Below are positions 1-58,545 of a stretch of 58,545 nucleotides of DNA, one piece after another (position 1 is the first letter of the stretch; every line of letters starts with the position of its first letter). The DNA lies in contig CABXUO010000004.1 of NCBI GenBank assembly GCA_902515455.1, forward strand, positions 1 through 58,545, read 5' to 3'. The translations under genes were made by a program, and so were the position numbers. The notes below the pieces were generated by a model. The model was given only the letters and a program-made list of their open reading frames with translations, was not told the DNA's origin and did not search any database. This DNA is from an uncultured SAR86 cluster bacterium (GTDB lineage Bacteria; Pseudomonadota; Gammaproteobacteria; Magnimaribacterales; D2472).

Positions 1-1
1 T

Positions 2-1141
2 GTGCTTGAATCTCAAGTTGATGGCATGATGCAAAATATTAAAAAAAGGTATTCGGAACAAGGAGCTGCTTTGCCACCCGATGAAGTGCTCTTAGAGCAA
101 GTCCATGAACGGTTAATTATTCAAGAATTACAACTCCAAATGGCTGACAGAGCTGGCATCCGAGTAAGTGATACTGAGCTTAATGCATCATTTCAAAATA
201 TTGCACAGAATAATCAATTAAGCTTGGAAGAGTTTATTGAAACAATTGAGTCTGAAGGCGAGTCTTATCAAGATTTAAGAGAACAAGTAAGAGAGGAAAT
301 GATCATTCAAAGAGTCCAAAGAGGAAGGGTCGGAAGAGAAGTTGATATAACTGAGCAAGAACTAAATGGATTTCTAGCAACTGAGGGAGTTATTAATCAA
401 TTGTCACCCGAGTTATTTGTGAGGCAGCTACTTGTATCTGATGAAAATCAAGCTTTAGAATTAATTCAAAAAATCAATAATGGTTCAGACTTTGCTGAGC
501 TAGCAAAGTCAAAATCTAAGAGCAATAATGCTTCTCAAGGTGGGGAAATGGGTTGGAGAAATTTAGGTGATATGCCTTCATTATTTGCTAACGCGCTTAA
601 AAATAAAAAGAAAGGTTTTGTTTCAGAGCCTCTGAAAGCTGGTTCTGGTTTTTATATTTTAAAGCTTGAGGATAAAAGAGGCGATTTAGTTAAATTTGAA
701 GAGCAATGGAATGTAAGACATATTCTTATGATGGAAACCAAGCTTAGAGATAAGATGTTTACTAAAAAAGAATTGGAAGATGTTAGAGATAGATTGCTAG
801 CAGGAGAAGATTTTAGTTTGCTTGCTAAAGAGTTTTCAGAGGATCCTGGCTCGGCATCACGAGGAGGTAATCTTGATTGGTTGAGTCTTGGAACAACAGC
901 TCCTGCATTTGAAAAAATGATGCTAGCATCTCCTATTGATGAAATATCACCTATTTTTGAATCAGAATTCGGTTTTCATTTTCTGCAAGTTCTCGATAAG
1001 CGAACAGAAGATCTAACTGAGGAAGTTATAAAAGACAGAGCCTATGGAATTTTATTTTCAAGAAAGTTTGATGAAGAACTTGAAAATACTCTCAGAACCA
1101 TTCGCTCTGAAGCATTTGTAGAATTCAAAGAATTAGATTGA
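2..1141 (+). CDS. surA: SurA periplasmic chaperone/PPIase (5'-truncated by window edge)
   Basis: Two parvulin domains (DFAELAKSKS...GGEMGW; VRHIL...DFSLLAKEFSEDPGS...GGNLDW...FGFHFL); lies upstream of pdxA-rsmA. Confidence 0.95.
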   Translation: MLESQVDGMMQNIKKRYSEQGAALPPDEVLLEQVHERLIIQELQLQMADRAGIRVSDTELNASFQNIAQNNQLSLEEFIETIESEGESYQDLREQVREEMIIQRVQRGRVGREVDITEQELNGFLATEGVINQLSPELFVRQLLVSDENQALELIQKINNGSDFAELAKSKSKSNNASQGGEMGWRNLGDMPSLFANALKNKKKGFVSEPLKAGSGFYILKLEDKRGDLVKFEEQWNVRHILMMETKLRDKMFTKKELEDVRDRLLAGEDFSLLAKEFSEDPGSASRGGNLDWLSLGTTAPAFEKMMLASPIDEISPIFESEFGFHFLQVLDKRTEDLTEEVIKDRAYGILFSRKFDEELENTLRTIRSEAFVEFKELD

Positions 1142-2124
1142 AACAATTACTTTACTCACCCGGCGAACCTGCAGGTATTGGTGTGGACTCAATCCTGCAC
1201 ATATCTAAGATTAAATTCTGGGAGGAAATGAATACAAATTTAATATGTCTTGCAGATAAAGACTTGCTTAGTTCAAGAGCAAAAGCACTAAATTTAAATC
1301 TTAAATTTGAAGAACTGCAATCTTTGAACAAGGCTGGGCAGAATAAAAAAGGCATTATTCAATTCTTTCAGGTAGCAAAATGCAAGGATTCAACTCCTGG
1401 TCAGTTAAATTATAAAAATGCGCAATATATTATTAAAAATCTTAATTTTGGAATTGATCAAGCCTTAAAAAATAAAAAAATTGGCTTGGTTACTGGTCCT
1501 ATACAAAAAAGCAATATTATTGAGGGTGGATTCAAATCTTTTCAAGGTCATACTGAATGGATTAAAAAGCATACTAGATCAAAAGAAGTTGTCATGCTGC
1601 TTGCAGCAAAAAATATAAAAGTAGCCCTCGCGACAACTCATATTCCTCTTGCAGAAGTGTCAAAAAATATTCAAAAGTTAAAGCTAGTGGAAATAATTAA
1701 AATATTAAATTCTGGTCTTAAAAGTAATTTTAAAATTAAAAATCCTACTATAAAAGTTCTTGGTTTAAATCCTCATGCTGGAGAAAATGGCAAAATTGGT
1801 AAAGAAGAATTATTAAAAATTAATCCTGCAGTAAAAATATGTAGGAAAATGGGAATTAATGTTTCTTATGCTAGGTCTGCAGATACAGCCTTCAATAGTG
1901 ATCAATTAAGAGAAACTGATGCGTATCTTGCTATGTATCATGATCAAGCGTTACCAGTGTTAAAAGCATTAAGCTTTGGAAAAGCCGTTAATATTACACT
2001 CGGTGCTCCCATAGTAAGAACTTCTGTTGATCATGGAACAGCGTTAGAAATTGCTGGCAAAATTCAACCAAACCTTGGATCAATTAAAGAAGCTATAAAG
2101 CTTGCTGAGATGCAGCTTCAATGA
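1138..2124 (+). CDS. pdxA: 4-hydroxythreonine-4-phosphate dehydrogenase
   Basis: GEPAGIG, GHTE, TTHIPL, GLNPHAGE, AMYHDQ, RTSVDHGTA motifs; TTG start. Confidence 0.97.
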   Translation: MKQLLYSPGEPAGIGVDSILHISKIKFWEEMNTNLICLADKDLLSSRAKALNLNLKFEELQSLNKAGQNKKGIIQFFQVAKCKDSTPGQLNYKNAQYIIKNLNFGIDQALKNKKIGLVTGPIQKSNIIEGGFKSFQGHTEWIKKHTRSKEVVMLLAAKNIKVALATTHIPLAEVSKNIQKLKLVEIIKILNSGLKSNFKIKNPTIKVLGLNPHAGENGKIGKEELLKINPAVKICRKMGINVSYARSADTAFNSDQLRETDAYLAMYHDQALPVLKALSFGKAVNITLGAPIVRTSVDHGTALEIAGKIQPNLGSIKEAIKLAEMQLQ

Positions 2125-2891
2125 GTGATAGATCTCGCAGACGAAAATTAGGTCAAAACTATCTAATCGATCCTGTAATTTTATTTGAGATTGAGCAAGC
2201 TATAAATCCCCAAAAAAATAATTTATTTTTTGAAATTGGTCCAGGCACAGGTGCCCTCACTGAGAAATTGGTTAGTCAAAATATAAAAATTATCGCAATG
2301 GATATTGATCAAAAAAATATAAATTTGCTTATGCAAAAATATGATGCTTCTAAACATCAATTTATTCATGGGGATATATTAAAAGAATCATTAAATTTTT
2401 TAGGTGCAAAAAAGCATAGAATCGTTGGAAATCTTCCATACAACATTTCTACTCAAATAATTTTAAAGTTAGTAAATTATTTTAATGCAATCGAGGATAT
2501 GCATTTTTTGGTACAAAAAGAAGTTGCTCATAGGATTTGCGCCTCAAATCATTCAGGGGACTGGGGCAGGCTTGGAGTCAAAATTTCTGTTTTTTTTCAA
2601 ACTGAAATACTCTTTGATGTTCCACCTGAATCTTTTGATATAAAACCAAAAGTTCAGTCTTCTTTTATAAGGTTAATACCTCGAACAACACCACTGATTT
2701 CAATGAACGAAAATATAAAGTTTTCTAAATTAGTAGATCACTCTTTTGCAAATAAAAGAAAGGGTATAAAGAATAATCTAAAAAAATTTAATATTGACTT
2801 TAAAAAGCTTACTATCAATCCGCTTGCAAGAGCAGAGGAGTTATCGATAGAGGAATTCATTTCAATTTTTAGAGCAATAAGAATTAAATGA
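2121..2891 (+). CDS. rsmA: 16S rRNA adenine dimethyltransferase KsgA/RsmA
   Basis: LGQNYL, EIGPGTGALT, GNLPYNIST, QKEVA, PKVQS. Confidence 0.97.
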   Translation: MSDRSRRRKLGQNYLIDPVILFEIEQAINPQKNNLFFEIGPGTGALTEKLVSQNIKIIAMDIDQKNINLLMQKYDASKHQFIHGDILKESLNFLGAKKHRIVGNLPYNISTQIILKLVNYFNAIEDMHFLVQKEVAHRICASNHSGDWGRLGVKISVFFQTEILFDVPPESFDIKPKVQSSFIRLIPRTTPLISMNENIKFSKLVDHSFANKRKGIKNNLKKFNIDFKKLTINPLARAEELSIEEFISIFRAIRIK

Positions 2892-3691
2892 GTACATACG
2901 TTATTGGTGATATACATGGTTGTTTTGATCAATTTGTAGATCTGCTTAATAAGATTAATTACAAAAAAGATGAAGATAAAATCATTCTAGTGGGTGACTT
3001 AGTAAATAGAGGTCCTGACTCTCTATCGGTTTTAAATTATTGTATGGCTGATTCCAACATTACTACGGTCTTGGGAAATCATGATCTATATTTGCTTTAT
3101 CTTTTGAGTATTAATAAAGCCAAAGGTAAATTAAAAGAAGTAATTAAGTCCGATAATAATAAAATTTTTGAATGGCTTATAAAAAAACCCTTTTTTATAG
3201 AATTTTTTGAACAATCATCTAAAAACACATTTTACATTACCCATGCTGGTATTCCTGAAATATGGTCACCAAGTAAAGCAAAGAAGCTTGCTTCAGAAAC
3301 ATCCTCAATGCTTAAAAAAGAGCCTTCGAAAATGCTTGAGATGATGTGGGGTGATGAACCTAATCGATGGGAGGATAAATTAGATGGTCAAGATAGATAT
3401 AGAATAATTATAAATTATCTAACAAGAATGAGATTTGTTGGGGATAATTGCACACTTGATATGAAAAACAAAGGTTTAAAACCGTCTAGAGGCTATAAAC
3501 CTTGGTTCAATTATAAATCTAAGTCTCATGAAAAAAATAAAGAATACTATATATTTGGCCATTGGGCAGCCTTGAATGGACGAACTAGGAATGATCACTT
3601 TATTGGCTTAGATACTGGCTGTGTATGGGGAAATAAACTTACTGCCATTAGATTAGAAGATAAAAAGCTATTTCAAGTAGAAGCAAAATGA
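2888..3691 (+). CDS. apaH: Symmetrical bis(5'-nucleosyl)-tetraphosphatase
   Basis: GDIHG, GDLVNRGP, LGNHD, HAG, FGHWAAL, LDTGCVWG; operon context. Confidence 0.96.
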   Translation: MSTYVIGDIHGCFDQFVDLLNKINYKKDEDKIILVGDLVNRGPDSLSVLNYCMADSNITTVLGNHDLYLLYLLSINKAKGKLKEVIKSDNNKIFEWLIKKPFFIEFFEQSSKNTFYITHAGIPEIWSPSKAKKLASETSSMLKKEPSKMLEMMWGDEPNRWEDKLDGQDRYRIIINYLTRMRFVGDNCTLDMKNKGLKPSRGYKPWFNYKSKSHEKNKEYYIFGHWAALNGRTRNDHFIGLDTGCVWGNKLTAIRLEDKKLFQVEAK

Positions 3692-4902
3692 GAATTTATA
3701 AAGTTGGTGGCGCTGTAAGAGATACCTTGCTAGGACTTGAGCCAACCGATAATGACTGGGTGGTAGTCGGTAGTACTCCTAAAGAAATGCTATCAATGGG
3801 TTACAAACAAGTTGGCAAAGATTTTCCAGTATTTCTTCATCCCGATACCAAAGAAGAATATGCGCTAGCTAGAAAAGAGAGAAGCACAGGACCAGGTCAT
3901 GCAGCATTCAACTTTAGTTATAGCGCGAATGTAACTCTTGAAGAAGATTTAAGCAGAAGAGACATTACGATTAATGCAATTGCAATGGATGATGCAGGTA
4001 ATCTAATTGATCCATTAAATGGCAAGGGCGATATAGAAAATAGAATTATTAGGCATGTATCAGATGCTTTTATTGAAGACCCTCTAAGGGTTTTAAGAGT
4101 GGCTAGATTTTATTCAAAATTAAAAGAATTAGGATTTAAAATACATGAATCAACTGAGGAGTTACTAAATCGACTTTTGCCTAGTATTATCCATCTGCCT
4201 GGGGAGAGAATTTGGCAAGAAACAGAAAAAGTACTTAAATCTAATAATCCTATTCCATATTTTGAACTATTGTATGCAACTTACTACAGCAGTAACTGGA
4301 GAAAAAATAATAATCCACTATTTAATTATGCTTTCGTTCCTGCAATTGATACTTGGATAAACACCATTAAAGTAAAGTTCTTCCATAGATTTCACGCGCC
4401 CAATTACATTAATCCTGAAGACTATTATCCTAATTCAATGGAGGGAGATTGGCGAATAAATCCTGGATTAAAAACTCCTCAAAGCTGGTGGGCCATAGTT
4501 GTATCTAATATTAAAACAAGAACTTATTTAGATGATTTAAATAAAAAGCTGAAGGTTCCTAATAGCTATAGAAGGATGTCAGAATTAGTATTTGATTTTA
4601 GAGAAAAATATTTTAGTAAATATAATGAGCTTGACTTCGAAAATAAAGTTAAGAGTTTATATAGATGCTTAGAGAGAATTCAACCATCCAAAGATTTAGA
4701 GTTTGCCACTTCTGTTACTTTTCTTGCTGCACACAATATTATTGGAGAAGATATTAATCTTTGGAGGCCTTTTCTAGAAAAATATTCTGAAATCCTTCCA
4801 ACTGACGAAGAAAAAAAATTAGATGGATCTAAAATTCAAGAAATTTTAGAAGAGAGAAAAATTAGACTTATTGAAGAAGAAATAAAGAAAGACATAGATT
4901 AA
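3688..4902 (+). CDS. cca: Class II tRNA nucleotidyltransferase (CCA-adding), no HD domain
   Basis: VGGAVRD, DNDWVV, VGKDFPVFLHP, EYALARKE, EDLSRRDITINA, EDPLRVLRVARF, ERIWQE. Confidence 0.92.
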   Translation: MRIYKVGGAVRDTLLGLEPTDNDWVVVGSTPKEMLSMGYKQVGKDFPVFLHPDTKEEYALARKERSTGPGHAAFNFSYSANVTLEEDLSRRDITINAIAMDDAGNLIDPLNGKGDIENRIIRHVSDAFIEDPLRVLRVARFYSKLKELGFKIHESTEELLNRLLPSIIHLPGERIWQETEKVLKSNNPIPYFELLYATYYSSNWRKNNNPLFNYAFVPAIDTWINTIKVKFFHRFHAPNYINPEDYYPNSMEGDWRINPGLKTPQSWWAIVVSNIKTRTYLDDLNKKLKVPNSYRRMSELVFDFREKYFSKYNELDFENKVKSLYRCLERIQPSKDLEFATSVTFLAAHNIIGEDINLWRPFLEKYSEILPTDEEKKLDGSKIQEILEERKIRLIEEEIKKDID

Positions 4903-4910
4903 AATAAATT

Positions 4911-5636
4911 ATGAAAACAATATTTGTAACTGGTGGAGCAAAAAGGATTGGTAAAGCAATTATTGAGCTTTTTGCTAAAGAACAATGGAAAGTTATCATC
5001 CATTACAATAAATCAAAGTCAGATGCAGAAGATCTTGCTTCAAAGATCAATTCAAATAATGATAATAGTGCGTTTATTGTTGGAGGTGATCTAGATAATG
5101 CTGAAGATGTCCAATCAATAATCTCATCAGTCAACAGTATCTCTGAGACATTAGATCTTTTAGTGAATAATGCCTCTACCTTTTACCCTACTCCTATTGA
5201 AGAAATTTCTAATGATCATTGGAATAGATTAATTGGAAGTAACCTAAAAGGACCTTTATTTTTAATTCAAGGTTTTAAAGAAAAATTAAAAAACTCAGAA
5301 GGCTCAATAATTAATATTACTGATACAAATCTTACAAAGGGAGTTGCTAATTTTTCAATATACTCTGCAGCAAAAGCTGGCCTTGAATCAATAACAAAGG
5401 GTTTAGCCAAAGAGCTTGCTCCTGAAATAAAAGTTAACGCGATTGCTCCAGGAGCAATGTTAGAACCACCAGATATTACTTGGACAGAGAATCAAAAAAA
5501 TAAAGTAATTGAATCTATTCCTCTCAAAAAAATGGGCGCTGAGCAGGATATTGCAGAAGCTGTATATTTTCTTGCTTGTGCAAATTATATAACCGGACAA
5601 ATTATTAAAATTGATGGGGGTAGATCTTTGACATGA
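4911..5636 (+). CDS. folM: Pteridine reductase / FolM-type SDR
   Basis: TGGAKRIG, NNASTFYPT, YSAAK; cca-folM-folK-folB neighbourhood. Confidence 0.85.
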   Translation: MKTIFVTGGAKRIGKAIIELFAKEQWKVIIHYNKSKSDAEDLASKINSNNDNSAFIVGGDLDNAEDVQSIISSVNSISETLDLLVNNASTFYPTPIEEISNDHWNRLIGSNLKGPLFLIQGFKEKLKNSEGSIINITDTNLTKGVANFSIYSAAKAGLESITKGLAKELAPEIKVNAIAPGAMLEPPDITWTENQKNKVIESIPLKKMGAEQDIAEAVYFLACANYITGQIIKIDGGRSLT

Positions 5637-6688
5637 AACCCGTTGATGGTGATATTTTCTCTGGAACAAAACCAGTTGATAACAAGCTAAAGTTCGCATC
5701 TTCTAAATTGCAGCCATGGATAGATGAATATGTTCCAAATGCAGGGAAGATAAATAAAATTGAACAATTCAAAGGCGGACAGTCCAATCCAACTTATAAA
5801 GTTGTTACTCAAAATAAAAATCTTGTCCTCAGGAGAAAGCCGCCAGGCATACTCCTGCCCTCAGCACATGCAGTTGATAGAGAATATAAAGTTATGACTG
5901 CCCTTGATAATACTAAGGTGCCTGTGCCCAAAACTTATGGTTTGTGTGAAGACGAAGATGTAATTGGAACTGCTTTTTTTGTTATGGACTTTCTAGATGG
6001 AAATATTTATTGGGATTTATTGCTCTCAGATAAATCACCAAAAGATACTATGGAAATTTATGCAAGTAAAAATAAAGTCATTGCAGAGTTACACAAAGTT
6101 GATTACAGCTCTGTTGGGCTTTCAGACTATGGCAAACCTGGAAATTACATTGCAAGACAGGTTTCAAGATGGACAAAGCAATATCTGGCCTCAGAAACAG
6201 AGAACATTCCGGCTATGAATAATTTAATCGATTGGCTGCCACCAAACATTCCTGATGAAGATGAAACATCAATCGTTCATGGAGATTACAGGCTGGATAA
6301 CATGGTTTTTAATGCTAGCAATAATGTGATGGGTGTCCTTGACTGGGAGCTTTCAACACTTGGACATCCTATTGCTGATTTTAATTATCATTGCATTAGC
6401 TGGAGAAACATACCCCAATTAGCTGATCATAAATTTTGTAGTGAAAATGGAATACCGACTGAAGAGGAATATAGAAATATGTATTCTAAGCATACTGGTA
6501 AAAAGTTAGATGAACACTGGGAGTTCTATACAATATTTAATATTTTTAAGCTTGCGGGAATTCTTCAAGGCATTATGGGCAGGGTAAGAGACGGAACCGC
6601 TGCAAGCAAGCATGCAGAAGAAAGAGGTAATCAGGTAGCTCCATTAGCAGAAGCAGCGTGGGATTTAGTAGAAAAAAATTATAAATAA
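5633..6688 (+). CDS. APH-family phosphotransferase (ACAD10/11 kinase-like)
   Basis: GGQSNPTY, LRRKPPG.LLPSAHAVDREY, HGDYRLDN, LDWELSTLGHP. Confidence 0.9.
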   Translation: MKPVDGDIFSGTKPVDNKLKFASSKLQPWIDEYVPNAGKINKIEQFKGGQSNPTYKVVTQNKNLVLRRKPPGILLPSAHAVDREYKVMTALDNTKVPVPKTYGLCEDEDVIGTAFFVMDFLDGNIYWDLLLSDKSPKDTMEIYASKNKVIAELHKVDYSSVGLSDYGKPGNYIARQVSRWTKQYLASETENIPAMNNLIDWLPPNIPDEDETSIVHGDYRLDNMVFNASNNVMGVLDWELSTLGHPIADFNYHCISWRNIPQLADHKFCSENGIPTEEEYRNMYSKHTGKKLDEHWEFYTIFNIFKLAGILQGIMGRVRDGTAASKHAEERGNQVAPLAEAAWDLVEKNYK

Positions 6689-6690
6689 AT

Positions 6691-7068
6691 CTACAGCAGT
6701 TCCTTTAATGGCTCAGAAACAAAACTATATTTTGCTATTTCGTCACTTTCAAAGAGTATCTCCTCTTCATCGTTTAACTGTAAAACTATATCTATGTCGA
6801 GAGTCCTAGCAGAAAATTTAGGAGCCTCTCTATTTCGACCAGCTGCGTCTTCAATGGACTTGAGCTTTTTATTAAGGGATTTAAAAGATAAAGGAGAAAT
6901 CCCGGAAATAACGAGATTAAGGAAGTCTTCACCCTCAAAGCCTTCTGCTTTTGTCTGATAGGTTCCAGAGCAATTCATTTCATCAAGAATTTTACCAAGA
7001 GCTCCAATAGCTAAATCTAAATTTTTCTGAGGCTCAATATTGCTTCCAAGGGAAAGAAAGTACTTCAT
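6691..7068 (-). CDS. folK: 2-amino-4-hydroxy-6-hydroxymethyldihydropteridine diphosphokinase (short form)
   Basis: LSLGSNI, FLNLV, IEDAAGR, RTLDIDI; coupled to folB. Confidence 0.92.
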   Translation of the reverse strand: MKYFLSLGSNIEPQKNLDLAIGALGKILDEMNCSGTYQTKAEGFEGEDFLNLVISGISPLSFKSLNKKLKSIEDAAGRNREAPKFSARTLDIDIVLQLNDEEEILFESDEIAKYSFVSEPLKELL

Positions 7069-7415
7069 TATCTATGAATGATGACTCCAACATCTTCAGC
7101 ATGTCGTAACGCACCCGGTTTTGAGATCCTCAACCTGATAGATGAATTTTTATATTGATCCTTAACGAGTTTAGCAATTCCCTCTGCTAGAGATTCTTGA
7201 AGCTGAAATGAAGACTCCTCAACAAACTTGATAATACTTTTTGTAATTTTTTTGTAGTCAATGGTATCTTCTATAGAGTCAGTTTTTGCAGCTTTTTTGC
7301 AATCAAAGGAAATTTCTAAGTCAATACTGACTTCTTGTCTTACCTCCCTTTCCCATCCAAAGATTCCGATAATCGTTTGAACTCTTAAATCTTTTATATA
7401 GATAATGTCTTTCAT
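7068..7415 (-). CDS. folB: Dihydroneopterin aldolase
   Basis: IIGIFGWER, TIDY, KPGAL..A..VGV.I.R. Confidence 0.95.
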   Translation of the reverse strand: MKDIIYIKDLRVQTIIGIFGWEREVRQEVSIDLEISFDCKKAAKTDSIEDTIDYKKITKSIIKFVEESSFQLQESLAEGIAKLVKDQYKNSSIRLRISKPGALRHAEDVGVIIHR

Positions 7416-7416
7416 T

Positions 7417-8415
7417 TCATTTTGTTTCTAGTGGCCAGCGTGATCTGGCATGAGAGTTTAATTTATGAGTTGCTCCATTGGCCTTAAGACTTCCTAAATA
7501 TGCAATCATAGCGGCATTATCCGTACAATGAGCTATTGGTGGATATAAAACCTTAATATTTAATGATTCTTGCAAATCTGTCATCTTTTTTCTAAGAAGT
7601 TTGTTAGCTGCAACACCTCCTGCCAAGATAATTCCCTCTCTTCCACTGTCCTCAAGAGCTTTCGATATCTTTTTTATTAATACTTCAGTAGCTGCATGCT
7701 GGAACGATGCACAGATGTCTGCTTTTATTTCATCATTAATTTTGTCTAAACCTTGAACGGCATATAGGACTGAAGTTTTCAGACCACTAAAACTAAAATC
7801 ATAATCGTTACTATTAAGCATTGGCTGGGGAAAGGTAAATTTTTTTGGATCACCTTTCTGCGCCATCTTTTCTATTTCTGGACCACCCGGATAACCCAAG
7901 CCAAGAAGTTTGGCAACTTTATCAAATGCTTCGCCAACCGCATCATCCCTTGATTGACCAAGAATTTTGTAATCATCTAGATTTCTCACATCAACAATCA
8001 ATGAGTGACCCCCAGAAACTAAAAGTGTTAAAAAGGGAAAATCCAATTTATCGCCACTTAGAAATGGAGCTACTAAATGACCTTCAAGGTGATTAACAGG
8101 TATTAATGGTTTATTTAATGAAAGAGCGAGGCCTTGAGCGAAATTTTCTCCAATAAGCAAGGTACCTAGCAAACCTGGTCCTGCTGTATATGCAATTTGA
8201 TCAATTGAATTAAGTGAAATATCACCTAGTGCTTGTCTGAAAATATATATTATTTTTTGACAATGATCCCTGGAAGCTAACTCAGGTATGACTCCACCAT
8301 ATTCAGCATGAATATCTATTTGAGAAAAAACTGCCTCGCCAACTAAACCTTTATCTGAGTCAAACAACGCTATCGCGGTCTCATCGCATGAAGTTTCAAT
8401 ACCTAACGTAATCAT
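7417..8415 (-). CDS. tsaD: tRNA N6-adenosine threonylcarbamoyltransferase
   Basis: GIETSCDET, GGVIPELASR, HLEGH, LVSGGH, DDAVGEAFDK, FSFSGLKT, TDNAAMIA. Confidence 0.98.
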   Translation of the reverse strand: MITLGIETSCDETAIALFDSDKGLVGEAVFSQIDIHAEYGGVIPELASRDHCQKIIYIFRQALGDISLNSIDQIAYTAGPGLLGTLLIGENFAQGLALSLNKPLIPVNHLEGHLVAPFLSGDKLDFPFLTLLVSGGHSLIVDVRNLDDYKILGQSRDDAVGEAFDKVAKLLGLGYPGGPEIEKMAQKGDPKKFTFPQPMLNSNDYDFSFSGLKTSVLYAVQGLDKINDEIKADICASFQHAATEVLIKKISKALEDSGREGIILAGGVAANKLLRKKMTDLQESLNIKVLYPPIAHCTDNAAMIAYLGSLKANGATHKLNSHARSRWPLETK

Positions 8416-8465
8416 AAAAAGTTTTTTGCATTCCCTCTATAAAAAGAATAAACTACAACGCAATT

Positions 8466-8684
8466 ATGCCTTCTATAATAATAAAAGATACAGAATACTT
8501 CGACGTTGGTCTTAGAAAATTCAAACGTGCTTGTGAAAAAGCTGCAATAGTTCCTGAAATTCGTGCAAGAGAATTTTATGAAAAGCCTACAGCTGTTAGA
8601 AAGAGAAAAATGGCAGCTGCTATAAAGCGCGCTCATAAAACCAATAGAAAATTTAGTTTCTCTAGGCAACGATCGTATCGCTAA
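8466..8684 (+). CDS. rpsU: 30S ribosomal protein S21
   Basis: [19 protein letters not shown]; divergent from tsaD. Confidence 0.97.
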
Positions 8685-8685
8685 T

Positions 8686-9129
8686 TTGTCCCTTCTAGAC
8701 ACAATTAATCAAGATTTAAAAGCTGCAATGCTCAGCAAGGACGTTGTTACGCGTGATACTTTGAGAATGTTGATATCAGACATTAAAAAGTTTGAAATCG
8801 ATGAAAAAGTTGAGGCTGACGATGCAAAAATATCTAATTTAATAAATAAAAACGTTAAACAACGCAGGGACTCAATAGAACAATTTAAAAGTGGCGGGAG
8901 AGAAGACTTAGTTGCTACTGAGGAAGAGCAACTGAATGTAATATTAAAATACTTACCAGAGCAATTATCAGAAGAAGAAATTAGTAAACTAGTTCAAGAT
9001 GGAATTGCAGCTGTGTCTGCTGAAAGCATGAAAGATATGGGCAAACTTATGGGTCACCTCAAACCTATTTTTGAAGGGAAAGCAGATATGTCGATTGTCA
9101 GCAAGCTAGTTAAAGAACTTCTTAGTTAA
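8686..9129 (+). CDS. GatB/YqeY domain protein
   Basis: DLKAAM, KQRRDSIEQF..GGREDL, YLPEQLS, KDMGKLMG; follows rpsU. Confidence 0.93.
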   Translation: MSLLDTINQDLKAAMLSKDVVTRDTLRMLISDIKKFEIDEKVEADDAKISNLINKNVKQRRDSIEQFKSGGREDLVATEEEQLNVILKYLPEQLSEEEISKLVQDGIAAVSAESMKDMGKLMGHLKPIFEGKADMSIVSKLVKELLS

Positions 9130-9136
9130 GATCAAG

Positions 9137-10381
9137 CTAATGCTTGTAGGAAGAAGGCTTCTCTTCACTATTGGTATACCTTTCAGTTAATTTAGAAGAT
9201 CGTGAAGTTAGATCTTGCAATTCCCCTTCAATCATTACAATTTTAGGAAATGATGAAGGTTCTAATGGATCTCCATCCCAAACAATAATATCTGCAAATT
9301 TTCCAGATTCAATTGATCCTCTGTTATTAAGCTGGAAGGTTTTTGCAACTGTATCTGTCATACCTTGTATCGCAGTTTCATAAGACATCCCATGAGCAAC
9401 TGCATTTCCTGATCCTTGTCTCATAAGGTGATAGTTATGACTTCTTTGAGTGCTGAACATAATTGGAATGCCCGCCCCATCAAGAATTTTTCCAAGATTC
9501 AAGTTGGATCCAAGCTCATCAAATGAGTTTGGAATGTTATCCATAGGATCTATTATTACCGGAGTATTGCTTTCTTTGAGTTCATCTAAGACCATCGGAG
9601 CTTCCTCTACGCTTGCTAGGACAAGATTCAAAGAATACTTTTGCTTTATGGATAATGCTTGCAAGATGTCCACTGCTCTATTTGTTTCTAAAACAAATGG
9701 CATACCGCCATTGACAACTTTGCCTAGAGCAATAATATCTGCTGGCTGAAGTTCTAATTTTTCAGCCAAGGTCATATCTAAAATCTCATCGACGGTTGAA
9801 TTTTGGAATAACCTTCCTATTTCTAGTAATGATTCGAGAATTGCTAAAGTTTCTGCACGTGACTCATTAGAGCTACCTAATCTTCCAAACATAGCTATAT
9901 CTTTAGAACCTTTGACTTTAAGACTCCCATCAAGAACAAAATAAGACCCAAGACCAAAAATTGGAAAAGATGATGCGCTTGGAGTACTAATCGCACTGGT
10001 AACTCCATTGCTTCTATTCCAGGGAATACCGGTAGAATTTGGATTAAACGCATTAAAAATACTAAATCCTGCGCTTAAAATGTTTGATTCATCATCACGA
10101 GTTACATCTAAGGAGTTAATTTCAACTATCCCTAAATTACTCATCGGGGAAATCAATCCAGGAGTAACAGGCAATCCATTCACCTCAATAACTCTTGTGT
10201 TGCCATCAATTATTAAGTTCTTACCAACGCTAGCAATTCTATTATCAGAAATTAAAATATCTTTGGGTGTTGCGGGCTCTCCATTACCTAAATGAACCAA
10301 ACCACCTTTAAGCAAAATGGTTTCTGATGAAACATGAACTGTAAGAAGAAGTAACAATATGTTTTTTGAGAATCCTTTCAT
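9137..10381 (-). CDS. Exported amidohydrolase-family protein lacking metal ligands (probable pseudoenzyme)
   Basis: Signal peptide; VTPGLISPMSNLG in place of PGxIDxHSH; GSIESGKFADIIVWDGDPL. Confidence 0.8.
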   Translation of the reverse strand: MKGFSKNILLLLLTVHVSSETILLKGGLVHLGNGEPATPKDILISDNRIASVGKNLIIDGNTRVIEVNGLPVTPGLISPMSNLGIVEINSLDVTRDDESNILSAGFSIFNAFNPNSTGIPWNRSNGVTSAISTPSASSFPIFGLGSYFVLDGSLKVKGSKDIAMFGRLGSSNESRAETLAILESLLEIGRLFQNSTVDEILDMTLAEKLELQPADIIALGKVVNGGMPFVLETNRAVDILQALSIKQKYSLNLVLASVEEAPMVLDELKESNTPVIIDPMDNIPNSFDELGSNLNLGKILDGAGIPIMFSTQRSHNYHLMRQGSGNAVAHGMSYETAIQGMTDTVAKTFQLNNRGSIESGKFADIIVWDGDPLEPSSFPKIVMIEGELQDLTSRSSKLTERYTNSEEKPSSYKH

Positions 10382-10382
10382 G

Positions 10383-11786
10383 TTACTGAATCCTATTTTT
10401 CTGTGGTTGAATAATTCCTAAATCAAAATCAGTGATTGGTTGAATTTTAGGATCGTTAATATCGAATGCCATAGCTCCGTCAATTAAAACTTTTTCAGCT
10501 TTTGAATAAACACTAAAAGGATCACCAGACCAAAGAACTATGTCAGCGTCTTTACCAATTTCAATGCTTCCTGTTTGGTCAATTATTCCAGCGGCTTTAG
10601 CAGGATTACTTGTTATCCAGCGCATTGCGTGAGCTTTCGATATATTGAAGCCAGCCCTATTGCCGGCAGCCATAGCCTTGGCTGCTTCTTCATTGAGATG
10701 CTGAATTCCAACTGGGTCATCAGAGTGCACAATGGCACAACCGGTTCCATTACGGGCTTGATCAACAATCGCAACATTCGCCTGAACCATATCATATGCC
10801 TCATGCTTGAAGCCCCACCAGTCAGCCCACAATGCTGCACAGATTCCTTCATCTGCTAAAAGATCTGCTATTTTGTAAGCTTCAACAGCATGATGAAAAG
10901 CAGTAATTTTATAATCAAATTCTTTTGATAGTTCAATCATCATAGCCATCTCATCAGCTCTATAACAATGATTTTGAACTAAAATTTCACCTTTCAAGAC
11001 TCCCATCAAAGTATCCAAAGCTAAATCTCTTTTTGGCCGACGATCTTCATTAGATTCATTCATTCCGTCAGCGTATTCAACTGCGTCTATCCATGCACTT
11101 CTATAACCTGCCATGTTTCCCATTCTTGTTGAGGGAGATTGCCTACGATTACCATAAACCCTTTTTGGATTCTCGCCACAAGCCATCTTTAACGAATGTG
11201 GCGCGCCAGGAAATTTCATTGCCTGAATGGTGTTTCGGGATATATTTTTAAAAGTTGCGCCTCTGCCCCCAAATAAATTCGCGGATCCAGGTAAGACGTG
11301 AAAAGTAGTCACCCCTCCCTTGAGTGCCAAAGCAAATTGAGGATCTTGAGTCCACAGTGAATGCTCTGCCCAAACTTCGGCAGTCACTGGAGAGGTTGCT
11401 TCATTCCCATCAGAACTTGTAGATACTCCCGGGGCAGAATAAACTCCCATGTGCGAATGAATATCAATAATGCCTGGAGTGATCCACTTATCAGTTGCAT
11501 CTATAACAAAGACTCCTGGAGCTGAAATAGATTTACTAATTTCCTTAATCACTCCATCTGAGAGAAGCAGATCATAGTTTAAGAATTCACCTCCAAGACC
11601 ATCGTAAATGTTAGCTGACCTAAAAAGGATCGGTTGCGAATACATAGGGATATATGTTGACTCGAATGCATTATCAATCCCTTGATAAACAGAATCTGAT
11701 GATCCAAATGAAACATCAATATCAAAACTATCAGAGCAACTGACTAAGATAAAAAGTAGAGAAGGTAAAAAAAATTTATTTGTCAT
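10383..11786 (-). CDS. Lipoprotein amidohydrolase (metal-dependent)
   Basis: Lipobox LVSC; PGIIDIHSH, LKMACGENPK, NHCYR, HHAVE, HSDD, NPAKAAG, GKDADIVLWSGDP. Confidence 0.88.
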   Translation of the reverse strand: MTNKFFLPSLLFILVSCSDSFDIDVSFGSSDSVYQGIDNAFESTYIPMYSQPILFRSANIYDGLGGEFLNYDLLLSDGVIKEISKSISAPGVFVIDATDKWITPGIIDIHSHMGVYSAPGVSTSSDGNEATSPVTAEVWAEHSLWTQDPQFALALKGGVTTFHVLPGSANLFGGRGATFKNISRNTIQAMKFPGAPHSLKMACGENPKRVYGNRRQSPSTRMGNMAGYRSAWIDAVEYADGMNESNEDRRPKRDLALDTLMGVLKGEILVQNHCYRADEMAMMIELSKEFDYKITAFHHAVEAYKIADLLADEGICAALWADWWGFKHEAYDMVQANVAIVDQARNGTGCAIVHSDDPVGIQHLNEEAAKAMAAGNRAGFNISKAHAMRWITSNPAKAAGIIDQTGSIEIGKDADIVLWSGDPFSVYSKAEKVLIDGAMAFDINDPKIQPITDFDLGIIQPQKNRIQ

Positions 11787-11844
11787 CGTAGATTTTCCTC
11801 TTGATAAAAGATTATAGGACCATTTAAAGAGATATAATATTTAT

Positions 11845-12549
11845 ATGACAAGAAAAAATAATAGGTCAAATAATGAAATGAGGCCTCTAAAGATTGAAGT
11901 TGGGGTCAATAAACATGCTGAAGGTTCAGCTCTGATAAAATTTGGAGATACGCATGTTATTTGCACTGCAAGTATTGAAAATCATGTTCCCAGATGGATG
12001 CGTGGTTCAAATGAAGGGTGGATTACTGCTGAATATGGAATGCTGCCTCGCTCAACTCATGAAAGGATGAATAGAGAAGCTGCAAGAGGCAAACAAAGCG
12101 GAAGGACTATGGAAATTCAAAGATTGATAGGCAGGTCACTAAGGCAAGCTGTTGATTTAAAATATTTAAAGGATAAAACAATTAATATAGATTGCGATGT
12201 TATACAGGCAGATGGCGGAACAAGAACTGCATCTATATCGGGTGCTTGCGTTGCATTATTTGCTGCTATTAAAAACTCACATGATGATCAAAGAGCAATC
12301 AAAGAACACGTTGCGGCAATTTCTATTGGATTAAAAAATGGCTCTCCACTTTTGGATTTAGATTATGAGGAAGATAGCTCTGCCGATACAGATTTAAATG
12401 TGGTTATGACCGAAAACGGGGGCATCATAGAAATACAAGGCACAGCTGAAAAAAATTCTTTTACAAAAGGTCAGCTTGATGAAATGCTTGAATCCGCCTC
12501 AGAAGGTATTTCAGATATAATAGCTCTCCAAAAATCATGTCTGGCTTAA
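11845..12549 (+). CDS. rph: Ribonuclease PH
   Basis: [48 protein letters not shown]. Confidence 0.98.
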
Positions 12550-13184
12550 AAGATTTTCAGAAAACTTTTATTGAACTCGCACTTCAAACAAATGCATTAG
12601 AGTTTGGAAAATTTACTCTTAAATCTGGAAGAATCAGTCCATATTTTTTCAATGCTGCAAAAATGCTTAATGGCTGCGATTTACATAAGCTTGCTAATTG
12701 TTATATTGATGCAATTAAGAATTTAAATGTAGAATTTGACTGTCTTTATGGTCCTGCATACAAAGGAATCTTTTTGGGCTCAATTATTGCAACAGTTTTA
12801 AGTCAAAGAGGTACTCCGTACCCTCTTTGTTTTAATAGAAAAGAGATCAAAGATCACGGTGAGGGTGGAGATATTATTGGCCCGGATCCAGCTGGAAATG
12901 TTTTAATTATCGATGACGTTCTGTCTGCCGGTACTGCCGCAAGAGAATCAATTAAAATTTTAGAAAATTTCAATGCGACACCAAAGATTTTTCTTATTGG
13001 TCTGGATAGACAAGAGAAAGGAAAAGCTGACCTATCTGCAAAATCAGAACTTGAGAAAGATTTTGATATTCAAGTCTCATCCATAATAAATTTAGATGCT
13101 CTCATAGAGTACTCTCAAAATAATCAGGATTTTAATACTTACATATCAGAGCTTGAAGAATATAGAATGAGTTGGGGTGCATAA
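12537..13184 (+). CDS. pyrE: Orotate phosphoribosyltransferase
   Basis: [44 protein letters not shown]. Confidence 0.97.
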
Positions 13185-13795
13185 TGTTTACTGGAATTGT
13201 CAGCGGCAAGGGTAATCTTCAAAAAATCATCAGATGTGAAGATTATGTCTCCTTGGTCATTAAGGCGCCTAAAGGCTTTGCCAAAAATTTATCTAGGGGA
13301 GCAAGTGTTTCTGTAAATGGAGTCTGTCTGACAGTAAAAAAAGGCAAAACAGATCTTTTAGAATTTGATGTCATTGAAGAAACTTTAAAGAAAACAAATT
13401 TAAAGAATTTGGTTCAATCATCTAAAGTTAATTTAGAGCGCTCTATGACAGCTAAAACTGAAATTGGCGGGCATCTAGTCTCTGGTCACATTCATGGAAC
13501 CGGAGAAGTCTTAAAAGTAATAAATAGAAAAGAGACAAAAGATTTGCTGATAAAAATTCCATCGGACTTGAAGGAATATTTTTTTTACAAGGGTTATGTA
13601 GCTTTAAATGGATGCAGTCTAACGATAGGAAAAGTACTCAAATCCTCATTTTATATTCATCTCATTCCTGAAACTGTCTCAATCACAACATTTCAGGAGA
13701 TCAAAAAGGGAGACCTCGTTAACATTGAAGTTGAACAAGCAACCATCAATACTGTTGAGACTGTAAAAAGAGTTATGCTTGAGAGAAAAGTTTAG
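13184..13795 (+). CDS. ribC: Riboflavin synthase (alpha chain)
   Basis: Invariant MFTGIV N-terminus (ATG at 13184 overlaps pyrE TAA), SVNGVCLTV, VNLER, GGHLVSGH, NGCSLT, VNIE. Confidence 0.95.
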   Translation: MFTGIVSGKGNLQKIIRCEDYVSLVIKAPKGFAKNLSRGASVSVNGVCLTVKKGKTDLLEFDVIEETLKKTNLKNLVQSSKVNLERSMTAKTEIGGHLVSGHIHGTGEVLKVINRKETKDLLIKIPSDLKEYFFYKGYVALNGCSLTIGKVLKSSFYIHLIPETVSITTFQEIKKGDLVNIEVEQATINTVETVKRVMLERKV

Positions 13796-14687
13796 TTAAG
13801 ACTGCCATTCTCATCCCCACACCATTAAAAATTTGGTTACTAATTTTACAATTATCCAACTCGCCTACTTCTTTGCTCAATTCAATCCCAAAGTTTACTG
13901 GTCCTGGATGTAATAAAATCATTTCTGGATCTGCTACTTGGAGTGAATCAACATTAATTTGATACCTTTCAATATAATCGGTGGCGCCAATAGTTAGCTT
14001 TTCAGACAACCTCTCATTTTGAATCCTGAGCGCCATAACAACATCCGCATCTTGTAATGCAGTATCTAACTCAGGTTCAAAATTTCCAATTGGAGTCTCA
14101 ATAAAATTCTTGCAAAGATCGGGATGGCCACAAAATGTTAAACTTTTAAATCCCACAATTTGAATTGCCTCCATGAAAGAATTTACCACTCTAGAGTGAT
14201 CAAGATCACCTACAATGGTAATTTTAAGATCCTCAAATCTTTCTTTTGATTCATGAATCGTCATTAGATCAATCAGTGTTTGTGAAGGATGAGAAATGGA
14301 GCCTTCTCCAGCATTAATGAATTGCATGTTTGAAAAGTCTTTTACATAGTCATGGATAACTGAATCAGTGTGGCGCAGAATGCATAAATCAACTCCCATC
14401 ATCTCAACTGCATTTATAGTATCCTCAAGGGTCTCTCCCTTTTTTATAGAGGAATTAGATAAATCAAAATCTATAAATTTTGCCCCCAAATTATGAGCTG
14501 CTATTTCGAAAGATAATTTTGTTCTGGTACTTGGCTCGCAGAAGATCGAAACAATCTTTTTATCTGGAAACAGATTTTCACTTCGATAGTCCAATGAATC
14601 CTCAGACTTGAAATTATTTGCAAGCTCAATCAAATCAAAAATATCTTTCTTTCTTAGATCAGTAAAGTTGATTAGATTTTTTGACAT
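13773..14687 (-). CDS. pyrB: Aspartate carbamoyltransferase catalytic subunit
   Basis: EPSTRTKLSFE, SSIKKGETLEDT, INAG, HPSQTLID, GDLDHSRV, RIQNER, HPGP. Confidence 0.96.
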   Translation of the reverse strand: MSKNLINFTDLRKKDIFDLIELANNFKSEDSLDYRSENLFPDKKIVSIFCEPSTRTKLSFEIAAHNLGAKFIDFDLSNSSIKKGETLEDTINAVEMMGVDLCILRHTDSVIHDYVKDFSNMQFINAGEGSISHPSQTLIDLMTIHESKERFEDLKITIVGDLDHSRVVNSFMEAIQIVGFKSLTFCGHPDLCKNFIETPIGNFEPELDTALQDADVVMALRIQNERLSEKLTIGATDYIERYQINVDSLQVADPEMILLHPGPVNFGIELSKEVGELDNCKISNQIFNGVGMRMAVLTKLFSQA

Positions 14688-15070
14688 TAAACTTCTATGG
14701 ACAAAATAGCATCCATTTCAATATCAACTCCTTTTGGAAGTTTAGAAATTTCTATCGTTGCTCTGGCTGGGAAAGGCTCTGAGAATCTTTTGCTCATGAT
14801 CTGATTTACTTCATCAAATTTTTCAAGATCTGTTAGAAAAATTGTTAATTTAAGAATATTATTAAGTCCGCCGCCTGATTCAATGCAAATTGCCTCAAGA
14901 TTATCCATAACTTGAGACGCTTGATCATAAAATGTTTCGTTATTAAGTTCTCCTGAACTTGGTATAAGTGGTATTTGCCCTGAGATGAAAACTACATCGC
15001 CCCATTGGATTGCCTGTGAGTATGGGCCAATAGCTGCGGGTGCTTTATTTGTAAAAATTTGTTTCTTCAT
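14687..15070 (-). CDS. ridA: RidA family enamine/imine deaminase
   Basis: APAAIGPYSQA, SGQIP, FPARA, LPKG; downstream of spoT. Confidence 0.93.
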   Translation of the reverse strand: MKKQIFTNKAPAAIGPYSQAIQWGDVVFISGQIPLIPSSGELNNETFYDQASQVMDNLEAICIESGGGLNNILKLTIFLTDLEKFDEVNQIMSKRFSEPFPARATIEISKLPKGVDIEMDAILSIEV

Positions 15071-17267
15071 TTTTAGATTTTTTATCGTTAACTATTCTTG
15101 AACAACTTGTCACATATCTTAATGAACGCAATTTTATCATTAATTTATTTATTGAATCAGCATTAAGAACTTCAACTTCCACTAAAAATTCAATAATCAT
15201 TGAATCAATATCTCTACTGTGGATATTCACTATGTTTAGGTTAGATTTTGTAAAAACAGATGCAATATCTGCTAATATTCCTGGTCTATCTTCTGCATGA
15301 ATTTTAACATGACCTTTGTAATGAAGTTCCTTACTATCACTGCCCCACATCGCTGGAAAGTATCTGGCTGATAAAGTATTGCTTCTGGGAATATAAACTT
15401 GTCTACATCGTGAGTGGTGAATAACTATTCCTCTATCAGTGTCTGAATGAGCTGTGATTGGATCACCATGAACCGGCATACAACATTTTGCGTAAGTAAC
15501 AGACACTCCCTCAATTTGATGATCAGATAAAACCATTGATTTAAATTTAGGTTTTTTATTTTTCTTAAATCTCAATCCAGAAAAGAACCTCTCAGCGACC
15601 AAAGCTCCAGTTTTTTTTCCAGAGCCTAAATCAGTTAAAAGTTCATTTAAAGATTTTACCCCTAGCATCTCCAAGATTCGAGACATCTTGCTGCCGCGAT
15701 ATTGATCCAATGTTATTCCACCTCTTCTTAATTCACTCTCCAGCATGAGTTTGCCAGCTTTTCTTGACTGTGAAATCTTTTGATTTCTTAAGGCAAGTCT
15801 AATAGAAGATCTAGCCTTGCTTGTCACCACAAAATTTAACCAGTCCGGACTTACCTCTTGTTTATCTGAAGAAATAATTTCAATTGATTGTCCATTTTCA
15901 AGACGAATATTGAGAGGCGCAAACTTTCTATTAACTCTACATGCAATTGCTTTATTGCCAAGCTCTGTATGAAGTTCATAGGCAAAGTCAATTGGAGTAG
16001 AACCAGATTTAAGATTTACAATTTTTCCTTTTGGGGTAAAAACATATACCTCGTCATAGACTAAATCCGTTTTAATTGCTTCAACAAATTCGTGAGAATT
16101 AATGGTTGCTTTATCTAAATCAGTAAAACTTTCGATCCATTTTCTTGCACCGATTGCCTCAGACTTAACACTATCTTTTGTCTTATATGACCAATGAGCA
16201 GAAATACCATTTTCAGCAATAATTTCCATGCTTTTAGTTTGTATTTGAACTTCAATTGGCACTCCATCTAGTGCAATAAGTGAGGTATGAATCGCTTGAT
16301 AACCATTTGATTTTGGTATGGCGATATAGTCTTTAAATTTTTTACCTATGGGTTTGTGTAAATTATGAATAACTCCTAATGCTCTGTATGCATCATCGAC
16401 TGAATCAACGATAACTCTAAAGGCATAAACATCTAGTATTTGAGAGAATGGCTTTTTTTTATCTTTGATCTTTCTGTATATGCTATAGAGAGATTTTTGC
16501 CTGCCCTGAACAATCGCTGAAATCTCACTGTTTTTTAGGTAATACTTAAACTGCTTTCTGAGCTTAGATATAATTTTTTGTCTCCCTCCAACTGCTTGTT
16601 TGATAGCAGAATTAAGCATTCTTGCTCGCAGGGGGTGCAAACATTGAAAAGCTAAATCTTCTAGCTCCACACGAATGTTTTGCATTCCTATTCTAATTGC
16701 AATCGGTCCATACAATTCCAGGGTCTCTATTGACTTACTAATTTGCTTTTCTCTTGGCAAAAATTCGATGGTGCGCATGTTATGAAGTCGATCACATAAC
16801 TTTACAATAATAACTCTTATGTCTTTTGACATAGCTAAAGCCATTTTTTGTAAATTATTTGCATTGCGATCTTCTATGCTTTGAAAATCCAGTTTGTTTA
16901 AATTGCTCACTCCATCAACAATTGCAACGATATCTTTACCAAAAAGTTTTTCTAAATAAGATTTCTGAATAAAACTGTCCTCAAGGACATCATGCATAAG
17001 GCCTGCGCATACAGTTTCAATATCTAAATTAAGTTCAATTAAAATTGATGTGACTGCAATAGGATGGGTTATGTATGCTGAACCATCTTTTCTGGATTGT
17101 TCTTTATGGGCCTGAAAAGCAACATTATATGCGGTTTCTAAAAGATCTAGTTCGTTCTTAGAAAAATATATTTTTGCTGATTTATATAGCTTTTTTGGAA
17201 CCGGTGAAAGAAGTTTTCTGTTAGAGAAATCTAAGAGTACTTGACTGGGAAGGGCCCGTTCACTCAA
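15045..17267 (-). CDS. spoT: Bifunctional (p)ppGpp synthetase/hydrolase
   Basis: YITHP, HDVLED, DRLHNMRT, KDYIAIPKSNGYQ, TGS domain (TPIDFAY), CC zinc finger, ACT domain; after rpoZ. Confidence 0.97.
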   Translation of the reverse strand: MSERALPSQVLLDFSNRKLLSPVPKKLYKSAKIYFSKNELDLLETAYNVAFQAHKEQSRKDGSAYITHPIAVTSILIELNLDIETVCAGLMHDVLEDSFIQKSYLEKLFGKDIVAIVDGVSNLNKLDFQSIEDRNANNLQKMALAMSKDIRVIIVKLCDRLHNMRTIEFLPREKQISKSIETLELYGPIAIRIGMQNIRVELEDLAFQCLHPLRARMLNSAIKQAVGGRQKIISKLRKQFKYYLKNSEISAIVQGRQKSLYSIYRKIKDKKKPFSQILDVYAFRVIVDSVDDAYRALGVIHNLHKPIGKKFKDYIAIPKSNGYQAIHTSLIALDGVPIEVQIQTKSMEIIAENGISAHWSYKTKDSVKSEAIGARKWIESFTDLDKATINSHEFVEAIKTDLVYDEVYVFTPKGKIVNLKSGSTPIDFAYELHTELGNKAIACRVNRKFAPLNIRLENGQSIEIISSDKQEVSPDWLNFVVTSKARSSIRLALRNQKISQSRKAGKLMLESELRRGGITLDQYRGSKMSRILEMLGVKSLNELLTDLGSGKKTGALVAERFFSGLRFKKNKKPKFKSMVLSDHQIEGVSVTYAKCCMPVHGDPITAHSDTDRGIVIHHSRCRQVYIPRSNTLSARYFPAMWGSDSKELHYKGHVKIHAEDRPGILADIASVFTKSNLNIVNIHSRDIDSMIIEFLVEVEVLNADSINKLMIKLRSLRYVTSCSRIVNDKKSKNEETNFYK

Positions 17268-17288
17268 TTAGCAACTCCAAGACTTTCA

Positions 17289-17561
17289 TTAGCCTATAAT
17301 ATCGTCTTTAGGCTTATCTCTATCAATAGAAAATTCATCTAATAAAAGATCCTCTTCAAGGGTCTTATCAAGAATTTCTCTTGTGATCAAACCCTCTTCT
17401 ATTTCTCTTAAAGCAACGATAGTTGGTTTATCGTCTTCCCATTCAACCATGGGTTCTCTGCTAGTTGTTGAAAGTTGTCTTGCTCTTCCAGATGCTAATA
17501 AGATTAATTCAAATCTACTATGGACCTTATCTAAACAACCTTCTACTGTAATTCTTGCCAT
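17289..17561 (-). CDS. rpoZ: RNA polymerase omega subunit
   Basis: [29 protein letters not shown]. Confidence 0.97.
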
Positions 17562-17599
17562 AATTTTGTCCTCGAGCGCGTATTTTAGTGTTTATTTAC

Positions 17600-18229
17600 C
17601 TAATAAGACAATAGCTGAGCTAAAAACTGTTGTACTTCTTCGTTATTTATCTGATTTAAGGACTCATTTTGAGCAATAATGTTAAATAGCTCACCAGCTG
17701 CCTTATCAAAAGAATCATTAACTATGAGGTGCTTGTATTCACTTGCATGCTCCAACTCGTCTTTTGCATTTTTTAATCTTAAATCAATTGCATTGAGATC
17801 TTCGTCTCCCCTATTTCTTATGCGTTCTTCTAAAGAATGAATCGAAGGAGGGAGAATAAAAATAGACTCATAATTCATTGATAAACCATTAATTTGTCTG
17901 AATCCTTGTACATCGATTTCAAGAATTAAATTTACTCCCATAGACAATTTTGATTTTACAAAATCAGTAGAGGTGCCATACAAATTTCCATGAACTTCGG
18001 CAAACTCTAAAAAGAAATTTGTATTTTTTTTATCTAGAAATTCTTCTTTTGATACAAAAAAATAATCTTTGCCATCAGATTCTCCTTTTCTAGGCAATCT
18101 TGTTGTGTAAGAAACAGATAATTCTAAGGGTAAATCAGACTTATTTGCTCTGGCTAGAGCCGCATCTATCAATGATGACTTGCCAGCACCAGATGGAGCA
18201 GAAACTAAAAAAAGCTTAGGATCTTTCAT
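17600..18229 (-). CDS. gmk: Guanylate kinase
   Basis: SAPSGAGKSS, SYTTR.PR.GE, EFAEVHGNLYGT, LEIDVQG, FILPPS. Confidence 0.98.
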   Translation of the reverse strand: MKDPKLFLVSAPSGAGKSSLIDAALARANKSDLPLELSVSYTTRLPRKGESDGKDYFFVSKEEFLDKKNTNFFLEFAEVHGNLYGTSTDFVKSKLSMGVNLILEIDVQGFRQINGLSMNYESIFILPPSIHSLEERIRNRGDEDLNAIDLRLKNAKDELEHASEYKHLIVNDSFDKAAGELFNIIAQNESLNQINNEEVQQFLAQLLSY

Positions 18230-19081
18230 TATTCTAAATTTAAGGCTTGTTCACGCAATTCTTCTACTTTCAATTTCATAGTAAGGGCTAAGTCCTTTAA
18301 ATCTGATTTTTCAATTTTTACTGATAAAGTATTTACTTCCCTAAAAAGCTCCTGAAGGATGAAGTCCATTTTTTTTCCATGAGCATTTTTAAGCTTAAAT
18401 AATTTGTTTAAAGATTCAATATGAAAGCTGATTCTTTCAAGCTCTTCAGCTATATCATGCTTAATTGCTAAATTTGAAACTTCATTAGCTATTTCATCCT
18501 TAGTTATGTCAATCTTTTTTTGAACAAACCTATTCTTGATAGCCTTTTCTCTATGTCTTAACAATGAAGGTGCTGATTTAAATAATTTATGATGGGCGTT
18601 TTTTAAGAAGAGTGTCTTTGCTAAAATGATTTTTTCTATCTTTTTACCCTCCTTTGCCCTTGATTCAACCAAATTCTTTATTGCAATGTTTAATGCCTTT
18701 TTTCCCAACATAGCGATATCTTTTTTTTGAAGTCTTCACTGTTAATAAACCAGGAATATCCCTCAGATCACTTAATTTGAGATTTAAATGTTTAAAATCC
18801 TCACTTGATTTCAAAGTTTTCTTTAGGTTTCTAATACCCTCTTCATTGAGCTCATAGGAGTGATCTGACTGGAAATTATCAAAGATTTTGACTTCAAAGG
18901 AGCCTCTTAAAAATTTTTTCTTTATTTGATTTTTAATATACTCCTCTAAATCATTTGGAAGGCTATAACCTTTAAATGAAATATCTATAAATCTGTTATT
19001 GACAGACTTAATTTCACACAAAACCTCCATCTTTTTTGATGTGGCTTGTCCAGAGCCGTAACCTGTCATGCTATAAAACAT
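18229..19081 (-). pseudogene. yicC: YicC/YloC family endoribonuclease, split by a frameshift in an A8 run (possibly a sequencing error)
   Basis: N-half (SMTGYG, EIKSVNNRF) in ORF 18665-19081; C-half (DIAEELER, GKKMDFILQELFREVNT, EELREQ) in ORF 18229-18711; removing one base of T8 at 18721-18728 gives a single 283-aa ORF. Confidence 0.85.
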
Positions 19082-19105
19082 ATAATTCCCAAATAATCAT
19101 AATTA

Positions 19106-19885
19106 TTATCTCATTAAACCACTGTCTGATAACTTTTGTGGATCGAATGATTTGCCAATGGTATCCGAGGCAATAAAAAAATCTTGAAAGGAGCATTCAG
19201 GACATATACGAGAAAAAATTTCACTATAACTTTGAGCTTTCTCACTGCAAATTAATACTCCATATATTTGAGTTTGTTCTTGATTACAAAGATAGTTTTT
19301 TATAACTGATGCAAGATTATCTCTACTAAACAAATTCGCTTCACTAAAACGGAGTGGATATTTTTTTCCATCAAAAGAATCTACATGACTTTTCATCCAA
19401 TGTTTGCGTTCGTCATATAATCCTGAGGGTCTGAGTATCAAAGGTTCAACTTTGGATTCACTTAATACAAAATTTTCAAAATCTAAGATAATTCTTCCTT
19501 GATCATCATCAGGTATAGGAATGACTGATTCAGTAATATTTCGTCCATTGTCCAAACCATAAACTCTGGTTGAACTCACAATTACTAACTTTTCAAAAAT
19601 AATGTTGTGATTTAGAAAATCAATAATTTTACGTGATGCCTCCAGAAACCCTGTTTGATAGCCGCCCACATCTGGAGAAGTTGGTTTTAATATTAAGACC
19701 ACCGATGAAATATTCTCTTGCGGGAGATTAAGAATTGAGTCCTCTATCCAATCTAAATTAATAAATTCAACATTATCTTGATGCGCAGGCCTGCTTCTGG
19801 AAACTCCCACAAATTGATAATTTGGGCTCATTGAAGCTACGCGCATTCCAATATCTCCATAGCCTAAAATTAAAATTTTTTTCAT
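19106..19885 (-). CDS. NAD(P)-dependent epimerase/atypical SDR
   Basis: KILILGYGDIG, VSSTRVYG, LRPSGLY; likely start at the second ATG (19885). Confidence 0.8.
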   Translation of the reverse strand: MKKILILGYGDIGMRVASMSPNYQFVGVSRSRPAHQDNVEFINLDWIEDSILNLPQENISSVVLILKPTSPDVGGYQTGFLEASRKIIDFLNHNIIFEKLVIVSSTRVYGLDNGRNITESVIPIPDDDQGRIILDFENFVLSESKVEPLILRPSGLYDERKHWMKSHVDSFDGKKYPLRFSEANLFSRDNLASVIKNYLCNQEQTQIYGVLICSEKAQSYSEIFSRICPECSFQDFFIASDTIGKSFDPQKLSDSGLMR

Positions 19886-19928
19886 ATATTTGTTTCTAAA
19901 GTTCATATATTAAAAGTATTATCGGTAA

Positions 19929-21992
19929 GTGGCTAATATTGAACTAATACAATTAAAAGGTATCGGGCCTTCTATAGTTGAAAAACTAAATCATATAGGA
20001 ATATTTAACTTAAGAGATTTATGCTTTCATCTTCCTTTTGGATATCAAGATAGAACAAAAATTTCAAATATAAGCGACCTTCAACCAGGAGATGAAAAAT
20101 TAATAAAAGTAAAGATTTTGTCTGCTCAAACCATCTATAGGCCACGAAAAATGATGGTACTAAAATCTGCTGATACATATTCAAATATTAATATTCGTTT
20201 TTTTTATTTCCATCCTGCTCAAACGAAGCAGCTGAAGGCTGGAACTGAGCTTTTATGCTACGGAAAAGTGAGCTTGAGTAGATATGGATTAGAAATGATC
20301 CACCCAGAATATGAGGTTATATCTCATGATCATGAATTAAAAGATAAAAAATTAACACCTGTATACAGAGTGCCTAAAGGAATAGGGCAAAAAAAAATTA
20401 GAGGATTTATTCAAGCTGCAATTTCAAAATTAGATTTTGAAGAAGACTTTCTTGATGTTGAAAAATATGACGCATCTTTAAACATGAAAATTATTGATGC
20501 CCTTCAAATAATCCACAATCCTGAAGCAGATATTGATATTAATGAAATGTTACCTGGTGGCTCTCATCCAGCAAGAGTAAGATTGTTAAAAGAAGAAATG
20601 ATTGCATTTCAAGCCGGCATGGCTTTTTTAAAACGCAAGCAAAAACGGCACCATGCCTTTTCATTGTCAAAAGAAAGTGAATGGACAGCAGAAGTTAAAT
20701 TAAATTTTCCTTTTAAATTAACTGGGGCCCAAGCTAGGGTTATAAGTGAAATTAAAGAGGATCTAGCACAAGAAGTTCCTATGATGCGATTGGTCCAAGG
20801 GGATGTTGGATCAGGAAAAACAGTGGTGGGCGCATTAGCAGCAGCGTTGGCTCTTGATTCATCTTTTCAGGTTGCTTTTATGGCCCCAACTACACTCCTA
20901 GCAGAGCAGCATTTTATTAGTTTGCAATCATTTTTTAACAAACAAGCAGTGAAAATAGCCCTTCTTACTGGCAGCACATCTACAAGCAAAAGAAAAAAAG
21001 TCTTAGAGGATCTCAAGGATAGCAAGATTAAATTATTAGTTGGAACTCATGCTTTGTTCCAAAAAAGTGTTGAGTTTTCTAATCTTGCTCTCATTATCAT
21101 CGATGAGCAGCATAGGTTTGGTGTGAATCAAAGACTGGCTCTAAGGAAGAAAAATAATTCTGAAAAATCTGCACCTCATCAGCTCACATTAACAGCCACT
21201 CCAATTCCAAGAACACTTTCGATGAGCGTATATGCAAACATGGATGTTTCAGTGATAGATGAATTGCCGCCTGGCAGAAAACCAATTCAAACATCATGCT
21301 TGCCCCTAAGTGGAAAAGAAAAACTCATTCAAAGAATCTCAGCTGCTACAAAAAAAGGTAGCAAAGTTTATTGGATATGCCCCTTAATTGAAGAATCTGA
21401 GAACTTGGATTTGAATGCTGTTATGGAAACCCACGAAGATTTATCTGAGCATTTTGGTCAAGATAAAGTTGGTTGCTTGCATGGCAAGTTATCAGCAATT
21501 AAAAAACAAGAGCAAGTTCAAGCTTTCAAAGATTCTAAAACTTCAATCTTAGTATCAACAACTGTTGTTGAGGTTGGAGTTGATATTCCTGATGCAGATA
21601 TCATGGTAATTGAAAATGCTGAAAGGTTTGGTTTAGCGCAATTGCATCAATTAAGAGGAAGAATAGGCAGAGGCACTAAGGAAAGCTTTTGTATTCTTCT
21701 TCATAAAGATAAGATTCAAGATGTTTCCTCCCAAAGACTACAGGTATTAGTAGATTCTCAAGATGGCTTCAAAATCGCAGAAGAAGACCTAATCATAAGA
21801 GGTCCTGGAGAAATTATGGGTGCGCAACAAACAGGAATTGTACCGATGAAATACACCAATTTAGTTAGAGACAGTCAGTATCTCATGGAAACCAAAAAAG
21901 TTGCTGAATCAATATGTAATAAGGAGCCTGAGCTTGCTAATCAGTTGATAGAAAGATGGATCTCAGGCTCTATAGCTTTTGCTGACGCTTAA
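19929..21992 (+). CDS. recG: ATP-dependent DNA helicase RecG
   Basis: RLVQGDVGSGKT, IIDEQHRFG, TATPIPRT, STTVVEVGVD, QLHQLRGRIGRG, DGFKIAEEDL..RGPGE. Confidence 0.98.
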   Translation: MANIELIQLKGIGPSIVEKLNHIGIFNLRDLCFHLPFGYQDRTKISNISDLQPGDEKLIKVKILSAQTIYRPRKMMVLKSADTYSNINIRFFYFHPAQTKQLKAGTELLCYGKVSLSRYGLEMIHPEYEVISHDHELKDKKLTPVYRVPKGIGQKKIRGFIQAAISKLDFEEDFLDVEKYDASLNMKIIDALQIIHNPEADIDINEMLPGGSHPARVRLLKEEMIAFQAGMAFLKRKQKRHHAFSLSKESEWTAEVKLNFPFKLTGAQARVISEIKEDLAQEVPMMRLVQGDVGSGKTVVGALAAALALDSSFQVAFMAPTTLLAEQHFISLQSFFNKQAVKIALLTGSTSTSKRKKVLEDLKDSKIKLLVGTHALFQKSVEFSNLALIIIDEQHRFGVNQRLALRKKNNSEKSAPHQLTLTATPIPRTLSMSVYANMDVSVIDELPPGRKPIQTSCLPLSGKEKLIQRISAATKKGSKVYWICPLIEESENLDLNAVMETHEDLSEHFGQDKVGCLHGKLSAIKKQEQVQAFKDSKTSILVSTTVVEVGVDIPDADIMVIENAERFGLAQLHQLRGRIGRGTKESFCILLHKDKIQDVSSQRLQVLVDSQDGFKIAEEDLIIRGPGEIMGAQQTGIVPMKYTNLVRDSQYLMETKKVAESICNKEPELANQLIERWISGSIAFADA

Positions 21993-22319
21993 CTACCTAG
22001 TCAAAATCTCCATTGCTTTTTTATCATCAACCACAGGAACTATCTCAGATTCGCAAACTTCACTCCATCCATTAGCGAATTCAATTACAAGAGTAGGATC
22101 ATCAGCCTCTACGATAACTATACCTTTTCCAGTCGTTAGATCATGATACCGTGCAAGCTTTGAAGAACCTTCAAGAAATTGACCATCAAGCTCCTCTAAG
22201 GTCATGGTAGCAAATACTTTATACGCCTCTTGATTGCATTTGAAATCAATCATGTATACAGCTGCTTGTGAAAAATTACAAAACAGTAATGCGGCTCCTA
22301 GAACAAAATATTTTTTCAT
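21993..22319 (-). CDS. DUF3303-like small protein with predicted signal peptide
   Basis: ARYH...GKG.VIVEADD...W....PVVDD pattern recalled for DUF3303; N-terminus MKKYFVLGAALLFCNFSQA. Confidence 0.65.
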   Translation of the reverse strand: MKKYFVLGAALLFCNFSQAAVYMIDFKCNQEAYKVFATMTLEELDGQFLEGSSKLARYHDLTTGKGIVIVEADDPTLVIEFANGWSEVCESEIVPVVDDKKAMEILTR

Positions 22320-22361
22320 TTTAAGTCTCCAATGTAATTGATAATAATATACTAAATAACC

Positions 22362-22766
22362 CTAACCAAAAAGCTGAAAATATGCCATATAAGCGATAAT
22401 CAGCCATCCTGAAGCAAATAATAAGAATCTTACTAGGACTATATTAATTGTTAACTGAACAAGTGAATGAATGATTCTTAATATTACAAATGCCCATGCC
22501 AGTTGCACCATAAAAGAGTCAAAATTATTAATTAAGGCAATAGATATAGTAACAGCATAAAATGCAACGGGTTGTTCAAAAAGGTGATTATAGTTATCTG
22601 ATGTCCTTTCAACCCATGCTGGCATAGTTCCTTGAATGTCTTTTGTGTGTGCTGCATCCTGAGGATCTTTCATAGAAGTAACTCTGCCAAAGGCCATTAC
22701 TAAAAAAATTATAAAAGTCCAAAGCGTTAAGATTAGAACTGGCGTTAAAAGTGCTATTTGATTCAT
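22362..22766 (-). CDS. MAPEG family membrane protein
   Basis: SDNYNHLFEQPVAFY, AWAFVILRIIHSLVQ; four hydrophobic segments. Confidence 0.85.
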   Translation of the reverse strand: MNQIALLTPVLILTLWTFIIFLVMAFGRVTSMKDPQDAAHTKDIQGTMPAWVERTSDNYNHLFEQPVAFYAVTISIALINNFDSFMVQLAWAFVILRIIHSLVQLTINIVLVRFLLFASGWLIIAYMAYFQLFG

Positions 22767-22818
22767 ATTATTTCCCTCACTTGATTAAATTATCATTCTT
22801 AGAATCTATATTAAATGA

Positions 22819-22856
22819 GAAATAAAAAACCCGCCATTGCGGGTTTCTTATTTTTT
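22819..22856 (-). terminator. Rho-independent terminator downstream of hppA
   Basis: AAACCCGC-CATT-GCGGGTTT hairpin (22827-22846) with a U-tract on the minus strand. Confidence 0.85.
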
Positions 22857-22870
22857 AGATTTGTTAATTC

Positions 22871-24862
22871 TTACAGCATTCCGTTCAATGTTAATAATGG
22901 GGCTATTACAAGACTCACAATTGCCATTACATTAATCAAAATGTTCATTGAAGGTCCAGATGTATCTTTAAATGGATCCCCAACAGTATCTCCAACAACA
23001 ACTGCTGCATGAGTATCAGAACCTTTTCCACCAAAGTTACCCTTCTCAACATATTTTTTTGCATTGTCCCAAGCACCACCAGCGTTTGCCATAAATAAGG
23101 CAAGTGCAACGCAGCCTAAAAGACCGCCTGCAAGCATTCCACCTAAAGCCATAGCACCTAAACCAAATCCGACTACTGCTGGCATTGCTACAGCAATCAC
23201 ACCAGGTAACATCATTTTCTTTAAGGCAGCTTTAGTTGCAATCTCAACACATTTTTCAGAATCAGGATCAGCATTGCCCTCCATTAAGCCAGTTATTTCT
23301 CTAAACTGTCTTCTTATTTCATTGATCATTTCAAAAGCCGCATCTCCTACAGCTGTCATGGTTATTGAAGAAATTAAGAATGGAATACATATCCCTATAA
23401 ACATTCCAACCAAGACAATTGGTTGACCAAGAGATAAAGTGAATGCATCACCAAAATTAAGACTTACAACAGCTGAAAATGCAGAAATAATTGCGAGTGC
23501 TGCAAGAGCAGCGGCTCCAATCGCAAAACCTTTTCCAATGGCTGCTGTTGTATTACCTAGCTCATCCAATGAGTCAGTAATCTCTCTGACATCCTCACCC
23601 ATTCCTGCCATCTCTGCTATGCCACCTGCATTATCTGCAACTGGGCCATATGCATCTATAGCCATAGTAATACCAACAGTTGAAAGCATGCCTACCGCTG
23701 CAACACCAACTCCATAAACACCAGATAAAGTAGTAGATATAAGAATAATAGTTGCTAAAACTAAAATCGGAATTACAACAGACTGCATTCCAACAGAAAG
23801 CCCTGAAATCATAACGGTTGCTGACCCAGTTTCTCCTGACTCAGCAATTTTTTGAACGGGGGCTCCGCCAGTATAGTATTCAGTAATTAATCCAATTAGG
23901 ACTCCTCCAACAGCTCCACAAACTACAGCCCACCAAACATTCATTGAGACACCAGCCATAGTATTTGTTAGAAAATAAGCCATGATGATAAAGAGGACTG
24001 GAGCCAGAAGAGTTCCTGATCTTAATGCACTTGCTGGAGCTTTTGCTGATTGCAATTTAACTATTATTATTCCGATGATAGAGGCTATTAGGCCAATTGA
24101 AGTAAGAGCCAATGGATACATCATCATTTCGCTGGAGCCCAAAGTATAAGCTATAGCAATAGAAGCAATCATTGAACCGCAATAGGATTCAAAAATATCT
24201 GAGCCCATTCCTGCAACGTCGCCAACATTATCACCGACATTGTCAGCAATAACTCCAGGATTTCTTGGGTCATCTTCAGGAATTCCTGCTTCAATCTTTC
24301 CTACCAAGTCTGCTCCAACATCTGCACTCTTAGTAAAAATACCTCCACCAACTCGAGAGAATAAAGCTACAACCGATGCACCCATTCCAAATCCTTCAAG
24401 GGCATGAACATGAGATTCACTAAAGAAATAGAAGAGGCCTCCTAAGCCAATTAGACCAAGAGATGCAACACACAATCCCATGACCGAACCACCATAAAAT
24501 GAAACACTTAGTGCAGCTGCTGCGCCATCTTGCTGGGCTGCTGTTGCAGTTCTTACATTTGCTTTTGTTGCAGCATACATTCCAATAAATCCAGCTAACG
24601 ATGAGCAAGCAGCTCCAACCACGACCGCAATCGCAGACTGAATAGTAAGAAATGTTGCAACCAGAACAACCAATACGGCTACAAAGATCAATAAATAGGT
24701 ATATTCTGTTTTCATGAATTTCATTGCGCCCTTATGAATTTCATCACCAATCTTTTTCACTTGATCAGTTCCATCTGAATAACGCATGACCAAACTAAAT
24801 ACCACAAAAGCGGCAATCAAACCAAGAACACCCAATGCAGGGGCAATTAATACATTCATCAT
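22871..24862 (-). CDS. hppA: Membrane-bound K+-dependent, probably Na+-translocating pyrophosphatase
   Basis: [70 protein letters not shown]. Confidence 0.96.
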
Positions 24863-24919
24863 TTCTCTCCTATTAACAAGCGTTAAATTTTATCAAATAA
24901 AATTAAATTTAATTAGTAA

Positions 24920-26182
24920 TTAACCCTTTGAATTGAAAATATTTTCATCCAATTGATTCTCTGTTTTCGCAACTATACACGCAATTGCTGCATCGCCGGT
25001 AACATTTACCGATGTTCTGATCATGTCTAAAACTCTATCAACAGCTAGAATGATTCCAATTGCTTCAAGTGGTAAGTTAAATTGTTGCAAAATTATTATT
25101 AAAGTAATTGTTCCCGCTGACGGGACGGCAGCTGTTCCAATTGAGGTAGCAACAGCTAATAACACAACTTGAACATACTGAAATAGTGTTAGATCAATGC
25201 CAGACATTTGCGCAATAAATACTGTTGCTAAGCCTTGCATAATTGCAGTTCCATCCATATTTATGGTTGCTCCTACTGGCACCACAAAAGAGGCTACATT
25301 CTGATTAACGCCTAAATCTTGATTGGCTGTTTTTAGAGTAACTGGAATTGTTGCCGCGCTTGATGAAGTAGAGAATGCAAATAAAGCAACATCTTTCATC
25401 TTTCGAAAAAAAGTTAATGGATTTAAACCACCTATAACCTTAAGAAAAAAAGAGTAAGTAAAAGCTGCATGAAATAATAGAAGCGAAATTAGCAGAACAA
25501 CATATGCAACAACATCTTGAAATATATCAAGTCCGTCAGCGATAACAAATTTTCCAATTAAGCAAAAAACACCCAAGGGTGCAAAGCTCATTATCATGAC
25601 AATCAACTGTAAAAATACTGTATTTAATTTTGAAAATGAATCGCTTAAATTGCCTGTTAAATGATTAGTCTTATTCAAAGCAAGACCAAATATAATACTA
25701 AAGAAAACTATAGCTAGCATTTGATTTTCCGCCATGGCTTGAATAATGTTTGAAGGGAAAATTCCTGCAATAGTTGAGTAGATACCTTGACCTTGAGGCA
25801 AAGAGCTTGGTGCTGCCATTGGTAAATCAGAAGCATAATTAGAACCAGGTTGAAAAAACGAACCTGCGATCAAGGCCAAAGATACAGCTATGCCGGTTGT
25901 CAATAAATAAAATCCAACTGTCTTAAATGTTAACTTGCCAAAAGATTGTGAGCTTCCTAAAGATGAAATGCCCGACACCAAAGAAAAGAAAACTAATGGC
26001 ACAACTAGCAACTTTAGGAGATTCATAAAAATATCTCCTCCAAGATTAAAAATATATTTTTCTATAAAATCATCGATCTGGCTTGGTATAAAATCTGTGT
26101 AATAAAGAAAGGAGCCAACAACAAAACCTAGAATCAGACCAATAAGTATGTTTTGAGTTAAGTTTTTAGGGGTATCAATCAT
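24920..26182 (-). CDS. Dicarboxylate/amino acid:cation symporter (DAACS)
   Basis: [45 protein letters not shown]. Confidence 0.93.
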
Positions 26183-26352
26183 TCAATTTCGATCATTTCA
26201 AAATCTTCTTTCCCCACTCCACAGTCAGGGCATAACCAATCATCTGGAACGTCATCCCATGCGGTTCCTGGCTCAATGCCGTCATCAGGCCATCCTAGCT
26301 CTTCATCATATATCAATCCACATACAATGCATTCCCATTTTTTGTATTTCAT
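26179..26352 (-). CDS. rubA: Rubredoxin (57 aa; absent from the ORF track)
   Basis: Hand translation [57 protein letters not shown] has two CxxCG motifs; ATGA overlap with the DAACS gene. Confidence 0.96.
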
Positions 26353-26439
26353 TTCTTCTCTCTTAGATAATCAGTATTAAAAAGTCTCATTTAATGAAAA
26401 TTAAGCAGGCTATAATATCAGATTTTGAAGATCTAATTA

Positions 26440-26931
26440 ATGCAACTTACAAGAAATAATAAATGGCTAAATGCCAAAGAATTAAAACACTGTTTGAGAG
26501 ATCAAAATATCCTTGATTGGTTGCATGAAGAAAATTCAATTACAAAAAAAATTTCTTCTATTGCCGAATTTAAACTTGAAATTTTGCATGATGATATTGG
26601 TTCAGCTGAAGAGGATGAATACGCAGCTCTTAAAATGTCTCCTGAAGAAGTGCGTATTAGAGAAGTGTTGCTTTATGGAAATTTATTGCCCGTAGTTTAC
26701 GCCAGAAGCATCATACCAAACCTTACATCTTCAAAAGGTTATCCTGGATTAGGATCAATCGGATCAAAGCCACTTGGCGATTTACTTTTTCAAAGTAAGT
26801 TATTTGTTAAAACCAAACGTGAATTTGCTGAATTTAAAATGACTAATAACAATATTGTTTGGGGAAGAAGAACTCAGTACCTAGTTCGTAACTATCCACT
26901 GAGTGTTATGGAGGTTTTTTTATCTCCATGA
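26440..26931 (+). CDS. ubiC: Chorismate pyruvate-lyase
   Basis: SIT, REVLL.G...VYARSII, IGSKPLG.LLF, WGRR, V.EVFL; precedes ubiA. Confidence 0.9.
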   Translation: MQLTRNNKWLNAKELKHCLRDQNILDWLHEENSITKKISSIAEFKLEILHDDIGSAEEDEYAALKMSPEEVRIREVLLYGNLLPVVYARSIIPNLTSSKGYPGLGSIGSKPLGDLLFQSKLFVKTKREFAEFKMTNNNIVWGRRTQYLVRNYPLSVMEVFLSP

Positions 26932-27770
26932 ATAAAGCAGTTGCCCTATTTGAATTGATGAGACTAGATAAGCCAATTGGAATATATCTTTTACTTTGGC
27001 CTGCATTACTAGCTTTAGTTATAAGCACTGGTGGCAATTTCAAAATTTCTGATTTTTTTATAGTATTTATAGGAGCTATCTTAGTTAGATCAGCGGGTTG
27101 TGTTATTAACGATATTTGGGATAAGGACCTTGATGGCGATGTAGAAAGAACGAAACTAAGACCAATTCCGAGCAAAAAAGTTTCAATATATGAAAGTTGG
27201 GCTCTTTTTATAATACTTGGGATATTAAGCTTAATTTTGCTCAGTCTAACTAACACAAATACTATTTTGATAAGTATTTGTTTTGCGTTCATGATAATTG
27301 TGTATCCTCTCACTAAGAGATTTTTTGTTGGGCCTCAAATATTTCTTGGTCTCACTTTTAATCCCACAATCATTGTTTATGCAATGACAAACGAATTAAA
27401 TAATTCAACTATGATTTTGCTTTACCTTGCAATTGCTGCAATGACTATTGCCTTTGACACTCTTTATGGTTTGTCTGACAAAGATGATGATAAAAAATTA
27501 GGCATCAATTCAACGCCAATATGGTGGGGATCAAATACTTTAAAAATTGTTGCAATCTTTCAATTCCTCGCAATTTGTTTACTGCTCATGGTTGGATGGC
27601 AAGCTGAACTAAAATTTATTTGGTTCCTAGGGACAATTTTTTTATGTGGATTTTATTTTTATCAACATCGTCTTGCTAACCAAAAGAAATATTTAATTGC
27701 ATTTAAAAATAATCACTTTGCATCTCTTTATTTGCTAATGCTTTCAGTATTTTGTTTTCTTATCATTTGA
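26928..27770 (+). CDS. ubiA: 4-hydroxybenzoate octaprenyltransferase
   Basis: RLDKPIG..LLLWP, AGCVINDIWDKDLD.DVERT..RP, YP..KR, DTLYG..D..DD. Confidence 0.94.
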   Translation: MNKAVALFELMRLDKPIGIYLLLWPALLALVISTGGNFKISDFFIVFIGAILVRSAGCVINDIWDKDLDGDVERTKLRPIPSKKVSIYESWALFIILGILSLILLSLTNTNTILISICFAFMIIVYPLTKRFFVGPQIFLGLTFNPTIIVYAMTNELNNSTMILLYLAIAAMTIAFDTLYGLSDKDDDKKLGINSTPIWWGSNTLKIVAIFQFLAICLLLMVGWQAELKFIWFLGTIFLCGFYFYQHRLANQKKYLIAFKNNHFASLYLLMLSVFCFLII

Positions 27771-27774
27771 TTTC

Positions 27775-28899
27775 ATGAAATCTGAAATTAAAAAAATTAA
27801 TCTAGAAGAAGAATCTTATTCAATTAAGGCAAATAACCCTTTTGAAGATTTTACTTACTTAAGGGCAATGGAAGAAAGTGGGTCTGCTTCAGAAACGTCT
27901 GGATGGATTCCAGATCATCTTGGGGAAATTGAAAATAATAAATTGATAAGTTTCATGCCGCTATATAAAAAATTTAACAGTTATGGTGAATTCATTTTCG
28001 ATCACCAATGGGCAAATGCATTGCAAAGAGCGGGTAGAAGTTATTATCCTAAATTACTAACAGCAATTCCTTTCACTCCATGTGAAGGAGATAGAATTTT
28101 AGCTAAAAATAAAAAAAATAAATTTAATCTTATTGATGCAGGTATAAGAAAAATGGAAATGGAGCAAATCGAATCTTGGCATATTCTTTTTCCAAACGAA
28201 GACTGCAAAACTGTTTTACGCGATAAAAATTTTATTGAAAGATTAAATTACAGATTTACTTGGATCAATGATAATTTTTGTGACTTTGACAATTTCTTAT
28301 CAGTTTTTACATCTCGTCAAAGAGCTACTATTCGCAAAGAAAGAAATAGCATCAGTAAACTAGGCATTGAAATTAATTGCAAAAGATATGACGAACTCAC
28401 CAGAGAAGATTGGGATTTATTTTATGTATTTTATCAAAAAACATACTTTGAAAGAGCTCAGAATCCATATTTAAATAGAGAATTTTTTAAAATAATAAAT
28501 ACCGCAAATCAGTGTGTTAAACCAGTTATTTTCTTTGCTGAACTTGCAGGAGAGACAATTGGTGCATCTCTTTGTTTTGAAGGAGAGAATACACTATACG
28601 GAAGACATTGGGGAGCAACAAAAAAAATAAAAAATCTTCACTTTGAATGCTGTTACTATCAGGGGATAGAATATTGTATAGATAATAATCTAAAATATTT
28701 TGATCCGGGGGTTCAAGGGGAACATAAAATTAGGAGAGGATTTCAGCCACATGTAAGTTCGTCTTTTCATTATTTTTTAAAAGAGGATTTTGGCCAAGCA
28801 GTAAGTGATTTTTGTAAATCTGAAAAAATACAAATAGAGAATTATATTGAAGCATGCAAATCCTATACACCTTTTAACAAAGATAATAAAATTAAATGA
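27775..28899 (+). CDS. GNAT-fold FemAB-like protein (DUF482 type)
   Basis: SYGEFIFD..WA, YYPKL..AIPFTP, LYGRHWG, LHFECCYYQGIE, QGEHK..RGF. Confidence 0.88.
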   Translation: MKSEIKKINLEEESYSIKANNPFEDFTYLRAMEESGSASETSGWIPDHLGEIENNKLISFMPLYKKFNSYGEFIFDHQWANALQRAGRSYYPKLLTAIPFTPCEGDRILAKNKKNKFNLIDAGIRKMEMEQIESWHILFPNEDCKTVLRDKNFIERLNYRFTWINDNFCDFDNFLSVFTSRQRATIRKERNSISKLGIEINCKRYDELTREDWDLFYVFYQKTYFERAQNPYLNREFFKIINTANQCVKPVIFFAELAGETIGASLCFEGENTLYGRHWGATKKIKNLHFECCYYQGIEYCIDNNLKYFDPGVQGEHKIRRGFQPHVSSSFHYFLKEDFGQAVSDFCKSEKIQIENYIEACKSYTPFNKDNKIK

Positions 28900-29331
28900 A
28901 TGTATAAAGTTTTAAAAACTAAGGATCATCTCACAACCTGTAGTGCTAATTATTCTAGATTGAGGAAGATCCTCTGTGACTTCAAGAATGATAGTTATAC
29001 TTTTGAAATTCTCAATAATGACCAAAAAAGCCTGGCCGAATTCACTGTAATTTCACGAACGCCTCATACTCTCTCAATAGAGGCAAAATTTAAAAATAAT
29101 GATCTTAATTTAATTAATTTTTTATTGAGAATAAATATTTACATCGATGCAAAATTAGCAGAGGTAATTTCTTATCAGCAGGAAAAACCAGTTCCATTTT
29201 TTTCTCCACCTCAATTTAGCCAATCGCAAGATGAAAAATATCAACAAAATAGAATTCTATCTGAATGGCTAGAAAATATTTTTACAAACGGAGCGGTCGA
29301 AGCAAAAGAAATTAATTTCTTGAATGGGTAA
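28900..29331 (+). CDS. DUF1249 / YqiB-like protein
   Basis: C..NY.RL, IYIDAKLAEV, DEKYQQN..L.EWL; upstream of yqiA. Confidence 0.78.
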   Translation: MYKVLKTKDHLTTCSANYSRLRKILCDFKNDSYTFEILNNDQKSLAEFTVISRTPHTLSIEAKFKNNDLNLINFLLRINIYIDAKLAEVISYQQEKPVPFFSPPQFSQSQDEKYQQNRILSEWLENIFTNGAVEAKEINFLNG

Positions 29332-29516
29332 AATTTTAAATAGTTATAAGTTTTCTTCAGTAGATGATCAAATAAAAGCAAACTTAATTGACCCATTCAA
29401 TAAAGCAATCGAAGAAAAAGAAATCAATTTTTTGAATGAGTAAAATTTTATATCTTCATGGGTTTGCTTCTGCAGCCGATTCAACAAAAGCAAATTTAAT
29501 TGACTCATTCGTTAAA
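29293..29516. repeat. Diverged tandem duplication, 2 x 112 bp, of the yqiB-end/yqiA-start junction
   Basis: 29293-29404 against 29405-29516 aligns without gaps; about 24 mismatches in 112 by hand count. Confidence 0.9.
29324..29443 (+). CDS. Putative chimeric 39-aa micro-ORF generated by the duplication
   Basis: MGKILNSYKFSSVDDQIKANLIDPFNKAIEEKEINFLNE*; start overlaps the yqiB stop and stop overlaps the yqiA start. Confidence 0.4.
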   Translation: MGKILNSYKFSSVDDQIKANLIDPFNKAIEEKEINFLNE

Positions 29517-30008
29517 AAAAATACTAATTCAACTCAAATTTTGATACCTGATTTATATAACGATATTGAAAACGCATATCATCAAATTGACAAAATAATA
29601 GAATCAGAATCTCCATCATCCATCATTGGAAGTTCTTTAGGCGGATTCTATGCAACATATTTTTCAGAGAAATATAAACTTCTTTGCGTAAACATTAATC
29701 CAGCGGTTCCGCCAATAGATATGTCGGAGTATCTTGGAGAAAATCAAAATTACTCAACGGGTGAAAAATTTGTTATTAATAAAGACCATCTGAATTTGCT
29801 GGATGAGATGAGTAAAAAAATTAAAGTCCTAAAAAGACCAGGTAATTTTATGACTTTGATTCAGTCAGGTGATGAGGTGTTGGATTATAAGCTTGCAATT
29901 AGATATTTTGCTGGTAGCCAAATTGAGATTAAATTTGGTGGTAATCACTCATTCGAAGGCTTTGAGAACTACTTTCCTAAGATAAAATTATTTTTAAATA
30001 TGCACTGA
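29436..30008 (+). CDS. yqiA: YqiA/UPF0227 esterase (alpha/beta hydrolase)
   Basis: LYLHGF.S, GSSLGG, INPAV, GDEVLDY, GGNHSF. Confidence 0.92.
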   Translation: MSKILYLHGFASAADSTKANLIDSFVKKNTNSTQILIPDLYNDIENAYHQIDKIIESESPSSIIGSSLGGFYATYFSEKYKLLCVNINPAVPPIDMSEYLGENQNYSTGEKFVINKDHLNLLDEMSKKIKVLKRPGNFMTLIQSGDEVLDYKLAIRYFAGSQIEIKFGGNHSFEGFENYFPKIKLFLNMH

Positions 30009-30017
30009 TATGATGCA
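30001..30017. promoter_or_regulatory. NtrC-binding site (distal)
   Basis: TGCACTGATATGATGCA resembles TGCAC-N7-GTGCA; upstream of GS-ntrB-ntrC. Confidence 0.65.
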
Positions 30018-30052
30018 ATTCTGAACAAATTGAACTAAAATTGATCATTTAT

Positions 30053-30069
30053 TGCACCATATTAGTGCA
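30053..30069. promoter_or_regulatory. NtrC-binding site (proximal)
   Basis: TGCACCATATTAGTGCA, close match to TGCACCA-N3-TGGTGCA. Confidence 0.8.
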
Positions 30070-30075
30070 TATATA

Positions 30076-30093
30076 TTGGCATAAAAATTGCTT
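30076..30093 (+). promoter_or_regulatory. Sigma54 (-24/-12) promoter
   Basis: TTGGCATAAAAATTGCTT: GG at 30078-79 and GC at 30090-91 with the canonical 10-nt spacing. Confidence 0.85.
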
Positions 30094-30139
30094 TATAAAT
30101 AAATGTATAAAAACTCAATAAATTTTTAGGAGAAAGAGA

Positions 30140-31120
30140 ATGTCAAAATATAAAACATACGAATACATTTGGCTTGACGGCTATCAGCCTGAGCCATCAA
30201 TGAGAAGCAAAGTAAAAGCTACTGATGCAGACACACCACCAGATTGGTCTTTTGATGGATCGTCGACTCAACAGGCTGAAGGCGGAAGCTCAGATTGTTT
30301 GCTGCTGCCTGTTCAAACATATGAAAATCCTCATGGTCATGACATTGTAATGACACAGGTACAATCAGCTGACCATACGACTCACCCAACAAATTTTAGA
30401 GCTGCTGCAGCTGATGTAGTCACTGATGAATGGTGGTTTGGATTTGAGCAAGAATTCTTCTTTACTGATCCTGAAACTGGAGAGCCACTAGGTTGGGAAA
30501 ATGGTGAGCCAAGAGCACAAGGAGATTTTTATTGCGGAGTTGGTGCTGGAAATGTTGTTGGTAGAGAAGTATCAGATCATCATTTACAAGCATGCCTTGA
30601 TCTTGGAATTAAATTAACCGGAACAAATGCTGAAGTTGCTCTTGGGCAATGGGAATATCAGTGCTTTGGTGAAGGTATTAAAGCAGCTGACGACCTATGG
30701 GTAAGTAGATATCTGCTTTATAAGATTGCTGAAGAGTATGGAGTTGGAGTAAATATTCATCCCAAACCAAAAACTGGAGACTGGAATGGCTCAGGAATGC
30801 ACACTAATTTTTCAAACGAAGAAATGAGATCAAATGGTACAGAGGAACTATTCTCTTCAATGTGTGAAAAGCTCGGTGAGGTTCATGAAGATGGAATTGC
30901 GGCTTATGGCTCTGATAACGATATGAGATTAACTGGTCTTCATGAAACTCAAAGCATCGATACATTCTCATATGGAGTCAGCGATCGAGGAGCTAGTATA
31001 AGGATACCAGTATACACTGTTGAGCATAACTGGAATGGTTACTTAGAAGACAGAAGACCAGCTTCAAATGCAGATCCTTACAAGATCCTAGCTCACATTG
31101 TTGGGACTCTTACAAAATAA
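30140..31120 (+). CDS. glnII: Glutamine synthetase type II
   Basis: 326 aa; EYIWLDG, WSFDGSSTQQAEG.SSDC, WFGFEQE, NAEV..GQWE, HPKP..GDWNGSGMH, RLTGLHET, DRGASIRIP, YLEDRRPASNADPY; AGGAG RBS. Confidence 0.93.
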   Translation: MSKYKTYEYIWLDGYQPEPSMRSKVKATDADTPPDWSFDGSSTQQAEGGSSDCLLLPVQTYENPHGHDIVMTQVQSADHTTHPTNFRAAAADVVTDEWWFGFEQEFFFTDPETGEPLGWENGEPRAQGDFYCGVGAGNVVGREVSDHHLQACLDLGIKLTGTNAEVALGQWEYQCFGEGIKAADDLWVSRYLLYKIAEEYGVGVNIHPKPKTGDWNGSGMHTNFSNEEMRSNGTEELFSSMCEKLGEVHEDGIAAYGSDNDMRLTGLHETQSIDTFSYGVSDRGASIRIPVYTVEHNWNGYLEDRRPASNADPYKILAHIVGTLTK

Positions 31121-31158
31121 ATTATAAATTGAGTAATTCTTATACAAAGATAGATCAG

Positions 31159-31191
31159 AAGCCCTCCTCTCCAGGGGGGCTTTATTTTTTT
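31159..31191 (+). terminator. Rho-independent terminator between the GS gene and ntrB
   Basis: AAGCCCTCCT-CTCC-AGGGGGGCTT hairpin followed by TATTTTTTT. Confidence 0.8.
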
Positions 31192-31198
31192 AGGTAGT

Positions 31199-32287
31199 AT
31201 GGATTTTTCAAATTTCCAAGCATTTGACAACTTAAATACTGAAATCATTATCTTAGATGGAGATAGTTTCAATTTAGTATGGATGAATGAAGCTGCAAAA
31301 GCTGCACATTGGACTGGTGATTCCTCTAAACTGAAAGGTAAAACAATTTTATCAATACTAGACGAACGAACTGGAGATCAAATCAATCAGATTCTTCGAA
31401 AAACTAAAAAGAATAATGGATCAGTTACCAAAAGAGACTTTGAGATTGTTCATAAGTCAGGGGATGCAAGAACAATTGATCTTACTATAACTTTTTCAGA
31501 CAAAAAGAACCTCGTATTTATTGAAGCTGTCAACATTGATAACCTCAATAAAATTATTGATTCAACTAGAAATTTTTCAACACAAAAAATAGCGGCAGGT
31601 TTAGCTAGAACCCTTGCTCATGAAGTGAAAAATCCTTTGTCAGGAATTAAAGGAAGCGCCCAAATTTTAAAATCAAAATATGAAGATGATTTCTCAAAAA
31701 AGTTTTTAAAAATTATTGAAGAAGAAACTGATAGACTAAATGAGATTGTAACCAGAATATTAACTCCAGCTAAAAAACCAACTTTTGAATATTTTAATCT
31801 TCATGAAGCTCTGCAGAGAGTTTTAGCTTTAAGCAATGCTGAATCTCAAGATAACTTAATCATTGAGAGGTACTATGATCCAAGTATTCCTGAAATTTAC
31901 GGGGACAAAAATTTATTTATTCAGGCCTTAATTAATATTACTCAGAATGCAGTTCATGCTTGCACGAATTTTGCAGAGAAACCATGTCTACAAATCCAAA
32001 CTAAAATCTCATACCGACAACCAATCAATGGAACAGTTCATAACACCCTAGCTGAAATAATCATTAGAGATAACGGGCCTGGAGTGAGCTCAGAGATTGA
32101 AGATCAAATTTTCTTCCCAATGATATCTGGTAAAGAAAATGGCTCTGGAATTGGGCTATCTATTTCTCAAGATATCGTGAGAATTCATGGTGGAGCAATA
32201 TCGTTTGATCGTAAAGATAAGCTAACAATATTTTCAATTTTAATACCTATATCTAATAACAATATTAATGGAGCCAAAAGTGCCTAA
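31199..32287 (+). CDS. ntrB: Nitrogen regulation sensor kinase NtrB
   Basis: PAS-like N-terminus; LAHEVKNPLSGIKGSAQ, YDPSIP, DNGPG, IFFPMISGK..GSGIGL. Confidence 0.95.
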   Translation: MDFSNFQAFDNLNTEIIILDGDSFNLVWMNEAAKAAHWTGDSSKLKGKTILSILDERTGDQINQILRKTKKNNGSVTKRDFEIVHKSGDARTIDLTITFSDKKNLVFIEAVNIDNLNKIIDSTRNFSTQKIAAGLARTLAHEVKNPLSGIKGSAQILKSKYEDDFSKKFLKIIEEETDRLNEIVTRILTPAKKPTFEYFNLHEALQRVLALSNAESQDNLIIERYYDPSIPEIYGDKNLFIQALINITQNAVHACTNFAEKPCLQIQTKISYRQPINGTVHNTLAEIIIRDNGPGVSSEIEDQIFFPMISGKENGSGIGLSISQDIVRIHGGAISFDRKDKLTIFSILIPISNNNINGAKSA

Positions 32288-33656
32288 AATATGGATAGCA
32301 GATGACGACGAGGCTATTCGTTTAGTGCTTGAGGAAGGTCTTAAGAGTGCTGGTTTTGAGATTAAAACATTTTCTAATGGCGAATTATTAATTGATGCTT
32401 TAAATACAGAGAAACCAGATTTAATTATCTCAGATATAAAAATGCCTGGTATGCATGGTTATGATCTTCTAAAACATGTAAAAAATAATTATGAAAGATT
32501 ACCAGTAATTATCATGACCGCTTTTACCGATATGCAAGCTGCTATTGATTCATATGGAGGTGGTGCTTTTGAATATATTCCTAAGCCATTTGATCTTGAG
32601 GAAGCTGTTATTACAATCCAAAAAGCCCTCGAAGAGCATAATGATGCCAAGCCAAAAAAGATTCCAAAAGCAGAAATTATTGGCTCAGCACCCTCAATGC
32701 AAATTGTCTTTAGATCAATTGGGAAGCTTGCCAATACTAATGCCACTGTTCTAATACAAGGAGAATCTGGAACGGGAAAAGAATTAGTCTCTAAGTCACT
32801 ACATAAAAATAGCCCTAGACATGATATGCCATTTATTGCTTTAAACATGGCCGATATTCCAAAAGAGCTCATTGAGTCAGAGTTATTTGGGCATGAAAAG
32901 GGGGCCTTTACTGGCGCAGTGGAACAAAGAATTGGTAGGTTTGAACAGGCAAATGGGGGAACTCTTTTCCTTGATGAGATTGGAGATATGCCTCTTGAAA
33001 CTCAGACTCGCTTACTAAGAGTCTTATCAAACAAAGAATTTTTTAGGGTTGGTGGAGATAAACCTATAAAAGTAGATGTTCGAATTTTAGCCGCTACACA
33101 TCAAAGCCTCGAATCACTTGTTGCCGCTGGTTCATTCAGAGAAGATCTCTACTATAGATTAAACGTTATCAGGGTTGATGTGCCTCCATTAAGACAAAGA
33201 AAAGAGGATATTGCTGACTTGTCATCTGCTTTTTTGAAAAGACATGCAGATTCCTTGATGGATGAGCCAAAAGTACTCTATCCAGAGGCCCTGCTTGCCT
33301 TAACTCAATATGATTGGCCAGGAAATGTGAGGCAATTAGAAAATATCTGTTATTGGATTGCTCTAATGGCGCCTACTCAAAATGTAAATTTAGAAGATCT
33401 TCCTGCGGAAATTATTAATAATGATCAGTCCGATAAAGCTGAAAATGAAAATTGGCAATCAGGATTATCGAATTGGCTTGGTGAAATTTATCAAAGCAAA
33501 TCAGAGAATATGCTCGAAATCATTGAACCAGAGTTAGATAAAGTGATCATTGATTTTGCCTTAAGCAAAACAGGCGGAAAAAAACAAGATGCAGCTAAGG
33601 TTTTGGGTATTGGAAGAAATACTCTCTCAAAAAAAATTAAAGCTCAAAAAGCTTAA
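32280..33656 (+). CDS. ntrC: Nitrogen regulation response regulator NtrC
   Basis: Receiver domain (ADDD, SDIKMPG), GESGTGKE, GAFTGA, DEIGD, WPGNVRQLEN, Fis-type HTH; GTG at 32280 has a GGAG RBS (track start 32268). Confidence 0.96.
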   Translation: MPKIWIADDDEAIRLVLEEGLKSAGFEIKTFSNGELLIDALNTEKPDLIISDIKMPGMHGYDLLKHVKNNYERLPVIIMTAFTDMQAAIDSYGGGAFEYIPKPFDLEEAVITIQKALEEHNDAKPKKIPKAEIIGSAPSMQIVFRSIGKLANTNATVLIQGESGTGKELVSKSLHKNSPRHDMPFIALNMADIPKELIESELFGHEKGAFTGAVEQRIGRFEQANGGTLFLDEIGDMPLETQTRLLRVLSNKEFFRVGGDKPIKVDVRILAATHQSLESLVAAGSFREDLYYRLNVIRVDVPPLRQRKEDIADLSSAFLKRHADSLMDEPKVLYPEALLALTQYDWPGNVRQLENICYWIALMAPTQNVNLEDLPAEIINNDQSDKAENENWQSGLSNWLGEIYQSKSENMLEIIEPELDKVIIDFALSKTGGKKQDAAKVLGIGRNTLSKKIKAQKA

Positions 33657-33904
33657 GTTAAAGCCTTTAATAAATTTTCAGATTCGTAAAGCTCATGCAA
33701 ATCATCACATCCCCCAATGTGGCTATTATCAAACCAAATTTGAGGCACAGATGTTTTTCCAGCTTTTGCTGCCATTTCCGCCCTTAGCTTAGGCTTGAAA
33801 TCAACAGAAATTTCTTTATAAGCTATATCTAATTTTTTAAATAACCTCTTAGCTTTAAAGCAATATGGGCATGTTTTTGTTGTATAAATAGTTACTTCTT
33901 TCAT
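33653..33904 (-). CDS. grxC: Glutaredoxin 3
   Basis: CPYC, SVPQI, IGGCDDL. Confidence 0.95.
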   Translation of the reverse strand: MKEVTIYTTKTCPYCFKAKRLFKKLDIAYKEISVDFKPKLRAEMAAKAGKTSVPQIWFDNSHIGGCDDLHELYESENLLKALT

Positions 33905-33919
33905 TGGGTAGATTATATA

Positions 33920-34357
33920 TTATTTCAATTTAATACTTTGAACAGTATTACCCTTTACCTGAAAATTTGCTTGCTGAAAAGAGGGCCCGGACAGCTTACC
34001 CATCGCATTATTAGAAAAACCATATTGCTCTTTTGGTATACCAAGAAAATTTTTATCTATCTTCAAATTTTTATTTGCATCAATAAAAAGTGCAATGGCA
34101 TAAGTTCCCTCGGGGAGATCAATACTAAACTCATGACTGTCTCTAAGTTCAATGTAAGAATCAATTCCAGAAAAAAGACCTCTTTCTGATCTCCCTTCCC
34201 CTTTTACAGATTGGTCATACGCTTCTGCATTATTGTAGATACCTAAATTCAAAATGCCTGCCTTGGTTTGTCCCGATATTTTTATAATCAATTCATCTGC
34301 GGAAATATTAATGATGAGAAATGGAATAAAGATTAAAAACTTAATATTGAAATTCAT
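33920..34357 (-). CDS. DUF2141 family exported protein
   Basis: LPEGTYAIALFID.N.N..ID.NFLGIPKEQYGFSNN. Confidence 0.85.
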   Translation of the reverse strand: MNFNIKFLIFIPFLIINISADELIIKISGQTKAGILNLGIYNNAEAYDQSVKGEGRSERGLFSGIDSYIELRDSHEFSIDLPEGTYAIALFIDANKNLKIDKNFLGIPKEQYGFSNNAMGKLSGPSFQQANFQVKGNTVQSIKLK

Positions 34358-34360
34358 AAG

Positions 34361-34780
34361 CTACTTTACTTTGACCAATGGAAGCCCTTCTTGTTGCCAA
34401 GTTGAAATCCCACCCTGTAGTACGTGAGTTTGTTTAAAGCCATATTTCTGCATCTTTTCACCAGCTAAAGCTGCATTTCTTCCCATTTTGCAAATTAACA
34501 CGATAGGATTGTCTTGATCTCTTAATAATTCTTCATTTCTGTTTTCTAATTCGTCGAAGGGAATATTCACAGATCCTGCAATTGCACCAGTTTCAAATTC
34601 GCTTTTGGGTCTAACATCTAATAAACGGGCAGACTGTTTATTCACCAAATTAGTGAGTTGAGTACAATCTACTCGATTTCCACCCCTTCTTGTCTCAGAG
34701 CGAAACCATAGAACAATAGAAAGAAACAAAGGCACAGAAAAATACCAATAGTCTATTAAAAATAAATTGAATTCCAGCAT
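34361..34780 (-). CDS. Membrane-anchored rhodanese-like protein (YibN type)
   Basis: N-terminal TM segment, LDVR, CKMG, LQGGISTW..GLP; adjacent to grxC. Confidence 0.88.
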   Translation of the reverse strand: MLEFNLFLIDYWYFSVPLFLSIVLWFRSETRRGGNRVDCTQLTNLVNKQSARLLDVRPKSEFETGAIAGSVNIPFDELENRNEELLRDQDNPIVLICKMGRNAALAGEKMQKYGFKQTHVLQGGISTWQQEGLPLVKVK

Positions 34781-34825
34781 GAGCCTATTATCGCTTAAAA
34801 TATATTTATTGGTGAGATTTATATT

Positions 34826-35452
34826 ATGAAAAATAAAAATTTTTTAGTTCTAGTTCGTCATGGGCAAAGTGAATGGAATGCTAAAAACTTATTCACGGGA
34901 TGGAAAGATCCAGGGTTAACAAGTGATGGGAAAAAAGAAGCAATTAATGCAGGCTCGCTAATCAAACAAAGAGATATTCAATTTTCAATGATGTTCACCT
35001 CAGACCTAAAGAGAGCGCAAATTACTGGTCAAATAATTTTAGATGGTATAGAACAAACTGATATTAAGGTTGTAAAAAATCAAGCTTTAAATGAGAGAAA
35101 TTATGGAGAACTTTCAGGCCTTAATAAGGACGATGCTCGAAAAGAATGGGGAGAAAAACAAGTTCATATCTGGAGAAGATCATATGATGTTCCTCCTCCT
35201 GGAGGCGAAAGTTTAAAAGATACAGCTGATAGGGTTTTGCCATATTTTAATAACTCAATTCTACCTAAAATTATGCAAGGTGAGAATATCTTAGTGGCTG
35301 CACATGGAAATTCGCTTAGATCTTTAGTTATGCAACTTGATAATTTGTCAAAGGAAGAGGTAGTGGCTTTGGAGATTCCAACTGGTGCCCCAATAATTTA
35401 TTCCTTTGATGGAAATATAAAACCCATTTTTAAAGAAAATCTTTTTGAATAA
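34826..35452 (+). CDS. gpmA: 2,3-bisphosphoglycerate-dependent phosphoglycerate mutase
   Basis: [49 protein letters not shown]. Confidence 0.96.
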
Positions 35453-36446
35453 TCTAAGACAGCACATCTCACAAAAAATCGTTCAGTGGTACCTGAATAA
35501 TGGAAGGCATGATTTACCATGGAGGCAAAAAGTTACTCCATATAGAATTTGGATCTCTGAGATTATGCTTCAACAAACTCAAGTAAAAACAGCCACGCCA
35601 TATTTTAAAAATTTTATTAAAAAATACCCAACTCAAAAAAAATTATCTGAGGCTACTGAAGATCAAATTTTGGCATTATGGTCTGGGCTCGGTTTTTATA
35701 GAAGAGCTAGAAATATATTCAAGACGAAAGAAATTATAAAAGAGAAATATAACAATAGATTCCCTAAAAAATTTCATCAATTACTAGAACTTCCTGGAAT
35801 TGGTAAGTCTACTGCCGGAGCAATTATGTCTTTAGCTTATCAAAATCCGCATCCCATATTGGATGGGAATGTTAAAAGAGTAATAACTAGACTAGTCAAT
35901 AAGAACATCGATTTGCTTAAGGAAAGTCAATTATGGGATCTATCTAGCCAATTTGTTAATAAAGAAAATTGCTTTGCTTATACTCAGGGTATTATGGACT
36001 TAGGGGCTACTGTTTGTACTCCTACAAATCCGTCATGCAAAGATTGTCCCGTTCAAAATCAATGCATGTCTGCATTTAATATAATCAACAATAAAAAGAG
36101 GAAAGTTGCTCAACTAAAAAAAGTTATTCCAATGAATTTATCTTTAATTCAAACTGAAGATTCATTATTGCTTGTCAAAAATGAAGCAAGCTCTATCTGG
36201 AAAAATCTTTGGATTCCCTTTGAATCAAGATCATTAGAAAGTTATACAAATAGCTTTAAGCTCACATCAAGTCAAAAAATTCAGCATGAGCTTACACACA
36301 GAAGGCTGAATATAAAATTAAATACCTACATATCTACAAATGAGTCAGAAATAAAGACAAATAAAAAATATAAATGGATAAAAAAGGATAGAATAAATGA
36401 ATATGGTCTTCCTAAACCGATCAGCAAAGTAATTAATGAACTATGA
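35445..36446 (+). CDS. mutY: A/G-specific adenine glycosylase
   Basis: [50 protein letters not shown]. Confidence 0.96.
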
Positions 36447-36712
36447 GTAAGACAGTTTTTTGCAAGAAACTTCAAAAAGAGTTACCTGCCATGATAATAC
36501 CTCCAATGCCAGGTAAAAAAGGTATAGAGTTAATGGAAACTGTATCATTAGAGGCATGGGAGGCTTGGAAATCGCATCAAACCACGCTTATTAATGAGAA
36601 ACATCTAGATCTCTCAAAGGATGAAGACCGTCAATGGTTACTAGAGCAAATGGAAAAATACTTTAATAATGAAGAAGTAGAGCAAGCATCTGGATTTAAA
36701 GCTTTAGACTAA
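36443..36712 (+). CDS. yggX: Fe(II)-trafficking / oxidative damage protection protein
   Basis: VFCKK, PG..G, AW..W..HQTTLINEK.L; follows mutY. Confidence 0.94.
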   Translation: MSKTVFCKKLQKELPAMIIPPMPGKKGIELMETVSLEAWEAWKSHQTTLINEKHLDLSKDEDRQWLLEQMEKYFNNEEVEQASGFKALD

Positions 36713-36733
36713 AATTTTTTTTTAAAAAATAAA

Positions 36734-37498
36734 TTAAGAATTCCACCAAGCCACGTCCGAGAATGCTCTGATGTCGATTTCATGCGTCCAAGCAGATCTA
36801 TGTTGCTGAGATAAATAGTAGTAAGTATCTGCAACGCTTGTAGGTAAAATCAAGCCATCATGCTCCATTCCTCTTGTCTCACGCAATTGTTGGAATAACT
36901 CCTCTCCGAGCATTTTTCCTAGGGTATCAGGAGCATCAACCATACCATCAACTACAATGTGAGCTACATGAATTCCCTTGGATGCAAATTCTGCATTTAA
37001 AGTTTGACACAACATCCTTCTTCCACCCATAGCTGCAGCATGTGAATGCTGATTCTTGTTGCCTCGCATTGCAGCTGTTGCCGAAGTTACAAGAAATGTC
37101 CCTGAACTTCTATCTTCCATAATCGGCATTAAAACTTTTGCTACTCTAAAAAGCCCAAGATTTGCCATTCTCCAGCCCCATTCAAACTCTTTTAAAGATG
37201 TTTCATTAAGCAGCTTCATTCCTGTTTGAGCACCAAGGTTGTAGACAAGGACTTCAATAGGGCCAACGTCTTTTTCAATCCTAAGAATTAGTTCTTCCAA
37301 GGCATTGTCTTCAATTGCATTAATTAAATAACCTGTTGCTGATCCACCTGCCTGCTCTATGTCAGAAACAAGTTGATCTAAACCTTTTTGATCAGATCTT
37401 CTGCATAAACATGAATGGAAGCCCTCTTTTGCAAACTTTTTTGCAACAGTGCCTCCAATGCCTGCGCCAGCTCCCAAGACTAAACAAACTTGTTTCAT
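36734..37498 (-). CDS. Short-chain dehydrogenase/reductase
   Basis: LGAGAGIG, TSATAAMRG, GIHVAHIVVDG, SAWTHE. Confidence 0.88.
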   Translation of the reverse strand: MKQVCLVLGAGAGIGGTVAKKFAKEGFHSCLCRRSDQKGLDQLVSDIEQAGGSATGYLINAIEDNALEELILRIEKDVGPIEVLVYNLGAQTGMKLLNETSLKEFEWGWRMANLGLFRVAKVLMPIMEDRSSGTFLVTSATAAMRGNKNQHSHAAAMGGRRMLCQTLNAEFASKGIHVAHIVVDGMVDAPDTLGKMLGEELFQQLRETRGMEHDGLILPTSVADTYYYLSQQHRSAWTHEIDIRAFSDVAWWNS

Positions 37499-37618
37499 AG
37501 AAATTTCTTATGCCTCAGATTCAATTGTTGCTTTAACTGTTTTTTTACTTTAACTTTTTATTTTCAAAAATCATAGTAAGGACGAAAAATGGAGATGAAA
37601 TATGGAAGATTAATTTTA

Positions 37619-39961
37619 TTAGAAGCGAAACTCATATGGATATCCATGGAAAACTATCTGATTTATTCCTGCTGCAAATGCATTGCCAGCTAGCCTTTCA
37701 ACATCATTTTGCTTTAACCTATCATAATTAAAGTCTATTTTTATAAATGACTCTGAGCTTATAATTTTTCTATTAGCAACATTGCCAGCTGAAGATGCCA
37801 ATTTTAAAAAATCAAAACTTCCTCCAGCGAAGAGACCCTCACTCTCAGGAATATCTGCAATGGCATATGCATCTAGATAATTCCCATATCCACCATGTGC
37901 TTGAAGCCTTAATTTAATATTTAAGGAGCTTGCCCAACTTTTGATTGGTAATAGAAACTCTGTCATGAAAAGCTGTTCTCTGGTATTTAGGTAGTCCTCG
38001 TATACTCTTTCACTAAGGTTATGTTCTGACTTGTATACAAATTCTTCACCAAATATTGCATATAAGTATTTCGATTCTCCATTCTTTTTAAAAATTAAAG
38101 GCAGGTATGGAGCAATACTATACCCATGCATCTCCTCAAAAGTTTTAAAAAACTTTTGTGACCAAGGCAGCTCACCAATCAGCTCAAAACTATCAATGAA
38201 AAAGTTTCTAGGCTTATAGGGTTGAATATTTTTAATCCATTGATTCCCAAGCTTCTCAATATATTCCTCAATTCCTCCTTTATTTAAATGATCCAATACC
38301 AGAGACTCATCCCAAGCCCCTTTATAAGCAGAGCCAAGAGTATTATGAGAAACATTATTTTGATAAATAAAAAACAATTTATATTTGCCTTTTGGAATAT
38401 CTAATTTAAGTCCTGCGCCATCAAATAAATCTGTAACATCTCTAAATTCACTCAAAGTTTCTTTTTTTGTTGATCGCTTTACTCTTGTCAGAATAACTTT
38501 TACTAAATGAGTGTCTTTATCAAAGTTTCCAATAGTTTTATTAACAATGAAGTTAGTTTTATTTACATATGAAGGTTCTTTAATTTTCGCTGGTTGAAAT
38601 ACTCCGCTTACAGGACCAATGATATCTATCTCCGATTTTATTAGTTGCTGTGCGGGAAAATCCTTAATGAATGGTCCTCCACTCGACCAGCCACTTCCAA
38701 GGGTAAGATCTACATTTAATTTTAAAGAACTTGCCTCTGAAAAAAGATATTTAAGATTATCGAAAAAAGGCTTTTCTCCAACTTGAAAGATTTTATTTTC
38801 ATTTTGCATTAAATATTTTTTTGGCATTCCAATTGTCAATGTTTGCAGCTCAATTGAAGAAAACTTAGCTTGTTTAAATTTTTTAAGTTCTGTTTGAATC
38901 TGCGATTTTTCTACAACATTTCCTGGCCACCACCATCTTAAAACTGGAAAGTAACTTTCATCTGGATTGGCCCATTCATCAACTTTAAAACAATTTTCAT
39001 TATTTGAACTTTTTCTTTGACTAAGAACTAAGATTTTTGCTTTGCCCCCCTCCAAAGATAATGTAAATTTTTTATCGGAATTTTTATTTAAAAATTCTTT
39101 TATTACTCCGTCATAAGGATCAAGAATTTTTATACTTATAAAAGAGTCATCTATGCGAAAATTTCTTTCACTTAATTGATAAGAGTCATTAAAAAAATAA
39201 ATAATTTTATAAGAGCCACATGACCTAATAGCTGATCTAAAGTAATTTTTATCCTCATTTACAAAAGTTATCGATGGATTAATATTTAAATTATTTAGAA
39301 CTTTTATTAGATCTTTTGAATCGTTGAGTTGGTGGACAAGCTTAGAAATCTGTTCTATATACCCAACAACTTCTTTATCTCTTATTTCAAAATTAGACAA
39401 TCCAGTTGCACGTTGCGGAAAATCACCTATGAAAATTACTTCCAACCCTTCATTTATATGGGCAAGAATTTTCTTCAAAATACTCGGAGATGTATGCTCT
39501 AGGTCAGTTATAAGTAATATTTGATAAGAAGCTTTTCCTATATTTAATTTATTATCAAAAACTGTTGATGACAAAATATTTTTTTTGCTAATCCGATCAT
39601 AGGTATAACCATTTAAATTTATTAATCTACTAGTTTCAGACTCTTGCTTATTTGGATTTAATTTTTGGAATTGAAAATTCGGTTCATCGGGCCAATCATT
39701 GCTATTTAAAAACCATGCAACATTTATTTCTGGAACTCCAAGCTGCATTGCATAAGACATTCTAGCTATGCTTGTATTTAGCTCACTTACATTTTGCCAG
39801 TTGGTTCCGTAATTAAAATTGCTGGTTAAGGCAATAGGACCTGCTGTATATAATTTACCGAAAAATGAATTTGGAAATGGGTACCATTTGTTTTCGTCAG
39901 AGCTGCAACCTAAAAATAAAATTAAAGGGAGCAACAGCAAGATTTTTTTTAAATTAATCAA
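37619..39961 (-). CDS. Lipoprotein glycoside hydrolase, GH106 (alpha-L-rhamnosidase)-like, circularly permuted
   Basis: Lipobox FLGC; RWWWPGN, GSGWSSGGP, FIDSFE, GYSIAPYLP, QAHG, DIPESE, KLASSA, SESF, GINQIVFHG; N-half has ARMSYAMQLG.P, GYTYDRI, YFFND. Confidence 0.8.
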   Translation of the reverse strand: MINLKKILLLLPLILFLGCSSDENKWYPFPNSFFGKLYTAGPIALTSNFNYGTNWQNVSELNTSIARMSYAMQLGVPEINVAWFLNSNDWPDEPNFQFQKLNPNKQESETSRLINLNGYTYDRISKKNILSSTVFDNKLNIGKASYQILLITDLEHTSPSILKKILAHINEGLEVIFIGDFPQRATGLSNFEIRDKEVVGYIEQISKLVHQLNDSKDLIKVLNNLNINPSITFVNEDKNYFRSAIRSCGSYKIIYFFNDSYQLSERNFRIDDSFISIKILDPYDGVIKEFLNKNSDKKFTLSLEGGKAKILVLSQRKSSNNENCFKVDEWANPDESYFPVLRWWWPGNVVEKSQIQTELKKFKQAKFSSIELQTLTIGMPKKYLMQNENKIFQVGEKPFFDNLKYLFSEASSLKLNVDLTLGSGWSSGGPFIKDFPAQQLIKSEIDIIGPVSGVFQPAKIKEPSYVNKTNFIVNKTIGNFDKDTHLVKVILTRVKRSTKKETLSEFRDVTDLFDGAGLKLDIPKGKYKLFFIYQNNVSHNTLGSAYKGAWDESLVLDHLNKGGIEEYIEKLGNQWIKNIQPYKPRNFFIDSFELIGELPWSQKFFKTFEEMHGYSIAPYLPLIFKKNGESKYLYAIFGEEFVYKSEHNLSERVYEDYLNTREQLFMTEFLLPIKSWASSLNIKLRLQAHGGYGNYLDAYAIADIPESEGLFAGGSFDFLKLASSAGNVANRKIISSESFIKIDFNYDRLKQNDVERLAGNAFAAGINQIVFHGYPYEFRF

Positions 39962-40027
39962 ATTATTAATATTTTAAATCTAATTTAAAATAAATGGATA
40001 GCAAGCAATAATTTTAATGGAGAATAC

Positions 40028-40210
40028 ATGATGAATAATTGGTGGAGAATTTGGGCTAAATCTCTAGGAGAGAAAGTTGGAGAAAGTGACAAACAAGCTG
40101 ACACAATTGCTGTGGTAAGGACTATTTGGTGGGTCACTCATCTTGCCACATGTTGGTTTATTATCTTGAATGCGATAGCAAATCATGGCTGGGGATTAAT
40201 TGGAATTTAG
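40028..40210 (+). CDS. Small hypothetical membrane protein
   Basis: GGAG RBS; WRIWAKSLGEK...AD..A..RT followed by one TM helix. Confidence 0.7.
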   Translation: MMNNWWRIWAKSLGEKVGESDKQADTIAVVRTIWWVTHLATCWFIILNAIANHGWGLIGI

Positions 40211-40252
40211 GGAATCGGGTGTAATGTTTTAAGAAAATATGCTCGATGAAGT

Positions 40253-40328
40253 TGGTGCCCAGAGGTGGAATCGAACCACCGACACAAGGATTTTCAGTCC
40301 TTTGCTCTACCGACTGAGCTATCTGGGC
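40253..40328 (-). tRNA. tRNA-Phe (GAA)
   Basis: GCCCAGATAGCTCAGTCGGTAGAGCAAAGGACTGAAAATCCTTGTGTCGGTGGTTCGATTCCACCTCTGGGCACCA: 76 nt cloverleaf with encoded CCA. Confidence 0.98.
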
Positions 40329-40441
40329 AATATAAGATGAAGAATTATAACTGAACTGCGCTTGGTGGAGAATAGTTAGTCAGAATATAAATTCTTACTT
40401 AAATAATGAATTAAAAAAATAAGTTCAGATAGAATAAGTGA

Positions 40442-41614
40442 ATGCTTATAGATCATTTTCATAATCAAAATAAAACTCACAAGCCATATACTGAAGAACT
40501 TCGTTCAGTGTTAAATCTAAAAAATACTCGAGAAGCATTTGACGAAATCACCTCTTGGAAAGGTTATGAAGTTACTCCCTTGCTCTCATTGGAAGAGATA
40601 GCTTCAAAAATAAATGTAAAGAAAATTTATTACAAAGACGAAAGTTCTAGATTTGGTTTAGGAAGTTTTAAAGCATTGGGAGGCACATATGGAGTTTTAA
40701 AATTTTTATACGATGTGTTAAAAAAAGAAATTGGTAGTATGGTATCGCTGGAAGATATTAGAACCGGGAAATACAGGAAAATAGTTTCAAAATATACAGT
40801 TGCAACTGCAACTGACGGCAATCATGGTCGTTCAGTTGCATTTGGGGCAAATTTGTTTGGATGTAAATGTCAGATATATATCCATTCTGAGGTAAGTAAA
40901 GGACGACAAGAGGCTATGGAAAGACTGAATGCAAATGTCATTAGGGTAAATGGAAACTATGATGAGTCTGTAAATATATGTAAATCTGAATCTAATTTAA
41001 ATAATTGGCACATTATTTCCGATACTTCATATCCTGGATATACTAAATATCCTAAAGACATCATGGCAGGATATAACATAATGTCTGAAGAAATTTCGAA
41101 TCAATTAGAAAAAAAAGAAATACCTAGCCACATTATTCTACAAGGAGGCGTAGGCTCTTTTCCTGCTGCAATATGCTCGTACTTTTGGGAAAAATACCAT
41201 GAAAATAATATCAAGTTTGTTATTGTTGAGTCAGAACATGCGCCATGTTTAATTCAAAGCGCCAAAAAAGGCGAAATGATTTCAATTAATATCCAGAAAG
41301 AGACAATGATGGCTGGTTTATCCTGTGGTGAGCCATCTCTACTGGGATGGAAGATTTTAGAAAAAGGAGCTGATGACTTTGTTACTATTTCTGATCGATC
41401 AATACCTACTATGATGCGATTACTTTCTAATCACAAGCCTTCAATTGAGGCAGGCGAATCATCTGTTGCTGGTCTTGCAGCGCTAATAGATATTACAGAA
41501 AATGATGAAATCGCAAAAAAAATAGGTATCAACTCAGAGAGCGTTATCTTATTATTTGGAACTGAGGGAGCTACAGATCCAGAAATATATCATTCAATTA
41601 TCCAAGCAGGTTAA
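40442..41614 (+). CDS. dpaL: Diaminopropionate ammonia-lyase (PLP fold II)
   Basis: KDESSRFGLGSFKALG, ATDGNHGRSVA, ISDTS, MAGLSCGEP, GES, TEGATD. Confidence 0.88.
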   Translation: MLIDHFHNQNKTHKPYTEELRSVLNLKNTREAFDEITSWKGYEVTPLLSLEEIASKINVKKIYYKDESSRFGLGSFKALGGTYGVLKFLYDVLKKEIGSMVSLEDIRTGKYRKIVSKYTVATATDGNHGRSVAFGANLFGCKCQIYIHSEVSKGRQEAMERLNANVIRVNGNYDESVNICKSESNLNNWHIISDTSYPGYTKYPKDIMAGYNIMSEEISNQLEKKEIPSHIILQGGVGSFPAAICSYFWEKYHENNIKFVIVESEHAPCLIQSAKKGEMISINIQKETMMAGLSCGEPSLLGWKILEKGADDFVTISDRSIPTMMRLLSNHKPSIEAGESSVAGLAALIDITENDEIAKKIGINSESVILLFGTEGATDPEIYHSIIQAG

Positions 41615-41658
41615 TTAAAATATTTCACAGAATTTTAAAATTATCCTACACTTAAGCA

Positions 41659-42546
41659 ATGACTATTCAACATGTAAGTGCAGATACTGATTTAGACAGT
41701 ATCATGGAAATCATTGATCGAGATGCGGCAGTAGTAATAGATAATGTTTTGTCTAAAAATGATCTAGCCGAAATTAAAAATGAACTTCAGCCATACCTCA
41801 AAAATGATATTGAGGGCGATAATGAATTTACCGGATTTCAAACAAAGAGAGTTGGTGCTCTTATGGCTAGATCTCCAAAATGTCGCGAACTTGCCCTTGA
41901 TCCTAAAATTAATGCATTATCAAAAAAATTTTTAGAGCCCCACTGTGATGGTTATCAGCTACATTTCACATCGGCAATTCAGATAGGTCCAAATGAAACT
42001 GCTCAAATACTACATAGAGACAGAGGCGTTTGGGGTGGATATGTACCTCGAAAAATTGAAACGCAGTTTGCTACTATCTGGGCCATTACAGATTTCACGA
42101 AAGAAAATGGAGCCACTCAGGTTGTGCCTGGATCTCATAAATGGGATAAAAATAGGATGCCTCTTGACGAAGAAATTGAAAATGCTGAAATGACTGCAGG
42201 ATCAGTATTTATTTATACTGGCTCTGTTATTCATGGAGGGGGTGCAAATCAAACCTCAGAAAACAGATTAGGTGTTTTTCTCCACTATGCACCTAATTGG
42301 TTAAGACAAGAAGAAAATCAATATCTATCATGCCCTCCGTCAATTGCAAAAGATCTGTCTCCTGAATTAAGAGATTTAATGGGGTATTCACAAGGTGGCT
42401 ATGTTCTTGGATTTTTTACTGATCCAACAGATACTGAGGGAAAATTTGAGTCAGTATCTCCAAAAAAATTATTCGGCGAGGATATTGATCCATTTAAAAT
42501 TGCATCATCTGAAGAGCTTGTAAGTAGTTCGACCAAAAAAAATTAA
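41659..42546 (+). CDS. Phytanoyl-CoA dioxygenase (PhyH) family Fe(II)/2OG oxygenase
   Basis: QILHRD, DFTKENGAT.VVPGSH, HGGGAN, WLRQEENQYL. Confidence 0.9.
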   Translation: MTIQHVSADTDLDSIMEIIDRDAAVVIDNVLSKNDLAEIKNELQPYLKNDIEGDNEFTGFQTKRVGALMARSPKCRELALDPKINALSKKFLEPHCDGYQLHFTSAIQIGPNETAQILHRDRGVWGGYVPRKIETQFATIWAITDFTKENGATQVVPGSHKWDKNRMPLDEEIENAEMTAGSVFIYTGSVIHGGGANQTSENRLGVFLHYAPNWLRQEENQYLSCPPSIAKDLSPELRDLMGYSQGGYVLGFFTDPTDTEGKFESVSPKKLFGEDIDPFKIASSEELVSSSTKKN

Positions 42547-42576
42547 TTGTATTTTTGTTTATTCTGATTTTTCTCC

Positions 42577-43536
42577 ATGTCTGAACAATTAACCCTCTAT
42601 CCACGAATTAAGCCCTATGATACTGGTTTCATGAACGCAGGTGAGCATGAAATTTATTATGAACAATGTGGAAACCCAAATGGTAAACCAGCAGTTTTTT
42701 TACATGGAGGTCCTGGTGGAGGTGGAAGTGAAGCAGTCAGACAATTTTTCAATCCCGATGCTTATAGAATTATAGTATTTGATCAAAGGGGTTGTGGCAG
42801 AAGTAAGCCGCATGCTTGTCTAACAAATAATACAACTTGGGATTTAGTGGCAGACATTGAATCCTTGAAAGAAAAATTAAACGTTAATCAATGGTTGGTT
42901 TTTGGAGGCTCTTGGGGAAGCACTCTAGCATTAGCATATGCACAAACTCATCCAGAATCAGTCAGTGAAATAATTCTTCGAGGAATTTTCATGCTAAGAA
43001 AAAAAGAATTGGATTGGTTTTATCAAGATGGTACCAGCAACATTTTTCCTGATGCTTGGGAAAAATTTATTGAACCAATTGGTATATCTAAGAGAGATAA
43101 CTTGATATCAGCATATTACGAAATATTTAAAGGTGATAATGAGGATAAAAAACTTGAAGCAGCTATTGCATGGTCTAGGTGGGAGGGATCTACCGTTAAC
43201 TTAAGTTATAGCCCCGAAATGGTAGATGGTTTTTCTGAACCTAAGTTTGCTCTAGCGTTTGCGCTAATTGAAAATCATTACTTTATCAATAAAGGCTTTT
43301 TAACGCATGAGCAACAACTCATTGAAGGCATTGATATCATAAGGGATATCCCTGCTACTATTATTCAAGGGAGATATGATGTTTGCACTCCTTTATCAAC
43401 AGCCTGGGAACTTCACAAAAATTGGCCAGAAGCAAAATTTATTATCACACCGTTCTCGGGTCATAGCGCATTTGAAAAGGAAATTACTCATGAACTGATC
43501 TTAGCTACTGATAAGTTTGGTGGAGTTAACAGATAA
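42577..43536 (+). CDS. pip: Proline iminopeptidase
   Basis: LHGGPGGG, FDQRGCGRS.P, FGGSWGSTL, LRGIF, QGRYD, GHS. Confidence 0.95.
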   Translation: MSEQLTLYPRIKPYDTGFMNAGEHEIYYEQCGNPNGKPAVFLHGGPGGGGSEAVRQFFNPDAYRIIVFDQRGCGRSKPHACLTNNTTWDLVADIESLKEKLNVNQWLVFGGSWGSTLALAYAQTHPESVSEIILRGIFMLRKKELDWFYQDGTSNIFPDAWEKFIEPIGISKRDNLISAYYEIFKGDNEDKKLEAAIAWSRWEGSTVNLSYSPEMVDGFSEPKFALAFALIENHYFINKGFLTHEQQLIEGIDIIRDIPATIIQGRYDVCTPLSTAWELHKNWPEAKFIITPFSGHSAFEKEITHELILATDKFGGVNR

Positions 43537-44763
43537 ATGTCGACATATCTCTTGCATTTAGAGTGCTCTAAAACTGGGGAAATTTATCCTGCGAATCAAA
43601 TTTATAATCTTTCAAATAATGGAATGCCTTTGCTAGCAAGGTATGATTTAAAAAAAATTAAAAGCGAGCTTAATAGAGACAACTGGTGCATTGAACCAGC
43701 TTCAGGTTTTTGGCGCTATCAAGCATTACTTCCAGTTGCAAATTCTGCTTCAAGAATTTCTTTAGGAGAGGTTATAACACCTCTAATTCCTCTTAAAAAA
43801 ACTGCTCATATGCTTGGTGGCAAGCTCGGTAACATTATTATTAAAGATGAAGGTAGGCTTCCAACTGGATCTTTTAAAGCAAGAGGCTTAGCTCTTGCTG
43901 TTTCAATGGCACATCAATTTGGCATTAAACATTTAGCAATACCAACTAATGGAAATGCTGGCGCTGCTTTGGCAGCATATGCAAGACAAGCGAATATAAA
44001 AGCAACTGTCTTTTGTCCAGAAGATACACCAAAAGTAAATATTCGAGAAATACAACTTCAAGGAGCTAATACATATCTGGTAAACGGACTAATCAATGAT
44101 TGCGGGAAAATAGTTCTGGAAGGGAAAGAAAAAGTTGGCTGGTTTGATGTCTCTACCTTGAAAGAGCCATATAGAATTGAAGGCAAAAAAACAATGGGCT
44201 TAGAGCTTGCAGAACAAATGCAATGGACATTACCAGATGCAATATTTTATCCAACGGGAGGAGGCACGGGACTCATTGGAATGTGGAAAGCATTTTCCGA
44301 GTTAAAAGAATTAGGCTGGCTTAAAGGAAAACTTCCCAAAATGATTGCTGTTCAATCTTCAGGATGTGCGCCAATTGTTGATGCATTTGAAAAAGGCTTA
44401 AATTATGCAACTGCTTGGGATAATGCTAAAACTGTTGCATCGGGCATAAGAGTTCCTGTGGCCATAGGAGATTTTTTGATACTTGATGCTATTCGCCAAT
44501 CTAATGGTTTTGCTTTTGCGGTTGAGGACAAGCACATCATAGAAACTAGAGATATGATCTCCAAAGAAGATGGTATATTACTTTGTCCAGAGGGAGCTGC
44601 AACAGCATCTGGATATCAATTAGCTATAGAAAAAGGGATTATAAGCAAGGATGAAAAAGTTGTTCTCTTCAATTGTGCCTCTGGATTAAAATATCCAATG
44701 CCTAAGTCAGACAAAAAAATTGATAAAGACTCGACCTTAAATTTCACGAAATTTTCCAAATAA
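43537..44763 (+). CDS. Threonine synthase-like PLP enzyme
   Basis: PTGSFKARG, PTNGNAG, EPYRIEGKKTMG, PTGGGTG, CPEGAA, GLKY. Confidence 0.85.
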   Translation: MSTYLLHLECSKTGEIYPANQIYNLSNNGMPLLARYDLKKIKSELNRDNWCIEPASGFWRYQALLPVANSASRISLGEVITPLIPLKKTAHMLGGKLGNIIIKDEGRLPTGSFKARGLALAVSMAHQFGIKHLAIPTNGNAGAALAAYARQANIKATVFCPEDTPKVNIREIQLQGANTYLVNGLINDCGKIVLEGKEKVGWFDVSTLKEPYRIEGKKTMGLELAEQMQWTLPDAIFYPTGGGTGLIGMWKAFSELKELGWLKGKLPKMIAVQSSGCAPIVDAFEKGLNYATAWDNAKTVASGIRVPVAIGDFLILDAIRQSNGFAFAVEDKHIIETRDMISKEDGILLCPEGAATASGYQLAIEKGIISKDEKVVLFNCASGLKYPMPKSDKKIDKDSTLNFTKFSK

Positions 44764-44765
44764 GA

Positions 44766-45908
44766 TCAAGAAAACATTAATACTTCTTGATGCGCATCAT
44801 AATCATGTATTTTCTTCAGGTCATTGCCTGGAATGTTGGTATATTTCATTACTGAATTTCTTGCGAATACCAACAATGGATTTTTCATATGATAAATTTT
44901 TCCTTGCAGCAAAGACGCTTTTTGCATTTTTTTGGTGCGCTTTGACCGAAGCAAATCATAAGGTTTCTGTGCATCAATAAAATTTCCATTATTCTGTTTG
45001 CATAACATTGCAAATGTATAAGCATCCTCTATAGCCATACATGCACCTTGCCCTAAAAATGGAACCATAGGGTGAGCAGCATCACCAACTAAAGTAATAT
45101 TTCTAGAAATCATTGATTGTAAAGGTGGTCGAATATAAATGCCCCATTTATAAAGAGGTTCTCCATCTTTAAGCTTAGGAAAAATGCTTGGGTCATAAGT
45201 TGAAAAATCATGTAATAAATTATTAAGTGATCCCTGCTCTTTCCATGATTCTTTAAATTGAAAATCTTCCTTCCTAACAGCAACAAAACTAACATCTCCA
45301 TCATTATTGACGGGATAACTAACCACATGACCTCCAGGACCCAGAGCAAAATGAACTCTTTTCAGCGGTGATTTGCCAATACCTCTCCATGCGCTATAGC
45401 CACTGTATTTTGGATTTTGATTTGATGGGAAAAAGGTATCTCGTATCGATGATCTGATTCCATCACATGCCGCTAGGTGCTTAAAGTGATATTTTTGTTT
45501 ATTTGAAAATGTTGCCTCACATTTTTTATCATCAAACTTTATTAGAGCGTGATCATATTTTATATCTCCACCAAGATTTTTGAATTTGGAATGCAAGAGT
45601 GACATCAATGTTTGACGACGTGTCGTCAAAACTTCTGGCGTGTTAAATGTGCATATGCTCTTCTTGGGTCCTTGTATAGTTGCTTTTGAATGTAAAAAGG
45701 ATTTATTTTTAAGATCGCTATATATATCTAATCTATCTAAGAGACTAAGTGCGTTTGAAGAAAGACTTATTGCGGCTCCATGAGAGGTTTCTTCTGACAT
45801 TTTCTCAAAAATGACTGCTGGAATACCCTCTTTTAAAAAAGTACAGCCAAGCGACAAGCCTGCTATCCCTCCTCCAAGAATTGCAACATGTTTTGAATAA
45901 TTATCCAT
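44766..45908 (-). CDS. FAD-dependent monooxygenase (salicylate/hydroxybenzoate hydroxylase-like)
   Basis: GGGIAGL, CDGIRS, AWRG, GDAAHPMVPFLGQGACMAIEDA. Confidence 0.88.
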   Translation of the reverse strand: MDNYSKHVAILGGGIAGLSLGCTFLKEGIPAVIFEKMSEETSHGAAISLSSNALSLLDRLDIYSDLKNKSFLHSKATIQGPKKSICTFNTPEVLTTRRQTLMSLLHSKFKNLGGDIKYDHALIKFDDKKCEATFSNKQKYHFKHLAACDGIRSSIRDTFFPSNQNPKYSGYSAWRGIGKSPLKRVHFALGPGGHVVSYPVNNDGDVSFVAVRKEDFQFKESWKEQGSLNNLLHDFSTYDPSIFPKLKDGEPLYKWGIYIRPPLQSMISRNITLVGDAAHPMVPFLGQGACMAIEDAYTFAMLCKQNNGNFIDAQKPYDLLRSKRTKKMQKASLLQGKIYHMKNPLLVFARNSVMKYTNIPGNDLKKIHDYDAHQEVLMFS

Positions 45909-46004
45909 GAAAAGTTTTTTATTTCTATTGTGAAACTTGAGCCTTACTCTAAACTGTATAGCTATTTGTATATATTACTATTTAATGCTTTATAGGGAGA
46001 TAAA

Positions 46005-47117
46005 ATGAGTTTAAATAAACAAATTACTTCAACTGTCACTGATCAAGGAAAGTTAGAAATAGCCATCACTGAGTCTGAACGTCCTGCTCCAGGCGATGAT
46101 GAAGTGCTAATCCAAGTTGAAGCAACTCCAATCAACCCTTCTGATCTAGGTCTTTTGCTAGGACCAGGCGACATTAACACTCTTCAGGCTGAAGACTCAA
46201 AAATTACAATGGATGTCCCAGAGGCAATTATGGGTGCAATGAAGCCAAGACTTAATATCCCCATGCCAGTTGGTAATGAAGGCTCAGGGGTTGTGATTGA
46301 AGCTGGAGCTAGTGCTCAGAATCTTCTTGGAAAAGTCGTAAGTGTTGTTGGCGGTGGCATGTATTCTCAATACCGCTGCATGCCTGCAGCAAGTTGCTTA
46401 GTGATGAATGAAGGAACTGAGCCTAGAGATTGTGCTTCAAGCTTTGTGAATCCACTCACTGCACTTGCAATGGTTGAGACAATGAAAATGGAGGGACACA
46501 CCGCGCTTGTTCATACCGCAGCAGCCTCTAATCTTGGCCAAATGCTTGTAAAAATCTGTATTGATGATGGCGTGCAGCTTATAAATATTGTTCGCAAGCA
46601 AGAGCATGTTGATCTATTAAAATCTATAGGTGCAAATTTTGTTTGCAACTCATCGGATGATGATTTTATAGAGCAACTAACCTCAGCCATTACAGAAACC
46701 AAAGCAACTCTTGCATTCGATGCAACAGGTGGTGGAGAACTTGCTGGAAAAATTCTTACTTGTATGGAAAGTGCAGCAAGAAAAAATGCTACTGAGTATA
46801 GCCCCTATGGATCTACAGATCATAAGCAAGTTTATATCTACGGAGGGCTTAATCAATCAGCCATTACACTACCTAATAATAGAAGCTTCGGAATGTACTG
46901 GAGTATTGGTGGATTTCTATTAACACCATTTCTAGGAAAAGTAGGATTTGAGAAAATGGGTGAAATGCAAGCTCGCGTAGCAAATGAAATTAAAACTACT
47001 TTTGCCAGCTCATATACTCAGGAGGTTACCCTTGAAGGAGCGTTAACCATAGACTCACTGATGGTTTATGCAAAGCAAGCAACTGGTGAAAAATTTTTAA
47101 TCAATCCTAACGGATAA
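46005..47117 (+). CDS. MDR-family (Zn-independent) NAD(P)H oxidoreductase
   Basis: EATPINPSDL, VGNEGSG, SSFVNPLTA, HTAAASNLGQM, FDATGGG. Confidence 0.87.
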   Translation: MSLNKQITSTVTDQGKLEIAITESERPAPGDDEVLIQVEATPINPSDLGLLLGPGDINTLQAEDSKITMDVPEAIMGAMKPRLNIPMPVGNEGSGVVIEAGASAQNLLGKVVSVVGGGMYSQYRCMPAASCLVMNEGTEPRDCASSFVNPLTALAMVETMKMEGHTALVHTAAASNLGQMLVKICIDDGVQLINIVRKQEHVDLLKSIGANFVCNSSDDDFIEQLTSAITETKATLAFDATGGGELAGKILTCMESAARKNATEYSPYGSTDHKQVYIYGGLNQSAITLPNNRSFGMYWSIGGFLLTPFLGKVGFEKMGEMQARVANEIKTTFASSYTQEVTLEGALTIDSLMVYAKQATGEKFLINPNG

Positions 47118-47148
47118 GAAAAAGGGAGCTTTGCTCCCTTATTTTCTT
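47116..47148. terminator. Bidirectional rho-independent terminator
   Basis: AAGAAAAAGGGAGC-TTT-GCTCCCTTATTTTCTT between convergent genes. Confidence 0.85.
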
Positions 47149-47168
47149 CAAAATTTAATCGATAATTG

Positions 47169-47537
47169 CTAAACCAATGCTAGCGCCATCATGACCAAAG
47201 TAACCAAAGACCCAAGCCATGAAAGTGTTCTCAGCAAAGCTATGCCAGCAATATATGTAATAAGATGCGCAACCCTCAATGTTAACCACCAAAAAGCCAA
47301 ACCAGTCAAATCAACTGATAAATGCATTGATAGTAAAGCTAGTGCTAAAAAAGCAGGAAGACTTTCTTGTAGATTCGTAGCTGCTCTATTAGCTCTGCCT
47401 GCCATAATAGAAGTTTCAGGCATTGGTTCATCTCTGTTGGTCGTATACCATGAAAAATTTTTAATATTAAACGCCGCTGGAACTACCCAGATTTGAATAA
47501 TTGTAAGCAGTAATGCATAGACAATATATGTAGCCAT
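47169..47537 (-). CDS. MAPEG family membrane protein
   Basis: GRANRAATNLQESLPAF, LRVAHLITY.AG, RTLSW; AGGAG RBS. Confidence 0.87.
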   Translation of the reverse strand: MATYIVYALLLTIIQIWVVPAAFNIKNFSWYTTNRDEPMPETSIMAGRANRAATNLQESLPAFLALALLSMHLSVDLTGLAFWWLTLRVAHLITYIAGIALLRTLSWLGSLVTLVMMALALV

Positions 47538-47573
47538 AAATTTTCTCCTAGATTAATTTAATTTAATTTAATT

Positions 47574-48362
47574 CTAAACAATAGAAATGATTCCATCAAA
47601 ATAAATAACACTTTTACCTGATATAAAAACTCTGTTGTCAGCCAAAGTACAATTAAGTTTTCCTCCCCTCTTAGAGAGCTGATTTGCATCAAGCTGATTC
47701 TTGCCTAATTCCTTTGCCCAATATGGAGTTAGCATGGTATGAGCCGATCCGGTCACTGGATCTTCTTCTATCCCTGCCTCGGGATAAAAGCATCTGGATA
47801 CAAAATCTACTTGATCTCCGGGAGCAGATATAACCAAACCTCTAGAATCTAATTTTGAAAGCAGTACAAAATTTGGTTTTATGTGCTCAATCTGTTTTTG
47901 ATTTTCAAAGATTGCTAAATAATCGTCTTTGCCTTTTAACAATTGCAACGGCTCAATGCCTAATATTTCTTCAAATAATGGATCTGAATCTAATAAAACT
48001 GGTTTATCCACCGGAAAATTAAGGCATAAGGCATCCTTATTTTTAGTAACTTTCAAAATACCACTTTTTGAGTCAAAATTAATTTCTTCGCCAGCAAGCT
48101 CTGGATAATGTTCAAAAAGTATCCTTGCGCTAGCTAAAGTTGCATGACCACAAAGATCTACTTCAATTGAGGGAGTAAACCATCTGATGTAAATTGGACT
48201 TTCATGAATGCTTACAAATGCAGTTTCAGAAAGATTATTTTCAAATGCTATGGATTGCATCTCATGATCTTTCATAGGTGATTCTAAAATTACAACCGCA
48301 GCCGGATTACCAGCAAATAATTTATTTGCAAAGGCATCAACTTGATACATTTTTAATTTCAT
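47574..48362 (-). CDS. PhzF family isomerase/epimerase
   Basis: QVDAF...F.GNPAAV, NLSETAF, RWFTP..EVDLCGHATLA, EDPVTGSAH, S.RGG. Confidence 0.93.
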   Translation of the reverse strand: MKLKMYQVDAFANKLFAGNPAAVVILESPMKDHEMQSIAFENNLSETAFVSIHESPIYIRWFTPSIEVDLCGHATLASARILFEHYPELAGEEINFDSKSGILKVTKNKDALCLNFPVDKPVLLDSDPLFEEILGIEPLQLLKGKDDYLAIFENQKQIEHIKPNFVLLSKLDSRGLVISAPGDQVDFVSRCFYPEAGIEEDPVTGSAHTMLTPYWAKELGKNQLDANQLSKRGGKLNCTLADNRVFISGKSVIYFDGIISIV

Positions 48363-48485
48363 CAAGATATTTTACCTAAAGGAAATTTCAAGGCTAGAAT
48401 GAATTAAAGCGGCCTAAAAAAGCCAGTTATAAAATTACAAGAGAATTGCATTTCAAGATTAAGGAAAAATTCTTCTAAAGAATTC

Positions 48486-48710
48486 TTAAAACTTCCCTCT
48501 TTTAAACCGCATTCGGATTGAATAAACTCTTATTAAAGCGACCATAGTTAAAATTGTTTGAGTAAAAATTGAAATTAATAATGTGTTTGTCCAGCTCCAA
48601 TTATCTATGGTGAGCCAGAGTAAAAAAGTTTGAAGTGGAAAATTAATTACTAAGCCCATCATCACTACAATAATGCTTTCTCTAAAAGCAGTTTTTTCAG
48701 TTTTATTCAT
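48486..48710 (-). CDS. Small hypothetical two-TM protein
   Basis: 74-aa ORF alone in a spacer, two hydrophobic segments, basic C-terminus (RVYSIRMRF). Confidence 0.65.
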   Translation of the reverse strand: MNKTEKTAFRESIIVVMMGLVINFPLQTFLLWLTIDNWSWTNTLLISIFTQTILTMVALIRVYSIRMRFKRGKF

Positions 48711-48833
48711 ACTTTTCTCTTTTAAAATATTTATAAAAAATCATAATACTCAAATTTTAGATTAAAATTCTCTCTCATAAAAAGACAGAAAGCATTAGTG
48801 TTAGTTTGGCGTTCTCCGAAAATTTTTAATGAA

Positions 48834-49151
48834 TCAATTTTCAAACTTTACTGCTGTTCCATATGCTATTACCTCTGAGGCCGCTGCAGCAATGGTTGAA
48901 GTTTCATACCTGAAATTAACAACTGCATCTGCACCCATGTCCTCTGCACTTTTAATCATCCTTTCCATAGCTTCTTTTCTTGCCTGTGTTAAAAGAATTG
49001 AATAGCTTTTAAGTTCTCCGCCAACAATATTTTTTAAGGTTGCCAATATATCTGTGCCTAAATGTCTAGCTCTTACAGTACTACCCATGACAATCCCAAG
49101 GTAAGTTTGAATTTGTTTGCCTTCTATAGATGGTGTACTAGTTACTAACAT
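48834..49151 (-). CDS. YbjQ/UPF0145 family protein
   Basis: GGELKSY..LL..AR.EA, GADAVV, AYGTAV; true start is likely ATG 49151 with GGAG RBS. Confidence 0.92.
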   Translation of the reverse strand: MLVTSTPSIEGKQIQTYLGIVMGSTVRARHLGTDILATLKNIVGGELKSYSILLTQARKEAMERMIKSAEDMGADAVVNFRYETSTIAAAASEVIAYGTAVKFEN

Positions 49152-49189
49152 GATTAGCTCCAAAATTTTGATATGATAAACATAAGTAT

Positions 49190-49534
49190 ATGGATAATAT
49201 AAAACAAGAGCTAGTTGAAACAAAATTTGCCATTGGGGCGATTGTAAAACATCGTTTTTTAGATTTTCGTGGTGTCATATTTGATGTAGATCCTGAATTT
49301 AATAATACTGAAGAATGGTATCAATCTATCCCAGCCTCGATCCGCCCAAAAAAAAATCAGCCTTTTTATCATCTCTTCGCTGAGAATGGTCACATCTTTT
49401 ATATTGCTTATGTTTCTGAGCAAAACTTACTCGATGATGCAACAGAAGAATTGCCAAAACATCCTGAAATTAAAAATTTATTTTCTCACTTTGAAGATGG
49501 TAAATTTGTGCCTTTGACTAGAGCAGTTAATTAA
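49190..49534 (+). CDS. hspQ: Heat shock protein HspQ (YccV-like)
   Basis: KF.IG..VKH...FRGVIFDVDPEF, QPFYH, AYVSEQNL. Confidence 0.92.
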   Translation: MDNIKQELVETKFAIGAIVKHRFLDFRGVIFDVDPEFNNTEEWYQSIPASIRPKKNQPFYHLFAENGHIFYIAYVSEQNLLDDATEELPKHPEIKNLFSHFEDGKFVPLTRAVN

Positions 49535-49535
49535 G

Positions 49536-50738
49536 TTATTCCTGAAAAGCTATCTGCAAGGCAGTAGTGAAAACTTCCATTGCTTCCTTTAAATCCTCGA
49601 GACCCAAGAAGGTTGGTGCCAGTCTAATATTTGAATCTGCTGGATCATTGAAATGAGGATATGTAGAGCCTGCAGGAGTGATTAAAACTCCAGCCTCTTC
49701 GCATAAAGCTATAACTCTTTTAGCAATAGGTTTATTTGTATTATAGGAAATGAAATATCCGCCTGTTGGTTTTTTGTAACTGCCTATTTCTGGATTTAAT
49801 GAATCCAAAGCATTAAAAGCGACCTCAAATTTTGGTTTAACTAATTCTGCATGTTGTTTCATATGATTCATAACATCATCTTTGTTTTTGAGGAATTCTG
49901 TATGGCGCAATTGATTTACCTTATCAGAAGATACAATCATAGAAGTTCTTTGCCTTACCAGGAGATTAAAAAGCTTAGTTCCTGCAGCAGCAAAAGATAA
50001 GCCCCCACTTCCAAATGTTACCTTAGAGAATGAACAAAATACTGCCGTTTGATCTAAAACATTATGTTTTTTAGCAAGGTCCCACACTGGAGTCTGATTT
50101 GCTGAAGACGAAAAATCATGGAGTAAATACGCATTATCAAAAATAAACAAAAATTCATTTGAGTACTCTTTTCCAAGCTGTAAAAGTTCTGAAATATTTT
50201 TATCTGAATAGACATCACCAGATGGATTTGAATGTCTTGGCACACACATTATCCCTTTTATATTTGTATTTTCTTCAAGTAACACTTTAAATTTTTCAAT
50301 ATCAACTCCTGAGCCTGTTAAAGGAACAGGCAACATTTTGATACCAAAATCATCTAATAATCTAAAGTGCCTATCAAAACCAGGAACTGGACAAATAAAT
50401 TTTATATTTTCTTGATTCTTCCATGGCGTCACCAATCCAAAAAGATAATTGGCAAGAATAAGTTGATAAATAAGCAGTAGGCTAGATTGCTCTCCAACTA
50501 AAGTATTTTCAATTGAGGCTGACATTAACTCTGCGCCAAGCTCTCTAGCCTCTGGTATACCAAGTGGATGACCATAGTTACGCACATCAACTCCACTAGG
50601 GCTTTCAGATAGAACACTGCTTGTTAAAAGTTGATTTGAAAGATCTAACTGATCAGCACCTGGCTTTCCACGAGTTAAATCAATCTTCAGATTTTTAGCT
50701 TTTAAGGAGGTAAATTTAGATTCTAGAGATTCATCCAT
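49536..50738 (-). CDS. PLP aminotransferase, actinobacterial AspAT (subgroup Ic)-like
   Basis: DLTRGKP...QLDLS, DVRNYG, CPVPGFDRHF, VP..SNP.G, DNAY, SK.TF, GGYF, NIRLAPT. Confidence 0.82.
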   Translation of the reverse strand: MDESLESKFTSLKAKNLKIDLTRGKPGADQLDLSNQLLTSSVLSESPSGVDVRNYGHPLGIPEARELGAELMSASIENTLVGEQSSLLLIYQLILANYLFGLVTPWKNQENIKFICPVPGFDRHFRLLDDFGIKMLPVPLTGSGVDIEKFKVLLEENTNIKGIMCVPRHSNPSGDVYSDKNISELLQLGKEYSNEFLFIFDNAYLLHDFSSSANQTPVWDLAKKHNVLDQTAVFCSFSKVTFGSGGLSFAAAGTKLFNLLVRQRTSMIVSSDKVNQLRHTEFLKNKDDVMNHMKQHAELVKPKFEVAFNALDSLNPEIGSYKKPTGGYFISYNTNKPIAKRVIALCEEAGVLITPAGSTYPHFNDPADSNIRLAPTFLGLEDLKEAMEVFTTALQIAFQE

Positions 50739-50777
50739 AGTTTAAAAAAGTCTTTTAAGATAACATAATAAATCATT

Positions 50778-51848
50778 ATGAGTATTCCTTCAGTTGTTTT
50801 AATAACAATCTTTATTTCGTTCATTTGCTTTATTGCAATGATCTTATTCTTAAAAGATTGGATTGAGAGATGGCTTGATAAGATGCATGAGAAGTCTGCT
50901 GAAGAGCAACAGCTTGTTCGAGAACTAGATGTTTCATCAATAAAATCAGCCATTGAGCCATTTAAGACACAGGTAAAAGATCTTAATGAGCAAATCATTA
51001 AGCTTCGAGAGGGCCAGTCTGAAAATAAAGAATCTTTTCGACAAGAAGTCAGTAAAGTTATTGATCAAACTAACAAAATTGGAGCAGATGCCAAGAATTT
51101 AACCACTGCTTTAAAGGGAGATTCAAAGACTCAAGGTGCTTGGGGTGAAATGATATTAGAAAAAACTCTTGAGGAGTCTGGGCTTAGAAAGGAGCAAGAT
51201 TACGAGCTTCAAAAAAGTTTTAGAGACGACCAAGGGAATCTTTTAATACCTGACGCAATTATCTACCTTCCTGGTGATAGGAATATTATTATTGATTCAA
51301 AAGTCTCATTAAAAGCATATACAAAATATATAAATTCGGATGATCCAGATACTAAAGCTAAGGCAGAGAAAGATCACGTTAAATCTCTTAAAGACCATAT
51401 GAAGGGACTTGGTGAAAAAGGTTATAAAAATATTGATGAAATTAATTCGCCGGATTATGTCCTAATTTTTGTTCCTCTTGAATCTGCTTTGTCGCTTGCT
51501 CTAAATTCAGATTGGGATATTCAAAGGATAGCAGCGCAACGACAGATGGGTTTCGTTACTCCAACAAATCTAATTGCCATTCTACGAATGGCAGAAAGTT
51601 TATGGAAATTAGATGCGCAAAATGAAAATGCAGCGAAAATCGCTCAAAGAGCTGGTCACCTAATCGACAAATTTTCAGGACTAGATACAGACCTATCTAA
51701 TATTGGAAAGTATATAAAACTAGCTAACAAATCATTTGAAGCAGCTGATAATAAATTAACTTCGGGCAAAGGAAATTTATTTGATCAAATTAAAGAATTG
51801 CAAAATTTAGGGGCAAAATCAAAAAAACTAATCTCAAATAAAAAATAA
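50778..51848 (+). CDS. rmuC: DNA recombination protein RmuC
   Basis: N-terminal TM segment and coiled coil; QG.WGE..LE..LE.SGL, PD.II.LP, IDSKVSL, F.P.E, TPT.L. Confidence 0.93.
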   Translation: MSIPSVVLITIFISFICFIAMILFLKDWIERWLDKMHEKSAEEQQLVRELDVSSIKSAIEPFKTQVKDLNEQIIKLREGQSENKESFRQEVSKVIDQTNKIGADAKNLTTALKGDSKTQGAWGEMILEKTLEESGLRKEQDYELQKSFRDDQGNLLIPDAIIYLPGDRNIIIDSKVSLKAYTKYINSDDPDTKAKAEKDHVKSLKDHMKGLGEKGYKNIDEINSPDYVLIFVPLESALSLALNSDWDIQRIAAQRQMGFVTPTNLIAILRMAESLWKLDAQNENAAKIAQRAGHLIDKFSGLDTDLSNIGKYIKLANKSFEAADNKLTSGKGNLFDQIKELQNLGAKSKKLISNKK

Positions 51849-51851
51849 GTT

Positions 51852-52505
51852 TTATTTAATAATTATCTGATCCTCTTTAAACTCAATTATTCTATCTGAA
51901 AAATACTCAGCCTCATCCTCATCATGGGTAACTAAAACTACTGACAGACCTTTTTCTTTAAAAATTTTCTTTGTTTCGACATGCAAGTCACTTTTAAGTT
52001 TTTTATCAAGCGCAGCAAACGGCTCATCAAGTAAAAGAATATCTGGATTAGTAATTAGTGCTCTAGCAAAAGCAACACGTTGTTGCTGACCAGCTGATAT
52101 TTCATGAGGAAATTTATCTGCTAAATCAAGAACTTTAAACAACTCAAGAAATTCACGGGTCAAAGATTCTTTTTCTTCCATATAATTTATTCCAAACATT
52201 ACATTTTTTTTAACGTTTAAATGAGGGAAAAGAGCCCTATCTTCAACCACAAGCCCCAAGTTTCTTTTTTCAGGAGGTAATATGAAATTTTTACTTGAAA
52301 CTAGCTTTTCCTTTATTCTTACTTCACCCTCAGCCGGTTCCTCCAAGCCAGCAATAATTCTTAATAAAGTTGTTTTGCCTATGCCAGAAGCACCAATTAT
52401 TGATGCGATTTCACCATCTTTTAATGAAAAACTAAAATCTTTTATTGTTGAAATTTCATTGCCATATGAGTGGAATAAATTACTTATTTCAAGAATTTTT
52501 TTCAT
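51852..52505 (-). CDS. fbpC: Fe3+ ABC transporter ATP-binding subunit (no C-terminal regulatory domain)
   Basis: GASGIGKTT, ALFPHL, ISAGQQQRVA.ARAL, LLDEPF, VTHD; operon with permease and binding protein. Confidence 0.85.
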   Translation of the reverse strand: MKKILEISNLFHSYGNEISTIKDFSFSLKDGEIASIIGASGIGKTTLLRIIAGLEEPAEGEVRIKEKLVSSKNFILPPEKRNLGLVVEDRALFPHLNVKKNVMFGINYMEEKESLTREFLELFKVLDLADKFPHEISAGQQQRVAFARALITNPDILLLDEPFAALDKKLKSDLHVETKKIFKEKGLSVVLVTHDEDEAEYFSDRIIEFKEDQIIIK

Positions 52506-54127
52506 TCTTTGCCTTCCAATCGAGATGCTCTTATCATTTTTGTTAAAAAGAAAATAGGTATTAAACCAATTAATATTATGGCTGTTGCTGGAGCAGCTGC
52601 TTCAATCATTCTTTCCTCTGAGGCATAAATATATGTTGAAACTGCTAAAGTTTCAAAATTAAAAGGTCGTAAAATTAATGTTGCTGGTAATTCCTTCACA
52701 ACTTCAGATGCAACTAAAAGAATACTGGTGAAAAAACTAGTCTTTAATAGAGGGAAATGAATTCTAAAAAGTAGATTCAAACCTTTTGATTTTAAAATAC
52801 GAGCACTATCATCAAGCGTTTGACTTATCTTTTGATAACCAGCCTCATAAGTAGAATTCGCTAAAGCATAAGACTTGATGATGTAAGCAAAGATCAAACC
52901 AAATATACTCCCCGTAACAAAATATCCCTCAAAGGAATTCAATACATTGTTATCTATAAATACAAATAATTGAACAATTCCTACCGCGAGAATTAGTCCT
53001 GGTACAGCATATCCGATATTTAAAAAAGGATTGATTGCTTTAATGGTTGAGCTATTTTTATATCTAATTGAAAAATTAATTAACATTGCGATAAAGGTGC
53101 AAAGTATTGCAGAAAATACCGATAACAAAATTGTATTAAAAGATATTCTAAAAAAATGTTTTTCAAAAAAACCCGAGTTAAATCTTAATGACCAATTTAA
53201 AATTTCAAGTATTGGCAAAATAAAACCAATAAATATTGGTACAAAACAAATAAGAAAAAACAAAAAAGATTGTTGAGAAGATACCTTCTTAATTTGCATT
53301 GGCTTGAAATTTGATGAAATAGTAGAAAAACTAGCGTTTTTTCTAGATGATCTTTCTATTACTAAACAAAAAGTTATAAAAATTAAAAGCATTGATGCCA
53401 ATTGCATAGCAGTAGTCAAATCATACATTCCATACCAAGTCCTAAAAATACCTGTTGTAAATGTTGAAACAGCAAAGTGATCAACTGCACCAAAGTCAGA
53501 CAAGGTTTCCATAGCAACTATCATGGTGCCTGCGATTAATGCTGGTCTTACAACAGGAAGAGCTAGTTTTAAAAAAATTAATTTTTGAGATAAGCCTAAT
53601 GTTCTACCAATTTCAAACATAGATCTTGATTGATTCAAAAAAGCGGTGCGACATATCAAATACACATATGGATAAAGGGTAAATGAAAAAACTAAAATTG
53701 CTCCATAGACATTTCGGATATTTGGAAAAAGTGACTCACTTTTTTGTAAATTAAAGATCGATCCTGCAATTTCATTCAATGTTCCATATGAGTCAAATAA
53801 ACCCGTAAATGTATAGGCTAAAATGTATGGTGGTATTGCTAATGGCAAGATAAGGCCCCATTCAAAAAAACGTCTACCTAAAAACTGATAATTTGTGACT
53901 ATCCAAGCTGTGACAGAACCTATGATTATGACTAGAGTTGAAACTCCCGATACTAAAATGAACGAGTTAACAATATAGTCAGTCAGAACATAGTTATAAA
54001 TATGCTCCCAGTTTTCAGAGTAATCACTAAAGAGACTAAACAAAATTACAAGTATAGGAGACATGAATATCAGAAGAATAAGAATTGGCAAGACATGCCA
54101 AATAGAAAAAATTTTAGAAAACGGCAC
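52502..54127 (-). CDS. fbpB: Fe3+ ABC transporter permease
   Basis: Duplicated TM halves; LPLAIPPYI, YPYVY, METLSDFG, GYAVPG, KELPAT..LRPFNF. Confidence 0.92.
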   Translation of the reverse strand: MPFSKIFSIWHVLPILILLIFMSPILVILFSLFSDYSENWEHIYNYVLTDYIVNSFILVSGVSTLVIIIGSVTAWIVTNYQFLGRRFFEWGLILPLAIPPYILAYTFTGLFDSYGTLNEIAGSIFNLQKSESLFPNIRNVYGAILVFSFTLYPYVYLICRTAFLNQSRSMFEIGRTLGLSQKLIFLKLALPVVRPALIAGTMIVAMETLSDFGAVDHFAVSTFTTGIFRTWYGMYDLTTAMQLASMLLIFITFCLVIERSSRKNASFSTISSNFKPMQIKKVSSQQSFLFFLICFVPIFIGFILPILEILNWSLRFNSGFFEKHFFRISFNTILLSVFSAILCTFIAMLINFSIRYKNSSTIKAINPFLNIGYAVPGLILAVGIVQLFVFIDNNVLNSFEGYFVTGSIFGLIFAYIIKSYALANSTYEAGYQKISQTLDDSARILKSKGLNLLFRIHFPLLKTSFFTSILLVASEVVKELPATLILRPFNFETLAVSTYIYASEERMIEAAAPATAIILIGLIPIFFLTKMIRASRLEGKE

Positions 54128-54173
54128 TTTGTATAACTGAGTTAAGTTAACAAATCAGATTATCATATAATGG

Positions 54174-55193
54174 CTATTTCCAGCCAGCCCTATCCATAAG
54201 TTTTAGAGCCTCTGAATTAAATCTACCGTACTCTGAAACCAAGATTTCATCCTCTACAAAACCCAATCCAGAACTAGCTATATCAGGATGAGGTAGGACA
54301 TTTTTTGTGACAGGATACTCAAATGAATTATTTACCATGCTTGCTTGCATTTTTTTGGATAGCAAAAACTCTATGAATCTATTTGCATTATCAACATTTT
54401 TTGCATTCTTTAAAACGCCCAATCCACTTATATTAATATGCACTCCCCTGTCCTTCTGATTAGGAAAAAACATTTTTACCTTCTGTGCAGATTTTTGTTG
54501 ATCTTCGCCTGCTTTTCCAGACAACATATATCCGTAATAATAGCTGTTAGCTATTGCAAGATCTGCCATGCCATTAGCAACTGCCATAATTTGAGATCTG
54601 TCATTACCTTGAGGTTTTCTTGCAAAATTTGATACTAGCCCTTTGGCCCATGATTCTGTTTTTTCTATCCCATGAGTTGAAATTAATGATGCTACTAATG
54701 ATTGATTATAGATATTATTAGAACTTCTTATAACAATCCTATTGCTCCACTCTTTATCGGCAAGATTCTCATAGCGAAGATCTGTTATTTCTTCACTTGA
54801 TACATTATCTGGATTATAAAAAATTACTCGCGCTCTTTTAGCAATTGCTATCCATTCATCATTAGGACCTCTTAAGTTTTTAGGTACTATTGATAAAGCT
54901 TTTGAAGAGGAGATACTTTGAAAATAGCCTTCTTTTTGAATTTTCCATAAATTGCCTGCATCTACAGTAAAAAAAACATCTGCAGGAGAGTTTGCACCCT
55001 CAGATTTTAATCTTTCAAGTAAAGCGCTTCCATTGCCTGAAATAACATTAATTTTAATTCCAGTCTCTTTCCGAAAATCTTCATATAGCTGATCATCAGA
55101 GTCATAGTGTCTTGAAGTGTAAATATTTACTTCATTAGCAACAGACAATGAGCTTGCAACCACTAAAATTAGAGAAAGAGTGGATTTAAACAT
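54174..55193 (-). CDS. fbpA: Fe3+ ABC transporter substrate-binding protein (FutA/FbpA)
   Basis: Signal peptide; YTSRHY, EG.NSPAD, RSS.NIYNQS, GNDR, ANSYY, HINISG. Confidence 0.94.
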   Translation of the reverse strand: MFKSTLSLILVVASSLSVANEVNIYTSRHYDSDDQLYEDFRKETGIKINVISGNGSALLERLKSEGANSPADVFFTVDAGNLWKIQKEGYFQSISSSKALSIVPKNLRGPNDEWIAIAKRARVIFYNPDNVSSEEITDLRYENLADKEWSNRIVIRSSNNIYNQSLVASLISTHGIEKTESWAKGLVSNFARKPQGNDRSQIMAVANGMADLAIANSYYYGYMLSGKAGEDQQKSAQKVKMFFPNQKDRGVHINISGLGVLKNAKNVDNANRFIEFLLSKKMQASMVNNSFEYPVTKNVLPHPDIASSGLGFVEDEILVSEYGRFNSEALKLMDRAGWK

Positions 55194-55218
55194 TCGGGAC
55201 CTCTTATTATGTATTCAT

Positions 55219-55233
55219 TGAGAATGATTCTCA
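55219..55233. promoter_or_regulatory. Fur box
   Basis: Perfect 7-1-7 palindrome TGAGAAT-G-ATTCTCA 26-40 bp upstream of the Fe3+-binding protein gene. Confidence 0.85.
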
Positions 55234-55238
55234 TTTGG

Positions 55239-55266
55239 ATTATATAGAAAGAAAAATTCTTTTCAA
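55239..55266 (-). promoter_or_regulatory. Putative sigma70 promoter of the Fe3+ ABC operon
   Basis: Minus strand TTGAAA-16 nt-TATAAT immediately upstream of the Fur box; the AT-rich background weakens the call. Confidence 0.5.
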
Positions 55267-55931
55267 ATTATTGGCAATTTTATAACTTGCCAACCTCTTT
55301 CGATTGAAATTTTCTCTAGTTTTGTATCAGGATTTACAGCCTTTGGGAATTCAACTGCCTCCATTAAAGGTAGGTCATTTATAGAATCTGAATAAAAAGT
55401 TGCGCCTTTAAAATTTTTATATTTATTGTCATTTAGCCAAGACTGAACTAATTCTAACTTTCCTTCACCCAAAGCAGATGGAGGAATAAATTCACCTGTG
55501 CATTTATTGTTTTTAAATTCTACTTTTGTAGCTATAACATTTTTAATTTCTAATCTTTTAGCTATTGGTTTTACAATCAGCTCATTTGTTGCACTTGCAA
55601 GTAATATTTTATGTCCCTTTTCATAATGCTCATGTAATAGTTTTAGGGCAAATATATTTATCATAGGTTCAATTATTTTTTCTACAAATGGAAAAATGAT
55701 TTCGTATACTTCTTTTCTTGTCATTCCTATGTATGGCTTTAAAGCAAAATTCGTATATTGATTAAAATCTAATTTTCCATGCTGATAATCTCGAATAAAT
55801 TCATCATTTTTTTGCTTTGCAGCTTTATCAAGTAAATTTATATCTATCAGATAATTAATCATCGAATAATCTGAATCACCGTTAAGAATGGTATTATCTA
55901 AATCAAAAATAGCTAAATCAGGCTCGCTCAT
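55263..55931 (-). CDS. HAD-IB hydrolase (possible histidinol-phosphate phosphatase)
   Basis: FDLDNT..GDSD, SAT, GEGK, FYSDSINDLPL, AVNPD; divergent from rppH. Confidence 0.85.
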   Translation of the reverse strand: MSEPDLAIFDLDNTILNGDSDYSMINYLIDINLLDKAAKQKNDEFIRDYQHGKLDFNQYTNFALKPYIGMTRKEVYEIIFPFVEKIIEPMINIFALKLLHEHYEKGHKILLASATNELIVKPIAKRLEIKNVIATKVEFKNNKCTGEFIPPSALGEGKLELVQSWLNDNKYKNFKGATFYSDSINDLPLMEAVEFPKAVNPDTKLEKISIERGWQVIKLPII

Positions 55932-55947
55932 AAGAGGTTAATCTAAC

Positions 55948-56430
55948 ATGAATGATAAACGTTACAGAAAAAATGTTGGCTTAATTGTATTAAACAAAAA
56001 GAATCAATTGTTGATTTGCAAAAGAAAGGATAAAAGCGCCTGGCAATTTCCCCAAGGCGGGATTGATAAGGGAGAGAAAAATTTAGATGCTGCTTATAGA
56101 GAACTCTTCGAGGAGGTTGGAATTAATAAACATCAGGTAAAAGTTATTGCAAGAAGTAAGCATTGGTATCATTACGATATACCTAAAGGATATAAACCAA
56201 GACCGAAAAGCTTAAAGAATTTTTCTGGTCAAAAGCAAAAATGGTATTTACTCAAAGCTAAAAATGAGCTCAAAATAAATCTCTCAAATCAAATCCCCCA
56301 AGAATTTATAGACTATAGATGGTCTTCTTATTGGTTTGCTTTAACAAATGTTGTTCCGTTTAAACAAGAAGTTTATAGAAATATATTGCTTGAATTTCTC
56401 CCAAAATATATAAATATTTATGATAATTGA
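55948..56430 (+). CDS. rppH: RNA pyrophosphohydrolase
   Basis: YR.NVG, WQFPQGGID.GE, RELFEEVG, GQKQKW, VPFK..VY. Confidence 0.96.
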   Translation: MNDKRYRKNVGLIVLNKKNQLLICKRKDKSAWQFPQGGIDKGEKNLDAAYRELFEEVGINKHQVKVIARSKHWYHYDIPKGYKPRPKSLKNFSGQKQKWYLLKAKNELKINLSNQIPQEFIDYRWSSYWFALTNVVPFKQEVYRNILLEFLPKYINIYDN

Positions 56431-57229
56431 AATTCTTATTTATCTATCTTTAGGAGCATTTACTGGTTTGTTAGCGGGCATGTTTGGTATTGGCGGTGGC
56501 AGCATATTAGTTCCATCATTAATTTTTATTTTTTATGGTATGGGATTTGAAACCTCCATTATATTCCTTATGGCGATTGGTACATCGCTTGCAAGTATTT
56601 TTTTCTCAGCCATTTCATCAGCACTTTCTCATCACAAAAAAAGAAGTGTTGAATGGCCTTTGGTAATTCCTTTATCAATGGGAATGATCTTAGGTTCTGT
56701 TCTCGGCGCAGGGTATGCAGCGACCCTTACAAATGAGAATTTAAAATGGATCATTACAATTTTTTTAATTGTAATTGGCATAGAAATGATTTCTAACTTC
56801 ACAAAATCTCTTGCCAATAAAGATCAGAAGCTTATTACTTTATCTAAATCTATTATGCCAATTCATGGATCTTGGATAGGATTTTTATCTTCTATCATTG
56901 GAATTGGAGGAGGGTCATTTACCACACCACTAATGATCGCTGGAGGCTACAACATTCGCAGAGGAATTGGCAGTGCAGCAGCTTGTGGAGTTCCAATAGC
57001 TGCTGCAGGAGCTATTGGATATATGTATTTTGGAAAATCATCAGAAGTAGCACTTCCACCAGGAGCTTTTGGTTATGTTTTTTTGCCAGCAGTTATTTCA
57101 ATCTCTTTAGCTAGCATATTAACTGCTAGACTCGGAGCTGATGTAAGTCACTCAATTTCTGAGAAAAATCTTAAAATATCATTTGGCATATTTTTAATTT
57201 TGATTGGTATTTTGGTAATAGCAAATTGA
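56420..57229 (+). CDS. Sulfite exporter TauE/SafE family membrane protein
   Basis: AGMFGIGGG..LVP, GTSLA, GIGGG repeat; upstream of lgt. Confidence 0.9.
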   Translation: MIIEILIYLSLGAFTGLLAGMFGIGGGSILVPSLIFIFYGMGFETSIIFLMAIGTSLASIFFSAISSALSHHKKRSVEWPLVIPLSMGMILGSVLGAGYAATLTNENLKWIITIFLIVIGIEMISNFTKSLANKDQKLITLSKSIMPIHGSWIGFLSSIIGIGGGSFTTPLMIAGGYNIRRGIGSAAACGVPIAAAGAIGYMYFGKSSEVALPPGAFGYVFLPAVISISLASILTARLGADVSHSISEKNLKISFGIFLILIGILVIAN

Positions 57230-58032
57230 TCATTGAACTTACAGATTTCTTCAATAATCCAAGTTTAATTGAGATTGGCTGGTTTAGAATTCAATATTAT
57301 GCTGTCACATGGATCCTATCAGCGATTTTTATTTTTCAGTATTTAAAAAACCATCAAATCATCAAAGAGTTAAAACTAACTTCCGATCAAGTCAATGATA
57401 TTGTATTTTTGTATGGATTAATATTTGGTGCCATGCTGGGCGGAAGATTTGGTTACATGTTTTTCTATGGCTTGGATCAATTAGCATCAAACCCACTGAG
57501 TTTATTTTTTATATGGGAAGGGGGCTTAAGTTTTCATGGTGGTTTGATTGGAGTTATTTTGAGTTTGTATGTCTATTGCTATCAATACAAGATATCTTTT
57601 CTTAGACTTGCAGATTCTATATGTCTTGCCATGCCAATTGGTCTTGGCTTGGTAAGAATTGGAAACTTTATGAATGGAGAGCTTTTTGGAAGGCCTACTG
57701 ATGGAACTTGGGGATTTATTTTTCCAACAGATCCATATGGCTTTACAAGACATCCATCGCAACTCTATGAAGCATTTTTTGAGGGTGTATTTCTCTTTAT
57801 TTTGCTTATGTTTGTTAATCTTAAAAATAATAAGCATGGGGTTATCAGTGGAACCTTCTTGCTGGGTTATGGAGCAATAAGATTTTTTGTAGAATACTTT
57901 AGGCAACCTGATTCTCACATGGGTTTTGTTGCATTACAATTAAGCATGGGTCAGCTTCTTAGCATCCCCATGGCAATTATTGGGCTCTTACTTTTGATGA
58001 AATCTTTAAAGAAAAATGAAGCAATATCTTGA
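57226..58032 (+). CDS. lgt: Prolipoprotein diacylglyceryl transferase
   Basis: GGRFGY, GGLSFHGG, RIGNFMNGEL.GR, RHPSQLYE, RFFVEYFRQPD, MGQLLS.PM. Confidence 0.97.
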   Translation: MIIELTDFFNNPSLIEIGWFRIQYYAVTWILSAIFIFQYLKNHQIIKELKLTSDQVNDIVFLYGLIFGAMLGGRFGYMFFYGLDQLASNPLSLFFIWEGGLSFHGGLIGVILSLYVYCYQYKISFLRLADSICLAMPIGLGLVRIGNFMNGELFGRPTDGTWGFIFPTDPYGFTRHPSQLYEAFFEGVFLFILLMFVNLKNNKHGVISGTFLLGYGAIRFFVEYFRQPDSHMGFVALQLSMGQLLSIPMAIIGLLLLMKSLKKNEAIS

Positions 58033-58545
58033 TCTATTAGACTACATACTTAAAAACGGTGAGGATCGAGGAGATAGAACTGGAACGGGCGTAATTTCCT
58101 CTTTTGGACATCAAATCCGTTTTGATCTTAAAGATGGATTCCCTGCGGTTACAACTAAATCACTTGCCTGGAAAGGAGTGGTTTCAGAATTATTATGGTT
58201 TCTTGAAGGCTCAGATGATGAGCGTAGATTAGCTGAAATTAGATTTGAAAAAGATCGGACTGAACTGACTGATTTAAGTAAATTTTCCACCATCTGGACC
58301 GATAATGCTGACAATCAAGGAATTGATCTTGGTTATGAAAATAATGATATTACAAAAAAACTTGGTCCAGTATATGGAGTTCAATGGAGAAATTGGGGCG
58401 GCGTTGATCAGATTAAAAAATTAATAAATGGTATTAAATCTAATCCCTATGGAAGAAGGCACATTTTGAGTGCATGGAACGTCGAGCAACTTGATTATAT
58501 GGCGCTACCCCCCATGTCATGTCATGTCACAATTCTATGTTTCTG
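58016..58545 (+). CDS. thyA: Thymidylate synthase, T4-phage-like type (3'-truncated; absent from the ORF track; apparent extra C near the end)
   Basis: Hand translation MKQYLDLL...DRTGTG...GFPAVTTK...ELLWFL...LGPVYGVQWR...DQI...RRHILSAWN...MALPP; CHVMSQFYV follows in the +1 frame. Confidence 0.95.
   Translation, partial: MKQYLDLLDYILKNGEDRGDRTGTGVISSFGHQIRFDLKDGFPAVTTKSLAWKGVVSELLWFLEGSDDERRLAEIRFEKDRTELTDLSKFSTIWTDNADNQGIDLGYENNDITKKLGPVYGVQWRNWGGVDQIKKLINGIKSNPYGRRHILSAWNVEQLDYMALPPMSCHVTILCF

Follow-up and report, generated by a model that had tools for sequence, protein, structure and literature searches.

We found that a gene on the minus strand of the window (the whole stretch of DNA analyzed, 58,545 nucleotides) encodes a GH106-type protein in which the two halves of the chain stand in swapped order. 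The protein is conserved, resembles solved GH106 enzymes in its fold and retains the catalytic pair of glutamates. Very probably it is a secreted, lipid-anchored GH106-type glycosidase that represents a natural, anciently fixed circular permutant. Such a permutation had been proposed in a preliminary description of this DNA, and it is backed here by sequence, structure models, population data, phylogeny, and selection. In the model that we propose, the ordinary chain runs from a signal through barrel strands β1 to β8 and helix α8 to an α/β domain and a β-sandwich. The permuted chain would begin with a new lipoprotein signal, continue with the loop and helix normally located past β8, the α/β domain, and the β-sandwich, and then pass through a linker of ~14 residues (old C-terminus to old N-terminus) into β1–β8 and the stop codon. 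The re-ordered segments and the linker would thus yield the same three-dimensional enzyme from a re-threaded chain, with helix 55–72 closing the barrel as α8 and the new termini located on the catalytic face of the barrel.

The gene (37619–39961, minus strand) is a single open frame of 780 aa plus stop, with a TTG start. A lipoprotein-type signal with the lipobox ...LILFLGC, whose cysteine is C19, occurs at the N-terminus. MINLKKILLLLPLILFLG-C19 fits a PROSITE-like lipobox pattern, and the match is retained in close relatives; the signal peptide is thus predicted by pattern match. Behind the signal, the first half contains WYPF (residues 26–29), NWQNVSELNTSIARMSYAMQLGVPEINVAW (54–83), GYTYDRI (118–124), YFFN (255–258), and DPYDG (281–285), and the polar linker SQRKSSNNEN (314–323) leads to P..RWWWPGN (339–348, nt ~38940). 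The second half continues with GSGWSSGGP (422–430), FIDSFE (588–593), GYSIAPYLP (613–621), QAHG (687–690), DIPESE (703–708), KLASSA (720–725), SESF (736–739), and AGINQIVFHGYPY (764–776), from which four residues lead to the stop. The single frame and every motif of the preliminary description were found in their places. The features of the gene and its surroundings are the following:

39905..39961, minus strand: residues 1–19, TTG start and predicted signal peptide with lipobox LFLG-C19 (sequence; PROSITE-like pattern match)
39800..39904, minus strand: residues 20–54, WYPF loop segment, post-β8 in canonical relatives (aligns directly after HG.PY of canonical proteins)
39746..39799, minus strand: residues 55–72, long helix, putative barrel helix α8 (DSSP of the model and order in canonical relatives)
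39272..39745, minus strand: residues 73–230, α/β domain similar to GH42 "domain B", holds GYTYDRI (model secondary structure and structure search)
39017..39271, minus strand: residues 231–315, seven-stranded β-sandwich, the C-terminal domain in canonical relatives (model; matches the final ~85 residues of P0072)
38975..39016, minus strand: residues 316–329, linker from old C-terminus to old N-terminus (low pLDDT, unconserved, bridged by independent contigs)
37622..38974, minus strand: residues 330–780, (β/α)8 barrel strands β1–β8 (structure alignment, PF17132, hhalign)
38354..38650, minus strand: residues 438–536, β-domain inserted between strand β3 and helix α3 (DSSP)
38183..38194, minus strand: D590-S591-F592-E593, aligned to D458-S459-W460-E461 of BT0986, where D458 and S459 are Ca ligands and E461 is the catalytic acid
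37751..37753, minus strand: E737 of SSESF, aligned to the general base of BT0986, E593, which is also a Ca ligand
40253..40328, minus strand: tRNA-Phe(GAA), just upstream, which borders on one side the variable interval in which the gene lies

A promoter and terminator scan gave signals no commoner than in shuffles, and no RNA data sets were among the sequencing runs found to match.

Comparison with relatives in canonical order revealed two offset diagonals instead of one collinear alignment. In BLASTP searches against the canonical protein P0072, residues 330–778 matched positions 54–502 (45% identity, E 4e-136) and residues 22–315 matched positions 506–799 (26% identity, E 2e-33). Both proteins have ~800 aa, and the two diagonals jointly span residues 22–778 of the query and 54–799 of the subject. 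A second canonical protein, P0118, likewise gave two offset diagonals, the pattern expected in the preliminary description for a dot plot. The profile of canonical proteins (A2) was collinear with 5mqm and 6q2f (6q2f 410–965 in a single stretch, E 3e-35), and the profile of permuted proteins (A1) matched the same segments of both structures in swapped order. The barrel part (330–780) aligned to the canonical profile with an hhalign probability of 100%. As judged from these comparisons, the swapped order of the two halves is far beyond chance.

The barrel and post-barrel parts were mostly 7–16 nt apart in 22 canonical loci, and almost no sequence would therefore have been lost at the cut. Nearly all canonical relatives have about 750–825 aa. 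The loss of distal domains that had been claimed along with the permutation was not tied to it, since the canonical sisters are equally short and have none of the extra domains seen in BT0986 and RHA-P.

The permuted order was present in 70 of the 123 relatives examined and the canonical order in 51. Twelve permuted loci belonged to named Gammaproteobacteria MAGs, and of 25 species in the genus five had the gene, all at the same site; the arrangement with tRNA-Phe(GAA) was repeated in four other species of the genus. The same order was thus recovered in related genomes, and the junction (nt 38975–39022) was crossed by independent contigs of four runs from four studies. The assembly that contains the window is of metagenome type, 59% complete, and split into 59 contigs, a kind of source that would suit a chimeric contig or a mis-joined tandem pair with a false fused frame. 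Against this stand the permuted relatives, the MAG loci, the other species with the gene at the same site, the bridging contigs, and the purifying selection on the frame (below), which rule out an assembly chimera and make any assembly or binning artefact vanishingly improbable. In the few cases where a source-supplied name was seen, such proteins were called "hypothetical protein".

The permuted proteins formed one clade (SH-like support 99) in a tree made with FastTree only, for which compositional heterogeneity was flagged; the short proteins of canonical order were its sister groups. The tree requires one change, and the permutation had a single origin on this sequence phylogeny. A search of 1.84 billion proteins gave, among its 150 best representatives, 132 canonical proteins, three permuted ones, three short fragments that stop right after the barrel, and 12 unresolved fragments. 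The three permuted proteins all fell in the same clade, and no second independent permutation was found among these 150.

The permutation may have arisen by duplication and fusion or by fission and fusion; no duplicated or split-gene intermediate turned up in the searches made. A search of long proteins (1366–3900 aa) for duplicated or fused intermediates gave two matches, both canonical with extra C-terminal domains. More than one family member was located nearby in only two of 79 loci, both from distant Acidobacteriota. The search for a remnant copy in the window's own genome gave one match only and no remnant, which is weak evidence. Two "barrel-only" proteins considered as split forms were rejected: P0058 turned out to be a truncated gene call with 99% identity to residues 265–767 of the permuted protein P0026, and P0080 is a 441-aa fragment.

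The dN/dS ratio was 0.13–0.18 overall, 0.18–0.28 in the N-terminal half, and 0.09–0.14 in the barrel part. It was high and noisy in the linker (0.14–1.8 over 14 codons), and residues 316–329 are unconserved. By these codon ratios, the permuted frame is under purifying selection, which is strongest on the barrel.

The full AlphaFold model had a pLDDT of 87.9 and a pTM of 0.90. By structure alignment, residues 326–779 of the model matched 5mqm 31–634 (Z 26.2, rmsd 3.5 Å, 398 aligned residues), and the barrel model matched 6q2f with Z 18.3. The 5mqm insert that matches the β-domain at 438–536 is larger (~200–379, the gap between aligned stretches). The N-terminal half modelled alone (residues 20–315) matched 6q2f 600–967 (Z 18.4, 270 residues) and 5mqm 594–922 (Z 13.6), and it also matched the post-barrel domains of GH42 and GH164 enzymes. 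The two halves thus correspond to solved GH106 enzymes in swapped order. From the offset diagonals and the swapped structure matches, we treat the protein as a permuted GH106 variant, distinct from the standard members.

Strand β8 of the model comprises residues 768–775, and the chain ends five residues beyond it. This agrees with the earlier placement of the cut near the last barrel strand, as the segment that normally comes next sits at the N-terminus. Helix 55–72 was read as barrel helix α8 because no C-terminal helix follows β8 and the same helix stands directly past β8 in canonical relatives; its packing and the closeness of the termini are suggested by secondary-structure order and homology, not by measured contacts, and the pTM of 0.90 is in line with a fold closed by the re-threaded chain. 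Another reading is that the barrel is complete in residues 330–780 and that the N-terminal 300 residues are accessory domains moved in front of it. This would fit an N-terminal part that consists mostly of two separate domains, the α/β domain and the β-sandwich, as well as the indirect assignment of α8 and the moderate model confidence of residues 20–50. We consider it very unlikely, however, because the barrel would then lack a helix after β8, and because in canonical relatives β8 is followed within 2–3 codons by the loop with WYPF and the long helix. Within this post-β8 segment W26, P28, F29, Y38, and P42 are invariant; W26, P28, N62, and R67 are unchanged across permuted and canonical proteins (alignment A4 of the N-terminal half in both orders, built from sub-range references). 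Confidence in the segment also falls once the barrel is left out, from a pLDDT of 65–72 for residues 20–54 in the full model to <50; in the linker of the full model, residues 318–320 had a pLDDT <50. GH42 barrels, which are ~390 residues long, align only to about residue 366 of their own barrel. A true circular permutation is the reading that we retain.

The protein passed the cut-off of the Pfam family PF17132 Glyco_hydro_106 (90.7 bits vs. 29, E 1.1e-25), and the best stretch covered only residues 499–773 (profile positions 213–483 of 743). The equivalog model NF049897 AlphaRhamBT4145 of NCBIfam matched residues 329–777 (profile positions 4–416 of 897) with 194.3 bits, far below its cut-off of 1300. 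Residues D590, S591, E593, Q687, E708, and E737 were identical in all 60 permuted sequences compared. According to PMC6828813, E461 is the acid of BT0986, E593 is the base and a Ca ligand, and D458, S459, E538, and E561 bind Ca. E593 of the permuted protein aligns with E461, E737 with E593, and E708 with E561, and Q687 occupies the place of E538, with Gln instead of a Ca-ligand Glu. Three of the four Ca ligands D458, S459, E538, and E561 are thus kept in the profile alignment, which does not by itself prove the geometry. By the strand count of the model, β4 holds E593 and β7 holds E737, as they do for E461 and E593 in BT0986, and the structures 5mwk and 5mqm differ at the Glu aligned to E593. 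The acidic motifs DSFE and SESF, which had been taken as a sign of function, therefore contain the acid and the base.

The protein would be catalytically active as a Ca-dependent inverting exo-glycosidase, most likely an α-L-rhamnosidase, with marine rhamnose-containing glycans as its substrates and the periplasm or the outer membrane as its site of action. The α-L-rhamnosidase specificity is put forward as a hypothesis, since the NF049897 score lies below the cut-off and E538 is replaced by Gln. A true permutant with another glycosidase specificity, or with a non-catalytic binding role within the PF17132 superfamily, is possible though rather unlikely. Besides the score and the Gln, it would be in line with the identity of 15–21% to characterized GH106 enzymes, with the divergent subgroups with altered active centres that GH106 includes (PMC6828813), and with a genomic context in which the genes beside the window gene comprise no other CAZyme or transporter and give no hint of rhamnose or another substrate. 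The invariant acid, base, and three further Ca ligands speak against it, together with the strongest purifying selection on the barrel and with the best structural matches, which are the two solved rhamnosidases, far above all other families.

A membrane tether lies 7–12 residues before the invariant WYPF loop, as a predicted lipidated Cys in the genus and as a predicted uncleaved hydrophobic helix in Halieaceae-type relatives. It is conceivable, but quite unlikely, that the permutation is adaptive and that opening the chain at the β8–α8 loop with a close tether holds the active site against the membrane. In that case, this GH106 lineage would be specialized on membrane- or surface-bound rhamnose glycoconjugates (lipopolysaccharide, glycolipids, captured algal glycans) and not on soluble oligosaccharides. 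Ecologically, the predicted function would be that of an accessory glycosidase in streamlined marine bacteria.

Few natural circular permutations open the chain inside a catalytic TIM barrel, and the textbook case is GH70 vs. GH13. The permuted GH106 would be a second cleanly documented glycosidase example beside it. No permuted GH106 or rhamnosidase was reported among the literature matches listed, in a search that left subscription journals mostly uncovered; GH106 itself is a known family, and its permuted order appears new as far as the literature was searched. A natural control exists in the sister clade, which has the same length and domain content, the ordinary order, and ~40% identity. 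This pair makes it possible to test directly by which pathways such chains fold, how well barrels tolerate new termini, and how new signal peptides arise. For annotation, callers of CAZymes that use profiles or domain order would cover such proteins only partly, as in the best Pfam stretch.

The closest known systems are the canonical short GH106-like proteins (e.g., P0072; loci L014–L036 from Myxococcota, Thermodesulfobacteriota, and other MAGs). They have the same length, the three domains, and the inserted β-domain, and they share RWWWPG, DSFE, QAHGG, DIPESE, SSESF, and WYPF with the permuted protein, at an identity of 37–46% in the barrel part and 24–31% in the other part. Many of them are lipoproteins as well, 18 of the 42 whose N-terminus is complete. 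They differ in that the barrel comes first and α8 and the two other domains last, and their signal peptide precedes β1 with a spacer of 15–35 residues.

Among characterized enzymes, BT0986 of Bacteroides thetaiotaomicron (PDB 5MQM/5MWK), a GH106 α-L-rhamnosidase on rhamnogalacturonan-II, resembles the permuted protein in its barrel and post-barrel domains and in the aligned equivalents of D458, S459, E461, E561, and E593, but it is 1105 aa long, follows the canonical order, and has a larger barrel insert and extra C-terminal domains past ~925. RHA-P of Novosphingobium sp. PP1Y (PDB 6Q2F), also a GH106 α-L-rhamnosidase, is the top structural match of the N-terminal half; it differs by its 1151 aa, canonical order, and additional domains. 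Enzymes of the GH42/GH164/GH35 type share the plan of barrel, α/β domain, and β-sandwich, and both halves were recovered by structure search (Z 9–15), but the resemblance is at the fold level only, with 8–14% identity and canonical order. GH70 glucansucrases, compared with GH13, are a natural circular permutation in a (β/α)8 barrel with the catalytic motifs kept (PMC11046441). GH70 starts at helix α3 and ends at strand β3, whereas the permuted GH106 starts at the β8–α8 loop and, unlike GH70, has two whole accessory domains between α8 and β1; family, clan, and reaction also differ.

The window protein is circularly permuted, and does not have the ordinary collinear GH106 architecture: residues 20-315, the part that usually follows the catalytic barrel, precede it. 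It is encoded by a single gene:

37619-39961, minus strand: permuted GH106-like gene, one open frame of 780 codons starting with TTG

Inspection of the sequence located all the motifs listed in the preliminary description at the positions it gave, and the protein passed the GH106 profile of Pfam (Glyco_hydro_106, PF17132; 90.7 bits, cut-off 29), with the best stretch covering residues 499-773 only. The NCBIfam BT4145 rhamnosidase equivalog scored 194 bits, below its cut-off of 1300, with residues 329-777 aligned to positions 4-416 of the 897 in that profile.

A search of 5.8 billion proteins yielded 255 relatives, of which the 120 listed were taken on. The query and two long relatives were added to make 123 proteins, which were classed by BLASTP of the two halves: 70 were permuted, 51 had the canonical order, and two comprised the barrel part only. 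The latter were rejected as genuine barrel-only forms and are fragments or truncated gene calls (P0058, one of these two, was examined).

Against the canonical-order relative P0072 (799 aa), the query gave the two offset diagonals that a permutation predicts: residues 330-778 aligned with 54-502 (45% identity, E 4e-136), and residues 22-315 with 506-799 (26% identity, E 2e-33). A second canonical relative, P0118, showed the same two diagonals. The profile of 47 canonical short forms was collinear with RHA-P of Novosphingobium sp. PP1Y (6q2f) over 410-965 in one stretch, and matched BT0986 of Bacteroides thetaiotaomicron (5mqm) in four stretches, in order; the profile of 60 permuted forms matched the same 5mqm segments with the order swapped. 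The sequential aligner hhalign, run on the permuted and canonical profiles, recovered the barrel diagonal only (100% probability). These results confirm the swapped order, and the circular permutation is real.

Across 22 canonical genomic loci, the gap between the two parts is mostly 7-16 nt; the cut therefore lies between '...HG.PY.Y' and 'DG..WYPF', with almost no loss. The preliminary description had made loss of distal domains part of the event. This has to be corrected, because nearly all canonical-order relatives are about 750-825 aa long, the same as the permuted ones; the loss preceded the permutation or is unrelated to it. With this correction, the permutation interpretation is supported.

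The AlphaFold2 model, for which 60 permuted sequences served as the alignment, reached a mean pLDDT of 87.9 and a pTM of 0.90. Its residues 326-779 matched BT0986 (5mqm 31-634; Z 26.2, rmsd 3.5 A, 398 aligned residues), and its barrel matched RHA-P (6q2f 41-685; Z 18.3). Residues 20-315 were folded separately on an alignment of 12 permuted-order sequences (window plus 11 loci) and 17 canonical loci. The top matches were 6q2f 600-967 (Z 18.4, 270 aligned) and 5mqm 594-922 (Z 13.6, 221 aligned), followed by post-barrel domains of GH42, GH164, and GH35-type enzymes. Both halves thus match solved GH106 enzymes in swapped order, and the superposition of 20-315 on the post-barrel parts confirms the second diagonal in three dimensions. 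The model secondary structure gave the following barrel strands:

residues 340-345: beta1
residues 369-374: beta2
residues 416-420: beta3, followed by an inserted beta-domain (438-536)
residues 586-589: beta4
residues 683-687: beta5
residues 704-707: beta6
residues 735-738: beta7
residues 768-775: beta8, with the chain ending at residue 780

In this secondary structure, beta8 has no helix after it at the C-terminus. The sole alpha8 candidate is the N-terminal helix 55-72, which in canonical relatives comes directly after beta8. This helix would be barrel helix alpha8, and the new termini would lie adjacent in the fold. The pLDDT of residues 20-51 was 65-72 in the full model and below 50 when they were folded without the barrel, a drop that fits their packing on it.

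The preliminary description called the protein a lipoprotein, and the N-terminus, MINLKKILLLLPLILFLG-C19, fits such a signal by its match to a lipobox pattern. In E. coli, Ser at +2 sends lipoproteins to the outer membrane; by analogy, the Ser at +2 here suggests this destination. Close relatives are predicted lipoproteins with Cys seven residues before W26, and in Halieaceae-type proteins, which lack a lipobox, a hydrophobic helix lies about 10 residues before WYPF. Among 56 permuted proteins judged complete at the N-terminus, 53 had a hydrophobic leader and 17 the lipobox pattern. In canonical forms (lipobox pattern in 18 of 42) the signal precedes beta1, so a new export signal had to be acquired at the permuted N-terminus.

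A tree of the barrel part, rooted on two long canonical proteins, included 120 of the 123 proteins (P0025, P0028, and P0084, with barrel matches under 400 residues, were dropped). One clade held all 68 permuted rows and two fragments (SH-like support 99), requiring one order change; the tree was made with FastTree only, with compositional heterogeneity flagged and no AU test. When the barrel part was searched exhaustively by phmmer against 1.84 billion cluster representatives, 2202 proteins matched at E <=0.001. The best 150 comprised 132 canonical proteins, three permuted ones (all of the same clade), three short fragments ending directly after the barrel, and 12 fragments of unresolved order.

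The search of related genomes found the same order at 12 of 79 named loci, all Gammaproteobacteria MAGs (Halieaceae, Haliea, Halioglobus, Pseudomonadales, and one labelled just 'Proteobacteria'), and the gene itself in four of 24 other species of the genus but not in any of the 16 genomes from three other families of the order, many of these genomes being incomplete. Canonical sisters at named loci belong to Myxococcota, Thermodesulfobacteriota, and others. No duplication or fission intermediate was found among longer proteins, neighbouring loci, and barrel-only forms. Two contigs of one Thermodesulfobacteriota MAG (L014 and L016) each carry a canonical-order short form; of the canonical sequences at the loci examined, these two come nearest to the query (43-45% in the barrel part). 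A duplication-fusion route to permutation would need such same-genome paralogues as its raw material. In a MAG labelled Nitrosopumilus sp. (L017, 2570-3928), the barrel part was matched at 39% identity, and no second half was detected in spite of some 6 kb of further contig. This may be a form that has diverged or consists of the barrel alone, or a bacterial contig that was binned wrongly.

An assembly chimera, which would leave the junction unspanned, was not borne out: contigs of four runs from four marine or seawater studies, one maybe the source sample, bridge it. Pairwise dN/dS among five orthologues was 0.13-0.18 overall, 0.18-0.28 in the N-terminal half, and 0.09-0.14 in the barrel, and erratic in the 14-codon linker. 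One contig of run X4 had 11 clustered substitutions at 39668-39721, with single nucleotides deleted at 39702 and inserted behind 39707, so that the frame is shifted locally and restored after 5 nt. These changes, in the region coding for the assigned alpha8 helix and the start of the alpha/beta domain (residues ~81-98), are probably strain variation.

Wherever the gene occurs in the genus, it is flanked by tRNA-Phe on one side and a short-chain dehydrogenase (SDR) gene on the other. The interval between these two (window 36734-40328; loci L085-L092) is a hypervariable spot. It holds the permuted gene in five species, and in two of these it is longer by about 2 kb, with an amidohydrolase gene there in L085; in L085 a sulfotransferase-like ORF also lies between the tRNA and the GH106 gene. 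In others the interval contains an Amidohydro_3 protein, a Rieske ring-hydroxylating oxygenase alpha subunit, and a 709-aa protein without a Pfam match, and in one (G012) the interval is almost empty (~90 bp). Identity of the GH106 protein between species is just 76-81% (flanking genes mostly 85-98%), and its G+C is lower than that of the flanks (0.30 vs ~0.35), pointing to accelerated evolution or to separate histories inside the island. Nearby features are:

40028-40210, plus strand: putative gene, a Trp-rich ORF of 60 aa whose C-terminal half is hydrophobic, lying between tRNA-Phe and the start of the GH106 gene
31199-33656: histidine kinase and sigma-54-dependent response regulator pair, ~4 kb from the GH106 gene

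The regulator pair is conserved in all species checked, with or without the GH106 gene, and no link between them was evident in these species.

For BT0986, E593 is reported as general base, E461 as acid, and D458, S459, E538, E561, and E593 as Ca ligands (PMC6828813). Alignments placed them as follows:

BT0986 D458 (Ca ligand): window D590
BT0986 S459 (Ca ligand): window S591
BT0986 E461 (acid): window E593
BT0986 E538 (Ca ligand): window Q687
BT0986 E561 (Ca ligand): window E708
BT0986 E593 (base, Ca ligand): window E737

None of the six window residues varies among the 60 permuted sequences, which points to a GH106 machinery essentially kept, with one Glu replaced by Gln. In sequence and model, the protein is most similar to GH106 rhamnosidases and probably works like them; it is most aptly classed as a permuted variant within a short GH106-like subfamily, with putative alpha-L-rhamnosidase specificity.

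Among the papers listed by literature searches, which covered main texts outside subscription journals, no report of a permuted GH106 or permuted rhamnosidase was found. A permuted catalytic TIM barrel is known among glycosidases in GH70 relative to GH13; GH70 is cut at helix alpha3/strand beta3, elsewhere than in the window protein (PMC11046441).
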